Part shown: one piece after another, positions 1 through 64,000 of the stretch | How positions within the stretch are numbered: position 1 is the first letter of the stretch | Layout of the letters: each line of letters starts with the position of its first letter | DNA from: Pirellulales bacterium | GTDB taxonomy: Bacteria > Planctomycetota > Planctomycetia > Pirellulales > Lacipirellulaceae | NCBI GenBank assembly: GCA_041741515.1 | Contig: JBGSJY010000012.1 | Location: 9,256 to 73,255 of the forward strand | DNA length: 64,000 bases | Direction of reading: 5' to 3' | Notes under the pieces: generated by a model | The model's database searches: none | Told to the model about the DNA's origin: nothing | The model's input: only the letters and a program-made list of their open reading frames with translations | Translations under genes and position numbers: made by a program

Positions 1-3
1 AAG

Positions 4-1407
4 ATGTACCTGGAGGACGAGAAGGCCTACGCCAACCACCTCAAGAACTTCGGCCACCCCTCGGAGTTCGGCTACAAAGACGTGCTCAACCAGTGGCGGA
101 CGCCCGACTTCAACGCCGCCGAGACGATGAAGCGCTTCCGCAATGCCGGCTTCCGTTACGCGAACATCATGGGCGTGCACCATGACAACTTCGACCTCTG
201 GGACTCGAAGCACCAGCCGTGGAACTCGGTGAACGTCGGGCCTCGCCGCGATATCGTTGGCGAGTGGGTGGCCGCGGCGAAGGCCGAAGGGATCCGCTAC
301 GGCATCTCCTTCCACCACGAGTACACTTGGTGGTGGTGGCAGCCCGCGTTCGGTGCGGATACCCGCGGACCCCTCGCCGGGGTTCCCTATGACGGAGTGC
401 TCACTGCCGCCGACGGCAAGGGGACGTGGTGGGAGGGCCTCGATCCGTCCCGCCTCTACGGCCGTAAGCTCGAGGGTTATCCCGAGTACGAGCCAATCCA
501 TCTGATCGCTCATGGCCGTCAGGGAATCTTCAACAAGCACCTGCCGTACGCGCGCGAGTACGCCACGCAGTGGGCCCTACGGATCATGGATGCGGTAGAG
601 AAATACGACCCCGACTTCATCTACACGGACGGCAACTCGAGCCAGCCGTTCAGCGGCAAGAAGAGCGGCTCGGGCTACAAGTGCGACGCCGCCCAGCGCG
701 TGGTGGCCGACTTCTTCAACCGCACCGCCCAGCGCCGTGACGAGATCGACACGTTCGCCATCATCAAGTTCAGCAAGCCCATGCCAGGTCTCGCTTCGAC
801 GTCGGAGAGCCGGATCCCCAGCGGCAAGCAGGCCGACCGGCAATGGATGGGCGAGCTCGCGATTGGAGGTTGGTTCTACGAGCCGGGCTTCTATTACGAC
901 GCCGCTACGGTGGTCCGTGGATTGTTGGAGTTCGCGTCGCGCGACGGGAACTTCGCCGTTTCGATCCCGCTGACGCCCGAAGGCGGATTTGACCCCGGCG
1001 TAGCCGAGATGCTCGAAGGCCTCGGCCGCTGGACCAAGACCAACGGCGAAGGGATCTACGGATCGATGGCCTGGGAGGCGTCGCGCGAGGGAGACCGTAG
1101 CCTGCCGCCGGGCGGGCTTGGCAAGAAGCAGGCCGATTATCAGTTCACCGCCGAGGACCTCCGCTATACCGAGGGCAAGGACGGTTCGCTCTACGTGTGG
1201 TGCATGACGGTGCCGCCGGCCGGCGCCAAGCTGCGGGCCGCCTCGATGGGCGGCGCCGCAGGTCTGCTGAAGGCCGACCCGCAGCGCATCGAAATGCTGG
1301 GCTCCGACGCGGCCGTCCAGTGGCGCCGCGACGACGAGGCGCTGTGGATCACGTGCCCCGACACGACCCAGTCGGAGTATGCCCTCGGCTTCAAGCTCAC
1401 GCGGTGA
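4..1407 (+). CDS. alpha-L-fucosidase, GH29 (5' end probably outside window)
   Basis: HHDNFDLWDS, WNSVNVGPRRDIVGEW, YDPDFIYTDG and NGEGIYGS motifs; frame is open at the window edge. Confidence 0.9.
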   Translation: MYLEDEKAYANHLKNFGHPSEFGYKDVLNQWRTPDFNAAETMKRFRNAGFRYANIMGVHHDNFDLWDSKHQPWNSVNVGPRRDIVGEWVAAAKAEGIRYGISFHHEYTWWWWQPAFGADTRGPLAGVPYDGVLTAADGKGTWWEGLDPSRLYGRKLEGYPEYEPIHLIAHGRQGIFNKHLPYAREYATQWALRIMDAVEKYDPDFIYTDGNSSQPFSGKKSGSGYKCDAAQRVVADFFNRTAQRRDEIDTFAIIKFSKPMPGLASTSESRIPSGKQADRQWMGELAIGGWFYEPGFYYDAATVVRGLLEFASRDGNFAVSIPLTPEGGFDPGVAEMLEGLGRWTKTNGEGIYGSMAWEASREGDRSLPPGGLGKKQADYQFTAEDLRYTEGKDGSLYVWCMTVPPAGAKLRAASMGGAAGLLKADPQRIEMLGSDAAVQWRRDDEALWITCPDTTQSEYALGFKLTR

Positions 1408-1458
1408 GCGGCGGCCATCGCTCCGCTCCTGGTCGTCACGGCTTCGGCGCTCCCGCGC

Positions 1459-1505
1459 AAAAAACCGCGTCACTTCTCCCGGCTGGCTGGGAGAAGCGAC
1501 GCGGT
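1459..1505 (-). terminator. intrinsic terminator between convergent genes
   Basis: 17-bp stem ACCGCGTCACTTCTCCC (1464-1480) / GGGAGAAGCGACGCGGT (1489-1505); A6 at 1459-1464 gives the U-tract on the minus strand. Confidence 0.75.
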
Positions 1506-1529
1506 GTTGTTAGCTACTGGATGAGCGAT

Positions 1530-2420
1530 TCAGCGGGCCGTCCGACGGCGTGGCCGGCCAACCATCGCGACGCCCAGCAGCGCCAGAACCGCGGCGGTCG
1601 GTTCGGGGATCGCGTTGACGCCGACATCGGCGAGCGTGGTGCCGAGGCGGATCTCGTCGATTGCGAAGTCGGCGTAGAGCCCCTGCGCGTTCGAGTTGCC
1701 GGAGAAGATGCGGACGCGACCGAACAGATAGTCGTGGTTGTTGCCTTCCGCTTGCGTCAGCTCAACGTCCGGGGCGCCCAAGGGGCCGTCGAGGCTCGGG
1801 TTGATCCACATCCGGGCTTCGTCGGTCGATACGCCGGGGCCCTCGCCGTCGATGTCGTCCTGCACGACGAACTCCATCAGCACGAACGCCTGATTGGTGA
1901 TCGGCTCGGCTGATTCTTCGAGCAGCGCTCCCGATCCGTCGGAGAACAAGGCCCAATTGTAGAGCTGGTTGGGAGCGGCGGTGGTCGCCTTGCCGGCGCT
2001 GAGCCGCTCGTCGCCGCTCGTGCCGAAGCCCTTGTGCAGTTGGAAACTGCTGGCCCGCACGGTGTTGTCGTCGAGCGTGCCGTGTGGCGAGAGCCGCTGG
2101 CCGATAAAGCTAACGTAGTAGGTCCCGGCGCCGTGCTCGGCGGCGAAGTCCCGGTAGGCGGAGAGCGATCCACCCGAGCCGCTGATCAACGCGGAGTTGC
2201 CGGTCGTGGCGAGCGAGCCATAGCTGAGGCTGCCCGGAACAACGGAGCCCGCCGTCCAAGCGCCGCCCCATCCGGAGCCGCCATTCTGGCCGGAGAGGCT
2301 GCCTTCGGCGTAGTCAAAGCCCTCGTAGGCGAGCAGTTCGGCCCGGGCGTTCCCTGACACGGCCAGCGCCGCCGCGATCGCCAAGGCGCCCAGCTGAAAC
2401 GGATTGGTGCAAGAGGTCAT
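1530..2420 (-). CDS. secreted PEP-CTERM protein (paralog of the N-terminal half of 3428-5452)
   Basis: ATG 2420 with GGAG RBS; signal peptide ending ARA; C-terminal IPEPT-hydrophobic-RPRRRTAR. Confidence 0.9.
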   Translation of the reverse strand: MTSCTNPFQLGALAIAAALAVSGNARAELLAYEGFDYAEGSLSGQNGGSGWGGAWTAGSVVPGSLSYGSLATTGNSALISGSGGSLSAYRDFAAEHGAGTYYVSFIGQRLSPHGTLDDNTVRASSFQLHKGFGTSGDERLSAGKATTAAPNQLYNWALFSDGSGALLEESAEPITNQAFVLMEFVVQDDIDGEGPGVSTDEARMWINPSLDGPLGAPDVELTQAEGNNHDYLFGRVRIFSGNSNAQGLYADFAIDEIRLGTTLADVGVNAIPEPTAAVLALLGVAMVGRPRRRTAR

Positions 2421-3427
2421 TCGTTGCCATCTCCATGAGACGAGGTCGCTGCTCTGCGGCGCCGAAGCTCTCAGGCCCTTGCTGAGAGCAAGCCGCGACA
2501 AGCAGCAAAGTAGAAAAGAATCGAAGTAGCGTGTCGATTGGATGAGCGATCTGCCGGATCGACTCCGCTGATCGGCAGACGACGTCAGTTGGGAGGTTAA
2601 CTACCGAGTAAGTCGATCGTCGACAGGAAAACGGCGAGGTTTTGATATTTCTGACGTACTTTGCAATTTCACACTTGCCGTGAGGGCGATCGGATAAGCG
2701 AATTGCAAAGAGCGTCTGCGGGTTTGCGTTTTACGTCTCGTTCCAATGCGGAGCTCCGCCACCGTCGGCACGCTCCCCCAGCTAAGGCACTATTGCGATC
2801 GACGAGGTCGAGAAGTACGGCCGCTGCAACCTAGCAAGCGCGCGTGCAGATGTGGATGAGGTCGAATCCCGACGAGCGAGATGCGACGGAAGGGCGGCGT
2901 AGGCTCGCTCGGTACCGCAACGGCGGCGGCTCGGTCGCCCCGGTTCGGGAAGCTCGCCTCGAGCGAGGGCCGGCGTCGGCCGTGCTGCCGGAGTGCTGCG
3001 CTAGCGTCGAGTGAGGTGGTCGCTATTGCACCACTTTGCCCCGAGCCGTACGGGCGGCATCACCCACTAACGCACGCGCTTCGCTAATCAAGAGTCGTTT
3101 TGCAATCGGGGTCGGTGTGCGAGCCGTCGGTATCAGTTTCAATGGGGACCTGAATCCTACCACTTCTCAAACACTATCTAGTCGCTCACGAGGTTGCCCT
3201 CGGAGAGATCGGTTCCAAGCCCGTCGGATCCCCCGACAGGCTTCCCTCCAATCTCCCGTGGTTTCTGACTTTTTATGTCGGTCTGCTTTGGCAGAGGCGT
3301 GCTGATTTCGGCCCTACGTCGCTTGCGGCGAGGCCTTCGCGGTACGCGGGTCGGCGATGAGGCATCACGCCGGCGCCCCTTTTGATGTTCGTGCATGATT
3401 AACCCCGTTGGGGCGGAGATTGATTCG

Positions 3428-5452
3428 ATGAGATACGCATCGTCCATGGTTGCGCTGGCAGCCTGCCTAGTCCTTTCGTCGGCCCTTTCATCAACGGCGC
3501 GGAGCGAGGTGCTCGCGTACGAGGGCTTCGATTACCCCCTGGGCTCGCTGGCCGGCGCCAGTGGCGGCTACGGATGGGAGGGCGCCTGGGGAGTTTCGAA
3601 TGACGTCGTCGTGGTCGCGGGCAGCCTCGGCTACAGCGACGGCGTCAGAAATCTGCCCACCGTCGGCGGGCATGTGCTGGTGGGCGGCGCCGCCGGAACC
3701 GCAACGGCGATGCGTTCGTTGGTGTCCGATTTGACGCTTACGCCCGGCGAGTACTGGATGAGTTTCGTCGGCCGCCGCGAGCAGCCCCACCCCGATACGC
3801 CCAACAATTACGCCCGCTCAGCAGCGTTCCAGACGCAGTACATCGGCTCGTCGACGGTCGAGCAGTTCAGTGTCGGCAAGGTGACGACCGGCGTGGCCGG
3901 CGCGGTCACCCAGACTTGGGATCTGTACAGCATCCAGGTCAATCCCGGCAGCATCACGAGCACGGGCGTCGATCAATCAACGCAGGTGATGGCTCTGATG
4001 CAGGTGACGATCGTCGGCGGTAACGACACTGCTGATGACGACACCGTCAACCTCTGGATCAATCCAAGCCTCGACGAGAACGCCCCGCTCGGCACGCCCG
4101 ACGCCGTCAATGCGGGCTTTGACGACTATCTGTTCGACAGTATCCGGCTCTTCGCCGGCGGAACGACCGCCGACGGCCTCTATGCCCAGATCTCGCTGGA
4201 CGAGATCCGCGTCGCGACGACCCGCAAGGACGCGTTGACGGGCACGATCGTCTTGGGGGACACCAACGGCGACGGCGTCATCACGGCGGCCGACCTCACG
4301 CCCATTCGGACCAACTACCGACAAAACGTGCAGTTCCGCAGCCAGGGAGACCTGGACGGTGACGGCTCGGTCACGTTTGCCGACTTCCGTCAATTCAAGG
4401 ACGCGCTGCTCGGCGAGGGTTTGTCGCTTGCAGGGATGGATTTGACGTTCCTCAGCGTGCCGGAGCCCAACTCGGTCACGCTGGGGTGCTTGGCCGTCGG
4501 CTTGGCGACGATGCTCCGCCGCCGACGCGTCGCCTGCGCGGTAGCGGTCGGCCTTCTGGCGACGCTGGCGCCAAACAACGCGTCGGCTGCGATCACCGCG
4601 ATCGGCGATCCCGAAACGGGTTATGGAGTGGATCCGGCCGTGTTCACGGTCGATCCGTTCGCCGCCGCCGCCAGAGCCAATCGCGGCATCGCCAATACGC
4701 GGAAGCTGCGTCAGACATTCAAGAACCCGACCGACATCAATGTCGGTGAGATCGTCATCTCGTTCGACGTTACCGGCGGCGCCACCGCAGGCAGCGCCAA
4801 CGACACCGGGCTTGCGTTACGGATCTTCGAGGTGGCCGACACGCTCGCCTCGAGCTGGCTCCCGTTGGGTCTTCCGATCAAGGAGATCATTCTTCCACCC
4901 GGCCAGATGCCCGCCGCCAATATGATGCTCAGCTTCAACCTGACCGACGGCGACATCTTCACGCTCCCGGCCCGCTTTACCGGCACAGAAGGGTACGGCA
5001 TCGAGATTTCGACCCCGCTTGCGCAAAGCTCTGACGGCAACCCAGGGGTTATCTTCCATACCAACGACTCGGCTACCGACTCCTACCCCGATGGCCGGTA
5101 CTACATCGAGAGCGGCAACGCCAGTAATTCCTACCGCGATGTCGGCTTGTCGTTGATCGCGACCAGCGCCCAGGCCTGCCTGCTTGGCGACGTCAACTGT
5201 GACGGGACCATCGATGCCGAGAACGACCTGGCGACGATCGCCGCCAACTTCCGGCAAACGGTATCGGGTCGTGAATTCGGCGACCTGACTTCCAACGGGT
5301 TCGTCGACTTCGACGACTTCGATCAATGGAAAACCAACTATTCGGGCTCGCTAGCGAACGTCGATCTCTCCTTCTTGAGCGTTCCTGAACCGACCACGAT
5401 CGGCCTCTCCGTGTTTGCGGCGATGGTCGTCCTTGCTCGTCGACGCCGCTAG
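3428..5452 (+). CDS. double PEP-CTERM protein (two secreted modules, each ending in dockerin-like EF-hand pair plus VPEP sorting signal)
   Basis: ATG 3428 with GGAG RBS; internal LSVPEPNSVTLGCLAVGLATMLRRRR followed by VACAVAVGLLATLAPNNASA; terminal LSVPEPTTIGLSVFAAMVVLARRRR. Confidence 0.9.
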   Translation: MRYASSMVALAACLVLSSALSSTARSEVLAYEGFDYPLGSLAGASGGYGWEGAWGVSNDVVVVAGSLGYSDGVRNLPTVGGHVLVGGAAGTATAMRSLVSDLTLTPGEYWMSFVGRREQPHPDTPNNYARSAAFQTQYIGSSTVEQFSVGKVTTGVAGAVTQTWDLYSIQVNPGSITSTGVDQSTQVMALMQVTIVGGNDTADDDTVNLWINPSLDENAPLGTPDAVNAGFDDYLFDSIRLFAGGTTADGLYAQISLDEIRVATTRKDALTGTIVLGDTNGDGVITAADLTPIRTNYRQNVQFRSQGDLDGDGSVTFADFRQFKDALLGEGLSLAGMDLTFLSVPEPNSVTLGCLAVGLATMLRRRRVACAVAVGLLATLAPNNASAAITAIGDPETGYGVDPAVFTVDPFAAAARANRGIANTRKLRQTFKNPTDINVGEIVISFDVTGGATAGSANDTGLALRIFEVADTLASSWLPLGLPIKEIILPPGQMPAANMMLSFNLTDGDIFTLPARFTGTEGYGIEISTPLAQSSDGNPGVIFHTNDSATDSYPDGRYYIESGNASNSYRDVGLSLIATSAQACLLGDVNCDGTIDAENDLATIAANFRQTVSGREFGDLTSNGFVDFDDFDQWKTNYSGSLANVDLSFLSVPEPTTIGLSVFAAMVVLARRRR

Positions 5453-5528
5453 GGCGTCGGCTTCAAACTCCAAGACGGCAGTCAATCCTTGGCTCCTCGC
5501 GGTAATCATCTCCAGACGGCAGCTTCAG

Positions 5529-7439
5529 ATGAAAGTCATGATCCGCATAAATTGCTTCTCGATCCGCCGCCAGCTCTTGGTGGGTTGCTCCCTGGCCTCG
5601 GCCTTGCTCGTACTTGCGGGCGTGGCCAGCGCCCAGGTGAACTATGAGTTCCAGCCGCTCCCGACGGCGCCCGAGTCGGCACGGTTGTGGACGGATAGCG
5701 CGAACTGGCTGGACGCCAACTTAGGGAACAGCTTCGTCCCGAACGTCTTCTTCAATGAGCGGGCCCTCATCAACAACGGCGCGACGGCCGTTCTGACGGT
5801 CAACAGCCCGAACGATCCTAATTCGGACGCGTCGGTCGTGACGCCTGGCGCCGTTTCGATCGGCAGTGGCGGGCTCGACATCCGCAGCGGCGGCGGCCTG
5901 TTCGTCAGCGCTGGGAACGGGGCTTCGGGTGCGTTCACCCTCGGCGGCGGCGGTACCGGCACGCTGCTGGTGAACCCGGGTGGCGAGCTCTCGGTAGCCT
6001 CTTCGTTGAATGTCGGCGGCAACTCAGCGAACACGATCACCGTCGGCGGCCCGACCGGGGCGACCGCCAAGCTGACCGCTAACTCCGCCTTGCTATCGGG
6101 AACGACGCACCTCTACCCGAACGCCGACGTCAACATTGGCGCGGGGGTGCAGTTTGTGAACTCTTCGGTCTACCAGGTTGAAATCGGTGGGCTGTCGTCT
6201 TTCGGCGCCATCAACGCTGGCGGGCCTGTCTCGACGGCGGGAACTCTGCAGCTGAACTTCTCGGGCTTCACCCCGACGGCGGGTCAGTCGTGGGACATCC
6301 TCGAGGGCTCGTCGGTCGCGGGGAACTTTGCGAGCGTCTCGAGCAACGCCGCGCTCGACTACAACGAGACGGTCGTCGTCTCTCGCGCCGATCTCGGCGC
6401 CGGCCGATTCGCCGTCCGCGCCGCGATCGAGGAAGTGCTCGTTCTCGAAGTGAATCGCAACACGGGCGTCGCGACGATGACGCATCCCGGCAGCTCGACT
6501 ATCTCGCTCGACGGATACTTCATCGGCTCTGCGGCCGGTTCGCTCCGCGCGGCCGATGCGTCGTGGAACAGTTTTAACGAGAGCGGACAGCTCGGCAACG
6601 ACTGGATCGAGACCGCCCAAACGGTCAACAACATCGGCGAGCTCAAGATCGGCGCCGACGCGACGTTCGGCTCGTCGGTGAACCTCGGCCCAATCTACGA
6701 CGCGCTCGCCGGCAGCTTTGGCGCGTCGGGAGAGGACCTGGTGTTCAACTACCGACGCTCCTCGGACGGCGTCCAGTTCCCGGGCGTGATCCGCTACACA
6801 GGAGACCTCGTCAACTCGTTGGTGCTCCAGGTCGACCCGAACGGCTCGGGCGACGCGTTCCTCCGCAACACGTCCGGCACGACCGTCGAGATTGACGCGT
6901 ACGAGGTGCTCTCTAGCGCGGGGCGACTCAACCCCAGCGGCTGGAACAGCCTCGACGACCAGAACGGCGCCGGGGACGTCTGGCTCGAGGCGGGTGGCGT
7001 TGGTCCTGGCTTGCTCGCCGAGTTCGACTCCGAGGGGTACACGACGATCGCCGCGGGCTCGTCGCTCAACCTGGGTCCGCTATTCGCCGGTGGCGCTCAG
7101 GACCTGGCGTTCAACTTCCTGCTGCGTGGCGACGCCGAGAGCACCAACGGCGTGGTGATCTACGACCAGTACGTACCGGGGGCCGGCCTGCCCGGTGACT
7201 TCAACAACGACGGCTTCGTCAACGCCGGCGACTACACGGTCTGGCGTGACAACGTCGGCGCGGCGAGCCTCCCCAACGACAACAACCTTGGCGTCGTGGG
7301 ACCGGCTCACTACCAGTTGTGGCGCGACCACTACGGATCGACTAGCAGCAGTGCTGCGGCGGCGATCCCGGAGCCCACGGCCGTCGCGATCGCCTTGGCG
7401 GCCCTAACGATCGCCTGCGGCGCGCGGCGATCGGCCTGA
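5529..7439 (+). CDS. secreted PEP-CTERM protein with Gly-rich beta region, two internal repeats and dockerin-like motif
   Basis: signal peptide ending ASA; repeats LVLEVNRNTG..WNSF..WIE..DLVFNY / LVLQVDPNG..WNSL..WLE..DLAFNF; GDFNNDGFVNAGDYTVWRD; IPEPT tail. Confidence 0.88.
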   Translation: MKVMIRINCFSIRRQLLVGCSLASALLVLAGVASAQVNYEFQPLPTAPESARLWTDSANWLDANLGNSFVPNVFFNERALINNGATAVLTVNSPNDPNSDASVVTPGAVSIGSGGLDIRSGGGLFVSAGNGASGAFTLGGGGTGTLLVNPGGELSVASSLNVGGNSANTITVGGPTGATAKLTANSALLSGTTHLYPNADVNIGAGVQFVNSSVYQVEIGGLSSFGAINAGGPVSTAGTLQLNFSGFTPTAGQSWDILEGSSVAGNFASVSSNAALDYNETVVVSRADLGAGRFAVRAAIEEVLVLEVNRNTGVATMTHPGSSTISLDGYFIGSAAGSLRAADASWNSFNESGQLGNDWIETAQTVNNIGELKIGADATFGSSVNLGPIYDALAGSFGASGEDLVFNYRRSSDGVQFPGVIRYTGDLVNSLVLQVDPNGSGDAFLRNTSGTTVEIDAYEVLSSAGRLNPSGWNSLDDQNGAGDVWLEAGGVGPGLLAEFDSEGYTTIAAGSSLNLGPLFAGGAQDLAFNFLLRGDAESTNGVVIYDQYVPGAGLPGDFNNDGFVNAGDYTVWRDNVGAASLPNDNNLGVVGPAHYQLWRDHYGSTSSSAAAAIPEPTAVAIALAALTIACGARRSA

Positions 7440-7492
7440 GCCGGCGCCGGCCCGTTGGCCCCGTCGACATCCGATACTAGGAGGAACGAGAG

Positions 7493-8509
7493 ATGATGGA
7501 ATTGAGCAAGCCCAAATCGGATGGAAAGGCCGGGGGTTTCACGCTGGTCGAGTTGCTGGTGGTGATCGCCATCATCGGTATCCTCGTCGCGCTGCTGCTG
7601 CCGGCGGTGCAGGCGGCGCGCGAGAGCGCGCGGCGGTCGATGTGCCTGAACAACCTCAAGCAGTTGGGGCTGGCGACGCACATGTATCACGACACGACCA
7701 AGGAGCTCCCTCCCAGCCGGATGTGGGATGGCGGCTTCACTTGGGCCGGTGTGGTGCTCCCTTACATCGAAGAGGCCACGATCCGCGACAACGCGGACTT
7801 CACCAAGAGCTTTGGCAGCCAACCCGACCTCGTCAAACTCACGCCGATTTCGACCTTCCTCTGCCCGTCACGCACGCACGATCAGCCCACCAACTATCTC
7901 CGCACCGAGGTGATCCCCGACATCGTCACTTCGACAGGAGGCGCCGTCAAAGGCGGCGGGACGGTCCGCGGCGTCCGCGGCGATTACGCCTGTATCTCGA
8001 GCACTTTTCGCTCGGGTAGCGGTGGATTCGACCATGTGTTTGATGGCGCGATCGTGCTGCCAAAGCTGGACGCCGGGAGCCGATTCACATCACGTACGAC
8101 CCTCGCCAAAATCACGGACGGCACGTCCAACACGTTTCTGATCGGCGAGAACTCCTACTGGATGGCGGCCCGCGCTTCGATCTATGACGGCGGGGACAAC
8201 CCGGGCGCCATCTTGGGCCTGGGAAGTCTCGACCGCATCAAGGCCCAGTTGCCGAGCGACGGCCGTGGGGTGAACTTCACTAGCCGCGAAGGTGGCAGCA
8301 TCGCGCAGTCCGAGCGGGAGTACCCGGGCCACGGCTGCGACTCCGGCGCAGGATGCAATGTCTGGTTCGGTGGTCCTCATACGAGCGTCATCAATGTCAC
8401 GCTCGTCGACGGCAGCAGCCGAGCCGTCAAGAAAGACGTGGCCTTGGAAGTCATCGAGCAATTCGTAACGCGCGCCGGTGGCGAAGTGGCTTCTCTTGAC
8501 GAGCTCTGA
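7493..8509 (+). CDS. DUF1559 / prepilin-type N-terminal cleavage-methylation domain protein
   Basis: [30 protein letters not shown]; ITDGTSNT; H-X9-DG motif ([12 protein letters not shown]); AGGAGG RBS. Confidence 0.95.
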
Positions 8510-8590
8510 TCGGCGGCCGGCATCGTGAACGGTAGGCCTCGTCGCGAACGAGAGACGGATCTCTCAATCTCTGCACCTTGTTGACACCCC

Positions 8591-10324
8591 ATGACGATGC
8601 AACCCGGTCTGCGCTCTGCTGGTTTACTTGCCGCTCTGGCATTCGCGTGGTGCGGCGCTCCAGCAGCCGCGCAGGTCGCCCCGCCGATCTTGCCGGGCAT
8701 TTCGGTCGAGATCGCCGACATCCTGCAGATGCCGGACACCCGCGGGCAGGGGACCGAGGACAGCCGCGTTTCGGCCAACGTCGCGCGGATCAATTTCCTG
8801 CGGGAGGTCCCGGGATATCCTGATGAGTGGATCGTCAACGACCTGCGTGGACAGGTTTATCGGGTCAATCCCCAGACGCAGCAGGTGACGACCTACTTGA
8901 ACGTGAAGAACGTCTTCTCACGGTTCATTATCGGCCCCGGCGGACTCTCCACCGGGCTGATCACGGTTCAACTGCACCCCGAGTTCGCCACCAACGGCAA
9001 GTTCTATACGATCCACGAGGAGTCGGCCGCGGGGAACCCGGCGACGCCCGACTTCCAGGCCGTGGGGAACGCCGGCAACCTCGCTAACGGCCAGCACGGC
9101 GTTGTCACGGAGTGGACCGCGACCGATCCGACCGCGCCGACGTTCGCGGGAACGCACCGCGTGATGATGCGGGTCGCGCAGCCGGCGGGCAATCTCCACA
9201 ATCTCGGCGATATCGGTTTCAATCCGCTGGCTCAACCCGGCGACGCCGACTACGGCATGATGTATCTCGCTGGGGGCGACGCGGGCTACGACTCCGAAGG
9301 GAAGGGTAGCAAACAAGCCCGAGTCCCGAACTCGATTTTCGGCAAGCTGCTGCGGATCGACCCCTTTGGCAGCAACAGCGCGAACGGGCAGTACGGGATC
9401 CCCAGCGACAATCCGTACGCCTCGGACGGCGATGCGGGCACGCTCGGCGAGATCTACGCGATGGGATTCCGCAATCTCCATCGCATCGGTTGGGACTTGG
9501 AAACGGGGCTGTTCCTCGGGACCGACGTCGGCCAAAACGCGGTCGAGGAGGTCAACCTCCTCCGCAGTGGCGGAGATTACGGCTGGGACGACACGGAGGG
9601 CACCTTTGCTCGCGGCGGGGGACCGCTGTCACGCAACACCGATGGGATCACCTTTCCCGCCGCCCAGTACGACCACCTCGACGGGTCGGCGATCGCGGGG
9701 GGCTTCGTCTATCGCGGCGCGATGATCCCCGAGCTGTACGGCAAGTTTGTCTACGGCGACATCGTCAACGGCAGGATGTTCTACAGCGACCTCGACGAGA
9801 TGGTCGCCGCCGAGGCGGATGAGTTCATCGCCACCACCGCGGCGGTGCACGAGCTGTTCCTCACCCGTGACGGCTCGCCGGTGTTGTTGAGCGACCTCGT
9901 GCTGGACAAGATGGGCATCCCATCCCTCCCCTGGGACCGCCACGACCTGCGTTTCGGTCAAACCTCCGACGGCGAGATCTACGTCATCACCAAGCAGGAC
10001 GGCATGATCCGTCAGCTGGTCGGCGAGGGGCTCGTCGGCGACTACAACGGCGACGGTCTGGTCGACGCCGCCGACTACACGGTCTGGCGTGACGCGGATG
10101 GAACGACCGGTGCGGGCCTCGCGGCCGACGGCAACGGCGACGGCGAGGTGAATAGCGACGACTACGGCGTTTGGTCGACGGCCTACGGCAATAGCAGGGG
10201 CAATCCGAGCCTGTCCGAGGCGGTCCCCGAGCCGGCGGGCGTGCTGACAGCCTTGCTTGCCTCTTTTGCGGCAACGGTCGGCCGACGTCCGAGCCTCGCA
10301 ACCTCGTTCAGAAGGATGACATGA
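8591..10324 (+). CDS. PQQ-dependent glucose/sorbosone dehydrogenase-like protein with dockerin-like motif and PEP-CTERM
   Basis: LHPEFATNGKFY, GKLLRIDP, YGIPSDNPY, EIYAMGFRN, DVGQNAVEEVN, AIAGGFVYRG; VPEPA tail. Confidence 0.88.
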   Translation: MTMQPGLRSAGLLAALAFAWCGAPAAAQVAPPILPGISVEIADILQMPDTRGQGTEDSRVSANVARINFLREVPGYPDEWIVNDLRGQVYRVNPQTQQVTTYLNVKNVFSRFIIGPGGLSTGLITVQLHPEFATNGKFYTIHEESAAGNPATPDFQAVGNAGNLANGQHGVVTEWTATDPTAPTFAGTHRVMMRVAQPAGNLHNLGDIGFNPLAQPGDADYGMMYLAGGDAGYDSEGKGSKQARVPNSIFGKLLRIDPFGSNSANGQYGIPSDNPYASDGDAGTLGEIYAMGFRNLHRIGWDLETGLFLGTDVGQNAVEEVNLLRSGGDYGWDDTEGTFARGGGPLSRNTDGITFPAAQYDHLDGSAIAGGFVYRGAMIPELYGKFVYGDIVNGRMFYSDLDEMVAAEADEFIATTAAVHELFLTRDGSPVLLSDLVLDKMGIPSLPWDRHDLRFGQTSDGEIYVITKQDGMIRQLVGEGLVGDYNGDGLVDAADYTVWRDADGTTGAGLAADGNGDGEVNSDDYGVWSTAYGNSRGNPSLSEAVPEPAGVLTALLASFAATVGRRPSLATSFRRMT

Positions 10325-12666
10325 CGGTCCGCGGCAACTTTTCTCTCTCGGCCTTTCTGTCGGCGGTTTTCCTGGCCGCCGCACTGGGAGTCTCTGGCGC
10401 GACGGCGCAAAACATCAAATCATTCCCGCAGGCCGAGGGTTTCGGCGCCGAGGCGACGGGCGGGCGGGGCGGCGTGGTCTACCACGTGACGAGCCTCGGC
10501 GACTCGAACACCCCGGGGACGCTGCGATACGGGATTGAATCGCTTAATCCCAACGTCCCGGTGACCATCGTCTTCGATGTGGGGGGGTGGATCAACCTCA
10601 ACGAGAACCTCGGGATCGTCCGCAGCAACGTGACGATCGCCGGCCAGACGGCGCCCGGTGACGGCATCGGCGTGCGGAACCGCAAGTTTTCTGTCGGTGG
10701 CGACGACATTGTCGTCCGGCACGTCCACTTCGCTTACGGAAAAACAGCAGCCGCCGCGAACGACACCGTCAACGTCAACAACAACTCCAGCGACGTTATC
10801 TTCGATCACATCGCGGCGGTGATGTCGCGAGACGAGGCGTTCTCCGCCCAGTCGACCAACCTGACGCTGCAATGGTCGACGGTGTCGTACGGCCTGCAGA
10901 CCCACTCGGCCGGTTCGTTGCTGGAACAACCGACCAATCTCAGCTTCCACCACAACCTCTGGGCGCACAATCACACCCGCAATCCCAAGGCGCGGGTGCA
11001 AGGCGCCTTCGACTACGTCAACAACGTGGTCTACGACTACGACATCGGGTTCATCGCGGGCGACTCGGGGACGACCGACTACTTCTGGCCGAACAACTTT
11101 GACGGCAACACCTTCATCACCGGCCCGAACGACTCTGGCAATCGGATGATTACCGACGGCCACGCCGAGAACACGGGTCTCTATTTCGGCACGAATCACT
11201 ACGACGGCGACGGCGATACGCAGCACGATCCGGAGGTCTACACCGGTTCGAGCCGCAACCTAGGCAACGTCGTCAGCGGTTCCTATACCCGCGTGACGAC
11301 GCCCTATCCCGTCGCCGATCCGATCTGGCAGGACGCGAATCCCGAAGCGGCGTACCAGCGCGTCCTGTCCGAATTCGGCCCGAAGCCGACCCATCGGAAC
11401 GACCTCAATTCGTTGCTCGCGGCGAACGTCGTCAACCGCACCGGCTTTCAGATCAGCACCCAGACGCAGTTGCCGATTAGCGATGGCGGCTGGGGAGAGA
11501 TCCTTGGCGGGGCGGCGCCGCTCGACACCGACCGCGACGGCATGCCCGACGCCTGGGAAGAGCGGTACGGACTCTCGCCGACGGTCGCTAACAACAACGG
11601 CGACTTCGACTCCGATGGTTTTACGGACCTCGAGGAGTACCTCAACGACCTCGCCGCCTTCAAAGCGACGGGCCCGCTCGAGTTCTCCGGGACGGGGAGG
11701 TACGCCGATTGGAACAACTGGACCCGGCGCTGGGAGCCGTCACGCGTTGACGACGTGTGGGTGAATGTCGGGGTCGCTACGGTCGACGCCGTCGGCCAGC
11801 GGGCGGGCGACCTGCATCTCGGCGCCGCGGCGGGTTCCGACGGAACGCTTGCTGTCACCGGCGGCGGGATCGAAGTCACCAGCGACCTCACCGTCGGCGG
11901 CGCCGGTCTCGGCGCTGTGGAGCAGACGGGCGGGAAGGTCCACGTGCTCGAGGGTGGCGTAGCGATCCAGAACGGGCAGTACCGTCTCGCCGGGGGCGTC
12001 CTCCAATCTCCGGCGCTATCGAAAGGCTCCGCGGGCGACTTTCTCTTCGAGGGGGGCGAGCTGCAGGTCGGCCTTGTCGAATTCGACCTCCAAAACGACG
12101 GCGGCGTGCTCTCCCCTGGAATGGGCGTGGGCGAGACCCACGTCGTGGGCGACCTTACGCTTGAGGCGGGCGTCCTGCGCGTCGAGGTGGGTTCATCGTC
12201 CGCGGCCGACCTGCTGACCGTTGATGGTGACGCCACACTTGGCGGCGCGCTCGAAGTGCTCTTCGTTGGCGATTTTGCTCCGACCGCCGGCGAATGGCGG
12301 ATCCTAAGCGCCGCGTCGATCGCTGGTGAGTTCCATTCGCTCCCGGAGGGGTTCTCGCTGCGAACGGCGGGCGGCGACCTGATGCTCGTCCTCGGCGACC
12401 CGCTGAGTGGCGACTACAACGGCGACGGCCTCGTCGATGCGGCCGACTACACCGTGTGGCGTGAATCGTTGGGCCAGGCGGTGATGCCCGGCAGCGGGGC
12501 GGACGGCGACGGCGACGGCGAAGTCGGACAAGGCGACTACGCCGTCTGGAGCAGCCACTACGGGGAGTCAGCGGGCGCCGCCTCAACGACGCCCGAGCCA
12601 AGCGGCGTCATCCTCGCGGCGCTCGTCGCGGCGACGTCGGTGGGCGGCGGGCTTCGCAAGCGGTAG
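10321..12666 (+). CDS. pectate lyase-like (PL1) protein with dockerin-like motif and PEP-CTERM
   Basis: FPQAEGFGAEATGGRGG, TIAGQTAPGDG, VIFDH, HHNLWAHNHTRNP, DRDGMPDAWE; TPEPS tail; ATGA overlap with previous gene. Confidence 0.88.
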   Translation: MTVRGNFSLSAFLSAVFLAAALGVSGATAQNIKSFPQAEGFGAEATGGRGGVVYHVTSLGDSNTPGTLRYGIESLNPNVPVTIVFDVGGWINLNENLGIVRSNVTIAGQTAPGDGIGVRNRKFSVGGDDIVVRHVHFAYGKTAAAANDTVNVNNNSSDVIFDHIAAVMSRDEAFSAQSTNLTLQWSTVSYGLQTHSAGSLLEQPTNLSFHHNLWAHNHTRNPKARVQGAFDYVNNVVYDYDIGFIAGDSGTTDYFWPNNFDGNTFITGPNDSGNRMITDGHAENTGLYFGTNHYDGDGDTQHDPEVYTGSSRNLGNVVSGSYTRVTTPYPVADPIWQDANPEAAYQRVLSEFGPKPTHRNDLNSLLAANVVNRTGFQISTQTQLPISDGGWGEILGGAAPLDTDRDGMPDAWEERYGLSPTVANNNGDFDSDGFTDLEEYLNDLAAFKATGPLEFSGTGRYADWNNWTRRWEPSRVDDVWVNVGVATVDAVGQRAGDLHLGAAAGSDGTLAVTGGGIEVTSDLTVGGAGLGAVEQTGGKVHVLEGGVAIQNGQYRLAGGVLQSPALSKGSAGDFLFEGGELQVGLVEFDLQNDGGVLSPGMGVGETHVVGDLTLEAGVLRVEVGSSSAADLLTVDGDATLGGALEVLFVGDFAPTAGEWRILSAASIAGEFHSLPEGFSLRTAGGDLMLVLGDPLSGDYNGDGLVDAADYTVWRESLGQAVMPGSGADGDGDGEVGQGDYAVWSSHYGESAGAASTTPEPSGVILAALVAATSVGGGLRKR

Positions 12667-12737
12667 TATCAATGCTTTCTTCACCGCCTCGTAGCGTCTC
12701 GCGCAGTAACGCGGGGGCGCAGAGTTGCGGGTCGGTA

Positions 12738-12851
12738 AGACTCACGCAAAGGCGCGAAGACGCAAAGGAGCAACACCTGCGCGATCGCCGGCGGCCGCGG
12801 TCCTTCGTCTAGAACCGTTTTCTTGGCGCCTTTGCGACTTTGCGTGAGTCT
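12738..12851. repeat. REP-like imperfect palindrome (CGCAAAG-type) between convergent genes
   Basis: arms AGACTCACGCAAAGGCGCGAAGACGCAAAG (12738-12767) and CTTGGCGCCTTTGCGACTTTGCGTGAGTCT (12822-12851), 26/30 complementary. Confidence 0.75.
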
Positions 12852-12959
12852 CTTAGACGTGCTCTCGGCGCCTCGGCGCGAGTCTTCCACGCTTCGCTGC
12901 GTGGGTCGGCGTGACGCTCGCAACGCGACAACTGCGTTACGCCCCTCGAAGCTGCAAGC

Positions 12960-14162
12960 CTAGCCGTCGAATCTCCCGAGCAGACCCCATGCCGCGACCA
13001 GGCTAGCGACTAGGCCGATCGCGGTTGGCTCGGGCGCCGAAGGGGAGGCAAGCGAAGCCAGTTGCGGGGCGCCAGGTCCGGAAAAATGGCTGGTCCAGAC
13101 CGCGTAGTCGGGGGCGTCAACCACCCCGCTGAAGTCGCCATCGGCGCGCAGGTCGGTGGTCGATCCCATCGCGTCGCGCCATACCGTGTAGTCGGCGGCG
13201 TCGACGACCCCATCCCGGTTGTAATCGCCCGTCGGCGCGCTGATCGCGCGGTACAGCGCGTAGACATCGCGTGGCAAGAGGGCCTTGTCGAACGCCATCA
13301 GTTCGTCGATGCGTCCATTGAAGGGGTTCTGCTCTTGCAAGTTGTTAGGGAAGCTGCCGCCGATCTTGATCCCGCCGGAGTTGGTGGCGGAAGTCCTGTC
13401 TTCACCGGCGGTCAACTGCCAGGCGGCGACGTTCGATTCGCCGGCCTCCAGGAGGACGCCGTTCTTGTAGAGGATGATCTCCCCCGAGTCGAAGTCGAAG
13501 GTCGCCGCCAGGTGGGTCCAAGTTTCCGGCGGCATGACGTCGTACCACGACTCCACCGACGCCCTCCGGCCCGACCCCGACTGACGGTCGAGCCGTCGGC
13601 CGAGGGCCGTCACCTTGCCATCAATGACTTCGATCAAGGCGCGGACCGTGTGGCCGTCGATCGTGGCGCCCCCTTCATCCCCGTTGAGGTAGCCGAAGAG
13701 TCCGAAGGCGTTGTAACGGTCGGCGGAGTTGGCCGTGTTGGTGTTGGGGCTGGGGTTGTCCGTGACGTCGCCCAGCGGCTTGAACCACCCGGCAAGCGTC
13801 ACCGCCGTCACGGCGTTGAGGCCCGTCAACGTGGAAACGCTCGACGATCCGAACTGAACGCCGGCTTTCCAATCGTCGTTGGGACCCGTGTCGTGTTGGC
13901 CCGTCTCCAACGAGTACTGGCTGCCTCCCCAGGCTCCGTCGGCGACCCGCGGCGCGCCGTTCAGGAGTTGGATATTGGTGGCGTCCAAGCCGCCGTCCAC
14001 TTCAACCGGCGAGGTCGCCAACCCGCCTAAGGGGTGGTCGAAGGAGTAGTAGTTGATCAGATGCGGGAGAAGCGTCTCGGGAACGCCGCCCGGCGCGGAT
14101 CGCGTTGCGCCGGCGATGAGGCACGCAATAAGTGCCGACGCGAGGCGAGGCTTCTTCGTCAT
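12960..14162 (-). CDS. LamG/ConA-like domain protein with dockerin-like motif and PEP-CTERM
   Basis: ATG 14162 begins a signal peptide; TWTHLAATFD..LYKNG..IGG..FNGRIDELMAFDKAL; GDYNRDGVVDAADYTVWRD; APEPT tail. Confidence 0.85.
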   Translation of the reverse strand: MTKKPRLASALIACLIAGATRSAPGGVPETLLPHLINYYSFDHPLGGLATSPVEVDGGLDATNIQLLNGAPRVADGAWGGSQYSLETGQHDTGPNDDWKAGVQFGSSSVSTLTGLNAVTAVTLAGWFKPLGDVTDNPSPNTNTANSADRYNAFGLFGYLNGDEGGATIDGHTVRALIEVIDGKVTALGRRLDRQSGSGRRASVESWYDVMPPETWTHLAATFDFDSGEIILYKNGVLLEAGESNVAAWQLTAGEDRTSATNSGGIKIGGSFPNNLQEQNPFNGRIDELMAFDKALLPRDVYALYRAISAPTGDYNRDGVVDAADYTVWRDAMGSTTDLRADGDFSGVVDAPDYAVWTSHFSGPGAPQLASLASPSAPEPTAIGLVASLVAAWGLLGRFDG

Positions 14163-14296
14163 GAACCCAAACCGCAAGAGAGGCCGATTTAACGATTGTA
14201 GTTGCGTGACTAGGAGACGCCAGCGCCAACCTCCGCCTCTCGTACTAGGATAGTGGCTGGAAGCATCGAAAGCCTCTAGCCCTTGGGCCAACCCCT

Positions 14297-15355
14297 ATGC
14301 TGCGCCTGCGGATTGCCTTTGTTATCGCCATCGGCGTCGTTGCCTCTTTGGCGTCGGCCGAAAACCCGCCGACCTACCGCAACCCTGTCTACACGAAGAA
14401 CATGCCCGACCCGGGCGTGCTGCTGCACGAGGGTACCTACTACGCCTTCGGGACGACCGGCGCGGAGCGGATGTCCGACGGACGGATCTTTCGGGTGCTG
14501 AGCTCGGTGGACCTCGTCCACTGGCGCGAGCACGGCGGCGCGTTGACGCCCCCCAGTGACGACGCGCGTAAGCAGTACTGGGCGCCCGAGGTCGCGTACA
14601 GCGACGGCGCCTTCTACCTCTACTACTCGGTTGGCACGCTCGACGACCTGCGGTTCGAGATCCGCGTCGCGAAAAGTGATAGCCCGCTCGGCCCCTACTC
14701 GGACACCGGGATGTCGCTGAAGGATGGCGACGACGCGCCGTTCACAATCGACGGCCATCCTTTCCGTGACGACGACGGGCAGTGGTATTTCTTCTACGCA
14801 AAGGACTTCCTCGACAACGACGGGGGCGCCCGCACGGGGACCGGCATCGTCGTCGATCGCCTGATCGACATGGTGCGGCTCTCCGGCAACCCGAAGACCG
14901 TGGTCCGGCCACGGTACGACTGGACGCTGTTCGAGGCCGACCGCGTCGTGCCGATGCTCGGCGGCAAGGCCGTCGATTGGCATACGATTGAGGCGCCGTG
15001 GGTCGTCAAGCGAGACGGCAAGTACTACTGCTTCTATAGCGGTTCGAACTTCGGAACCTCCAACTACGGGGTTGATTACGTGGTCGCTGATTCAGTCATG
15101 GGAGAGTACAGCCGCCAGGGCCGTTACGCCCGCGTGTTGCGCGGCGTCACCGACCTGGTGCGCGGCCCCGGCCACCACTCGATTGTCCCTTCGCCGGATG
15201 GCGGTGGTGAGGTGCTCGTCTACCACGCCTGGGATCGTGAGCAGACGCGCCGAGAGCTGTGGGTCGATCCGCTGGTCTGGACTTTCCGTGGGCCCCTCTG
15301 CGCGGGCCCGTCGGTCTCGGACGCGACGCTCGCACCGGTCGCCGGCAGCGAGTGA
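14297..15355 (+). CDS. glycoside hydrolase family 43, secreted
   Basis: PDPGV, YWAPEV, IDGHPF, IEAPW, GPGHHS motifs; signal peptide. Confidence 0.9.
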   Translation: MLRLRIAFVIAIGVVASLASAENPPTYRNPVYTKNMPDPGVLLHEGTYYAFGTTGAERMSDGRIFRVLSSVDLVHWREHGGALTPPSDDARKQYWAPEVAYSDGAFYLYYSVGTLDDLRFEIRVAKSDSPLGPYSDTGMSLKDGDDAPFTIDGHPFRDDDGQWYFFYAKDFLDNDGGARTGTGIVVDRLIDMVRLSGNPKTVVRPRYDWTLFEADRVVPMLGGKAVDWHTIEAPWVVKRDGKYYCFYSGSNFGTSNYGVDYVVADSVMGEYSRQGRYARVLRGVTDLVRGPGHHSIVPSPDGGGEVLVYHAWDREQTRRELWVDPLVWTFRGPLCAGPSVSDATLAPVAGSE

Positions 15356-15503
15356 CCCCTGTTGAAGGTGGGCGGGAAGGACCCGCGTCGGGTGCTCGAC
15401 GAGAGCGAGTTACGATGCATCTTGCGGTCCCTTCGCGGCTCGACGCACTCCCCAGTCTCAAAGTGAAGTCCGAAAGGTCCCGAGCCGTTGATCGGGGCCG
15501 TGG

Positions 15504-17174
15504 TTACTTCGTTTGCGGGGCGAACTGCCTCTTCAGTCGCGTTGTGTCCTCGAGGGTCCAGTCGGCTGGCGCCGTCACCGCGATCCACGCGTCGATGTAG
15601 TGGGCCGGCGCGTAGTTGTGGCCGTACCCATGAGGGACGGCGGTGGCCATCGGCAGGTCGAAGCCGGTCTGCAGGAAGGTGATGATGGGATACCATCGCA
15701 GGTACGGCGACACGTCGGGGCCGCGCTGGTTGACGAGCCAGGCCGGGCGCTTGTAGAGGATGTCGGTCGAGAAAAAACACATGGGATCGCTGGCGTACTG
15801 GAGATAGACAAACCGCATCGGTCCCCACCGCCGGTCGCCACGGTCGAGCGTGTTCTGCTGGGAGGTGAACCGCAACATCGAGCTATCGCGGAACTCGGGC
15901 AGCCACATGGGAGTGCCAGCGTTGCGGTAGCGTGTCAGCCGCGACCAGACGGGGCTCGGAAACGGCGGGCCGCTCCACACGCCGCCCTGGATCGGGTCCT
16001 CAAACACGGTGAACAGGTCGGCGCTGGACTCCGAACCGAGTGATCCGAGACTCAGGCCGTGGACGTAGAGTTTCGGTCGCGAGTCGCGAGGGAGCGACTT
16101 CCAGTGGCCGTAGACTTCGTCGAACAAAACCCGTGCCGACTCTCGTGACCGCCGCGGATCGACCAGGATGGTGATCCAACTGGGGAGATACGAATACTGC
16201 ATGCTGACAATCGCGGTGTCACCGCCGTGCAAGTACTCGATGGTGTCGACGGCGCCCGGGTCGAGCCAACCCGTGCCCGTGGGCGTGGCGACGACCAAGA
16301 GCGACCGCTCAAAGCCGCCGACACGAATGAGCTCCTGCAAGGCAAGCTGGGCTCGCTCTTCGAGCGTCTCCTTCGACGCGAGGCCAACGTAGACCCGCAG
16401 CGGCGATTGCGACTCGCGGCCGCGGAACTCGGCAATGCTCGCTTGCGTCGGCCCATTGGCGATGAATCGCTTCCCCTGCCGGCCAATGCTGTCCCAGGAG
16501 ATCAGCGATTCTTCGCTGCCGGAGGCGTCCGGATCGGTCGGCGGAGGCATGTCTTCGTCGACCACTTGATCGAGCTGCAGGAACATGGCGTCAGCGGCGT
16601 TCAGCGCCAGTCTCGCGAGCAATTTGTTCGCTACCATCAACAGGGCCAGCACCACCAGCAGCGTGCTCACCACATACGAGATCCGCCGCGGCACGAAGCG
16701 AACGATCTGTCGATGGACCATCCGCCAGCCCGACCCTAGCAGCCGCGCCGCGGCGATCAACACGACCCCGGCGATAAAAGCGATCGCCGCCACGCGCCAC
16801 GGGTAGGCGCTGGCCACGGGCTCCATCTCCATGAGTCCGCGGATCGAATTCTGCCAGATCGTGGCCCGCCACAGGAACCAAGCGACAACGGCGGCGACGA
16901 CCACGGTCGTGATGACTTTGCTGATCCACTGCGTGCGGTCGCTGAATCGTGGAATCTCCAGATACAACCACAGCCACACGATAAACACACCGACGCCGTA
17001 GCCAACGGCGAGCGCCAGACCGGAGAGAAGGCCCTGCACAGCGAAGTGGCGGGGCAGCAGCGACGGCGTCAACGATGCGGCGAAGAAGAGCGTCGCGACC
17101 GCCAGCCCCACAAACGAGAACGAAGACCAGTAGCGAGTCCCTACCGATCGCAGAACGGTGGCTAGGCTCATCAT
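15504..17174 (-). CDS. membrane-anchored alpha/beta hydrolase (Abhydrolase_9 family)
   Basis: SLTPSLLPR in N-terminal TM region; TPTGTGW, QYSYLPSW, HGLSLG, ASDP and YGHNY. Confidence 0.88.
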   Translation of the reverse strand: MMSLATVLRSVGTRYWSSFSFVGLAVATLFFAASLTPSLLPRHFAVQGLLSGLALAVGYGVGVFIVWLWLYLEIPRFSDRTQWISKVITTVVVAAVVAWFLWRATIWQNSIRGLMEMEPVASAYPWRVAAIAFIAGVVLIAAARLLGSGWRMVHRQIVRFVPRRISYVVSTLLVVLALLMVANKLLARLALNAADAMFLQLDQVVDEDMPPPTDPDASGSEESLISWDSIGRQGKRFIANGPTQASIAEFRGRESQSPLRVYVGLASKETLEERAQLALQELIRVGGFERSLLVVATPTGTGWLDPGAVDTIEYLHGGDTAIVSMQYSYLPSWITILVDPRRSRESARVLFDEVYGHWKSLPRDSRPKLYVHGLSLGSLGSESSADLFTVFEDPIQGGVWSGPPFPSPVWSRLTRYRNAGTPMWLPEFRDSSMLRFTSQQNTLDRGDRRWGPMRFVYLQYASDPMCFFSTDILYKRPAWLVNQRGPDVSPYLRWYPIITFLQTGFDLPMATAVPHGYGHNYAPAHYIDAWIAVTAPADWTLEDTTRLKRQFAPQTK

Positions 17175-17247
17175 GCTGCGTCTGCTGCGACCGAGTAGGG
17201 TTCGGGACCAACTTCCCCCAGAGAATAGCGGTGGAAGTTGGAAACGC

Positions 17248-18588
17248 CTACCAACCGTCGGGGAGCTCCCTCGGAGTCGACGGGATCTCCGCCTCTGGTC
17301 GCGCGGGCGCCTTCGAAGCCGCCTCCGTCAGCCCCGAAAAATCACCGAAGCTCAGGTAGAGCTGGGCGAATGGCGGCTTGATCCCCACCGCGGCGCTCAA
17401 GACTTCCGTTTCGTCGCCCTCCCGCAACGCACGATGGAGCCGGGTGATCGCTTCCCGGTTGGCGTGGAGGAGGGATTCGAGACTCTGCGCCGGTTCACTG
17501 GAGAGGGGTGCGTAGGCGGTGTCAAAGTTGGTCTGCTCGACGCGCGCCCAGACCGCCGCCGCGGTAGCCGCTTGCTCACCGAGCCGATCGAGCGCCGCGG
17601 CGTCCAGACGGATCGGGTCCGCATCTTTGGCCGGTTTGACGATCGCTTCCATCACGGCGTGGTAGTCGCTGAGCACGTCGAGTCGGTAGTCGACGCCCAA
17701 CGACCTCCGGCGACTGGCAAGTTGCTCCCGCAGCGGTTCGAGCGCCTCGTGAGCATTGGTCAGTTCACCCCCCTGCGCCAGCCGCATCGCCGCCGCGACA
17801 ACTTCCGTGGTCCCGTTGAAGAGGTCCTCTTGACCGTCGGGCGTCGCTTCCAGAGCCTGTTGCCGAATCGCGACTAGCCGCTCGCTCAGCCGCTCCAATG
17901 CCTTCAGGCTTGGCTTCGGAATCCCCTGGTTCGTCAGAGCCAAGGCGGGGATGTAGACCCGGTCGAACTCGGCGGAGAGCTGGAGATAGAGCTCTTTCGC
18001 GGGCCTTTGAGTCGCGGGTTGTTGCGTTGCGGGGTTGTCTCGCGTTGCGGCGGGTATCGGATGGGTCGCCTGCGCCTCAGCGAAGCCCCTGGCGACAAAC
18101 CCCGAAACGACTTTGGCGTGCGCCTGGATGAGAGCGACACCCTCCCGATCGCCAGAGGTCTCGACCACCTCGACCCCGCCGGGGATTTCCGTGATCTCGA
18201 GGGCGACCTGGTCCGCCTTGGCAAACAACGCCGCGAAGAGTGGGTCCCAGCGTCGGATCGGCCGCCCATCCTTCATTCGCCCGTACATCGCCGTCACATG
18301 CGTGCGGATCTGCGCGGCGACCTCGGCATCGTCCGAGGTGGTGCGTGTCCTGACGCCATTGGGCAACTCGGTGACGGTTCGGGTGATCGCTTCATGGTTG
18401 CGGAGCAGAAAGTGGAACCCGGCTTGGTCGCTCGCCATCGAGGCGTCGCGCCCCATCCCGCGACCCATCCCACGCCCCGGCCCGCCGCCGCGACCGGGTC
18501 CTTGAGCGATCGCGGCCATCGGGACGGCGAACGCCACCATCACCGTTAACCAGAGTGGGGGACCAAGACGGTCGTCTGAGAATCGCAT
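17248..18588 (-). CDS. secreted two-domain hypothetical protein in the sulfur operon
   Basis: signal peptide ending AIA; GRGMGRGMG low-complexity segment; starts 1 nt after the sqr stop. Confidence 0.75.
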   Translation of the reverse strand: MRFSDDRLGPPLWLTVMVAFAVPMAAIAQGPGRGGGPGRGMGRGMGRDASMASDQAGFHFLLRNHEAITRTVTELPNGVRTRTTSDDAEVAAQIRTHVTAMYGRMKDGRPIRRWDPLFAALFAKADQVALEITEIPGGVEVVETSGDREGVALIQAHAKVVSGFVARGFAEAQATHPIPAATRDNPATQQPATQRPAKELYLQLSAEFDRVYIPALALTNQGIPKPSLKALERLSERLVAIRQQALEATPDGQEDLFNGTTEVVAAAMRLAQGGELTNAHEALEPLREQLASRRRSLGVDYRLDVLSDYHAVMEAIVKPAKDADPIRLDAAALDRLGEQAATAAAVWARVEQTNFDTAYAPLSSEPAQSLESLLHANREAITRLHRALREGDETEVLSAAVGIKPPFAQLYLSFGDFSGLTEAASKAPARPEAEIPSTPRELPDGW

Positions 18589-18589
18589 T

Positions 18590-19777
18590 TTAAGCCCGTC
18601 CTTTTAGCATGCCGTGCCAGTAGATCGCCGGCAGGGCGAATTCCTTCAGCATCAGCATGCTGAAACGTTCCTGAGACTGGTCGAAGGGGAAAGTCTCTTG
18701 AGGATTCTTGTCGTAGTCGAACTCGGCCAGGACGAGACTGTCGTAGCCCGTGACAATCGGGCAGGAGGTGTAGCCGTCGTAGCTGGCGGTGGGCGGCTTG
18801 CCGTCGATGACCGCCAGCAGGTTCTCGACCAGGACCGGGGCCTGCTTGCGGATCGCGGCGGCCGTCTTGGACGTGGGTAGGCTCGAGGCGTCTCCGATTC
18901 CAAAGACATTGGCGTACCGGGTGTGCCGGAGGCTGTGCTTGTCGACATCGACCCAGCCCGCCTCGTCAGCGAGGGGGCTGTTAGCGACAAAACTCGGCGG
19001 GCCCATCGGCGGCGTGACGTGCGCCATCTCGTAGTCGATTGTCACGATCTCGCCGCCAACGACGCGTTGGAAGACCGCTTGCTTCTGGTCGCCTCGTATC
19101 TCTCGCAACTCCAGGCCGAATCGGGTGTCGATCCCTTTTCGGGCGACCGCCTTCTCAAGGGTGCGGGCGTAGCGAGCGACGTCGAAGATCGTGTCCTTTG
19201 CCGAAGCGAACACCACCTCACAGCGGTCACGAATTCCCGATCGGCGGAAATGGTCCTCGGCGAGATAGCAGATCTTCTGGGGGGCCCCGCCGCACTTTAC
19301 GGCGCCGGTGGGGTGGGTGAAGAGCGCCGTGCCGCCGCGAAAGTTGCGGATGTTCTCCCAGGTCGATCCCACCGTTTCGTAGGAGTAGTTGCTGCAGACG
19401 CCGTTCTTGCCGAGCGACTCCCGCAGTCCCGCCACGCCGTCCCAGTTGATCTGCAGGCCGGGCGCAACAACCAAGAAGTCGTACGAGACTTCTACCCCTT
19501 TGCGCGTCCGTAAGCGATTCGCCGCGGGATCGAAGGAAGCGACGGCGTCCTGAATCCACTCGGCCCCGCTGGGGATCACCTCGGCTTCCTTTCGGCGAGA
19601 TTCTTCACGAGGAAAAATGCCGCCCCCCACCAGCGTCCACATCGGCTGGTAGTAGTGGTCGCTCGAAGGATCGATGACGACAATCTCCAGCCCCGGCGCC
19701 GCTCGGAGCAGCCGTGCCGTGACAGTGAGCCCGGCGGCCCCGCCGCCGACGACGACCACCGGATGGAAGACATTCAT
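18590..19777 (-). CDS. sqr: sulfide:quinone oxidoreductase, type II
   Basis: VVGGGAAG FAD motif; catalytic Cys motifs KCGGAPQKI and YDGYTSCP; LAEFDY; ATGA overlap with DUF1641 gene. Confidence 0.9.
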   Translation of the reverse strand: MNVFHPVVVVGGGAAGLTVTARLLRAAPGLEIVVIDPSSDHYYQPMWTLVGGGIFPREESRRKEAEVIPSGAEWIQDAVASFDPAANRLRTRKGVEVSYDFLVVAPGLQINWDGVAGLRESLGKNGVCSNYSYETVGSTWENIRNFRGGTALFTHPTGAVKCGGAPQKICYLAEDHFRRSGIRDRCEVVFASAKDTIFDVARYARTLEKAVARKGIDTRFGLELREIRGDQKQAVFQRVVGGEIVTIDYEMAHVTPPMGPPSFVANSPLADEAGWVDVDKHSLRHTRYANVFGIGDASSLPTSKTAAAIRKQAPVLVENLLAVIDGKPPTASYDGYTSCPIVTGYDSLVLAEFDYDKNPQETFPFDQSQERFSMLMLKEFALPAIYWHGMLKGRA

Positions 19778-20529
19778 TCGGCATCCTTCGGTGTAAGGGG
19801 GGCGCCGCTGCAAGGCTGGCCAACGAGGTCGCCAAATGCCCGCGCGAATTGAAGTGCGAAAGCGATCGACTGCTGCGTTTTGGCGTCGCTGAGAGATCGA
19901 AGCGTGCCGAGGATGCCGGCCCGTGCCGGCGTCGTTGATTCGCAGGCTTCGCGCTGACAGTTGACGAGCGCTGTCGCGGCGTTGCCGACCACTTGTAACG
20001 CGCTGGGGTCGAGCACATCGGAGCGGAGCAGCAGTCCAAGACGTTCGAGCTCCACCGCGCTGATCCGCTGCCCGAGCCAGAGCGCCGTCCGCAACCCGCC
20101 CCGCAAGGCCGCGGCGATATCGAGCCCCTCCTCGCCACAGCGACGCGCCCCGTCATCGACCACGTCGACCAGCGTCGCGAAGAGGTCGGGGACGGAGTCC
20201 GAAAGAGCGGCCAGCCGTTCCAGCTCGGGCGCCCGGTCGGCGAGGGCGACCAGCGCCGAGAGCGTCTCACGGCGCGTAAGCCGCTCCGCTAACCGCGCCA
20301 ATCCGGCGAGCCGTTCGTCGGCGTCGCCGCCGGTCTTGCCCAGGCGCTGAGCCCGTTCGTCGAACACGTCGCAGGCGATGGCGGCAAAGTCCGCGGCCGA
20401 CTCCTGGAACCGTTCGATCTTTGCGAGCCGCCCGTTCAACTCTTCGAGTTGCGTCAGGAGCCGCCGCGAGATTGCCTCGGTGGGAGGGTCGTGGCGATCG
20501 TTCTTCAGGGCTGTGGAATTGTCGGGCAT
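19774..20529 (-). CDS. DUF1641-like helical protein
   Basis: C-terminal GILGTLRSLSDAKTQQSIAFALQFARAFG; family usually sits next to sqr. Confidence 0.75.
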   Translation of the reverse strand: MPDNSTALKNDRHDPPTEAISRRLLTQLEELNGRLAKIERFQESAADFAAIACDVFDERAQRLGKTGGDADERLAGLARLAERLTRRETLSALVALADRAPELERLAALSDSVPDLFATLVDVVDDGARRCGEEGLDIAAALRGGLRTALWLGQRISAVELERLGLLLRSDVLDPSALQVVGNAATALVNCQREACESTTPARAGILGTLRSLSDAKTQQSIAFALQFARAFGDLVGQPCSGAPLTPKDAE

Positions 20530-20574
20530 CTTAGCCGCCTTTACCTCCGGGGCGAGTCATCGAGAGCGGTCGCG

Positions 20575-22014
20575 TCAGGCCGTCGCGCAGGGGCCCGTCA
20601 CGCATGCCGCGGCGCCCGTTTCCGCGGGCAGGCCCGCGCGACTCCAGGCGCCGAAGCCGCCCGCCAGATTGATGACGTCGTAGCCCGCGTCGATGAGTAG
20701 GCTCGCGGCGATCGCCGACCTCATCCCGCTCTGGCACTGGGTGACCACCGGCTTGGAGCGGTCGATCCCGGCGAGATTGTCCGGCAGCTTGCCGAGAAAG
20801 CGGTGGTCGGCTTGCGGGATGTGGCCGGCGTCCCATTCGCCCTGAGCCCGGACATCGAGCACGTGGACCTCGCCCGAGGCGATGCGATCGGCCAACGCTT
20901 CGGGATCGGCGTTCGGGTAGGAGTGATCCATCCGACCGGCTTTGCGAAGTTCGTCCGCGGAGAAGACCCCCGCGACCTCGTCAACGCCGATCTTGTTGAG
21001 CACGCGGACCGCTTCGGCGACCTGATCCCCCTCGGCGATCAGGTAGACCGGCTCGTCGTAGTTGAGCAACCACCCCGCCCACCCAGCGAGCATGCCCGCC
21101 GGGATGTTCAGCGTCCCCCGTGCGAAGCCGGCGGAGAAGCTAGCGGGCGGCGACAAATCGACCACGGCGCCGGCGTCGAGCGCCCCCTCGAGCGCGCTAG
21201 CCGGCAACCGCGGCGGCTCGGAGTACGCGCCCAGAACCTTGGGGCCTTCTTTGTTGACCCGCTTCATGACGGCAAAGTACTTCGGCGCCTCGGGTTGGTC
21301 CGCCAGGATGTAGCGGACGAACTCTTCTTCATGGTCGAACTGCAGCGCCGGGTTGAAGAGCTTCTCGTACCCGACGGTTGAGGAAGGGATCGCGCCGAGG
21401 CCTTTGCCGCAGGCGCTGCCGGCGCCGTGGGCGGGCCAGACCTGGAGGTGGTCGGCGAGCGAACGGAACCGCTCCACCGAATGGAAGAGCTGGTGGGCGC
21501 CGACCTCCGCCGTCCCCACCATGCCGGCCGCCTCTTCGAGCAGGTCGGGTCGGCCGATCGACCCGACGAAGACGAAGTCGCCGGTGAAGATCCCCATCGG
21601 CATGTCGGCCCCGCCGCCACGGTCGGTCAACACGAACGAAACGCTCTCGGGCGTGTGACCGGGGGTGTGCATCACCTCGAAGTCGATCTTCCCGATGGGG
21701 AAGCGGTCGCCGTCTTTGCAGAGGCAATGGTCGTACTGCGAGAGGAACTGGTACTTCCACTCGGCCGGCCCTTCGTCCGAAACGTAGAGCTTCGCCCCGA
21801 CCCGGTCGGCCAGCTCACGCGCTCCCGAGACGTAGTCGGCATGGATATGCGTCTCGGCGACCGCCACGATGTCGAGCCCCTCGCGTTTGGCCGCATCGAG
21901 GTAAGGCTCGATGTCACGGCCCGGATCGACGATCACGGCCTGTTTGGCCTTTTGACAGCCCACCAGGTAAGAGGCGTGGGCGAGCGAGCGGTCGTAGAAA
22001 TAGCGGAGTAACAT
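20575..22014 (-). CDS. MBL-fold persulfide dioxygenase with two rhodanese domains (CstB/Blh-like)
   Basis: THIHAD, HTPGHT, FTGDF, PAHGAGSACG; C-terminal rhodanese CQSGMRS; AAGGAG RBS. Confidence 0.9.
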   Translation of the reverse strand: MLLRYFYDRSLAHASYLVGCQKAKQAVIVDPGRDIEPYLDAAKREGLDIVAVAETHIHADYVSGARELADRVGAKLYVSDEGPAEWKYQFLSQYDHCLCKDGDRFPIGKIDFEVMHTPGHTPESVSFVLTDRGGGADMPMGIFTGDFVFVGSIGRPDLLEEAAGMVGTAEVGAHQLFHSVERFRSLADHLQVWPAHGAGSACGKGLGAIPSSTVGYEKLFNPALQFDHEEEFVRYILADQPEAPKYFAVMKRVNKEGPKVLGAYSEPPRLPASALEGALDAGAVVDLSPPASFSAGFARGTLNIPAGMLAGWAGWLLNYDEPVYLIAEGDQVAEAVRVLNKIGVDEVAGVFSADELRKAGRMDHSYPNADPEALADRIASGEVHVLDVRAQGEWDAGHIPQADHRFLGKLPDNLAGIDRSKPVVTQCQSGMRSAIAASLLIDAGYDVINLAGGFGAWSRAGLPAETGAAACVTGPCATA

Positions 22015-22047
22015 GGCGACACTCCTTTTAGTTGGAACGACCGCCGC

Positions 22048-22845
22048 CTAGGCGATCGATTGGAAGACAACGAAGGCCGCCACCGCGACCATCGCGACGG
22101 CGAAAGTTCTTTGCAGCGTTGGACCGGACAGCTTTGCCGAGAGCCGCGTGCCAAGTTGCATGCCCAGCACGCCACCCACCACGAATAAGGCGGTCAAGCT
22201 CCAGGAAAGCGATCCGCCGTGGAGCACATAGGACGCGACGCCCGAAACGCTGATCAGGAAGACCACCATCAGTGACGTCGCCACCGCGGTGTGGATCCGC
22301 ATGCCGCCAAACAGCACCAAGGCCGGCACAATCACGAATCCGCCCCCCACCCCAAACATGCCTGAGAGCACGCCGGTGAGCACCCCGAGCGTCACCAGCA
22401 ACACCACGCAACGCGGCCCGAGCGTCGGTCTCCCGCGGGCGTCAAGTTGGCAGACAAACCGACTGGCGTCTTCGTCGGACCGCTCCGGCGCGATCGACTT
22501 GAGCCACAGACGCACCGCGATCACCAGCATCAAGCCGCTAAACAGCAATAGGAGCGTCGCTTCGGAGAGCATCGTTGAGAGCTTTGCCCCCAGCGGCGCT
22601 CCGACCATGCCGGCGACGGCAAACAGCAGCCCGGTGCGGACATCGATCTCACCCCGCCGGAGCCGTGAGACAGCGCCTACCAGAGCCGTCGTTCCCACCG
22701 CGGCCAGCGAGACGCCGACCGCTTCGCGAGGCGGCATCGACAGGCCATAGACCAGCAGGGGGATCGCGAAGATACCCCCGCCGCCGCCGGTGAGGCCCAG
22801 CGCGAAGCCGACCGCGACGCCGCCGGCGATGGCTAGGCCGAGCAC
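22048..22845 (-). CDS. sulfite exporter TauE/SafE family
   Basis: GLTGGGGGIFAIP and SGMFGVGGGFVIVPAL repeats; likely GTG start at 22845 after a G-run. Confidence 0.9.
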   Translation of the reverse strand: MLGLAIAGGVAVGFALGLTGGGGGIFAIPLLVYGLSMPPREAVGVSLAAVGTTALVGAVSRLRRGEIDVRTGLLFAVAGMVGAPLGAKLSTMLSEATLLLLFSGLMLVIAVRLWLKSIAPERSDEDASRFVCQLDARGRPTLGPRCVVLLVTLGVLTGVLSGMFGVGGGFVIVPALVLFGGMRIHTAVATSLMVVFLISVSGVASYVLHGGSLSWSLTALFVVGGVLGMQLGTRLSAKLSGPTLQRTFAVAMVAVAAFVVFQSIA

Positions 22846-23384
22846 GACCCCCCCCCACACTGGTTCCAGGGCATCCGGGCCAGCATCATCCCCATGCCGC
22901 AGGTGTCGGTGACGCCCGCGAAGGTGAGGCCTGCGCCGACAAAGGCGGACAACCCGATGAAGTAGGGGTGAACGAAGTAGCCGAGCCCCGCCCCGAGGAG
23001 CACCAGGAGCCCCGCCACGATTCGGACCTGGCGTTCGAGCGAGATCGCCTTCTTCCCTCGGTTGACCGGCAGGCCGGCCTCTTGCCAGGCGAGCGTTCCC
23101 CCCTCGACGTGGACCACGTTCTCGTGGCCCGCCTGAACCAACTTCTCGCACGCCTTCATCGCCCGCGACCCGGACCGGCAGAGCACATAGATCGGCTCAC
23201 CGGCTGAACCTTGGCGTTGTTCCTTCAGGGCGTCGGGATCGAGCGAGTCGAGCGGCGTGTTCCGGGCAAGCGGGGCATGCAGCTCGCGGAACTCGACCGG
23301 GGTGCGTACGTCGATCACATCGACGTGGCTCTCCTTGGCCAGTTCGGCGAGACGCTGAGCGGTGATGGTGGTGATTTGGCCCAT
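22833..23384 (-). CDS. rhodanese-DUF2892 (YgaP-like) membrane sulfurtransferase
   Basis: IDVRTPVEF, active-site CRSGSRA, SLERQVRIVAG..GVTDTCGM; GGAGG RBS. Confidence 0.9.
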   Translation of the reverse strand: MGQITTITAQRLAELAKESHVDVIDVRTPVEFRELHAPLARNTPLDSLDPDALKEQRQGSAGEPIYVLCRSGSRAMKACEKLVQAGHENVVHVEGGTLAWQEAGLPVNRGKKAISLERQVRIVAGLLVLLGAGLGYFVHPYFIGLSAFVGAGLTFAGVTDTCGMGMMLARMPWNQCGGGSCSA

Positions 23385-23418
23385 CTCGACCTCCCGTAAA
23401 TGTTGTGTCATTACCTAT

Positions 23419-23433
23419 CGAAGTTACGATATA
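23419..23433. promoter_or_regulatory. putative ArsR operator upstream of the rhodanese gene
   Basis: reverse complement TATATCGTAACTTCG matches 23821-23835 at 13/15; AT-rich context. Confidence 0.5.
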
Positions 23434-23453
23434 TCGGCGTAAATAAAAACGCG

Positions 23454-23801
23454 TCACGTCGACGCACCCGCTTGGAAGCGGCCCTCAATGCAGTCCAGGA
23501 TCCGCTCCAAATGCGGCTCGGTGACGCGGTAGTAGACCCGGCGCCCTTCCTTCTCGCTGCTGAAGAACCCGCACCGCTGCATCAGCCGCAGGTGTTCGGA
23601 GGCGACGTTCTCGAGCACGCCACAGTCCTCCGCCAACTCACCGACGGTGTAGCGATCGTGCAGCACCAACTGCACCATCCGGATCCGCACGGGGTGAGCC
23701 AGGATCCGCAAGCAATCGGCCGCCTGGGCGAGCGTCTTCAGGTCGGCCCGTTTGAGCGGCCGCCCCGCGGAGTTTCTGGGTTGATTGGACTTGGTTGCCA
23801 T
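23454..23801 (-). CDS. ArsR/SmtB family transcriptional regulator (probable persulfide sensor)
   Basis: LAHPVRIRM, TVGELA, ASEHLRLM, EGRRVYY; four Cys; ATG 23801 with GGAG RBS. Confidence 0.92.
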   Translation of the reverse strand: MATKSNQPRNSAGRPLKRADLKTLAQAADCLRILAHPVRIRMVQLVLHDRYTVGELAEDCGVLENVASEHLRLMQRCGFFSSEKEGRRVYYRVTEPHLERILDCIEGRFQAGAST

Positions 23802-23820
23802 TGAGCATCTCCACTGCAAA

Positions 23821-23841
23821 TATATCGTCACATCGCGATAT
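23821..23841. promoter_or_regulatory. putative ArsR autoregulatory operator
   Basis: palindrome ATATCG-N8-CGATAT about 20 nt upstream of the arsR start. Confidence 0.6.
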
Positions 23842-24452
23842 GTCAATCAATCATTCTTGCCAATTCCTGTCGGTGCAACGCCACGCTGGCTAGCGGAAGG
23901 GCCCTCCCCGAAGGCAGGCGACAACGATGGCAAGCCCGCGAGGACGCAATGGCGCGCCTGGGCGGTCAGAGCGGGTAGGGCAGGGCGGTTGTGATCGGCA
24001 TCGAAACGTGCAGCGCCCGGCGGGCCCCTGGTGGCGCCCGAATTGTGCAGCGCGCAGTTGTGCCGAGTGAGCCGCTGAGGAGAAGCTGTTTAGCCGTGGG
24101 GCGGGGGCGAAACCCCCCTCCCGGTTTCAGGGGGGAAGACCAGTCGCCGACGGTTCCACGCTTTGTTTCTTCTACTCGGCGAGGTCCCCACCACCTCGAC
24201 CCGTGCGACAAAAGGGGCCGCTAGGCTAGATAGGGAAACACTCCGAGAGAAAGTCCGAAATGTCGCGAGGCTCCGTGCTATCTGCTCGGAAGCCCTGCTA
24301 CTGACGGTAGCGTCGCAGGAAAAGCAGTGCAGGGCAGGGCGACTAGGCAGGCTCTCCCGGTTCTAACGGAGAATCACGAGAAGGACGGCGGGAACGCCGA
24401 TAGTCGATTTAGCGGAGAGTCTTCCGCCAAGCTTCCAGACCACCGGCTTTCG

Positions 24453-25748
24453 ATGCGATCGGCCGCCCTCGCCATCTTGGTGACCGTGCTAGCGGCATGC
24501 ACGTGCCGGGGCGAGGAGACGCTTATCGATGCTTGGCGGCTGGCGGCGGCGCGTAATTCAAGCCTCGAAGCATCGCGGCTGCGTACGGGGGCGAGCTGGC
24601 AAGACGCCCAGGCGGCCGCCTCGGAACGGTCCCCGACGGCGTCGTTGCGGACGGGCTATCTCGTCCGGTCGAGTCAACCGAGCTTCCGGGGAAGTCAGCC
24701 AGGACTAACTCCCACGCCGATCTCGATTCCGTTTGCCGAACAGAACGCCGCTAAAGTATCGGCCCTGGCCGTAGCGCCGATCTGGACGGCGGGGCGGATC
24801 GAGAGTTCGGTCGCGGCCGCTAATTTCCGGCATTCGGCTAGCGCCGAGTCAACGCGATGGGTCGAGATGGACCTGTGTATGGCCGTCACCGAGGCTTACG
24901 TCGCGATTCTACAGGCCAAAGCGACTCTGTCTGCCGCGGAGCAGTTGCTGCAGTGCGCCGAATCGAAAGCGGCGGACGTTGCGGAGCGGGGGCGGCAGAG
25001 CCGAGCCACCGATTCGGAAGTGCTGGCGTCTCGCCTCGCCCTCGCCGAAGCCCTCCATGAAACACGAAAGTCCGAGAACGCCGTGATCACCGCGTGCGCC
25101 GGCTATAACCAGCTACTGGGTCGGGCAGCGGACTACCCCGTGGAGCCTGTCGAGCCGGTGGTTCCCCTGCTTGGAGAGTCGCTTGAACAACTCACCCAGT
25201 TCGCGATCGAATCGCGCCCCGACGTCCAAGAACTGATGGAGTCGGCGCGGGCCCACGAGAACGACGCGGCGGGGTGGCGAGCGTCCTCGCTTCCCCAGCT
25301 GAGCGCCGAGGCGGGCTTTGATTACGAAGAGAATCGATTCCAGTCCCCCCAGGGGATTGGCACGGCCGGCGTGTATGTCGATTGGAACGCCTTCGACGCG
25401 GGGAAGAATCGGCGGAAGTCCACCGCGGCGTCAACAAGGGCCTGCGCGGCTCGGGCCGAGCTCAAGGAACGGCAGTCCCAGATCGCCCTGGAAGTCTTGC
25501 AGGCGTGGCGCCAACGCGACGACGCCCTCGGCGCCGAGCGCGTCGCCGCCCAGTCGCTGGAGTACGCGCTGGAGCACGACCGCTCGATCACACAGCTCAA
25601 TTCTCATGGCGTGGCCACCGAATCAGCGGCGCTGGAATCGAGCTCGGCGGTCGTCGAGGCGAGGGCCCGTTATCTCTACGCACGCACCAACCGGGTCTTG
25701 TCCCAAGTTCGCCTGCGATTCGTCTCGGGATTGCTGGGCGGCAAATAG
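24453..25748 (+). CDS. TolC-family outer membrane efflux protein
   Basis: signal peptide; PIWTAGR, VTEAY, AIESRPDV, LPQLS, WNAFDAG repeats of the OEP fold. Confidence 0.82.
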   Translation: MRSAALAILVTVLAACTCRGEETLIDAWRLAAARNSSLEASRLRTGASWQDAQAAASERSPTASLRTGYLVRSSQPSFRGSQPGLTPTPISIPFAEQNAAKVSALAVAPIWTAGRIESSVAAANFRHSASAESTRWVEMDLCMAVTEAYVAILQAKATLSAAEQLLQCAESKAADVAERGRQSRATDSEVLASRLALAEALHETRKSENAVITACAGYNQLLGRAADYPVEPVEPVVPLLGESLEQLTQFAIESRPDVQELMESARAHENDAAGWRASSLPQLSAEAGFDYEENRFQSPQGIGTAGVYVDWNAFDAGKNRRKSTAASTRACAARAELKERQSQIALEVLQAWRQRDDALGAERVAAQSLEYALEHDRSITQLNSHGVATESAALESSSAVVEARARYLYARTNRVLSQVRLRFVSGLLGGK

Positions 25749-26152
25749 CGGGGCGCCAAGAGCGCTCGACGCTTGACCGTCGAAGTCCTCAGAATCGGTA
25801 AAGGCGCCACGGTAGGCGCATTTACCCGTCAGGGAAGGCATTTGGCTCCTGAGCGGCCAAGCTCTTGCCGACGTATGAGCTAGCTTTCTGGTGGAGATTC
25901 GCCCATCGAAGCCTCCCACTCATCCCCGCCTTTCAAACGCAACTTTGGGCCGTCTGACCATCGACGGTTCCGCCCCAATCTCCCCGTAGAAGGAGTTTCC
26001 GCTTCTTCGCTCCCCCCATTTTTCCTTCTCGTCCTATCTCCCTGTCTGGCTGTGTCTCCCGACGCAAGTTCTCGGCGTCCCTTCCGTAAAGGCCACTCAC
26101 GAGCGAATTGCATCCCGGCTCCGTCGCCTTCTCCGAGTGGGAGAACGTCCGG

Positions 26153-26845
26153 ATGCATCTGGCACGGAACGACTCCCATTACCGCGGCGCGTTCGCTCTG
26201 GTCCACGACGCTTACTGCCGAGCGGGGCTCGACGATCCGCACGAGAGCGGATTGCGGGTGACTCCCTATCAGCTACTGGACACCTCGCACGTCTTTGTGT
26301 CGACGCTCAACGACGAGGTGATTAGCACCCTCACGCTGGTGCAAGATGGCGAACTCGGCCTTCCGATGGAAGCCATCTACACCAAAGAGATCCAAGACCG
26401 CCGAGACCGCGGCATCCACCTCGCCGAGGTGACCTGTCTGGCGGATCGCCGTCTCAGTCCCAAGCGCTTCTTCGCGCTGTTCTGCGAGCTAAGCCGCGTG
26501 ATGGCGCAATTCGCTCAGCGTGAAGGCGTCGATGAGATTTGGATTGCGTGTCACCCCACCCACGCCACCCTGTACGAACGACGGCTGGCCTTCGAGCGCC
26601 AAGGGGACCTGTGCGACTACCCGGCCGTCCTTGGCAATCCGGCTATCCCGCTCTGCGTCGACCTCAAGAACCTAGCCCAGGCGTACCCAAGGGTTTGGCA
26701 GCGGTTCTTCGGAACGCCCATCCCCCAAGCGGTTCTGCAGCCGTCGGCTCTGCCGCTGGACCTGCGAGACTGCTATGCGGAGATTGCCGGCACTTGCGTT
26801 CCGCGTTTGGGAAGGGCCATCGTAGAAATGCTCGAGGTGGCGTGA
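26153..26845 (+). CDS. FeeM-like N-acyl amino acid synthase (GNAT fold)
   Basis: AFALVHDAY..GL, TLTLVQDGELGLPMEAIY, AEVTCLA, IACHPTHATLY..LAF; ATG 26153 with GGGAG (alternative TTG 26108). Confidence 0.8.
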   Translation: MHLARNDSHYRGAFALVHDAYCRAGLDDPHESGLRVTPYQLLDTSHVFVSTLNDEVISTLTLVQDGELGLPMEAIYTKEIQDRRDRGIHLAEVTCLADRRLSPKRFFALFCELSRVMAQFAQREGVDEIWIACHPTHATLYERRLAFERQGDLCDYPAVLGNPAIPLCVDLKNLAQAYPRVWQRFFGTPIPQAVLQPSALPLDLRDCYAEIAGTCVPRLGRAIVEMLEVA

Positions 26846-26938
26846 ATCGCCCCGTCTCGGCGCCGACCCTTGGGTCGATTACCCCGTCCAGCGACACACC
26901 AGCGCTGACCGACTCCGCCAGGGAGTCCTAGGCGAGTC

Positions 26939-27259
26939 CTAGGCGTCGTGCCCGGTGTCACGGTATCGCTTGGACGCGCCAGGGCCATGCTTGGTCGGTG
27001 TCCGACCCTGGCCGGTCGAAGCCGCCTGCTTCTCTTGGAGCGAACGCAGCTCTTCGGTGAGCTGCTGGTTCGCCAAGAACAACCGATCGCTGTAGGCGGC
27101 GTGAGAACGCTCGCCGCATCCCAGCCCGATCAGAAAGGCGACCAGGGAAGCCGCTAGGCCCCATGCCATCCGCATGAGGGGGGAAGCCGAAGTCGAGGCG
27201 AGCCCGACGAACGCCACGAGAATTGTCGAGGCGACCAGAAATACGAGCGTCGTTTTCAT
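26939..27259 (-). CDS. small membrane hypothetical protein
   Basis: two hydrophobic helices followed by a coiled-coil-like tail. Confidence 0.55.
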   Translation of the reverse strand: MKTTLVFLVASTILVAFVGLASTSASPLMRMAWGLAASLVAFLIGLGCGERSHAAYSDRLFLANQQLTEELRSLQEKQAASTGQGRTPTKHGPGASKRYRDTGHDA

Positions 27260-27392
27260 GCGCGACGGGCCTCGAACCCAGCCGTTTTAAGCGAGGGCTG
27301 GCGCCTCTCTTGAAGCCTACGCCACACTCGACCGATAGGCTACGAAGAAATCCGACTGGCCCACGACTCCCTGGCCCGTCCTGCGCTTCCTC

Positions 27393-27788
27393 TCAACGGG
27401 CGCCCGCACGACCGAAGTATCCCCCCGTATTCATGAACGTCGAACGGCTCCCCGGCGTCTGAAACCAGCTCGAGGTCCCGGAGACGGGGCCGGCCGTCTG
27501 GGCCTGTAGGAGGTTCTGCTGGAGCCCCTGGATCTCCGCGCTCTGACGCAACAGCAGCTGCTGTTGCTGCTGATTGACCTGCATCTGATTCAATTCCGGA
27601 CGCACGAAGGTGTAGTAGTTCGGCACCGGCGAATTGTTATTTCGGAACAGGTTCAGATAGGGACTTACCGTTGGCCGGGACGGCTGGAATCGCTGGGGTC
27701 GTTGGCCCCGCTGGGCAAAGGCCTCATCGCCGAGGACCAGGAGAACGCCCAGGGCCGCCCAGATTGCCAGGATTCGCTTGGTTTCCAT
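27393..27788 (-). CDS. secreted Gln-rich hypothetical protein
   Basis: signal peptide ending AFA; PTVSPYLNLFR..NYYTFVRP motif; poly-Q. Confidence 0.75.
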   Translation of the reverse strand: METKRILAIWAALGVLLVLGDEAFAQRGQRPQRFQPSRPTVSPYLNLFRNNNSPVPNYYTFVRPELNQMQVNQQQQQLLLRQSAEIQGLQQNLLQAQTAGPVSGTSSWFQTPGSRSTFMNTGGYFGRAGAR

Positions 27789-27964
27789 CTTGGTCGCTCT
27801 TCGATCATGCGTGGCGGAAGTTCTACCTATGCAGCTTGTGTCGGCTGTAGGTCGAGTTCCGCTGAAGGATTGTAGCAGACCTGCCGATGAAACCAATCAT
27901 GCGGTAAGTGCGCCTCGGCTTTGGGCGCTGGAATTCGCTGGACCAAACCGTCGTTGGGCAACCG

Positions 27965-29035
27965 ATGCGACCGACACCAAAACTGACGTTCGCGGCCCTC
28001 ACCGTGCTGAGTTTGAGCGCCAGTACGGGCTGCCATTTGGTCTACCCGGGCCAATGCAAAGACGGCCCCGCGCCGTGCGTCCCGCAGAGTATCCCGCGGG
28101 AGCTCTCTAAAGCTGTCCTGCCGGACTACATTATCGAGCCTCCCGACGTGCTCGAGATCGACGCTATCAAGATCACGCCGAAGCCCGACTACCGGCTCGA
28201 ACCGCTCGACGTCGTCGCGATCGCCGCGACGGGGCTCCTGCCAGAAGAAGCGATCACCGGCGAGTACGCGATCCAGCCGAACGGGACGATCCAGCTGGGC
28301 TTTACGCTCGGCTCGATCACGGCCGCCGGCTTGACGGTCGAAGAGTTCGAAGCCCAGCTGAACCAACGGCTCCAGGCGGTCTACAAGAAGCCTCAGGCAT
28401 GGGTGACGATTAGCCAGCTGGCTGCCCAGCAACAGATCGCCGGAGAGCACCTCGTCGCCCCCGACGGGAAGGTCAACCTGGGCACCTACGGACGCGTTAA
28501 GCTCGTTGGCCTGACGATCGAGGAGGCCCGGGCGACCCTTGAGTCCCATCTTTCGGCCTACGTTGAAAATCCACAGATCAGCGTCGACGTGCTGGGCTAC
28601 AACAGCAAGGTCTTCTACGTCGTCACCCAGGGCGCCGGTCTCGGCGATGGGGTGGCAATACTTCCCGCCAAGGGCAACGAGACCGTCATCGACGCGATCG
28701 GCCAGATCCAGGGACTCGATTCGATATCGAGCACCCGGATGTGGGTCGCCCGTCCGGGCGGCAATAGCTGCGGCGGCGACCAGATCCTGCCGGTTGACTG
28801 GTTAGCGATCACTCAGCGCGGCGACGTCGCGACGAACTACCAGTTGATGCCGGGCGATCGACTCTTCGTCTCAGAAGACAAGCTGGTGGCCTTCGACACG
28901 CGGCTCGGGAAGATCATCTCTCCGTTTGAGCGCATCTTTGGATTCACCAGCCTTGGCGCGAATACCATCCGTTCCGTCAACACTGTCAACCAGCAAAACG
29001 GTGGCGGCTTCAACAACGGCTTCAACAATTTCTAG
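27965..29035 (+). CDS. polysaccharide biosynthesis/export (Wza-like) lipoprotein
   Basis: lipobox-like STGC; YIIEPPDVL, two poly_export units (IQPNGTIQLG, VAPDGKVNLG), NYQLMPGDRLFV. Confidence 0.85.
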   Translation: MRPTPKLTFAALTVLSLSASTGCHLVYPGQCKDGPAPCVPQSIPRELSKAVLPDYIIEPPDVLEIDAIKITPKPDYRLEPLDVVAIAATGLLPEEAITGEYAIQPNGTIQLGFTLGSITAAGLTVEEFEAQLNQRLQAVYKKPQAWVTISQLAAQQQIAGEHLVAPDGKVNLGTYGRVKLVGLTIEEARATLESHLSAYVENPQISVDVLGYNSKVFYVVTQGAGLGDGVAILPAKGNETVIDAIGQIQGLDSISSTRMWVARPGGNSCGGDQILPVDWLAITQRGDVATNYQLMPGDRLFVSEDKLVAFDTRLGKIISPFERIFGFTSLGANTIRSVNTVNQQNGGGFNNGFNNF

Positions 29036-29076
29036 GTCACAACGGCTCAAGTCGTAAACTGATCGAAGTCGGACGT

Positions 29077-29721
29077 ATGCGGAGAATCTCAGTGCCTAAA
29101 ATATCCGTAACCGTCGTCGCCCTGTCGCTGGCCGTTTGCTGTGGCTGCCATAGCGGCCCCTGGGGAAAGCGCGAGCAGGAGTTGAGCTGCCCGACGGATG
29201 TGCGCAAGAGCCTCCATTGGTGCTGGGGCGAAGACGCCATCTTCGATTGCCCCTGCGGGCCCGATGAAGCGTATCATGGCTACAAGCCAACTTGCTGGCA
29301 TGATTGGCAAGCGCCGGCGACGGTTTGGCGGGACGAACGGTGCGGCGGGCCCTGCATGAACTCGCAACCCGTCGGGATGCAGATCATCTCTGAAAGGACG
29401 GTGTCGCCGGGGATGTCGCCGACTCCCGCAGGTCCCGCGATGAACGGCCGACCGGTCGCGCCCCTGCGCGATGGAGAGGAAGTCGTGCCGCTTCCTTCCC
29501 TTGATGACTCGGACGCGGGTGACCTGGACGAGCCAGAGTTCCCAGAGCTCTCCTGGAAGATGGAACCGATCGCGAATTCCTCCGTCGCGAAGAACATCCC
29601 GCTCATCGGGTCCCCCACTTACGAGCACAAGCGCGTGGTTTACGAGCAGCAGTCGGAGGTGCAAGAGCAGCCCAAGCGTTTGCCGACCGCGAACAATTTC
29701 GGGTTCACGATTATCCGCTAG
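29077..29721 (+). CDS. Cys-rich hypothetical lipoprotein
   Basis: signal ending AVCCGC; CPCGPD..YHGYKPTCW motif; codirectional with wza. Confidence 0.65.
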   Translation: MRRISVPKISVTVVALSLAVCCGCHSGPWGKREQELSCPTDVRKSLHWCWGEDAIFDCPCGPDEAYHGYKPTCWHDWQAPATVWRDERCGGPCMNSQPVGMQIISERTVSPGMSPTPAGPAMNGRPVAPLRDGEEVVPLPSLDDSDAGDLDEPEFPELSWKMEPIANSSVAKNIPLIGSPTYEHKRVVYEQQSEVQEQPKRLPTANNFGFTIIR

Positions 29722-29754
29722 CGCCGTGGCGGGCACGCTAAGCGGCGGGGATCG

Positions 29755-30834
29755 CTACGAAACCAGGCGGATGACGTGCGGCCCTAGTCGTCTTGACGCC
29801 CAGAGTGGCAGCTTTTTCCACAATTGCTGGGCGAGGCCGAATCGGTCGCCGTTCTCTTCGGCAGGATTTCGGCTTGCGTTCGGCGCATAGGTCAGCCAGT
29901 TGAGCGGGGCCTCTTCGGCGCCCCACTGCATCTTGAACTTGTGCTGGCCGCTGCCGATGCTGCTGCGGCCGAAGTGGAACCAGTCATAGCCCGCTTCGCA
30001 CGCGTCGGCCAAGATTCGCCAGTACATCGCGTGGTTGACGCACCTCGAGTTGTACTCCCGCAGGCTCGAGGCCCAAGGGATGTCGAGCGACGGGCGGTTG
30101 TCGAGGACGATCCCGGCCCCGACAACGACGCCTTCATGCCGCGTGCAATAAACGCTGGCGCGCCCTTCCAGCCCATCGACGAGCGCCGCAAAGAACCGCC
30201 GGCTGTGGGAAGGGCTGCCCAGGTCACGCATGTTTCGCGAGTAGACGCTGAAGAACTCATCCACCAGTTCGCCGCCGCCGCGCTCGGTGTCGAGCCCGCT
30301 CTTCTCGCCCTTCCGCACTTGGTTGCGAACCTTGGCGGAGAGCTCCGTCCACAGTTCGTCGGCGGTCGGAGCGAGCCGTCGACGGAGCAGGACTTTGTCG
30401 CCCGCCGCGGGACGCCATTCGTCAGAGAACTCGATGCTCTCGGCGGTGATCGGCAGCTTGAGGAGGAGTTCGCAACGGCGTTGCTTCGCCAGCTGGACCG
30501 CGTGATCCACCAAGGCGGCGACTGCTGAGGGATCGCCGCTGGGACCAGCTTCGTCGACCCATGGGAGAGACGTCAGCGTGACACCAAACAGGTGACTTGA
30601 CTGGAGAACGACGGGTAGCGAGCCGACTGGGACCTTGCCGCGCATCGCCGTCAGCCAGTGGGTCTTCAGCTTGTACACGGCGAGTGCGTCATGCCACGCG
30701 GGTCGGTGATACACGCCGTGAGTGAGCGCATTGACTGCGTCGCAGTATCCAGCGTAACTATCCTCGACGCGGACATCGCCGCGTCGATCGACGGCGCCTC
30801 CATAGTTAGGCGTCACAGTCAGAGATTCAGGCAC
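29755..30834 (-). CDS. FemAB-family (GNAT) XrtA/PEP-CTERM system-associated protein
   Basis: LFG..LTSLPW, KVRNQVRKG, NMRDLGSP, PWASSL, FHFGRS..FKMQWGA; GTG 30834 overlaps the upstream stop. Confidence 0.88.
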   Translation of the reverse strand: MPESLTVTPNYGGAVDRRGDVRVEDSYAGYCDAVNALTHGVYHRPAWHDALAVYKLKTHWLTAMRGKVPVGSLPVVLQSSHLFGVTLTSLPWVDEAGPSGDPSAVAALVDHAVQLAKQRRCELLLKLPITAESIEFSDEWRPAAGDKVLLRRRLAPTADELWTELSAKVRNQVRKGEKSGLDTERGGGELVDEFFSVYSRNMRDLGSPSHSRRFFAALVDGLEGRASVYCTRHEGVVVGAGIVLDNRPSLDIPWASSLREYNSRCVNHAMYWRILADACEAGYDWFHFGRSSIGSGQHKFKMQWGAEEAPLNWLTYAPNASRNPAEENGDRFGLAQQLWKKLPLWASRRLGPHVIRLVS

Positions 30835-32713
30835 TTGAGCCGACCGATTCTTCCACAAAGTGGCTTTTGGGGGCGCTGCCGTACGAAAGCAATACGAACA
30901 CGCACAGCAGGTAGTAGTACAGCGCGAGGCGAGGCGAATCAATCACGCTATCGATCACGCCTATTCCGAGCAATCCTATTAGCGCGCATGCCATCGGGGC
31001 CGCCGTTGGGTCTGCGGCTCGTAGTGCGACGCCAATCAACCAAAGGCAGCGTAGAGTTAACAGAGCAAATGCTGACAGCCCGAGCCAACCCTGTTCAACC
31101 AACAGATGCACCGCGAGATTCTTTGCATGCCAGTTCAGGTGATCGTCGGCGGACCACCACCAGTAGTCATTGCCGGCACTGAAATCACCGTTTCGGATCA
31201 ACTCTCGGCCGTCCGGGCCGGTTAGCCGAAGCCAATCAATCTCGATAGGGGCGTTTGTACTTCCGGCGAAGCTCAGTACTACTGGTCTGGAAATCGAGGC
31301 AGCAGGGAGTCGCGTACTTTCTATTAGACTCCCAACCGTTCTAGAACTGACTCGGCTAGACTCGACTACCCATTCACCAGGGGGCGCCTTGTCAAGGAAT
31401 CTTCCAAACTGCACGAAATCGTAAGATTGCAGAAGGCATTTTTCATAGATTCCTATCTCTAGCTTGTCGGATTCAGTGTGGCGACGCGCACGCAACTTCA
31501 GCTGATACTCCGTTTCAGGGCGTACATCAACGTACTGAGCCAAGTAGAGGGGTTGCGTGCGTATGACATCTAGTTGCGGACCTTCCGCATCGGACGTCAT
31601 GCGGTAATTGCGAGCGCGGTCGCCTAAGGCGCTCGTCCTGAGGAAGTGTGGAATCCGCCCACTCCCCATCCCTAGTCCCTGGTGAAAGGGCGAGTCTGCG
31701 ACGAGCGAGAGGCAATGTCGCCAGTGGTCAAGTCGGATCGTGGCGTCAGGCGCCGTCGACTCGAAGCGGGCGTGGAATGCCGGCGCCCATACCACCGTTG
31801 CCAACCCCGCGGCCGCAGCTGTTGTCAGGCAAGTGGCGCACATCCAAGCCTTCCAGCTGCGAAAGCGGGTTGAGATCAGCCAAGCTGCTACGAGGAATCC
31901 CACTTGCAATGCTGCGACGATGACGGGAGCTCGCGACAAAGTCGCAAAGATCGAGTAAGCGGCGCCAATCGCTGCCACGAGGCAGGCTGCACGCAAGAAG
32001 AATGAACGGGTGGATTGATAGACTAGCAACAACAGTGGCGCAGCGCCGACTACGTAGGCGTCAAGATAAGCTCCACCGACGTGCATGTCAGCAAATGGAC
32101 CGGTAGGCCTGAAGTCGACCTCGGTCGCAAGCAATCCGCAGAAGCGATGCCGCTCCAAAGCTACTGCGATAAATGTCTGGAGGATTCCAACTCCCGTACC
32201 CGCAGCGAACGCGAATGCCGCCGACTTCGGAGGCGATGGAAGTGATGTCAACAACACTAGGAGTCCCGCAGCGTATGCCATTGGCTTCGCCAGTCGCAGC
32301 GCATTGAAGGGACTGTCGTAGGGATTCCAGTAGCCTTCCGGCAACGAAGCCGTCTCGGAGAAAGTGATCCAGACTCCAAAGGCATAGGATACGGCGACCA
32401 AAACCAAGATGGCCGCGTCGAGCCACGAGAGACACCAACGCCTGCGAAATGGCGTCGTCCACATCGCGCCGCCAATGGCCGCCATAATCCACGCGTCAAA
32501 CTCGTTGACGTAGAACCTGCCTGTCCAAGGGGTAAGGTCGAGCGCCGGAATCGCCATGGCTACCCAGGCGAAAGCCAGCAGCGGCCAACGCGCGGAAGTC
32601 GCCAGCACCGTCGCGGATGTTAGCGAAACCCACAACGCTCCGTAGGGGAGCTGAAACGAGATCGTAAATGACGCAACAGCCAAGAGCAGTGCAAGACAGC
32701 GGTGAAGCATCAT
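30827..32713 (-). CDS. O-antigen ligase (Wzy_C)-family membrane protein with periplasmic insert
   Basis: DLTPWTGRFY, MHVGGAYLDAY, ATLSRA, RLDHW..GMGSG, HAKNLAVHLLVEQGWLG; ATGA overlap. Confidence 0.8.
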   Translation of the reverse strand: MMLHRCLALLLAVASFTISFQLPYGALWVSLTSATVLATSARWPLLAFAWVAMAIPALDLTPWTGRFYVNEFDAWIMAAIGGAMWTTPFRRRWCLSWLDAAILVLVAVSYAFGVWITFSETASLPEGYWNPYDSPFNALRLAKPMAYAAGLLVLLTSLPSPPKSAAFAFAAGTGVGILQTFIAVALERHRFCGLLATEVDFRPTGPFADMHVGGAYLDAYVVGAAPLLLLVYQSTRSFFLRAACLVAAIGAAYSIFATLSRAPVIVAALQVGFLVAAWLISTRFRSWKAWMCATCLTTAAAAGLATVVWAPAFHARFESTAPDATIRLDHWRHCLSLVADSPFHQGLGMGSGRIPHFLRTSALGDRARNYRMTSDAEGPQLDVIRTQPLYLAQYVDVRPETEYQLKLRARRHTESDKLEIGIYEKCLLQSYDFVQFGRFLDKAPPGEWVVESSRVSSRTVGSLIESTRLPAASISRPVVLSFAGSTNAPIEIDWLRLTGPDGRELIRNGDFSAGNDYWWWSADDHLNWHAKNLAVHLLVEQGWLGLSAFALLTLRCLWLIGVALRAADPTAAPMACALIGLLGIGVIDSVIDSPRLALYYYLLCVFVLLSYGSAPKSHFVEESVGSSA

Positions 32714-34122
32714 GCTGACAAACAACCTGGTCGATCCTCCCTTGTCTCTATTCTGGCCTGCCCACCGTCCGAAGCTTGCGATAGACGGCTACGAGAGAGC
32801 CAGCGGTCGGTTGCCTTCCAACCAACGACTGTGGCGGCTCCCGCAATCAGAACATCCGTAATGTCGGGAAGGTGTGGTCCGACGTAAACTTGAGCGAGTT
32901 CGCCGATACATCCAACAGCCAATCCCACAACTAGGGGGATCGCGCCGGAGTACCTGCCGGTCGGACGCCGACGAGCGGCTCGCAGGCATACCCCCAGAGG
33001 CAAGAAGACGCACGCCTTCAGGATCAGGTTCACGAACGATTGAAACTCCGGACCGTAGTACATCGCGGCAAAAGGCGGCTGAGAGAAAGCCGACCAGCGC
33101 CGCGCGACTTCGCTCGACGTTTCGACTATCTGGTAGGGCGCCAAAAGCACTGCCAGGGCGATTGCCGAGTACGCAATCGCTGCTCTTAGCCAGAATTCGG
33201 GGCGCACTGCCTGGTCGATGATCCACGACACAAGGGGCGGACGCGAACTAGGCGAGATGGCCCAAGAGTAACTAACCGCTCCCAGCGCGGCGCCCACGCC
33301 ACCAGCTAGGATTGCCGTCGTGGAGCTCGTACGCGAATAAACAAACACCTGCAGAACCTCGATAGCGAACGACACTCCGAATCCGATGGCGCTGCCGCCG
33401 GCAATGGCGGGGGCTATTCGAGTGGCTGCGACTTGGCGTCGGCGACTCGCCGCGAGCCAACCGAGGGGGGCGAACGACGCCACCTGTAAGAACCGTTTGA
33501 GAATCGGCACCGCCCCCAACTCGAAGTCGACGAAGGGCATCCAGACGACGCTCTCTGGCTTCGCAAGCTTCATCTGCAACTCGTGGCGAGTCGTCACGAA
33601 GTCGAAGGGGGCCGCGCCGTAGATCAATAAAGCCGCGGTATACAACGCTAGCGCAATCCCTTTTCGTTGCAGGCGGTGATGCGAGGCAAACCGACGCACC
33701 TTGGGCAGTCCTACCACCCATGCAACTCCCATAAGCACTCCCGACACGGCGCCGATCACTTCAGCACGCACGTCATTCTGGCTCACGGTTCTCGGTGGGA
33801 ACCAGAGCTGCGTAAATTCCAGTCCTACCGCCAACAGTATCGTTGCGCTGAAGAGGGCTAACGCTACGATCAACTTCACTGCGGTTGACCGCGAAGCGGC
33901 GGAGCCGGCAAGCACCGCGCAGAAACCCAGGGGGGTATAAAGAAACAAGTTGGCCAACCAGTCGGCACGATTGCCGACGCTAAGATTTAGGTCCGGGATC
34001 TGTCGGAACCTAACTAACGCTTCGTCGAGCGACAGGGGTTGGAAATTGAGCGGCACGAGTGATCCGTACGCCACCAACGCGGCACAGCCAGCCCAGACCC
34101 CGATCCACTTGTAGCCGATCAT
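32710..34122 (-). CDS. multi-VanZ domain membrane protein
   Basis: three repeats ending in PLG (NLFLYTPLGF, FAPLGW, FLPLGV); EFTQLWFPPR; ATGA overlap. Confidence 0.82.
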   Translation of the reverse strand: MIGYKWIGVWAGCAALVAYGSLVPLNFQPLSLDEALVRFRQIPDLNLSVGNRADWLANLFLYTPLGFCAVLAGSAASRSTAVKLIVALALFSATILLAVGLEFTQLWFPPRTVSQNDVRAEVIGAVSGVLMGVAWVVGLPKVRRFASHHRLQRKGIALALYTAALLIYGAAPFDFVTTRHELQMKLAKPESVVWMPFVDFELGAVPILKRFLQVASFAPLGWLAASRRRQVAATRIAPAIAGGSAIGFGVSFAIEVLQVFVYSRTSSTTAILAGGVGAALGAVSYSWAISPSSRPPLVSWIIDQAVRPEFWLRAAIAYSAIALAVLLAPYQIVETSSEVARRWSAFSQPPFAAMYYGPEFQSFVNLILKACVFLPLGVCLRAARRRPTGRYSGAIPLVVGLAVGCIGELAQVYVGPHLPDITDVLIAGAATVVGWKATDRWLSRSRLSQASDGGQARIETREDRPGCLSA

Positions 34123-35360
34123 TGGCCCTCGCAAGCCCTTACGGGATGAGGCGACGTTACGCGGCCGGGAGCGACGCCCAGATCGCGATACAACGCCGCC
34201 ATCTTTGCCATCCGCGCAGCGAAGCTGTACCGGGACTCGATCACCTGCCTCGCCGCGGAGGCGAGACGTCGGCGTAGGCAGTCCTCTTCGAGCAATCGCC
34301 TCAGAGCGGTAGCGAGCGCCGGCACATCGCCGATCGGGACAATCAATCCACTGACGCCGTCTTCGACCAGCCGTGGCACGCCGGCGACGCGAGTTACTAC
34401 GACGGGTGTCTCCAACGCCATCGCTTCAAGCACGACGTTGGGCAAGCCCTCGCGGAGGCTGCTCAGCGCGAAGACGTCCATCGCCTCGTACCAAGCCTGC
34501 GTGTCGGACTGGAATCCGGCGAAGCGAACATGCGATGATATTCCATGCTGGTCGGCTAACGCCTGCAGGTTACTGAGCTGATCGCCTTCGCCAACGATCA
34601 CCAGCATCGGTTTTGGCCCTGTTGCGTGGAGCTTGGCGACCGCCGCAATCAGGTGGTCGAAGGCCTTCTCGGGAGAAAGGCGCCCCACGGCCCCGATCAA
34701 CGGCACGTCTTCTGGCAGGCCCAGGGTCCGTTTTGCCTCGGCCGTGGAGCGTCGACGCCGGAACTGCTCGGTATCGATCGCGTTCTCGATCAGCAAGGAG
34801 CGGTCTTCGCGAACCCCGAAGCCGCGGCACTGCTCCAGCAGGTCGGGAGAGACGCATACCACCCGCTCGTAGCGTTTGAGCGACCAGCGGTCGAGTTGGT
34901 GATAACACCGTGTCTTCCAAGTAAGTTCTACCCAGCCGTGGACTGTTGTCACTAGCTGCATGGAATGCCATCTCTTGACAACTAGGCCCAAGAGGTTGGT
35001 TTTGTAGTCGTGGGCATGCCATATCTTGACATTATGAGATCGGCAGATCTGCAATGCCTTCAGAACAACTCGCCAATCGAAGGGCCCCCTATCGTCAACT
35101 TCGACAATGGGTGAGCCCCAATCCACCGCTCGCTTCCGGATCGCCTCGAACCCGTTGTCATTCGGCGGACGAAGGAACATGCAAGCGGATTGGAATCCCA
35201 AATGCTTCAGCATCCGGGGTGAGTTGAGGATCGTCTTGTCCGGACCACCCCCCGCGCCGGTTATGACGCGTGCATGCATTACGAACGGCATGTCCGCGAC
35301 AACTTCCGCCGGCGAAGCTGTCTCATCATCCAATATGCAGGTCTCGTTTCGTATCGCCAA
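34119..35360 (-). CDS. glycosyltransferase family 4
   Basis: GGGPDKTI, HAHDYK, VGRLSPEK, SLREGLPNVVLEAMA. Confidence 0.9.
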   Translation of the reverse strand: MAIRNETCILDDETASPAEVVADMPFVMHARVITGAGGGPDKTILNSPRMLKHLGFQSACMFLRPPNDNGFEAIRKRAVDWGSPIVEVDDRGPFDWRVVLKALQICRSHNVKIWHAHDYKTNLLGLVVKRWHSMQLVTTVHGWVELTWKTRCYHQLDRWSLKRYERVVCVSPDLLEQCRGFGVREDRSLLIENAIDTEQFRRRRSTAEAKRTLGLPEDVPLIGAVGRLSPEKAFDHLIAAVAKLHATGPKPMLVIVGEGDQLSNLQALADQHGISSHVRFAGFQSDTQAWYEAMDVFALSSLREGLPNVVLEAMALETPVVVTRVAGVPRLVEDGVSGLIVPIGDVPALATALRRLLEEDCLRRRLASAARQVIESRYSFAARMAKMAALYRDLGVAPGRVTSPHPVRACEGQ

Positions 35361-35365
35361 GTTGG

Positions 35366-36439
35366 TTAGTCTCCTGCCCGCTCAAGACGCGGAAAGCGAT
35401 ACAAGCAGCCTGCGGTACGCCCCAAAAAATAGGTAGACAGAACTGCCGACGTTTGTAGTGCTGACAAGGGATTACTCGAGCCGCACTTTATGATGACGAT
35501 CGCAATCGGCATCAGGAGGGAGGAAAATAGTAACGCTATCCACAGCGAAGCATTAGCGCCCAGCAAGATTGCCAAGCCACTTCCTATTAGACCGCATGCA
35601 AGGGCCGCCGTGTACATCAGTGGGATCAAAAAGCTTGCCCAATTCCTGATGTCATGGGGATTGTTTAGCGCCAGGCGTAAGTTATCGCGTGTCCTCCACG
35701 CCTCTCGAAAGAATACCTCCGATAATGTTGTCGACTCGCCATGGTGGATGAGCGTGGCGTGATGGTTCACGAGCAAGGAGCCTTGCTCAGAAAGCCTGTA
35801 GCCAAGATCGCAGTCCTCGCAAGTAGCCAGGTCTTCGTCAAAACCGCCAATCGCAATGAAGTCGCTCCTGGCTAGCAGCAAGCCAGCACTCGCGATCCAC
35901 TTTACAGACGTCGTTGCGTCGGCCGGTCGCGGCGGCGAAATTCTTGCAAGGGCGCAAGCTACCCATTCCCGGGAAGTCGATGGGGGTATAACGCGACAGC
36001 CAACCGCGACGACGTTTTCTTCGCTCAGCAGAGGTAGACATTGCTCGAGCCAGTCGGGAAGAACTTCGCAGTCCGCGTCGATAAAGGCGATCCATGTTCC
36101 GGTTGCGATCGAAGCTCCACGATTGCGTGCCCGAGACGCACGCCCGGGAGGCGTCGAAACCACCCTCGCTCCGAGCTCATGACAGATCTCGGCGGTCCGA
36201 TCGGCTGATTCGTTGTCGACGACGATCACCTCGACGCCGCTCACCCCCGCAGGCAGGTTTAATTGATAGATCGACTCCAAGCATCGACGGATGAACCGCT
36301 CCTCGTTTAGCGCCGGGATGACGAACGAGACGATCGTTGGACTTTGAGCGTCAATCGTCTCATTCGGCGCGACACTGTTCTCTTGGGCCACTTGAATATA
36401 AGCGTCAGCGGGAGCGAGTGTTCGGCGTTGAGGCGTCAT
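35366..36439 (-). CDS. glycosyltransferase family 2
   Basis: VSFVIPALNEE, VVDNESADRT, ARNRG, FIDADC, GGFDE..EDCD. Confidence 0.9.
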   Translation of the reverse strand: MTPQRRTLAPADAYIQVAQENSVAPNETIDAQSPTIVSFVIPALNEERFIRRCLESIYQLNLPAGVSGVEVIVVDNESADRTAEICHELGARVVSTPPGRASRARNRGASIATGTWIAFIDADCEVLPDWLEQCLPLLSEENVVAVGCRVIPPSTSREWVACALARISPPRPADATTSVKWIASAGLLLARSDFIAIGGFDEDLATCEDCDLGYRLSEQGSLLVNHHATLIHHGESTTLSEVFFREAWRTRDNLRLALNNPHDIRNWASFLIPLMYTAALACGLIGSGLAILLGANASLWIALLFSSLLMPIAIVIIKCGSSNPLSALQTSAVLSTYFLGRTAGCLYRFPRLERAGD

Positions 36440-37560
36440 GCGTATCGTAGCATAGAATCGTAAATCTCTTGGTAGCGATCGAACATCACTTCTTCGGAGA
36501 AGCGGGATCGAGAGTGCGATCGGGCCGCGTCAATTATTGACTGGCGCTGGACGGGGTCGCGCGCTATCCGGGAGAGGCAGTCTGCCAATTGAGCGGCGTC
36601 GCCCGCCGGAGCGAGCAGACCAGTCCGACCGTGATCAATTACCTCGCAAACTCCGCCAACTGCTGTTGCGACGGCAGGGACACCGGCCGCCATCGCTTCA
36701 ATGACTGTCAATGGAATCCCCTCACTGACGCTAGTCAATAAGAACGCGTCGGCGGCTGCCAAGAGCCGAGGGACGTCACGTCGAATTCCTAAGACTTCGA
36801 CGTTATCCCGTAAGCCGAGCTCAGCGATGCGTCGCTCGATCGCCGCCCTTTCAGGTCCTTCGCCAGCTAACAGGAGCCGGAAGCCTTTGATGGATTTGAC
36901 TGCGACTGACGCCGCCATCAGCGCGGTCGAGTGGTCCTTGATCGGATCGAGCCGTGCGACCTGCAGAACGACGAATTGGTCAGAGTCGAGACCGAGTTCA
37001 TACCGTACTGCGACTCTGTCGTGCGTGGTGCGAAGACGCGTAAAGTCAATGCCATTATAGATAACTTCTATCCGTTCGCTCGGTAATCCCTCGTTATGGA
37101 CGAGAGCCGTCTTGACGGATTCGCCTACAGCTACATATCGATCGACTTGTCGTAACATGACGCGGTTGAAGAATGCCCGCTTCTTGCTTGGTACGTCGGG
37201 CCAGAATCGGCCGTGTTCCGTAAATAGCACCCTTGGGCGCGAACCGACCGCCCGGGTCGCGGTGGCGTAAGCGAAAGGCGTATATTGGTGGGCGTGGACG
37301 ATGTTCACACGCTCGTATCGCAAGAACCGAGCCAGCCGCAAGACGCATGACCAATCGAACCCAGGCGACCTGCCCAGGTGGGTGACAGAAACGCCTTCCC
37401 GTCGAAGAGCTTCGCCAAGTTCGCCGACTTGGTCGAGGCAGGCGACAACGACTCGGTGTTCGCGTCGGAGGTGGCGCACGAAGCGATCGACAAGTACCTC
37501 TGCGCCGCCTACGGGTAGCCCGTGGACAAGTTGGCAGATTGTTGGTTGTTCCTTACTCAC
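36436..37560 (-). CDS. glycosyltransferase family 4 (PEP-CTERM-associated type)
   Basis: GGAE, FTEHG, VARLDPIKDH, SVSEGIPLTVIEAMA. Confidence 0.9.
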   Translation of the reverse strand: MSKEQPTICQLVHGLPVGGAEVLVDRFVRHLRREHRVVVACLDQVGELGEALRREGVSVTHLGRSPGFDWSCVLRLARFLRYERVNIVHAHQYTPFAYATATRAVGSRPRVLFTEHGRFWPDVPSKKRAFFNRVMLRQVDRYVAVGESVKTALVHNEGLPSERIEVIYNGIDFTRLRTTHDRVAVRYELGLDSDQFVVLQVARLDPIKDHSTALMAASVAVKSIKGFRLLLAGEGPERAAIERRIAELGLRDNVEVLGIRRDVPRLLAAADAFLLTSVSEGIPLTVIEAMAAGVPAVATAVGGVCEVIDHGRTGLLAPAGDAAQLADCLSRIARDPVQRQSIIDAARSHSRSRFSEEVMFDRYQEIYDSMLRYA

Positions 37561-37912
37561 TACGCGAACTTACTATCCGATGGTGGATTCCTTCGGTAGC
37601 TCAAACATCTTGGAAGGCAGAGCCGGATCCCAGACGCGGTAGATGAACAATGGTCACTACAGTCGACATTGGTGTGGATGCACCGGAGTGTGATCGGCAG
37701 TAAAGAGTGCCTGTCTCACCAGTTGCCGTTAATCAGTCCCGTTGTCGGGCATATCCTACGACTTGGCTTCGCTGCTCGGCGGTGTAGCTCGAATTCTATC
37801 CGCAGAAAAGACACGTAGAGTTGGATTGGGAACCGTTTATCGTGGTGGCTGCGAAAAGCAGGCGGCATCTATAAGTATGACGATATGCGCTTTCTTGATC
37901 CAGCGCGACACC

Positions 37913-38122
37913 CAGGGCCAGCGCGTACAAATGACAACGATGCGGCAAGCTACGCTAACTCGCAGCTTACCTGGTCGCTCTTGACGCATGGGAACGAATC
38001 TGTCCCGTGACATCAAAACCTCTCTTGCGTACCGAGTCCACGCCATCGAGCCTAGCGAGAATAGGTAAATCCGGGGTCGCCGCAGAGCACCCAGTCACAT
38101 TCATCTATACGCGCTGGCCCTA
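37913..38122. mobile_element. 210-bp MITE / internally deleted ISAs1-like element
   Basis: 22-bp TIRs CAGGGCCAGCGCGTACAAATGA (37913-37934) and TCATCTATACGCGCTGGCCCTA (38101-38122), 19/22; perfect 10-bp flanking repeat GCGCGACACC (37903-37912, 38123-38132). Confidence 0.8.
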
Positions 38123-38159
38123 GCGCGACACCATTGCCATCGCACACCTTAATAATGCT

Positions 38160-38816
38160 TCAGTTGGGGTGAGGTTTGGCGCCGCGAAAGTAAACGGCAG
38201 AGGCAACTCGATGCGAACGTTCTCGGTTGATAAGGAAGTAGTCGAGGTATCGCAGCGGGGCTGTTCCCAGCGCTACGGGGACCAGTATCGCGTTGGATAT
38301 CCAGCGGTTTGCACTCGGGCTGTTCGCCCATTCTCGCACAACCCAGACAACACCGCATGTCGGGCCAATGTGGACGCCGGAAGAGAGGTGATCGAAGCTG
38401 CGACAGAGAAGTCGTAGACCGTCGATCGTGAATCTCCAATAATCGCACGGGTCAGCGTGGTAGCCTTGCATGAATGGCACATCAATATGCACGATGCCTC
38501 CAGGCTTCAGAACTCGATAAAGTTCCGATACAGCCTTGAAGGGGTCAGCGACATGCTCCAGAGTGCCGGTGCATATCACGCAGTCGGCATAACCGTCTTC
38601 AAAAGGGAGGCTGTGAATATCGCCAACGACGTCAACCCCCGGACAGTCGACAGCGTCCACGGTAATGACTGAATCTATTACGCGCCGTCCCCCCGCGCCA
38701 ACGTCGAGTACTACGGACCCAGGCCGGACGAGCGCGAGTGTTTCGGTGAGCTTGTTTCTCGGAACTAGTGTCGGCTGCGGCAGAAGTCGAAGAACCCCGG
38801 GTAGGCCCCATCCCAT
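38160..38816 (-). CDS. class I SAM-dependent methyltransferase
   Basis: VLDVGAG, GDIHSLPF, LEHV, RVLKPGG, YHADPCDYWRFT. Confidence 0.9.
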   Translation of the reverse strand: MGWGLPGVLRLLPQPTLVPRNKLTETLALVRPGSVVLDVGAGGRRVIDSVITVDAVDCPGVDVVGDIHSLPFEDGYADCVICTGTLEHVADPFKAVSELYRVLKPGGIVHIDVPFMQGYHADPCDYWRFTIDGLRLLCRSFDHLSSGVHIGPTCGVVWVVREWANSPSANRWISNAILVPVALGTAPLRYLDYFLINRERSHRVASAVYFRGAKPHPN

Positions 38817-38870
38817 CGGATACTCGCTCAGTGTGGCTTATTGGAAAGAAGCAGAACGGTGGCTTGCTTA

Positions 38871-39806
38871 GAGCCAGTTTCAGAACTGCGATTTGCTAGC
38901 TGAACCGCGGAGAGGAACGGTCGTAAGAGTCTCCGAAAGGAGGCCCGTGATGACCAAACGATCCCGCGTAGACACGGGGTCCAGGATGGAGCCCGACTCT
39001 CGATTCTTCCGCCCGCAGCTCAGCGACGAGCAGTAGGCGCTTGTCAGCGACCTCTTCAAGCCGCCGAAGCCGAGCCCCAAGGGAGGCCGGCCACACGCCG
39101 ATACGCGGGCCTTTCTCGAGGGCGTGCTGTGGGTGCTGCGTAGCGGCGCGCGTTGGAAAGACGTGCCGCCTTGGTTCCCCTCGTACCCCACCTGCTGGCG
39201 ACGGTTCGTGGAACGGACGACCGATGGCACGCTGGAGAAAGTCCACCGGCGGCTGGTCCGCTTGCTCGACAAGGCCCGCAAGATCGACTGGGAGGAGGGC
39301 TTCGCCGACGGCACGTTCGCCCCGGCGACCGCTTCTCCCGGTAAAAACTGCGGGGGGATGGCGTCGGCCTGACCAAGCGGGGCAAGGGGAGCAAGGTCAT
39401 GGTCCTCACCGACGGCCAGGGCCTTCCGTTGGGAACGGAGGTCGAGGCGGCGAGCGTCGCCGAGGTGAACCTCATCGAGCCCCTCTTGGACGAGGCAGTG
39501 ACCAGCCACGTCCCGTCGCGGCTGGTGTACGACAAGGCGGCCGTCTGCGACGCGCTGCGCGACCGACTCGGCCAACGGGGCGTCGACCGGATCGCCCGCC
39601 ACCGCAAGAACTGGGTCCGTAAGGAAAAGCAGGACGGGCGGAAGTTGCGTCGCTACCGGCGACGCTGGACCGTCGAACGCAGCATCGCCTAGCTCCAGGC
39701 CTTCAAACGCCTTGTCGTCCGCAACGAGTTCTACGCCCATCTCTACCACGGCTTCATTAAGCTCGCCTGCATGATCGTCTGCTTTAGACGGTTATGAAAC
39801 TGGCTC
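38871..39806 (+). mobile_element. IS5-family (IS427-like) insertion sequence, 936 bp
   Basis: TIRs GAGCCAGTTTCAGAACTG / CGGTTATGAAACTGGCTC (16/18); TA duplicated at 38869-38870 and 39807-39808. Confidence 0.92.
38950..39797 (+). pseudogene. IS5-family transposase (orfA/orfB, -1 frameshift), inactivated
   Basis: LSDEQ*AL, GVLWVLRSGARW, DGTF, GKGSKVMVLTDGQGLPL, YDKA, RWTVERSIA*L; TAG at 39034-39036 and 39690-39692. Confidence 0.88.
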
Positions 39807-39932
39807 TAGTCCAGCAGAGTCGCAATCCGCGACGGCACGGGGTCATCATCGGAGCGATTGTCTACAAGTTAGTAGGAATTCGAGGCGCGATCGCAGTAGC
39901 CCGTGGCTTTGTGCGGCAGCATTGCGGATTGT

Positions 39933-41756
39933 CTAGGCGAGTCCCGCAGGTGAGTTATGACATCGACCGGCCTCCGAGATTGCCGGAGAGTCAAATAAAT
40001 TGCTTCCCCGCTCAACAATCATCATGGCCATGATTAAGAACGTGTGATTCTTGGCGCCGGCGTTATGAGCCGCGACCACCCCACGCACACAATCGGGATT
40101 GAGAAGTCCCCGGTCCAGGCACTTGGCGTCGAGCAGTGTCCTCTCTACCACCTCGCGGAGCTCACGACGCAGCCATAGGCCGAGACGTTCGTACGGCTGA
40201 TAGCCCCTTACACCGAGCTTCGCGAGCACTCTCATACGGAGGTAGCAAATCGTCCTCCAGGCGGGGCCGGCGCCGACACGGGCGCCGGTGTTCGAATTGG
40301 CAGGGAGCAGGAAGCTGGGGCGATGACGACGGAGGACCTCGGTATGGGCGCGCTCGCCGATCCGCGCCTCGGGCGGCGCGTCGAACACCGCCTGCACGAA
40401 CCGGCTGTCGAGGTAGGGCACCCGCACGTCAACCACCGAGTTGAACTTGACGAGCGACATCGCGGTCTCGCGACGGAGGCGTTGGTCGAGAAACATCTGA
40501 CTCAAGCGGTCGAGTGGCCGTTCGAAGCGATCGGTTGCCTTCATCGCCGCTCGGAGGGTTTGCCGGCCGACCTCTTTGAAGTCAGATGACGACACCGCGG
40601 CAAGCAGTGGCAGGTCGACACAGTCCGTCAAATGACTCTGCAGGTGGGACCACAGCCAGCTCTCCAGTGAATCGTCCCCTTCTAGTCGCCGAAACTCATC
40701 GTCGACCGAGAAGTTGTAGGCCTTGTGCATGTGGAGCAGCTCGCCGACGTGACCCCGGAGTAAGACACGCACGCCAAGCTCGGGGTAAAGCGGCAGAGTC
40801 GGCATCACGATGCACTGCGAGAGGTAGTGCCCGTCGGTCAACTCAACCATGCGGTCGAGCCAGCCCTCGAAGCACTCTAGAAAGCCTTCGCCCAGCACAA
40901 ACCGATGAAAGGGGCACCCGGAAAGTTTCGCCAACTTCCGGGCTGAGACTTGGTCGAGGCTCCCTTCCATGCCCAGGCTGAGGCATGTCGGTCGCGGCAG
41001 TTCGTCGCTGATGAGGCCGAGAATGGCCCGGGCGTCGAGCCCGCCGGAGAGGGCGACCCCTAAACCCGGGGTGTCCCTTGACTGCTCATCGACGGCTCGA
41101 CAGAGAGTCTCATCGATGCGATCAAGGCTGGCGCCTAACGTGATGGGCCGTTGGCTCGGACGGATCTGCCAGTAAGTATGCTGTTCGACGCGGCCCGTAT
41201 CGATGCTGAAGGTGCATCGCGTCGCCGGGCCGAGACAACGGACCGATTTCAGCAGCGTCGTGCTATTCCACAGATGGCCGAAGGTGAAGAACTGTATCAG
41301 TCCTTCGGTATCCCATGCCGGTGAGGCGCCCGCAATCTGAGATGCTCTACGAACGGATGTCGAGAACGAAAGTGAATCGCTATTGGCGGAGTAGTAGAGG
41401 GGGACCGACCCGAACTTGTCGGTGAGCAACGTTAGCTCGCGTCTGGATTCGGACCAGAAAGCCGCGGCGAATCGACCCTCGATGCGTGACAGATAGGCGT
41501 CGCCTTCCGCTGCATAGCCCTCGAGTAAGCGGAGTGCATTTGGCCCGCTTCCCTCCTTCCCGCCGAACAGCTCGCCTTGCATGACAAGCGTGTCATCCCC
41601 GATCGAAGCCCACATCCGCTCTGCGTAGGCCTCGTCACGACCTTCCCATGTGAAGCCGATCCCGTTGGCTTCAGGGCGCCACATGCTATCGCCGAAGGTG
41701 GAGAGCGGGATACCAGGTTGTGAATTGGCGGAGGCCTGTCCGCTTATCGTCGGCAT
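39933..41756 (-). CDS. asparagine synthase-related protein lacking N-terminal Cys
   Basis: starts MPTISG; DKFGSVPLYY, LSGGLDAR, RVPYLD, WLRREL. Confidence 0.85.
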   Translation of the reverse strand: MPTISGQASANSQPGIPLSTFGDSMWRPEANGIGFTWEGRDEAYAERMWASIGDDTLVMQGELFGGKEGSGPNALRLLEGYAAEGDAYLSRIEGRFAAAFWSESRRELTLLTDKFGSVPLYYSANSDSLSFSTSVRRASQIAGASPAWDTEGLIQFFTFGHLWNSTTLLKSVRCLGPATRCTFSIDTGRVEQHTYWQIRPSQRPITLGASLDRIDETLCRAVDEQSRDTPGLGVALSGGLDARAILGLISDELPRPTCLSLGMEGSLDQVSARKLAKLSGCPFHRFVLGEGFLECFEGWLDRMVELTDGHYLSQCIVMPTLPLYPELGVRVLLRGHVGELLHMHKAYNFSVDDEFRRLEGDDSLESWLWSHLQSHLTDCVDLPLLAAVSSSDFKEVGRQTLRAAMKATDRFERPLDRLSQMFLDQRLRRETAMSLVKFNSVVDVRVPYLDSRFVQAVFDAPPEARIGERAHTEVLRRHRPSFLLPANSNTGARVGAGPAWRTICYLRMRVLAKLGVRGYQPYERLGLWLRRELREVVERTLLDAKCLDRGLLNPDCVRGVVAAHNAGAKNHTFLIMAMMIVERGSNLFDSPAISEAGRCHNSPAGLA

Positions 41757-41826
41757 GCTGTCTTCTGCAGAATCGTGAGGGATGAGGTCGTCGAAATGTG
41801 GCGCAGTGACCTCAGCAAAGAACGCT

Positions 41827-43227
41827 TCACCACATAAGTCCTAAGTCGACGAAAACGATCTCACGCGCCCAGCCGAGCACCAAGATAACGCATAGCGTCA
41901 ACGCCACTGGCCCGCGCCATCCAGAGAACCGGCTGCGGTCGCTCCAGAGTGCCTGCAGCGCTGCCGCGGCGTAGACCGTGAGCACTGGTATCAGCGGTAG
42001 GTGGTACCGTGAGTGGGCAAACGCGACGGTGTGAATGGCGCAGGGGACTGCGATCCACAGCAAGAGCAGGGTGTGCGACCGCCATTCAGGAGGGGTCACG
42101 ACGGCCCCGGTCAGTGCGAGCAACGCGACCAAGGCATACGAACCACAGATCAGCAGCGCCACACCGACGGTAACGAAGGTGGGGATGTCGCCGAAGTAGC
42201 CTTGCCGCATTCCCGCGATGATCGTCCGTTCGAGTTGCCAGAAGTTGAAGAATCGGACTAGGCAGCGACGCGCTGACTCCGCCGGGTGGGAGAAGAAGTA
42301 GCGGACGCCGTAGGCCATCGCCTTCTTATCGATCTCGCCCTGCGTGAGCTGGCTGTACCCCGGCGTCGCAGCCGCGAGCACGCGATGCCACGACCGTTCG
42401 CCGGTCACATCCGAAATGGTCGCCCACGAGCGCTCGAGGGGGGTGTACTCGTAGTTGCCCATCATGACGTTCCGACCCCCCATCACGTCGATGAGTGTGA
42501 AAGTCTCTTGCACCCTGGTGTTCCGCCACGACCAAGGAGCGAGCACCGCAGCGCAAACGGAAAGGGCGATTCCGACGGACAGGAATCGTCGAATCGGCGA
42601 GTACATCGCCAGCAACAGAATCGCGACGCCGACCGGCGCCGAGCAAAGCCAAAGCACGCTTCGCGTCAGGGCGCCTAAGCCAAGGCATGTGCCTAAGGCA
42701 ATGGATGAGACGATCCCTGGCGAACGCAAGAGGACAAGGCTCGCAAAGACGGCGCCCGTCAGGAGGAAGGTGAACAGCGTTTCAGAAAGGAGCAGCATAT
42801 TGAACGCTAGCAATGAAGGGTAGAAGCCGACAAGGGTCGCCGCGATCACGCCTGTTTCACGGCGGTAGAGTAACGCACCGATCCAGTACGAGAGGAAAAT
42901 CGTCGCCCAGCTCAGCAGCGCCTGAAGGACGGCGACGGCGAGATAGTTATGGACGCCCAGCACCCGGTAGACACCAGCGAGAACGGCCGGGTAAAGCGGG
43001 GGGCGGAGCGAAGAAGGCGCCCCCGACTCGGTGACATACTCTCCGGTCTCAACCAGCGCGGTCGCGAGTCGGTTGTAGTCGTGCGCGTCAACGATCGTCG
43101 GCTCGCGATCGCCAAACGCCAGCGCTACGACGAGGCGCAGCAGTAGTGAGCTCCAGAGCAACCAAAGCGGCGGCCACCCCAGCATCGGAATGATCGCCGC
43201 GCGATTATCAGCGGCCGCTTCGGTCAC
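41827..43227 (-). CDS. GT39/ArnT-like (GT-C) membrane glycosyltransferase
   Basis: DAHDY, RPPLYP, LLSETLF, PWSWRN, RYHLP; GTGA overlap with the ubiA-family stop. Confidence 0.82.
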   Translation of the reverse strand: MTEAAADNRAAIIPMLGWPPLWLLWSSLLLRLVVALAFGDREPTIVDAHDYNRLATALVETGEYVTESGAPSSLRPPLYPAVLAGVYRVLGVHNYLAVAVLQALLSWATIFLSYWIGALLYRRETGVIAATLVGFYPSLLAFNMLLLSETLFTFLLTGAVFASLVLLRSPGIVSSIALGTCLGLGALTRSVLWLCSAPVGVAILLLAMYSPIRRFLSVGIALSVCAAVLAPWSWRNTRVQETFTLIDVMGGRNVMMGNYEYTPLERSWATISDVTGERSWHRVLAAATPGYSQLTQGEIDKKAMAYGVRYFFSHPAESARRCLVRFFNFWQLERTIIAGMRQGYFGDIPTFVTVGVALLICGSYALVALLALTGAVVTPPEWRSHTLLLLWIAVPCAIHTVAFAHSRYHLPLIPVLTVYAAAALQALWSDRSRFSGWRGPVALTLCVILVLGWAREIVFVDLGLMW

Positions 43228-44243
43228 GCTCCGATCTTCCACAGCGAAGGCATCTTGGAGGGCGTGACATTGAAGAGTTCGTACAACGCGGGCCAGTCGA
43301 GGAAGACCAATGCGAGAAAAACCAGACACGTCACCGCTAGGTACAGCATTAACCCGGTCTGCTTGTACAGGTGCTCGGGGTTCTGAACAGGGCTATTCAC
43401 CTTGAAGGTGACATGCAAGTAGTACGCGAAGAAACCCGCGAGCAGCGGCACCGAGAGGAGTAGCTCGAGCTTGTAGCGAACGATAAACACGCCAAGCATT
43501 AGCGCGCACGCCGCGGTGTAGAAGAACATGCTCACGAGGAGCCGGTCCTCGGTGTAGTGCCGGAACGATGATCGGTAGGCCGCGGCGGCGGCGGGGTCGC
43601 CGATCATCCGGTACTCGGCAAACCGCTTGCTGGCCATAAAGAAGGCGCCGACCATCCAGTACGCTACCAGCAGCGACAGGGGGGGAATCACCGAAGGCGT
43701 CACGACGAACCAACCAAGCAAGAGTCGTATCGGGTTGTTGACCGACTCAGAGACCACATCCAAGTAGGGCGTCTCTTTGGTACGCAAAGGCCGGATGTTG
43801 TAGACGCATCCCATGACCCACAGCGCGACGAGCGACCAGACGAACGGGGCGTTAACGGCTGTCCCGAGCCAGACCCCCGCTACGCCAAGGGCTATCCATT
43901 CGGCGTACGCGATTGGCAGCTTTACTCGACCCGAAGGCACCGGTCGCATCCGCTTGACCGGATGCCGCAGGTCGCTTGGGGCGTCGAGCACTTCGTTGAT
44001 CACGTAGTTGCTCGACGCGATCAAGCAAGTCGCAGCGAGACCGATCAGCATCGTCCAAAACGGGAACGAGTCGATGCGGTCAGCGGTATAGAAGACCGCG
44101 AGCAGGCTGCCCGCCACCATGAAGACGTTCTTGAACCAATGGTCGGGTCGAGCGATTGAGATGTAGGGCGATATCGCAGCGATCCAGCCCGACTTGACCA
44201 TAGAGCCGGGTGTCTCACTCGAGGTCGAGGTGTTCATTCTCAT
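43224..44243 (-). CDS. UbiA prenyltransferase family, decaprenyl-phosphate phosphoribosyltransferase-like
   Basis: ARPDHWFKN, NYVINEVLDAPSDLRHPVKRMRPVPSG, YLDV, KRFAE. Confidence 0.85.
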   Translation of the reverse strand: MRMNTSTSSETPGSMVKSGWIAAISPYISIARPDHWFKNVFMVAGSLLAVFYTADRIDSFPFWTMLIGLAATCLIASSNYVINEVLDAPSDLRHPVKRMRPVPSGRVKLPIAYAEWIALGVAGVWLGTAVNAPFVWSLVALWVMGCVYNIRPLRTKETPYLDVVSESVNNPIRLLLGWFVVTPSVIPPLSLLVAYWMVGAFFMASKRFAEYRMIGDPAAAAAYRSSFRHYTEDRLLVSMFFYTAACALMLGVFIVRYKLELLLSVPLLAGFFAYYLHVTFKVNSPVQNPEHLYKQTGLMLYLAVTCLVFLALVFLDWPALYELFNVTPSKMPSLWKIGA

Positions 44244-44773
44244 TGGGTTCCAGGGCTGCTTGCGGCGGCGCTCAGCAGAGCCTTCTGATACACACGACGC
44301 AACCGATAGCGAAATGGCATCTCGACAGGGCGTTTCAGACGAGTAAACCAGGGCTCGACCCAGGAGGTGGGTTCAACCAGCACCGTCTTAATCCCGTAAA
44401 GTCGGCCGGCGAGGACGTCAGCAAAAAGCTGGTCTCCAACGAGGGCGACACGATTTGCGGGCAGACCGAGCGCGGCAAGGCCGGCGCGAACGCGCAGTGG
44501 CGAAGGCTTGTACGCTTTCGCGATAAACGGCGTTTCGAGCACCTGCGCCGCCGCAGCCACCTTGCTGATGACTCCGTTGGAGAACAAGCAGATCACGATT
44601 CCGGCCGACCGAACCTGCCTGACCCATTCTAGCGTCGTCTCGGGGAACTCCGGCACTCCGTAATCCTTCAGGGTGCCGTCGAGATCAATGAGCAGTCCAT
44701 CGATCTGCGAGGCTCTCAATTCGGTGGGGCATAACTCGGTAATGTGCCGGACGTATCGTGTCGGAAAGATCAT
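44240..44773 (-). CDS. YqeG-type HAD IIIA phosphatase
   Basis: DLDGTL, FSNG, AYKP, VGDQLFADVLAG; ATGA overlaps on both sides. Confidence 0.88.
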   Translation of the reverse strand: MIFPTRYVRHITELCPTELRASQIDGLLIDLDGTLKDYGVPEFPETTLEWVRQVRSAGIVICLFSNGVISKVAAAAQVLETPFIAKAYKPSPLRVRAGLAALGLPANRVALVGDQLFADVLAGRLYGIKTVLVEPTSWVEPWFTRLKRPVEMPFRYRLRRVYQKALLSAAASSPGTQ

Positions 44774-46686
44774 CGCAAACTCGTCGTGTATCGGGGCGCC
44801 GTGGGGATGGGTGGCGACTCGTAACGCTCCAGCCACGCGTCGAGAACGAGCAAGGCCCAGAGCTGGCGACCCGAGTTCGCGGCGCCACGCAGGTGAGCCT
44901 CGGTGAGTCGAGACATCTCGGCGACGTCAATGTGAGTGGATAACGCCCCCCGGGGGCTTGCTGCCTGCTCTAGCCTCTCCCTCAGTGGTCCTCGCATCCA
45001 GGCGTCGACCGGTGAGTCGAAGCCTTGTTTCTTTCGCCAGACCGCGCCGGGCGGCAGCCGGTCTTCCTGCAACTTCTTGAAAATCCATTTTGTCTCGCCG
45101 TCCCGGATTTTCCACTCGGAAGGCGACCGCCAGGCCATTTCCAGCAGTTCGTGGTCGACAAGCGGGGGCCGGACTTCCAGACCAACCGCCATACTCGCGC
45201 GATCCACCTTGGTAAGGAAGTCGTCGGGCAGCAGCATGGCGATATCACTCGCCGTCATCGACTGCAGGGCGTCCCGGCCCGAGGCATAGGGCCCAGTGAC
45301 CGCACTCTCGGGACGGTACCCGTTGAGGTCGGCCTTGTTCAACAGACGGCGACGCAGCGGCCTACGGAATAGCGAAAGTGTGTTGGCGTAAGCCTCATCC
45401 GCGTTGAGGGAGAGATTCGTGAGGGTGGTCTTCGCCCGCAACGGTCTCGGCGCCCAGGCGGCCTCGGGCCAGGCCCGAGCTACTGCGGCAAGCATCGGCC
45501 GACGTAGCCACGAAGGGAGGCGGCGGCGCACGGCGTCCTCGCGGAGGTCGTGGGCGTACCGCGTGTATCCCCCAAAGGCCTCATCGCCCCCGTCGCCGGA
45601 GACAACGACCTTCACGCTCTCGCTCGCGACTTTGGCCACTCGCATCGTCGGAATCGCGGACGGGTCGGCGAACGGCTCATCGTAGAAATGGACCAAGCTC
45701 TCCAGGCCCTGCATAACGTCGGTGGCGACCACCTCTTCGACATGCTCGGTCTGATACCGCTCGGCGACGAGCCGTGCCTGGGGCAACTCGCTATTCGGGT
45801 CGCCATCGAAGCCAACCGAGAAGGTCTTTAAGCTCCCACCCCCGAGTCGAGCCATTTCCGCAACGATGGCGCCTGAATCAACGCCTCCGCTAAGGAACGC
45901 CCCAACCGGGACATCGGCGATCCGGTGGGCCTGGACCGTCTCCCGAAACTTGTCGTCGAGGGCCTCGCACCAATCGTCTAACGATCGCGAGTCGTCCGGC
46001 TGCGCCTGTAGACCCCAGTATCGTCGCGGCTCGCCGCCTAAATGGTTGTCCGCCGCAACCTCGAGATAGTGAGCCGGGGGCAGCTTGCGGACGTGCTTGA
46101 AGATGGACTTCTCTCCGGGAACAACGCCCCACGTGAGATAGGATTCGAGAGCCTCTTGGTCAATCGTGCGATCGACATCGGGACACGCCAAGATGGCCTT
46201 AATCTCCGACCCGAAGAGGAAGCGGTTACGATCGCGGTAGTAGTAAAGCGGCTTCTGGCCGACGCGGTCGCGAGCCAGCAGCAACCGCCTGCGCCTGACG
46301 TCCCACAAGGCGAAAGCGAACATCCCCCGCAGCTTTTCGACCAAGGCGGCGCCGTGATCCTCGTAGAGGTGCACGAGCACCTCGGTGTCGCTCTTCGTCC
46401 GCAGCGTATGGCCCTTGGCGAGCAGCACGTCGCGCAGATGCGGATAGTTATAAATCTCGCCGTTGAAGACGACCCGCACGGAGCCATCTTCGTTCCGCAT
46501 CGGCTGATCACCCCCTGCGAGGTCGATGATGGACAGCCGTCGGTGAGCGAGACCTACGCCCTCGCCAACCCAGAATCCCTCGGCGTCGGGGCCGCGGTGT
46601 GCGATGGAATCGGCCATGCTGCGCAGCTCCCCGCGATCGATCGGGCGATCGTGCTCGCACGCAACAGCTCCTGCGATACCGCACAT
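44770..46686 (-). CDS. asnB: asparagine synthase (glutamine-hydrolyzing) family amidotransferase
   Basis: MCGIAG, HRGPD, HRRLSIIDL, FNGEIYN, FLSGGVDS, SGDGGDE, KVDRASM. Confidence 0.95.
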   Translation of the reverse strand: MCGIAGAVACEHDRPIDRGELRSMADSIAHRGPDAEGFWVGEGVGLAHRRLSIIDLAGGDQPMRNEDGSVRVVFNGEIYNYPHLRDVLLAKGHTLRTKSDTEVLVHLYEDHGAALVEKLRGMFAFALWDVRRRRLLLARDRVGQKPLYYYRDRNRFLFGSEIKAILACPDVDRTIDQEALESYLTWGVVPGEKSIFKHVRKLPPAHYLEVAADNHLGGEPRRYWGLQAQPDDSRSLDDWCEALDDKFRETVQAHRIADVPVGAFLSGGVDSGAIVAEMARLGGGSLKTFSVGFDGDPNSELPQARLVAERYQTEHVEEVVATDVMQGLESLVHFYDEPFADPSAIPTMRVAKVASESVKVVVSGDGGDEAFGGYTRYAHDLREDAVRRRLPSWLRRPMLAAVARAWPEAAWAPRPLRAKTTLTNLSLNADEAYANTLSLFRRPLRRRLLNKADLNGYRPESAVTGPYASGRDALQSMTASDIAMLLPDDFLTKVDRASMAVGLEVRPPLVDHELLEMAWRSPSEWKIRDGETKWIFKKLQEDRLPPGAVWRKKQGFDSPVDAWMRGPLRERLEQAASPRGALSTHIDVAEMSRLTEAHLRGAANSGRQLWALLVLDAWLERYESPPIPTAPRYTTSLR

Positions 46687-46830
46687 CTACTGTTCGCCAA
46701 TTCCGGCAGACGGGTCGCATCCAGTCAGCACTTCAACGTGCCGAATGTCGCCTTTAAAGACGCGGATGAGTTCGTGGAGAAGCCGGGACAGCTTGCTGAT
46801 GTTTGATTGACCTGATTCCCGCTGGTGCAT
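46687..46830 (-). CDS. putative 47-aa small protein
   Basis: ATG 4 nt after the acyltransferase stop; its TAG directly abuts the asnB ATG; below the ORF-track cutoff. Confidence 0.35.
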   Translation of the reverse strand: MHQRESGQSNISKLSRLLHELIRVFKGDIRHVEVLTGCDPSAGIGEQ

Positions 46831-46834
46831 CCGC

Positions 46835-47476
46835 TTAATTCACGCTGGGATCGATTTGGAGAACACCTACACTCCTAGTCTCTGGAACGCTGTCGCCTTG
46901 TCGTGACCCTATCACTCGTGCCGGATTGCCAGCTACGATGTCGCGGTCGGCGACCGGCTTCGTGACGACCGAACCGGCGCCCACGATCGCTTGGCTCCCG
47001 ACGTTGCACATCACGATGCTCCGATCGCCGATCCAGCAGTCGCGTCCGATGGTGACGCGCGGATACTCCCCCGCTTGCTCACGCACCGGGATATCGAGAC
47101 GTTCCGTTCCGTGCTGACGGGCGCCGTTGATTATCGAGACGTGTGAGCCGACGAGGGCGTCGTCTTCGAGGGTCACATTGCCTAGCATCCCAAACGGGCC
47201 GACGTAGACCCGGGCGCCGAAGCTCGCGGTCGGGTGCGATAGCACCGTCATAAAGCCGACGAAGGCGTCCTCACCGCATTTCGGCAACACCATCCGGTAG
47301 AACGCGCGGCGCAGATAGGCTCCTGCCGTGCCCGGCAATAGTGCGACGAGTTGCGAGAACCCGGGAAAGGCGCGTTCGGCGCCAAACGCGAGTGTTAACA
47401 TCATGTAGGCAAGCCAGAGCGGCGTCGCGACCAGGCTCGCTGCTAGGTTGCCGATTCGCTTGGCCGTGTCTTTCAC
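46835..47476 (-). CDS. hexapeptide-repeat O-acyltransferase
   Basis: VTIGRDCWIG, IVGAGSVVTK, VAGNPARVI. Confidence 0.88.
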   Translation of the reverse strand: MKDTAKRIGNLAASLVATPLWLAYMMLTLAFGAERAFPGFSQLVALLPGTAGAYLRRAFYRMVLPKCGEDAFVGFMTVLSHPTASFGARVYVGPFGMLGNVTLEDDALVGSHVSIINGARQHGTERLDIPVREQAGEYPRVTIGRDCWIGDRSIVMCNVGSQAIVGAGSVVTKPVADRDIVAGNPARVIGSRQGDSVPETRSVGVLQIDPSVN

Positions 47477-48651
47477 CGGGCGCCCACCGTGCTCGGCTCG
47501 TCTAACTTAAGGAATGACTCGGCGTCATTGGCGAGCCGCGCCCAATCGAAGACTTCCACCGCCCTGCGACGCGCCGCCGCACCCACGGCGGAAAGCCGCT
47601 CGGGGTCGTTAAGCATTTCCGTCACGGCTGCGGCGATATTGCCGGCCTCGCGGCAATCGACTACCACGCCCGTTTCGCCGTCGATGAGGGTTTCCGGCGC
47701 GCCGCCGGAATCTCCCGAAAGGGCGGGTTTACCGCAGGACTGGGCTTCGACCAGAACCATCCCGAATCCCTCGAAGTCGCCGTTGACCGTGCGATTGGGA
47801 AGGGCAAACAAATCACACTGCTGGAAATATTGCACCAATCGCGCGTCCGTCACCTCGCCGCAAAACTGCACTCGATCGGCGACGCCATGCTCCTGCGCGA
47901 TGCGCTCCAGCCGAGGGCGCTCTTCCCCGGCGCCGACGACCGCGTACAGGAAGTCGGGGATGGCTCGTGTGATCTCGGCGATTGCTTCTATCATCTTGTC
48001 GTGCCCCTTGCGCCGCTGGAGTCGACCGACGGTGAGGACGACTTTTTTTCCGGACCAGCCGAGTTCCGAACGCTGCTCGTCGTCTCGATCCGCGGGGACG
48101 TACACCGACGTATCGACACCCGGGTGGATCACCACCGCCCGCGATGCGCTCTCCGGCCACGCTTCGCGTAACTGCGTTAAGGTGTTGTGGCTGTTCACGA
48201 TCACGCGCGACGCCGAACGCAGCACCCGGCGAGCCATCCAGCTAAGCTCGCGGCTCTGGCGATAGACGGCGATCTCTTCGCCGTGGACGTAACAGGCGTA
48301 CGGGATTCCAAGCCGCTTCTGCAGTCCCAAGGCGATCCAACCCTCGGGGATCACGCAGCAAGCGTGGACCGCTTCGGGTTGGAAATCGGAAGCAAGACGC
48401 AAGACCTCTTTCCTGAGCGCGGCGTAACGAGACCTGCCACCAGGCCAGAGCCCGCCCAGGTCGCCGGGCGCTAGGCGCGCTCTGACCGTTTTGAGCGAAC
48501 TCTTATCATCGAACGCCTGGTCGCCTTGGCAGGGCCCCGCGACGACGAGCACGTCGGAATCGGTAAAGCGGCGGTACAGCTCCCAGAGCCAGCGCCCGCT
48601 CCCGCCCACCCTCGGTGGGAAGACGTTGCTAAGAACCAAGGTACGGGTCAC
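47473..48651 (-). CDS. glycosyltransferase family 4
   Basis: FPPRVGGSG, VHGEE, VGRLQRRKG, EGFGMVLVEA. Confidence 0.9.
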   Translation of the reverse strand: MTRTLVLSNVFPPRVGGSGRWLWELYRRFTDSDVLVVAGPCQGDQAFDDKSSLKTVRARLAPGDLGGLWPGGRSRYAALRKEVLRLASDFQPEAVHACCVIPEGWIALGLQKRLGIPYACYVHGEEIAVYRQSRELSWMARRVLRSASRVIVNSHNTLTQLREAWPESASRAVVIHPGVDTSVYVPADRDDEQRSELGWSGKKVVLTVGRLQRRKGHDKMIEAIAEITRAIPDFLYAVVGAGEERPRLERIAQEHGVADRVQFCGEVTDARLVQYFQQCDLFALPNRTVNGDFEGFGMVLVEAQSCGKPALSGDSGGAPETLIDGETGVVVDCREAGNIAAAVTEMLNDPERLSAVGAAARRRAVEVFDWARLANDAESFLKLDEPSTVGAR

Positions 48652-49853
48652 GCGGTGGTTACACTCGCGGGCATAGTCACCTCTCGATAGTGCGAGACCA
48701 CGCTGGCGACATGGGACTCAATCGAGAAGACCTCTTCGCACCGGCGTCGGGCCGCCTCACCTAGCGACGCGCGACGCCCTTCATCATTGACGAGCGCGTG
48801 AATCGCTCCGGCCAGGGCGCTGGGGTCTCGCGGCGGGACGAGCAGTCCCGTCTCGTGGTCAACGATCATCTCAGGGATGCCGCCGGTGTCCGAGCCGATC
48901 ACAGGCCTGCCCGCCGCCATCGCCTCGAGCGTCGCATTCCCCAGCGGCTCGACGTGCGAAGGAACCAGCACGACGTCGCACGCCGCTAGCCAGATTGGCA
49001 CGTCGCGACGGAACCCGTGGAAGCGGGCGTCGACGCCCAATTGGTCTGCGAGCCGCTCCATTTCGCGGCAATAACGGCCTTCGTTTTCCAAGTCGTCGCC
49101 GACGATGTGCAGCTCGGAGTTCTCGCGAGCGTCGCCCGCTAGTTGGCCCCAGGCTCGCAGGGCGTCGGCGACTCCCTTTCGTTCTATCAATTGTCCGGCC
49201 TGCAGGACGATGATTTTGTGGGGGTCCAAGCCGAGAGCGGCCCGAGCGGCCCGCTTATCCTCGTCGCTCGGCAGCGGCGGCAACACGAGGCCGTCGTACG
49301 CCACCGCGCACTCGGCCGCGGACAGGTTTGGGGATTCACTGCAGAGGGTGTCCCGGAGATACTGCGAGACGAACAGATGCCGCTCGGCGCCGTGCTTGTT
49401 GAGCCAGTCGATCGCCTCTCGCTGGAACACCCATCGGTGATGGCAAACGAGGGGCAAGCCCATTCGGCGGGCGACGCCGCCGACCATCTGGCTGGTCGGA
49501 AGGTCGTTCGCGTGCACCACATCGGGCTGCTCACGGAGAAAAATCTCCCGCAACCGACGCTGCATCCGTACCGTCTTCCAGAAGGTCCATTTGTCCGTCG
49601 TGACCATCGGCACGAGTTCACACCGCAGCCCCGCGTCGCGATAACGCGTGAGCGCTTCGCCGTCGGTCCCGACGATTACCATCACGTCGTGCCCCGCATC
49701 GACCAGCCCCAAAGCCAGCCGCTCGGCAGCGACCTCGGCGCCGGCCAGGAAGGGGGCCCAGGTGGCGAGGGCGATTTTCAACGGGGGCTGCTCATCTTGA
49801 AGCGAACACGAATTCGTTGCGGCATGATCTCGAACGGGGGGCGAGAGCGTCAT
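48648..49853 (-). CDS. glycosyltransferase family 4
   Basis: AGAE, GQLIERKG, EPLGNATLEAMAAG. Confidence 0.9.
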   Translation of the reverse strand: MTLSPPVRDHAATNSCSLQDEQPPLKIALATWAPFLAGAEVAAERLALGLVDAGHDVMVIVGTDGEALTRYRDAGLRCELVPMVTTDKWTFWKTVRMQRRLREIFLREQPDVVHANDLPTSQMVGGVARRMGLPLVCHHRWVFQREAIDWLNKHGAERHLFVSQYLRDTLCSESPNLSAAECAVAYDGLVLPPLPSDEDKRAARAALGLDPHKIIVLQAGQLIERKGVADALRAWGQLAGDARENSELHIVGDDLENEGRYCREMERLADQLGVDARFHGFRRDVPIWLAACDVVLVPSHVEPLGNATLEAMAAGRPVIGSDTGGIPEMIVDHETGLLVPPRDPSALAGAIHALVNDEGRRASLGEAARRRCEEVFSIESHVASVVSHYREVTMPASVTTA

Positions 49854-51052
49854 AACGCCGCCTTTACTCCTTGGCGGTGGGTTAGGGCGTGCGGTGAGGT
49901 GAGCCGGTCGTAGATTTCGCGGACTTGCTCAAAACTCTTCCGGGGATCGAACTCCGATCCAACACGATCCTTGGCCGCTTGCCCCAGCCGATCTCGCAGT
50001 TGTGCGTCATTTAGCAAACTCGTCACCGCCGCTTCGAGTGACGGCAAATCACCGACGCCGACGATCCGCCCTGTTTCGCCCACGACTTCGGCGACCGATC
50101 CGCCGTCGTAGGCCACCACCGTCACGCCGCAAGCCATCGCCTCGCACACGCTGTTGCCGAAGGTTTCGTACTCGCTCGTGCTCACGGAGACATCGCACAC
50201 GTGGTGAAACGGCTCAATCGGATCGACGTTGCCGAGCAATCGAAGCCGGTCACCCAGACCGCTCTGCTCCACCTCTCGCTCGATTCGCGCTCGGTACGCT
50301 TCGTCACCGGGAACTTCCCCTCCGGCAATGAGTCCGACGACGGCTCGATTCTGGTTTGCGAGGCGCTCGATGAGGGTAACGAAGTCATGCACCCGCTTGC
50401 GGGGCCGCAACGGACTCGCTGTGCCGACAACCAGGGCTTCCTCCGCGATGCCGAGCTCTCTCCGCAGGTCGCGCCCGGCTTGCTTCATTCCGTCGCAGCG
50501 CTGGACGTCGATGCCTAAACGCACCACGTGTTGACGATGCGGATCGACAAGTCCACTGATGGCGTCGAGCGAATCCTCTCGCTGCTGGTGCGAGGTCCAG
50601 AGCAGGGCGTCGGGCTGCTTCGCGTCCCGCAGGCACCACTCGGCGAACCCTCGGTCCAGCCGGTAGCGGACGTGGCACACCATGGGGCGGCGCAACCAGC
50701 GGCGGACCAACAGGGCGAAGGGGTAGACGTCGTGCTCGTTGCAGTGGATCACCCGAACGCCTTGCTTTCGCGCCCAGTTCGCGACCCGCCACGCATGCCC
50801 GATCGCCTGCCACGGCCGCCGCTTGTCGAGCCACGGCATCGGATCGACCAGGCACGGAACCCCTTCGGCCCGCAGCCATGCAGGAAAGGCGCCTTCCTTC
50901 TGGACGACGACAGCGGGCGTGACCCCCTTGGCCTGCCACTCGCCCACCCACGCCTGCAAGATCCGCGACGTGCTGGCGAGGTTGGGGTTGTTGGTGAGGT
51001 AGAGGGGGGTCACTAGCGTAGTGTGAACGGAGGAATGCCAAGAAGAGACCAT
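49850..51052 (-). CDS. glycosyltransferase family 4
   Basis: HCNEH, LRPRKR, ETFGNSVCEAMACG; ATG 51052 in TGATG overlap. Confidence 0.88.
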   Translation of the reverse strand: MVSSWHSSVHTTLVTPLYLTNNPNLASTSRILQAWVGEWQAKGVTPAVVVQKEGAFPAWLRAEGVPCLVDPMPWLDKRRPWQAIGHAWRVANWARKQGVRVIHCNEHDVYPFALLVRRWLRRPMVCHVRYRLDRGFAEWCLRDAKQPDALLWTSHQQREDSLDAISGLVDPHRQHVVRLGIDVQRCDGMKQAGRDLRRELGIAEEALVVGTASPLRPRKRVHDFVTLIERLANQNRAVVGLIAGGEVPGDEAYRARIEREVEQSGLGDRLRLLGNVDPIEPFHHVCDVSVSTSEYETFGNSVCEAMACGVTVVAYDGGSVAEVVGETGRIVGVGDLPSLEAAVTSLLNDAQLRDRLGQAAKDRVGSEFDPRKSFEQVREIYDRLTSPHALTHRQGVKAAL

Positions 51053-51843
51053 CAGGACAATCTGCGTATCCGGGCAATGACATCCCCCCATTGTTTCTCA
51101 GCATCGTTCAAGCTCCTCGCGGTGAGGTCATCCATTAGCTCTTGCCCCGATACATATCTTCCCAAAACCTCTTTAAGCGGGCTCGACAGCGTGTAGTTGT
51201 ATTCATAATCGCCAAGGGCCCCTAGTGTCTCACAGCACTCGCTGACTGCTGGGAGATTGTCAGGGATCCACTCAAAAGTGAGGAATGGGATCGGCGTCGA
51301 GAGGCCCCGTAGTACTTCTGCTTCATATCCCTCAACATCAATCTTGCAGAAGGTGGGGACGCCGAATTGCTCTATTAATTGGTCGAGTGTGACGATATCG
51401 ACCTCTATGGTATCAACAAACTTTCTCTCATGCAGCCGAGTATTTCGCGTCCCCCAATCGCTCAAAAACGAGGAGATCGTAGTAGAGTCTCCTACATGTA
51501 GGGGAAGTCGTCCTGGTTCGCTTCCAACTGCTTTACGAATCAAGTGCACGTCGTCGTAACATCTCGTGTTGTTGTATAATGCGTCTGCCGCGGAAGGAAC
51601 TGGCTCAACAGCGATCACCTTCGAACCGAGTCTCGCAAAAACAATGGTCTTTTCCCCAATGTTTGCACCAATGTCAAAGCAGACGCCGCTTCCAACCCCG
51701 TACCTACTGTAGAACTGATCCTCTTCCTTTCGTCGCAGCAACCAGTCCGGCTGACGAAAGCCGTTCCATATCCATCGCATTAGCGAATATATGGGACTAC
51801 CTTTTATTAACCCAAGCTGATGCATGCCGGTTACGCGCTCCAA
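51052..51843 (-). CDS. FkbM family methyltransferase
   Basis: FDIGANIG, AVEP, TLD, KIDVEGYE; low GC. Confidence 0.9.
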   Translation of the reverse strand: MERVTGMHQLGLIKGSPIYSLMRWIWNGFRQPDWLLRRKEEDQFYSRYGVGSGVCFDIGANIGEKTIVFARLGSKVIAVEPVPSAADALYNNTRCYDDVHLIRKAVGSEPGRLPLHVGDSTTISSFLSDWGTRNTRLHERKFVDTIEVDIVTLDQLIEQFGVPTFCKIDVEGYEAEVLRGLSTPIPFLTFEWIPDNLPAVSECCETLGALGDYEYNYTLSSPLKEVLGRYVSGQELMDDLTARSLNDAEKQWGDVIARIRRLS

Positions 51844-52799
51844 TCCCGAGATGTGACTAGGCCAGCAGGTACGCCCCAGCCAGCCGGGTTTCTATAGATA
51901 GAGGTCTCGTTTTGAAGGCGAAGCGTATTTCGCGCAATGGCGGACTCAACTTCGCTAATGTCTAGTGATGCGTACTTCGGATGCCACTGATGGAGATAGA
52001 ACGTTCTATCTTTGATGCTCACTATCTCTAGTCCAAGTTTATAGAAACGTCTCTGTAGGTCTGTGTCTTCAGTCCCCCATACCTCATACTGCTCATCGTA
52101 CCCACGTAGGATGTGGTAAAATAGTGTGTACGTGAGGTTGATGCCTTCGTTGCAGTCGCCGGACGATCGCGGAGTTGATAGCCTTTTTATTCGCAACACA
52201 GTTTCGCTGTCTCCGGTAAGAGCCCAGTCTTGTAGAGCAGGAGCCGACTCTGCGGGCGTGTCAAGCATTTGCGAATATATCGCAGATAAAGGACGTTCTC
52301 TTAAAACAGAAATTGCGGTCGAAAGGTAGTCGGGAGCGAAAAGTATGTCAGCATCGCAGGACATCAGATACTTTGTGTCAGTAGACTTGATGCCGATGTT
52401 GTAACAATGGGGCTTGTTCCACTGAGGTTGTCCCTTTACCTTGACGTGCACGGCACCGTACTTTGCGCACAGTCGCTCGATGAATGTAGAGAGTTCCGCG
52501 TCATTGTCGTAGTCGACCAGCTTTATATAAACCGCTAAGTTTGCGGCGTTTTGGTTGCGTAGGCTTTTGAGTGTGTTTTCGAGTTTGTAGTCGATGCGAT
52601 CTCGCACCCCGATAACTATAGTTACGGCTTCAGGTAGACCTGCATGAACTGATAGCTGGCGAAGAAGCCACCTGCGCCGCAATCGTACGCCGATAACGGT
52701 GTTGTATAGACCTCCCCGGTGTGTGTATCGCCATGGCAGGGCTGGCATTTTTGGTAGGTATTTCACGGCAAGGCTGCTCAAAGCGACAGTGTTGGGCAC
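51831..52799 (-). CDS. glycosyltransferase family 2 (galactosyltransferase-like C-terminus)
   Basis: CDADILF, GYDEQYEVWGTEDTDL, HQWH; low GC. Confidence 0.85.
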   Translation of the reverse strand: MPNTVALSSLAVKYLPKMPALPWRYTHRGGLYNTVIGVRLRRRWLLRQLSVHAGLPEAVTIVIGVRDRIDYKLENTLKSLRNQNAANLAVYIKLVDYDNDAELSTFIERLCAKYGAVHVKVKGQPQWNKPHCYNIGIKSTDTKYLMSCDADILFAPDYLSTAISVLRERPLSAIYSQMLDTPAESAPALQDWALTGDSETVLRIKRLSTPRSSGDCNEGINLTYTLFYHILRGYDEQYEVWGTEDTDLQRRFYKLGLEIVSIKDRTFYLHQWHPKYASLDISEVESAIARNTLRLQNETSIYRNPAGWGVPAGLVTSRDWSA

Positions 52800-53016
52800 T
52801 GTTTAATTAGTTGGTTGCAAGCTTCGCCGATTGTCATGCCTATTACGCACAGAATGCGACAGCGGTCTAGCAAGGCTGCTAGACCAAGGTGTGTGAGCAC
52901 CCATTTGTCTCCACCAAGCCGGAATTGCAGTTTCCACCATTGGCGCTTGAGTGTATCGATAACGCCCAACTTCGTATCGTCTGTAAGAGGCAATGTAGTT
53001 CCAGTACGCAATTGCC

Positions 53017-54252
53017 CTATCGGCGTATTGTATGCAGCTGGCAATGTTTCGCGGAGTTTGTGGATGTACTCATGACTTGTTGAGAATCTGATGCAGCGCA
53101 CTTCGATTTGCTAACCGTTTGAATCCGATCGATCAACCCGTCAAAGACGGTTGTTCTGTCTGACTCTCGTGCGTTGAGAGTACCACGACGGACTTGCTCT
53201 TCGCGGTACTCGGGCTGCGCGTAAAGTTTCGTCCACGCGTCGGCGATGGCCCGAACGTCGCCCGCTTCGAAGATCGTGCCCGCGGCGCCATCGAGGGCAA
53301 CGCGGCGTGGACCCGGCAAGTTGGGCACGGCAATTGGCGTGCCGCACGCCTGGGCCTCGACAAAAACGATGCCTAGCGTCTCGTTAGGGTGGGCCGAAGG
53401 CATGCAGAGCACGTCGAAGGCGCGCATCAAATCCGGTACGTCATCCCGCTCTCCCAGCAGTAGGACGCGATCGGAGACGCCGGCCTCTTCGGCCGCTTGG
53501 AGCACCGTTGCGCGATCGCCATCTCCGGCGATCACTAACTTTGCCTTTGGAACTTGCTGCACAAAGTGGCCGAGGGCCCGAGCGGCGAGGTCAAACGACT
53601 TCTGAGGGTTCAATGCGCCGACGCCGCCGATCACGAACTCGTCTTCGCGAATCCCGAGGGCCCGCCGCGTCCTCTGACGAGCGACCGGGTCGGGGCGGAA
53701 TCGCGTCAAGTTGACGGGGTAGTTCCACAATTGGCAGCGTTCAGCGGGCCAGCCATAGGCCGCTCGCCAATTGGTAAGTTGAGTTGTGTTATTGAACAGG
53801 CCCAGGGTCATGTAGCGGTAGGCGAGTCTCGCCGACAGCACCGCCTCACGGCCCCACTGGCTCGCTCCAAGTTGACCGTCGGGGTTAGCGACTTCCGTCC
53901 CAAACTGCACGATCCGATGGCGTACTCCTAGCAGCCTGGCGGCGACCAGGAAGGCGTGGAAGTTAGGCATCCCCGTCGTGCAGCAGAACAGCGCGTCGGG
54001 CCGTTCGCTGCCGATAATCTTCAGGGCAGAAAGCAAGGAAGCGGGGCGGAGCGACCGCGGCTCGACTCGCTTGACGACACTCACCTTGCATTCGTCCGGG
54101 TGCTCTTCCGCGAGCGACTCGAACGGGTTGCGCTGCAGGCACACGATCCGCACCTTGTGCCCACGGTCGATCGCCGCCCGTGCAATCTCGCGAATGCAAG
54201 TCTGTAGCCCGCCGCGGAGGTACGCGTCGTCGGAAAGCAGGAGCCACTTCAA
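53017..54252 (-). CDS. glycosyltransferase family 4
   Basis: GGLQ, VGALNPQK, ETLGIVFVEAQACG. Confidence 0.88.
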   Translation of the reverse strand: MKWLLLSDDAYLRGGLQTCIREIARAAIDRGHKVRIVCLQRNPFESLAEEHPDECKVSVVKRVEPRSLRPASLLSALKIIGSERPDALFCCTTGMPNFHAFLVAARLLGVRHRIVQFGTEVANPDGQLGASQWGREAVLSARLAYRYMTLGLFNNTTQLTNWRAAYGWPAERCQLWNYPVNLTRFRPDPVARQRTRRALGIREDEFVIGGVGALNPQKSFDLAARALGHFVQQVPKAKLVIAGDGDRATVLQAAEEAGVSDRVLLLGERDDVPDLMRAFDVLCMPSAHPNETLGIVFVEAQACGTPIAVPNLPGPRRVALDGAAGTIFEAGDVRAIADAWTKLYAQPEYREEQVRRGTLNARESDRTTVFDGLIDRIQTVSKSKCAASDSQQVMSTSTNSAKHCQLHTIRR

Positions 54253-54271
54253 AATGAATTATCCAACAAAG

Positions 54272-55240
54272 TCACGATTGTACAAACCGCGATGTCGCCG
54301 GCATCGCGGCGATCGGCTCCGCCAAAGTCAATGACTCTGCTAGTACCGGTTGAACATCGAGCGTATTTGCGATCTCGTAAGTCTGGCAGAACGAAATCGT
54401 CCGCTCCGCAAGCCGTTCGTCAACCGAGATCGCGTGGCGTTCGTCGCTGAGGTATCTCCTGCGTTTACCAAGAAGCTTCTTCAGCCGTCGGATGAGGAGC
54501 TTGATCTTCAAACTCCTTCTCGTTTGAGCGACTAGGCCGGCGTCAGTAGCATGACCCCAAAGAGTAGGCAGACGCTCCGGGGCGTACTCAGAGCCGATGC
54601 AAGCGCACCAATCAGCCCATTTGCGAGATGAGATTGTCGGGTTGGAAACCAAAGGAATCCAATCGACACGTAGAGCGTCTGCTACGATAGCCCCATGCAG
54701 AGCTTCAGTGAGTATCACTTCGCAGCGCGACATTAAAGCGAGGATTTCCAGCAAGGGCCGGCGTACATCGATAAGTTTAATTCCTGCCGAGTCTGCGGCA
54801 ATTCGCCAAGCCTCGCCATCCAGAGCCATACTGGCGACGTGCGGCATTACAGCGGCACGAATGTCCCGGTCGGGGTTAGGGCGAATGCAAAAGCGGATCA
54901 TCGTAGCGGCATCCGCAACGGCAAGATCACGGCTTATCCCTAGCGATTCTGCCGTATGTGGACCTCTTACGAAAACGACATCGCATTGACTTGGAAGCGA
55001 TTCCACGGGCTCGCCGTATCCGAACCCACTCCCAAACACGACATGCCGTCTGTCTGCAAATCGCTCGAAAAAGCCGCGGTTCATATGCGAGCCAATTGCA
55101 GAAAAGAGTGTGTCTTCTTGTCGGTCTCTGAGGTCTGGAAACAGCCTGTCCCAAAGCCATAGATTGAGGTCGTCCCCGAAATTGAGAAAGCCGCGATCGA
55201 CACTCTCATCAATGCCGGCGCTGTAAGAGTAGATTTGCAT
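54272..55240 (-). CDS. polysaccharide pyruvyl transferase (ExoV-like)
   Basis: NFGDDLNLWLW, IGS, FGSG, VRGP, EALHGAIVADALRVDW, KWADW. Confidence 0.88.
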   Translation of the reverse strand: MQIYSYSAGIDESVDRGFLNFGDDLNLWLWDRLFPDLRDRQEDTLFSAIGSHMNRGFFERFADRRHVVFGSGFGYGEPVESLPSQCDVVFVRGPHTAESLGISRDLAVADAATMIRFCIRPNPDRDIRAAVMPHVASMALDGEAWRIAADSAGIKLIDVRRPLLEILALMSRCEVILTEALHGAIVADALRVDWIPLVSNPTISSRKWADWCACIGSEYAPERLPTLWGHATDAGLVAQTRRSLKIKLLIRRLKKLLGKRRRYLSDERHAISVDERLAERTISFCQTYEIANTLDVQPVLAESLTLAEPIAAMPATSRFVQS

Positions 55241-55251
55241 TGGTGATTCGA

Positions 55252-56538
55252 CTATCCGGCGTGAACTGCTTCACTGGTGTGGCTAGACGCTTCGACGGCC
55301 TCCCAGGTTGCGTGGGCAACGCAGGACCCTCCGGAGAACCCCCGGCCGCCACCGAGAAGCGAACTGTTCTCGACCTGAAACCGCGAGGCTTGTTCGATCC
55401 GTTCAACGACTGCGTTTTGCTCCATAATCGACACCGTGATTGTGTAATCACCGGGAGGCAGCGGGCATTGGCTAACTTGGCAGGCGAGTCGCTGAACCCC
55501 CGAAGACGAATGTGGCGTCCACCGAGACACTGGGGTTTGTAGCGTCAGGAAGCGCTGTCCAAACATAGAGTCGATTCCAATCGCTATTCGAGGGTTGGAT
55601 AGCGTGATGGCTGGATCGAATTCAAGTTCGATCACTAGTTCGCCCCCGAGCGACACGACTGGAGTCGCTACTTGTCCACCGCGGTTGACAGCGACACTTC
55701 GCAGGTGCTTTGTGTTACCCAGTGGGGATGTGGCGCTTAGCGATTCGATGAGCGTTGAGCGGTAAGCATCGATTACGCTCTGAATGCGACCTTTTGCCCT
55801 TATGCTTGCGTTGCTAATCAACAATCCTTGATTGCAAAGCGATTCGATAGCCGCCATGTTATGGCTGACGAACAGCACGGTACGCCCGCCCCTTGCCACG
55901 TCCTGCATTTTCCCCAGACATTTCTTCTGAAACTCCGCGTCCCCCACCGCCAGCACCTCGTCAACAATTAAGATTTCTGGCTCGAGGTGGGCCGCTACCG
56001 CGAACGCCAGCCGCACCTGCATGCCGGAGCTGTAACGCTTGGTGGGCGTGTCGAGGAACTTCTCGACGCCGGAGAAGTCGACGATCTCGTCGAACTTGCG
56101 GTCGATCTCGCGCTTCGTCATGCCGAGGATCGTGCCGTTCATGTAAACGTTTTCGCGGCCGGTCAGCTCGGGGTGGAAGCCGGTGCCGACCTCCAGCAGG
56201 CTGCTGACGCGGCCGCGGATCACGGCCCGGCCGCCGGTGGGCTCGGTGATCCGCGAGAGGATCTTGAGGAGCGTGCTCTTGCCGGCGCCGTTGCGGCCGA
56301 TGACGCCGACGACCTCTCCCTCCTGGACCTCGAAGGAGACGTCCTTCAGGGCCCAGAGGATGTCGTCGGCCTCGTCCCCCTCGCGCATGCTGGTGAGCTC
56401 GTGCAGCTTACGCAGGTTGCGGAGCGGGTAGCGGAGCGAGTTGGTGAGCGCGCCGACGAGCGTGTCGGCGGACTCTTCCTTGGCGCCGATGCGGTACGCC
56501 TTGGAGAGGTTCTCGACGGAGATAGCGGGGTGGGACAT
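55252..56538 (-). CDS. wzt: polysaccharide ABC transporter ATP-binding protein with C-terminal domain
   Basis: WALKDVSF, GRNGAGKST, YSSGMQVRL, DEVLAVGD, FVSH; ATG 56538. Confidence 0.93.
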   Translation of the reverse strand: MSHPAISVENLSKAYRIGAKEESADTLVGALTNSLRYPLRNLRKLHELTSMREGDEADDILWALKDVSFEVQEGEVVGVIGRNGAGKSTLLKILSRITEPTGGRAVIRGRVSSLLEVGTGFHPELTGRENVYMNGTILGMTKREIDRKFDEIVDFSGVEKFLDTPTKRYSSGMQVRLAFAVAAHLEPEILIVDEVLAVGDAEFQKKCLGKMQDVARGGRTVLFVSHNMAAIESLCNQGLLISNASIRAKGRIQSVIDAYRSTLIESLSATSPLGNTKHLRSVAVNRGGQVATPVVSLGGELVIELEFDPAITLSNPRIAIGIDSMFGQRFLTLQTPVSRWTPHSSSGVQRLACQVSQCPLPPGDYTITVSIMEQNAVVERIEQASRFQVENSSLLGGGRGFSGGSCVAHATWEAVEASSHTSEAVHAG

Positions 56539-56561
56539 AGCGGAGAGAAAGGTGGGGCGCG

Positions 56562-57458
56562 TCAGGCGACGTCGGCGAACTCGGCTTCGTGTCGGCGGAA
56601 AAAGGCCAGGCCCGTTACTAGTAAGACGGTCGTGGAGGCGGCGCCGACGGCAATCAGGTCCCAGGGCATCGGCTGCGTGCCGAGCAGCCCCGCGCGGAAT
56701 CCCTCGATGACGCCGACCATCGGGTTGATGGCGTAGAGCAGCCGGTACCGTTCGGGGATCAGGCTGGTCGGGTAAACGACGGGCGAGGCGTACATCGCCA
56801 GCTGGACGACGAAGGTCATCGCGTGCTTGACGTCGCGGTACTGCACCGAGAGGGCGGTGAGCCAGATGCTGATCGCGGCCGCGGCGGCGACCATCAGCAC
56901 GGTCAGCACCGGCAAGAAGACGACCTGCCAAGGGGGGGCGTAGCGGAACGCGGCCATCACGACCACCAGGCAGCCCATGGCGATGACGAAGTCGACGAGC
57001 TTCGCGGCGACGGCCGACAGGGGCATGAGGATCCGCGGGAAGTAGACCTTGCGGAGCATGTTCGCCTCGCTGACGAGGCTGGCGACGCCGTCGGTGAGGG
57101 CGTTGGAGAAATAGGTCCACGGGACCAGCGCGGCGAAGCTAAAGAGGACGTACGGCGCGCCGTCGCTCTCGATCTGGGCGAGTTTGCCGAACACCACTGT
57201 GAACAGCAGCACCGAGAAGACGGGCTGGATCACGGCCCACCCAATCCCGATCGCGCTCTGGGCGTAGCGGACCTTGATCTGCCGCCAGACGAGGAAGCGG
57301 AACAGGTCGCGGTAGGCGTACAGCTCGCGCCAGTCGATGAGCTTCCAGCCGCGACGGCGCTCGATGACCGTGACCGGAATATCGTCCCGCTGAGGTATTG
57401 TCGGTTTCACCGGCGGGGCCGGGAGCGACGCGGGTTCGTGAACGATTGCCGTGGACAT
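56562..57458 (-). CDS. wzm: polysaccharide ABC transporter permease
   Basis: ELYAYRDL, IKVRYAQSAIG, KVYFPR, YRD, SPVVYP, NPM. Confidence 0.93.
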   Translation of the reverse strand: MSTAIVHEPASLPAPPVKPTIPQRDDIPVTVIERRRGWKLIDWRELYAYRDLFRFLVWRQIKVRYAQSAIGIGWAVIQPVFSVLLFTVVFGKLAQIESDGAPYVLFSFAALVPWTYFSNALTDGVASLVSEANMLRKVYFPRILMPLSAVAAKLVDFVIAMGCLVVVMAAFRYAPPWQVVFLPVLTVLMVAAAAAISIWLTALSVQYRDVKHAMTFVVQLAMYASPVVYPTSLIPERYRLLYAINPMVGVIEGFRAGLLGTQPMPWDLIAVGAASTTVLLVTGLAFFRRHEAEFADVA

Positions 57459-57461
57459 TAT

Positions 57462-58739
57462 TTAAGTGGCTGAGGCGGCGTAGACGTGTTCGTAGGGGAT
57501 CGCGTCGTCGGCGAGAGCCGTCTCGTGATGGAACGACTCGTTCGCCTTGAGGCCACAGAGGCCAATGAGCACCACGTAATAGGGTAATTCAAATCCCTCG
57601 ACGGTGACGAACGATCCTGATACAGCGAAGCCCACGATCGCGACGGCCGTTCCGAGGGCTGCCGCGCGGATAAATTCGGACTCGGTCGTCTTGGCGAGCG
57701 AGCGCATCTTCAGGAACGCGATCACGTAAAAGCCCACCAGGAAAGCTAGCCCGGGGATGCCCAATTCGGCGGCGGTTTGGAACCAGAGCGAGTGAGCCTC
57801 TTTGCCCAGCGGCCATCCGTAGCTAGGGGCGACAAGACCCCAATGCTCTTGGCCGACGCCGAACAGAGGATTGCGGAGCATGGCCTCGGTGCAATCTCGC
57901 CACAGATCGACGCGGCTTTGGGCAGAGTAGTCGCGTTCTTCTTCTTCTTGGAAGGAAGTGGAGAATTCATCGACCACCGACGGACCGGCCAGCACGGATC
58001 CGGCGATCAAGGCCAACGCGAAACCGCGTAGCACCCGACCGGTCTTCGGCAGCACGAAGAATGCGGCCATCGTAGCCACCGCGACGCCAACCATCCCGCC
58101 GCGCGACATGGCCAACATCGGTACGTGCGCCATGGCCGCGGCGCAACCGAAGCAGAAGTAGCGGCGCCACCAGACGGAATCCAGGAATCCGTTCACAAGC
58201 GCCAGGCCGTACGACGTCACCATCAAGATCGCAAAGCTATTGTTGTCGAGATGGAGGAAACCAAGTTGCTCGAAATGGTAGCCGTTCAGATATGCCAAGT
58301 TGGCTTCGTAGGCCAGGAAGGCACAACTAATGAGCACCGTCCAGAAAAGCATCTCGAGTTGTCGTTCGGTCCGGACGAGTGTCAGCCCCGCCGCAAACGG
58401 AAGGACGATCTTGGCAAGGTACTCGCAGAAGGGGGCGCCAAGAGATGGGTCCGGCGAGGACGTCGTCGATAGCATCACCCACAGCCAGTATCCCAGCAGG
58501 GCATAGAGAACGGGTTTGGCGGCGCCGACCCGTTGGTCACCAAACCCATTCAGAGTCCAGCCGACCAAGAACGACACGCCGATGATCCGGCTGTAGCTGC
58601 CGACGGGCACCGACCAAGGCCAGAGCGCGGGCGGTTTGATGATCGCGAAGCAGATGTAGATTAAGAGCCCATAGAAGGGGTTGACCAACGACACAAGACT
58701 GCCGCCGTAGGTCAGTCCATAAGTAAAGAGGAGACCCAT
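57462..58739 (-). CDS. putative O-glycosylation ligase, exosortase A system-associated type (Wzy_C)
   Basis: N-terminal PFYGLLIY..KPPALW; DNNSFA, SRGG, SAQSRVDLW, PLFGVG, EAHSLWFQTAAELGIPG. Confidence 0.85.
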   Translation of the reverse strand: MGLLFTYGLTYGGSLVSLVNPFYGLLIYICFAIIKPPALWPWSVPVGSYSRIIGVSFLVGWTLNGFGDQRVGAAKPVLYALLGYWLWVMLSTTSSPDPSLGAPFCEYLAKIVLPFAAGLTLVRTERQLEMLFWTVLISCAFLAYEANLAYLNGYHFEQLGFLHLDNNSFAILMVTSYGLALVNGFLDSVWWRRYFCFGCAAAMAHVPMLAMSRGGMVGVAVATMAAFFVLPKTGRVLRGFALALIAGSVLAGPSVVDEFSTSFQEEEERDYSAQSRVDLWRDCTEAMLRNPLFGVGQEHWGLVAPSYGWPLGKEAHSLWFQTAAELGIPGLAFLVGFYVIAFLKMRSLAKTTESEFIRAAALGTAVAIVGFAVSGSFVTVEGFELPYYVVLIGLCGLKANESFHHETALADDAIPYEHVYAASAT

Positions 58740-59956
58740 TACGCGATCGCCAACTCAGAAGCACTCTTACGGAGGCTTGGCGGCGACAGGGCGTCCCACA
58801 GCGGCGCCAGCGAGCGGTCCCAGGCGTGTTGCCGTAGGACATACTCGCGGGCCGCAGCGCCGATCCGGTGACGGCGCTCCTTGTCCGAGAACAAGGAAAG
58901 TAAATCCGCGGCCCACTGGGCAGCGCCATCGGCACAGACGGCTTCTTCACCTAACTGGACGGAGATGCCGGTCAACGCTCCTCGGGTGGCGAGCACAGGG
59001 CGGCCCATCGCCATCGCCTCGATCACCTTGTTCTGGACGCCCCGCGAGATCCGCAGCGGCGCGATCGCCACGGCGCTACCTTGCAAATACGGCCGAACGT
59101 CGGGCACATCGGCGTGGACTTCAACCCCGTCGACTTTTGCGAGGCGACTAATCGCGGTGCACGGACGCCTGCCGACAATTTTGAGGCGGGCCTGGGGTCG
59201 AGCCTTTCGCACTTGTGGCCAAACATGGGATGCAAACCACACCATGCCATCGACGTTCGGCTGGTAGTTCAGGACCCCAACGAAGCAGCAGGTATCCTGC
59301 TCCGACTCGACCCCTGTTGGGCAGAAATAGTCGGTGTCGACGCCGTTGCCGACAACGATCGCGTCGGCTCGCCCCGTTGAGCGAAGAAAGAGGGAACGCT
59401 CGTCGTCACTGATTACGGTGACGGCATCGGCCTTGTTAGCGATCCGCCGTTCGAGGCGACGCACTCGCTGAGACTCAAGGCGGTGGACCCACGACACGGG
59501 GGCTCGCCCCGACGCCGCGCATTCGGCCCACTTCTCGCTATCCACGTCGACGAGGTCGACGACTTGATGGGCGTTGCGTAGCTCCGGCATCTCAGCGTAG
59601 CGGTACATGCCCGAACAGAAGCAGACAACCGCGTCGAAGGGCGTTTCCTCGTTCCAATCCCGCACGTCGGACGCCAGAGCGGGGCTCCAGAAATGGCCTT
59701 CGGTCGCCGACCTACCTGTCGCGAGAGACCTGACGTCGCGTAAAGCGCGGCTAAAAGTCGACGTCGGGCGTATTGAGACTCGCTCACACCAGCGATCAAG
59801 CTCCGACCGAGTGCTCGATGAGGTCGGCTCTTGGGTGACACAAGCCAAGGAAACCAGCGCTCGCTGCGAAAAGTAGCGAAGCAACTGGTACGAGCGGATT
59901 CTGTCCCCTCGATCGGGCGGAAACGGCGTCCGGTGAGTAAGCAGCAGAAGGTTCAG
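58739..59956 (-). CDS. GT4 sugar transferase, PEP-CTERM/XrtA system type (probable CTG start)
   Basis: conserved LLLTHRTPFPPDRGDRIRSY lies upstream of the first TTG (59884); DLVDVDSEKW, NGVD, RGVQNKVIEAMA. Confidence 0.88.
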   Translation of the reverse strand: MNLLLLTHRTPFPPDRGDRIRSYQLLRYFSQRALVSLACVTQEPTSSSTRSELDRWCERVSIRPTSTFSRALRDVRSLATGRSATEGHFWSPALASDVRDWNEETPFDAVVCFCSGMYRYAEMPELRNAHQVVDLVDVDSEKWAECAASGRAPVSWVHRLESQRVRRLERRIANKADAVTVISDDERSLFLRSTGRADAIVVGNGVDTDYFCPTGVESEQDTCCFVGVLNYQPNVDGMVWFASHVWPQVRKARPQARLKIVGRRPCTAISRLAKVDGVEVHADVPDVRPYLQGSAVAIAPLRISRGVQNKVIEAMAMGRPVLATRGALTGISVQLGEEAVCADGAAQWAADLLSLFSDKERRHRIGAAAREYVLRQHAWDRSLAPLWDALSPPSLRKSASELAIA

Positions 59957-60942
59957 GATGAGCTTGCAGGGGGATCTGGTACGTGGATTGCTGGAATATT
60001 GTTGGCGATGTGCCAGGTGCGAAGTTGTGTGATTAAGGATCTCAATGCAAGTGAAAGCACATTCTCTGCGTTAAATAGCGAGATGGTGGCGATTGCTGAA
60101 AACACAGTGCCGAGTGTCGCCACTATCAGAATGCTCTTGTCGAAAAACGACGCGACGCCAAGATAGGCGGGTCCATGTATCAAGTAAAAGCAGTACGTGC
60201 GATCAGATAAATACTTCCACAAGGCGCCGCATGGCAGATCGCGGGGTAGTGCACTTGTTCCTAGTAGTAGGGTAACAAGGCCGACCACGCCGGTTTGAAC
60301 TAATAATACAGCACCAGATAGCCACCAAAGGAATAGTGCTGTAACTGCGAGCGCTGGTCCCAGGGCAGGCTGAGCTGACTTGATTATGCATCCGATGAGG
60401 AAGGGCGCAATCTGGTATCCTCCTGGGATGTAAGGGTACGCTGCAATGGCCATCGGGCAAATCATTAGCAATGAAGCTGCGCATAACCGGATAGGAATTG
60501 CGATTGCATAGCAAATTAAAATCAAAGTGACAAACCAGAAATGAACGCCCACGAGATCGCCTCCATGGGTTATCACGCCCGTGCCTAGCAATTGCGACGC
60601 AATTAGCGACATGCTGACGGGCTTGTATCCGGCGAGATAGTTTGCTAGCAGAACGACTATAGTTGCTATCCAGAAAGCGGGGTAAATCTTTAGCAATCGG
60701 CTTAAAATCCAACGCGTGGTCTCGCCGGGGCTAATTGCTAAGTATCCAGCAATGGCGACGAATATAGCGACACCGATTTGCCCTGGGTCGAGGCTAAGTA
60801 GCCATTTCGGGGGTGGAGTGTCACAGACCGACGCAATGTGCTGCCAAGCAACCAGTGCTATTGCGAGTATGCGCAGTAAATCGATGCCCGCTTCGCGCCC
60901 GTTTGGATAGTTCTTGCTTAAGGGCGCTTGCGCAAAGCTCAT
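59953..60942 (-). CDS. acyltransferase family 3 (membrane)
   Basis: IDLLR..LVAWQH, GVAIFVAIAGY, RLLKIYP, HFWF, LSDRTYCFYLIH; low GC. Confidence 0.85.
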   Translation of the reverse strand: MSFAQAPLSKNYPNGREAGIDLLRILAIALVAWQHIASVCDTPPPKWLLSLDPGQIGVAIFVAIAGYLAISPGETTRWILSRLLKIYPAFWIATIVVLLANYLAGYKPVSMSLIASQLLGTGVITHGGDLVGVHFWFVTLILICYAIAIPIRLCAASLLMICPMAIAAYPYIPGGYQIAPFLIGCIIKSAQPALGPALAVTALFLWWLSGAVLLVQTGVVGLVTLLLGTSALPRDLPCGALWKYLSDRTYCFYLIHGPAYLGVASFFDKSILIVATLGTVFSAIATISLFNAENVLSLALRSLITQLRTWHIANNIPAIHVPDPPASSS

Positions 60943-61793
60943 CTTAAGCCTGCGGGTATAGCGGAAATAGACGCCGAATACACCTCATCCATGCGTCCGT
61001 ATGGGAACTCGAGTAGTAATCGACTAAGTCGCGATTCGGTGTGGTTAAGATTGATGTAGTGCCTGATTCGTGACTTCCACGGCGCCGATCGTATTCGCGG
61101 TTGGCCGGGGTCAAACTCCCATGGGTGGAGATAGGTCACGGCAGGGTGGCCTTCCGAGTTTATGCGGCGGATTGCCCAGCGAGTGACTTTGAGCGGCGCC
61201 AAGCGAAAGTGACCACCACCGGCTACCGCTAGATTGTGCTTTCCGAGCTTTACGGTGCTGGGAGGGATCTCAACGAGACCGGCGTCGGCGACGTGGGCGA
61301 ACCGTGGGGCGCCTCGCACCCCGTAGCGATCGTGCAGCGATACGGGAGACAAGCTCGAATCGTAGCGAAAGCCGGCCCGAGCCAGCTCCTCAAACGCCCA
61401 GGGAGTACGCTCGTTGATCGAGAAGGATGGCGCGCGGTACCCGGTCAACTCGGCCTCCGGGTAGGCGGACCGAATAGCGTCGCTTGCGCGTGCCAGGTCA
61501 TCCCGGAACTGCGACTGCGAAAGCTCGTAGACGGCTTGGTGTGCGAAGCCATGGCTGGCGATCTCGTGGCCGTCGGCAGCGATCTCTCGGATCAGCGCCG
61601 GTTGTTTTACGGCCACCCATCCCAGAATGAAGAACGTAGCGGTTACCTGGCGCCGACGCAGCAGAGCGAGAATCCGCCGTGTTGAATCGACAACGCGTTC
61701 AGGATAGTGATCCCAGTCGCGGCAGGCGATGACGTCTTTGAACGCATGGACGTGAAAGTACTCTTCAACGTCAAAACTCAGAGCGTTCGTCAA
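60939..61793 (-). CDS. XrtA-system polysaccharide deacetylase (DUF3473)
   Basis: NALSFDVEEYF, ATFFILGW, GHEIASHG, GYRAPSFSI, GGGHFR, YLHPWEFDPGQPR; start uncertain (61793-61928). Confidence 0.9.
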   Translation of the reverse strand: MTNALSFDVEEYFHVHAFKDVIACRDWDHYPERVVDSTRRILALLRRRQVTATFFILGWVAVKQPALIREIAADGHEIASHGFAHQAVYELSQSQFRDDLARASDAIRSAYPEAELTGYRAPSFSINERTPWAFEELARAGFRYDSSLSPVSLHDRYGVRGAPRFAHVADAGLVEIPPSTVKLGKHNLAVAGGGHFRLAPLKVTRWAIRRINSEGHPAVTYLHPWEFDPGQPRIRSAPWKSRIRHYINLNHTESRLSRLLLEFPYGRMDEVYSASISAIPAGLR

Positions 61794-61888
61794 CGGGAGC
61801 GGGTCCGTAGGTGGCGTGCTATTGATCAGTTGGCTCCGTACCGAGGGTAAACTCCCGCAGGCAAACAACTCGCTACAGACGAGTCGAG

Positions 61889-62887
61889 TCAGGCGAGGCT
61901 GACGGCGGGGTGGTAGGAGCGATGCCACGCGACAAACCGCTCGACACCCTCTCGAAGCGAGGTTTTCGGTTCGAAACCTAGGTCTCTGGTGCTCGAAGTG
62001 ATGTCGGCGTAGGTGTCGTAGACGTCCCCGGGCTGCATCGGGAGCATCCGCTTCTTAGCGCGCACCCCAAGAGCCGACTCCATCAGGGCGATCAGCTCAC
62101 CGAGTTCTGCCGGCTGGTTGTTGCCGAGATTGTAGAGCCGATGCGACGACACGTCGTCCGAGGAGTCGCTTCGTTCAAGCGAAGCGTCGGCCGCTCGCAC
62201 CACTCCATCGACGATGTCATCGACGTAGGTAAAGTCGCGGCGCATCTTGCCGTGGTTGTAGACGTCAATTGGCTCTCCCCGAACCATGCTGTCGGCGAAC
62301 TTGTAAATCGCCATGTCCGGGCGGCCCCAGGGGCCGTAGACGGTAAAGAATCGCAACCCCGTGATCGGCATCTGGTACAGGTGAGAGTAAGTCTGCGCCA
62401 TCAACTCGTTGGCTCGCTTCGTTGCCGCGTAGAGGCTGACGGGGTTGTCAACCGGATCCTCCACGGAGAAAGGGGCCTTCGTATTCCGGCCGTAGACGGA
62501 GCTGCTCGAGGCATAGACCAGGTGGGGGGAGCCGTGATGCCGGCAACCTTCGAGGACGTTCGTGAAGGCGACCAAGTTGCTATCTATGTAGGCGTGCGGA
62601 TTCTTAAGCGAGTAGCGCACCCCCGGTTGCGCTGCGAGATGAAAGACAACATCGAAGTCGCTTGCGTCGAACACCTCGCCCACCACTCCACGGTCCGCTA
62701 GTTCAGCTTGCCGGAAGGTGAAGTCGATGTGACCGGCCAACTGCGAGACCCGGTCTCGCTTGAGCTGGGGATCGTAGTAGTCGTTGAGATTATCGACCCC
62801 AAGGACGATGTCTCCACGGGAGAGGAGTTGCTCACAGAGATGGTAGCCAATAAAACCGGCCGCGCCGGTAACGAGACACTTGATCAT
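61889..62887 (-). CDS. NAD-dependent epimerase (UDP-glucuronate 4-epimerase-like)
   Basis: TGAAGFIG, HLAAQPGVRYS, YASSSSVYG, YAATK, RFFTVYGPWGRPDM. Confidence 0.92.
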   Translation of the reverse strand: MIKCLVTGAAGFIGYHLCEQLLSRGDIVLGVDNLNDYYDPQLKRDRVSQLAGHIDFTFRQAELADRGVVGEVFDASDFDVVFHLAAQPGVRYSLKNPHAYIDSNLVAFTNVLEGCRHHGSPHLVYASSSSVYGRNTKAPFSVEDPVDNPVSLYAATKRANELMAQTYSHLYQMPITGLRFFTVYGPWGRPDMAIYKFADSMVRGEPIDVYNHGKMRRDFTYVDDIVDGVVRAADASLERSDSSDDVSSHRLYNLGNNQPAELGELIALMESALGVRAKKRMLPMQPGDVYDTYADITSSTRDLGFEPKTSLREGVERFVAWHRSYHPAVSLA

Positions 62888-62942
62888 GGGGTCGGCTTAC
62901 GATCGTCTGTAGTGACGGGGATTTTCTTCAACTTCAAACTTA

Positions 62943-63812
62943 CTATCGCGGCACGCGAGGCGGTCTCGAATGCGTCGAGGTGGCGCTTCCGGTGTGGACC
63001 GGGTCTTCAATAAGGAAGGTGTCGTAGGCGGTCAAATTAACTTTCGTGTCGTTGGCCGAGCCTCCACCGCTTTTATAAGTCGGCGGGAGAGCATCGCCGC
63101 AACCCTGTTGAAGGATTTCGGCAGGCAATTCCACAGCGAGCAGTTTCGCCCCGTAGTGGTAGCGAATACCGATCATCCTCAGGAGTGTTGCGGAGATCAG
63201 TCGCAGATCGAACCAAAGGCTAGCGTTCTCGATGTAATACCTATCAGCGGCGACCTTCTTGCGGACACACGCGAGCTCTTGATCGGGCGGGAGATTGACT
63301 TGGGCGATACCCGTGATGCCGGGGAGGCATTCATGCCGATCGTTGTAGTTCTCAATGAGTCCGACCAGCTCTACAATGATCTCCGGCCTTTCGGGGCGTG
63401 GCCCGACGAAATCCATTTCGCCGCGGATGACGTTCAGGATTTGAGGGAGCTCGTCGAGATGCGACCAGCGAAGGAAGCCGCCAATCGGAGTGACGCGGCG
63501 GTCCTTTTTACTGGCCCAGACGGGACCGCTTAGGTCTTCGGCGTCTTGCCGCATCGATCGCAACTTGTAGATCGTGAAGACACGGCCATTGAGGCCGACC
63601 CTACGCTGTCGATAGAGGCCCGGTCCCGGCGACGTGAGGCGTACCGCAACAATGAGGCAGAAGATTATCGGGAGCAGCGCGACGCCGACAATCACACCGG
63701 CTATCCGCACAGGAATTCGCTTGAACAAAAGGTAGGCGGCCGGTGCGAGCGGCGGCGGAGTAGCTGAGTTACCGGCCGCGAGTGGCGCAGCTATTTCAAG
63801 GGTTGCAGACAT
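62943..63812 (-). CDS. priming sugar-phosphate transferase (Bac_transf)
   Basis: SPGP..RQRRVG, KLRSM, DELPQILNV..GEM.FVGPRPERP, PGITGIAQV. Confidence 0.92.
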   Translation of the reverse strand: MSATLEIAAPLAAGNSATPPPLAPAAYLLFKRIPVRIAGVIVGVALLPIIFCLIVAVRLTSPGPGLYRQRRVGLNGRVFTIYKLRSMRQDAEDLSGPVWASKKDRRVTPIGGFLRWSHLDELPQILNVIRGEMDFVGPRPERPEIIVELVGLIENYNDRHECLPGITGIAQVNLPPDQELACVRKKVAADRYYIENASLWFDLRLISATLLRMIGIRYHYGAKLLAVELPAEILQQGCGDALPPTYKSGGGSANDTKVNLTAYDTFLIEDPVHTGSATSTHSRPPRVPR

Positions 63813-64000
63813 TTCAGCTTTGCTCCGTCGTCAGATGAAGTCTTTCCACAGGGGAGTCAATTGTCCCGTCAGGGGACCAGCCGCTCTGCATTAAGTCTTT
63901 GAGGAATCGCTCGCAGAGGTCGTCGCTACTTTTCTTGCCAACCAAGAGGGGCTGTCCGGCCACCTGGATTTTGAAGAGGAAAGGCGCCCCGCCGTATTCG

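Follow-up and report, generated by a model that had tools for sequence, protein, structure and literature searches.

A planctomycete gene with the layout of two PEP-CTERM surface proteins, joined where an inner sorting tag runs into a second predicted signal peptide

The gene described here lies on the plus strand of a 64,000-nucleotide stretch of DNA from a Pirellulales bacterium, which in its full length we call the window. A single stop-free frame (3428..5452) runs from an ATG at 3428 to a TAG at 5450-5452 and encodes a product of 674 amino acids; a GGAG at 3415..3418, 9 nt 5' of the ATG, is a putative Shine-Dalgarno-like element. The product reads as two units, A and B, placed end to end. 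Unit A begins with signal peptide 1 (residues 1 to 26; 3428..3505), which is evident from hydropathy and has a predicted cut at ARS|E, where the mature starts of homologues align. It continues with domain A (3506..4249), a dockerin-like or EF-hand-like pair with a linker (4253..4456), and an inner PEP-CTERM tag (4457..4528) made of VPEP (4457-4468), a helix (4472-4516), and RRRR (4517-4528). The frame then enters a second hydrophobic helix that ends in PNNASA and presumably forms the h- and c-regions of signal peptide 2 (4529..4588), in which signal peptidase I is predicted to cut after 4588 (ASA|A). Domain B (4589..5182), a second dockerin-like pair with a linker (5183..5380), and a terminal tag (5381..5452) with VPEP at 5381, a helix, RRRR, and the stop codon complete unit B. 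This arrangement, one ORF with an inner tag, RRRR, a second helix, and a second tag, had been described in an earlier note on this DNA, and all of its coordinates proved right.

Pfam PF07589 covers two stretches of the 674-residue protein with 36.3 bits (cut-off, 20.7), and its best stretch for the inner tag spans residues 343 to 367; the inner tag also reaches 22.2 bits with an HMM specific to this genome. TIGR02595 recognizes the terminal tag (residues 652 to 674; 19.9 bits, cut-off 16) but has no listed match at an E value of 0.1 on residues 1 to 368 alone. Hence, the profile check proposed in the earlier note supports both tags with one model and the terminal tag with the other. The terminal tag places the three expected elements (PEP motif, helix, and basic cluster) at the very end of the protein and scores above the cut-off. 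The inner tag fits the PEP-CTERM family model, but because 307 residues come after it, we regard it as a variant and not as a canonical member. Hydropathy gives four strong hydrophobic segments (residues 2 to 24, 349 to 364, 367 to 383, and 655 to 672), and a weaker fifth segment (572 to 586) is a beta strand in the structure model. The earlier note proposed three membrane crossings; the chain has four membrane segments once signal peptide 1 is counted. Taken singly, each unit carries a signal peptide at its N-terminus and, by hydropathy, no other membrane segment before its tag, which is not true of the chain as a whole. The two helices of the hairpin between A and B are short (about 15 and 14 residues) and of moderate hydrophobicity. 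Signal peptide 2 has the Sec/SPI pattern, with RRRR as n-region, the uncharged h-region VACAVAVGLLATLA, a helix-breaking Pro at -6, and A-S-A at -3 to -1. By its position RRRR could act both as the tail of the inner tag and as the n-region of signal peptide 2, as had been suggested, and the signal peptides of stand-alone B proteins end at the aligned site. The predicted mature proteins have about 320 amino acids (34 kDa) for A, if cut at PEP, and about 267 amino acids (28 kDa) for B; an earlier estimate of 300 to 330 residues for both holds for A and was too high for B.

Neither unit matches any specific Pfam or NCBIfam family. Dockerin_1 (PF00404) passes on residues 276 to 328 only; the second pair is seen by eye and in alignments, and the Pfam search of the 674-residue protein gave no separate passing stretch for it. 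No cohesin (PF00963) match was found in the window's own genome (G000; 82% complete), and the repeats are best called dockerin-like. The model of domain A (pLDDT 90.2) has a predicted concanavalin A-like beta-sandwich fold (best Z 15.0, rmsd 2.9, 170 residues aligned), with lyases, GH16, GH131, and lectins tying below the best match. Domain B (pLDDT 95.8) is predicted to be a jelly-roll beta-sandwich like those of carbohydrate-binding modules; its best match is a phage baseplate domain (Z 13.9, rmsd 2.9, 162 residues aligned), and the lectin-like domain of Cwp84 follows at Z 10.4. A toxin identity drawn from the fold lists was rejected, as the matches are generic concanavalin A-like or CBM-like ones with 5 to 13% identity. 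The gene is embedded in a series of PEP-CTERM genes, together with genes for a DUF1559 prepilin-like protein, an alpha-L-fucosidase, a sugar dehydrogenase-like protein, and a pectate lyase-like protein, and the neighborhood is syntenic in a related genome (G004). An EPS locus starts at 27.9 kb of the window, with genes that resemble families of the XrtA system, mostly below the cut-offs. As a guess from fold and neighborhood, A and B are probably glycan-binding surface or matrix proteins.

The genome encodes both enzymes that the earlier note had invoked. Two exosortase genes exceed the TIGR02602 cut-off (111.5 and 152 versus 105.55) and carry the EACSG motif; neither reaches the cut-off of any named Xrt subtype. 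One of them lies on the window's contig, 7.6 kb beyond the window end. A signal peptidase I is encoded as well.

A stop codon or frameshift between RRRR and the second helix was sought in sequencing data and in orthologues, and none was found. Unitigs from three runs (X1, X2, and X3) cover positions 3300-4864, including the junction, without a single difference or gap, and those from a fourth (X4) are split at the junction into two overlapping pieces with no indel; this read support is not independent because the four runs come from one study that is possibly the source of the window. At lower stringency all four runs also contain a diverged second population, whose junction has the identical length. 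An assembly error was rejected on the basis of the clean unitigs, the diverged second population, and the orthologues.

When the whole protein was searched against a database, 9 of 7991 scored candidates matched. Six are full-length A+B fusions with 100, 85, 80, 77, 56, and 55% identity, a count that includes the window's own protein and, once, that of G004; the others are two proteins discussed below (P0008 and P0009) and one weak match. For one fused orthologue (P0005), the source record gives Botrimarina colliarenosi Pla108, a cultured strain, as the organism. All six fused proteins keep the order PEP-helix-RR-helix-small-x-Ala. The PEP motif and two arginines of the inner tag are invariant in 7/7 aligned proteins, and at the predicted signal peptide 2 cut, positions -3 and -1 hold small residues in 6/6 orthologues, with other c-region positions varying. 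Between the window and G004 (dS ~1.1; 78% amino acid identity), the 44-codon junction has no indel and an omega of 0.24; omega is 0.19 for the inner tag, 0.19 for the terminal tag, 0.31 for signal peptide 2, and 0.05 for the second dockerin-like pair, all rough values because the segments are small and near synonymous saturation. Across the six orthologues, the inner tag has a mean identity of 0.52 and the terminal tag one of 0.48, compared with 0.38 in signal peptide 2 and 0.32 in signal peptide 1. The open frame as such was rejected as proof of selection, since the junction remained stop-free in 31 to 41% of neutral simulations, and our argument rests on omega and on the depth of the orthologue series. 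A metagenome scan gave no fused orthologue among the loci translated, and a lookalike (L075) is a stand-alone B. We conclude that the A+B fusion is real, old, and under purifying selection.

Both halves also occur apart. Domain B has a match in 6 of 61 genomes searched, fused in G000 and G004 and stand-alone in four others (G001, G010, G013, and G024). A search with unit B gave 72 homologues of 172 to 548 amino acids, most of which start with a signal peptide of their own and only one of which (P0009) has two tags. An alignment with five stand-alone B proteins puts the A-x-A ends of their signal peptides at the same site as ASA|A in the fused protein. Unit A gave 4 matches within its length range. 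The G013 genome carries homologues of A and B as adjacent separate genes, each with its own signal and tag. Judged by sequence, then, the one ORF holds two complete proteins that also exist independently.

Quick trees of the two halves tell different stories. The B tree comprised 57 rows, leaving out stand-alone matches below 300 or of at least 360 amino acids and those after P0070; the six fused B halves lie on one side of a branch (SH-aLRT 99) amid 51 other B rows. With midpoint rooting the fused clade nests among stand-alone forms, and the fusion is therefore likely the derived state. In the A tree (19 rows), a clade of the six fused A halves is rejected (p-AU 3.8e-5), since two further proteins nest among them: P0008, whose A is joined to another partner through a long linker, and P0011, a stand-alone A that matches the G013 gene, whose adjoining B lies outside the fused B clade. 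This nesting suggests that the junction persists and that partners were exchanged or split again. A single origin of the whole A+B gene, inherited unchanged, was thus rejected, the B halves forming one group but the A halves not. The fixed 1:1 stoichiometry put forward in the earlier note finds no support either, since partners swap: A has another partner in P0008 and stands alone in G013 and P0011, and B is mostly stand-alone.

How often does the layout occur? An HMM trained solely on 233 terminal tags of the window's own genome and run over 34,027 frames found 282 terminal and 10 inner tags. A pattern scan, which missed the window's own junction and in which 4 of the 11 rows listed as "internal" had to be discarded (two because they lay at contig ends, two because they were no tags), added one more; the total is 11 inner tags, spread over 10 ORFs that include a three-unit chain. 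Under a simple rule that recovers 53 of 62 true N-termini, a signal peptide-like segment follows 8/10 inner tags compared with 21/270 terminal tags read past their stop codons, an excess over chance. Inner tags score slightly lower than terminal tags, the latter being the training set (median, 17.25 versus 19.05; p = 0.08), and the window's inner tag ranks with the top quartile of terminal tags. For two further fusions of this genome, fused counterparts exist in relatives, with 80% identity in G001 and 63% in G011, which belongs to another genus; G001, where junctions also occur, is a single-contig genome. Some linkers are loose and contain Met (C727, C193, P0008, and P0009), others are tight and have none (C587, C451, and C340), and C193, with its loose linker, and C340, with a shorter one, are paralogues with 68% identity over the first unit. 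Loose and tight linkers look like stages of one process.

Beyond this genome, the search for internal PEP-helix-basic-helix-AxA architectures that the earlier note had recommended was productive. A profile of 19 junctions gave 1334 matches (E ≤ 0.001) in 1.84 billion cluster representatives. Inner tags occur in 149 of the best 150 matches and total 273, with up to 9 in one chain of 2500 amino acids (ten units). A signal-like segment follows 264 of these 273 inner tags compared with 68 of 2382 random positions, a figure that is partly circular because the search profile contains the second helix. Ten top matches were looked up, and three are named Planctomycetales proteins, the rest being without taxon. 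A profile search across the phylum mostly gave terminal tags, with junctions in 2 of 3 loci opened (L163 and L169); it scored at most 44 candidates per genome and says nothing on absence elsewhere. The family-wide search scored at most 107 candidates per genome, and its results hold among the matches listed. By these sequence comparisons, the tag-to-signal layout is recurrent in the window's own genome and in many other bacterial proteins.

Why would such fusions be tolerated? We propose that ordinary cell machinery resolves them, and we consider it likely that the product is a polyprotein cut by signal peptidase I and exosortase, both acting. Signal peptide 1 would start Sec export of A, and the helix of the inner tag would act as stop-transfer sequence. 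RRRR would stay in the cytoplasm and double as the n-region of signal peptide 2, which would restart export for B until the last tag helix halts transfer again, the chain being threaded twice through the inner membrane. This topology (A outside, RRRR inside, B outside) follows Sec topology rules and the positive-inside rule, and the accessible text of Haft et al. 2006 (PMC1569441) places the PEP motif at the periplasmic face. With signal peptidase I cutting at ARS|E and ASA|A, and exosortase processing both PEP tags, the chain would yield A (~34 kDa), B (~28 kDa), and a remnant hairpin of 41 residues; for A and B to come apart, the cut by either enzyme would suffice. Such a gene likely arose when the stop codon separating tandem genes was lost and the linker then shortened.

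Other readings have to be weighed against this one. That the frame is an assembly artefact, or a recent neutral stop loss with no functional meaning, is extremely improbable: the window's assembly consists of 774 contigs and is 82% complete, and loose read-through junctions, possibly recent, do occur, yet the junction-spanning unitigs are error-free, the diverged second population has a junction of equal length, fused orthologues reach down to 55% identity, and omega at the junction is 0.24 at a dS of about 1. It is also quite unlikely that B comes mainly from an internal start, with the A read-through chain as a tolerated by-product. The candidate is the in-frame ATG at 4511..4513 (Met362), or a TTG or GTG in the tag helix; from this ATG, MLRRRRVACAVAVGLLATLAPNNASA would make a complete signal peptide, and the codon is kept in G004. 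The earlier note was right that it has no obvious ribosome-binding site, which is weak evidence because the neighboring starts at 5529/5538 and 8591 lack one too. A start codon of some kind (ATG, GTG, or TTG) precedes the second helix in 17 of 20 junctions examined at the DNA level; ATG occurs in 4, and 3 have none of the three. Met362 is absent from four of the six orthologues (P0003, P0004, P0006, and P0007, judged on residues), and a restart there is therefore not the conserved mechanism. Nor are start codons enriched in tag codons 12 to 22 within the genome, where ATG occurs in 1/10 inner versus 55/282 terminal tags and any of the three in 6/10 versus 160/282. Among 200 tight junctions in the best 150 of the 1334 profile matches, 146 have no Met. 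As A has no stop codon, every ribosome that makes A also makes B; a restart may add some B.

The remaining readings concern the cuts. Signal peptidase I might act alone, if exosortase processes the inner tag badly or not at all any more; the tag would then be a stop-transfer anchor, with the hairpin keeping A tethered in the inner membrane and B being sorted normally. The slightly lower scores of inner tags across the genome are in line with this, and the four-residue loop to the second helix might hinder access of exosortase. We nevertheless find it unlikely, as PEP is invariant in all seven aligned proteins, the window's inner tag scores like the best quarter of terminal tags, and a central tag is cleaved by ArtA according to the accessible text of the work cited below; one gene still yields two proteins under this reading. 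Alternatively, neither enzyme cuts, and A+B remains a single membrane protein that faces the periplasm and is anchored through its hairpin and terminal tag, or else the marginal hairpin crosses the membrane intact; the short, moderately hydrophobic helices would speak for this reading. The conserved small residues at -3 and -1 amid a varying c-region, and the signal-like segments that follow nearly all inner tags in the best 150 of the 1334 matches (a partly circular comparison), make this very unlikely. Processing by both enzymes is the reading we prefer.

On the same evidence we think it fairly probable that, in bacteria with PEP-CTERM systems, a general tag-to-signal junction collapses tandem surface-protein genes into polyproteins of 2 to 10 units, cut by signal peptidase I and exosortase like viral envelope polyproteins. 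In flavivirus and alphavirus envelope polyproteins, a stop-transfer helix, a short basic loop, and a signal sequence cut by signal peptidase follow one another; the processing logic is the same, in a viral and eukaryotic setting, and no homology is claimed. Polyproteins are considered rare in bacteria. The cytochrome b-c1 precursor FbcH of Bradyrhizobium japonicum reportedly gives two proteins from one gene via an internal signal-peptidase site; this case differs in serving a single respiratory complex and in having no sorting tag and no repeated modular use. If our proposal is true, many single multidomain database entries would each be several proteins, the annotation of long planctomycete proteins would change, and such chains would be ready-made reporters for exosortase cleavage. 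If the cuts occur, the junction would be a repeatedly evolved route to several exported proteins per gene with housekeeping machinery only.

PEP-CTERM was defined as a terminal signal, with 87% of tags at most 10 residues from the end, and in the accessible text of that study long-tailed or atypically placed tags were suggested to be possibly non-functional (Haft et al. 2006, PMC1569441). The lower inner-tag scores across the genome agree with this suggestion, but the window's inner tag does not; if it is cut, PEP-CTERM would work away from the C-terminus, contrary to the early guess of dead tags. Each unit resembles canonical PEP-CTERM/exosortase (EpsH, Xrt) substrates in having a signal peptide, an extracellular domain, PEP, a helix, and a basic cluster, and the genome resembles canonical hosts, with ~290 tags, two exosortases, and an EPS locus resembling the XrtA type. 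Unlike in canonical substrates, one tag here is followed by 307 more residues and runs into a second predicted signal peptide. The accessible text of a cyanoexosortase paper describes PEP-CTERM processing as predicted, and the stem "cleav" is absent from it (PMC12188702).

Our literature search, with most subscription journals and supplements outside its scope, turned up no report of a PEP-CTERM tag joined to a second signal peptide. The earlier note knew of no account of this processing logic; this holds for the layout, but mid-chain tags have precedent, with processing in print in one case and proposed in another, as far as the accessible texts go. MXAN_5598 of Myxococcus xanthus is likewise a bacterial two-gene fusion with an internal sorting tag, a MYXO-CTERM, for which processing has been proposed (Guo, Haft and Wall 2025, PMC11980579); it differs in its Cys tag, CAAX-type protease, and downstream beta-barrel and OmpA domain, is called rare, and in the accessible text has no second signal peptide described. 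In Haloferax volcanii, ArtA, an archaeosortase, was found by experiment to cleave the centrally tagged fusion HVO_0405 (PMC7157517). As far as that text is accessible, a gene fusion there also left a tripartite sorting tag mid-chain, and the enzyme belongs to the exosortase/archaeosortase family; the tag is an archaeal PGF tag, the fusion is described as strain specific, and no second signal peptide or tag is mentioned. What our case adds to these precedents is a deep orthologue series, an inner Met that has been lost, linkers of graded length, and an orthologue with a named source. Compared with HVO_0405, the fusion described here is old, carries a second predicted export signal, and has a layout that recurs across many proteins.

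Inner PEP-CTERM tags, which lie mid-chain, occur in nine more ORFs of the window's genome, G000, besides the fused ORF (3428-5452). Two of these are on contig C340 (L011, 4233-7076; L013, 13777-18081) and two on C93 (L012 and L016); the others are on C451 (L015), C587 (L009), C585 (L014), C727 (L008) and C193 (L010). One of the nine comprises three units, and the partners in the inner-tag ORFs of this genome include galactose oxidase-like and lysyl oxidase-like domains.

The database protein P0085 is a chain of 2500 aa with ten tag matches, nine of them internal, together with LamG and F5/8-type domains. A different junction was seen in L198 of another genome (G013:C1:311705-314788), where a basic linker joins the PEP-CTERM tag, at residue 379 of a 483-aa frame, in frame to a type IV prepilin-like start (GFTLVELL...). 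Judging from this sequence, the tail of the tag would be the leader of a pilin-type signal and not of a Sec signal.

Domain A has a stand-alone paralogue with its own PEP-CTERM tag at window 1530-2501 (minus strand), with about 40% identity and in divergent orientation. Window 4840-5509, which starts inside the fused ORF and runs past its stop, is single copy in the assembly despite a unitig depth about twice that of 3300-4864 in two sequencing runs (66.9 versus 34.8 in X1; 35.8 versus 17.2 in X2). The doubled depth possibly reflects a co-occurring strain that has the 3' part of unit B, and nothing upstream of it, in common.

Two signal peptidase I genes lie side by side in G000 (C152:8245-10721, minus strand), and the frame that holds one of them is, at 681 codons, longer than usual, its match being in separate pieces. 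In a cluster at window 18593-23846 (minus strand), one gene is sulfide:quinone reductase-like and another is glyoxalase II-like; our guess is that the latter is persulfide dioxygenase-like. A large EPS biosynthesis locus (window 27908-63830) encodes an export protein, FemAB-like, O-ligase-like and amidotransferase proteins and glycosyltransferases, and an exosortase gene lies farther along the same contig (C12:80858). The EPS locus is similar to the XrtA/PEP-CTERM system.
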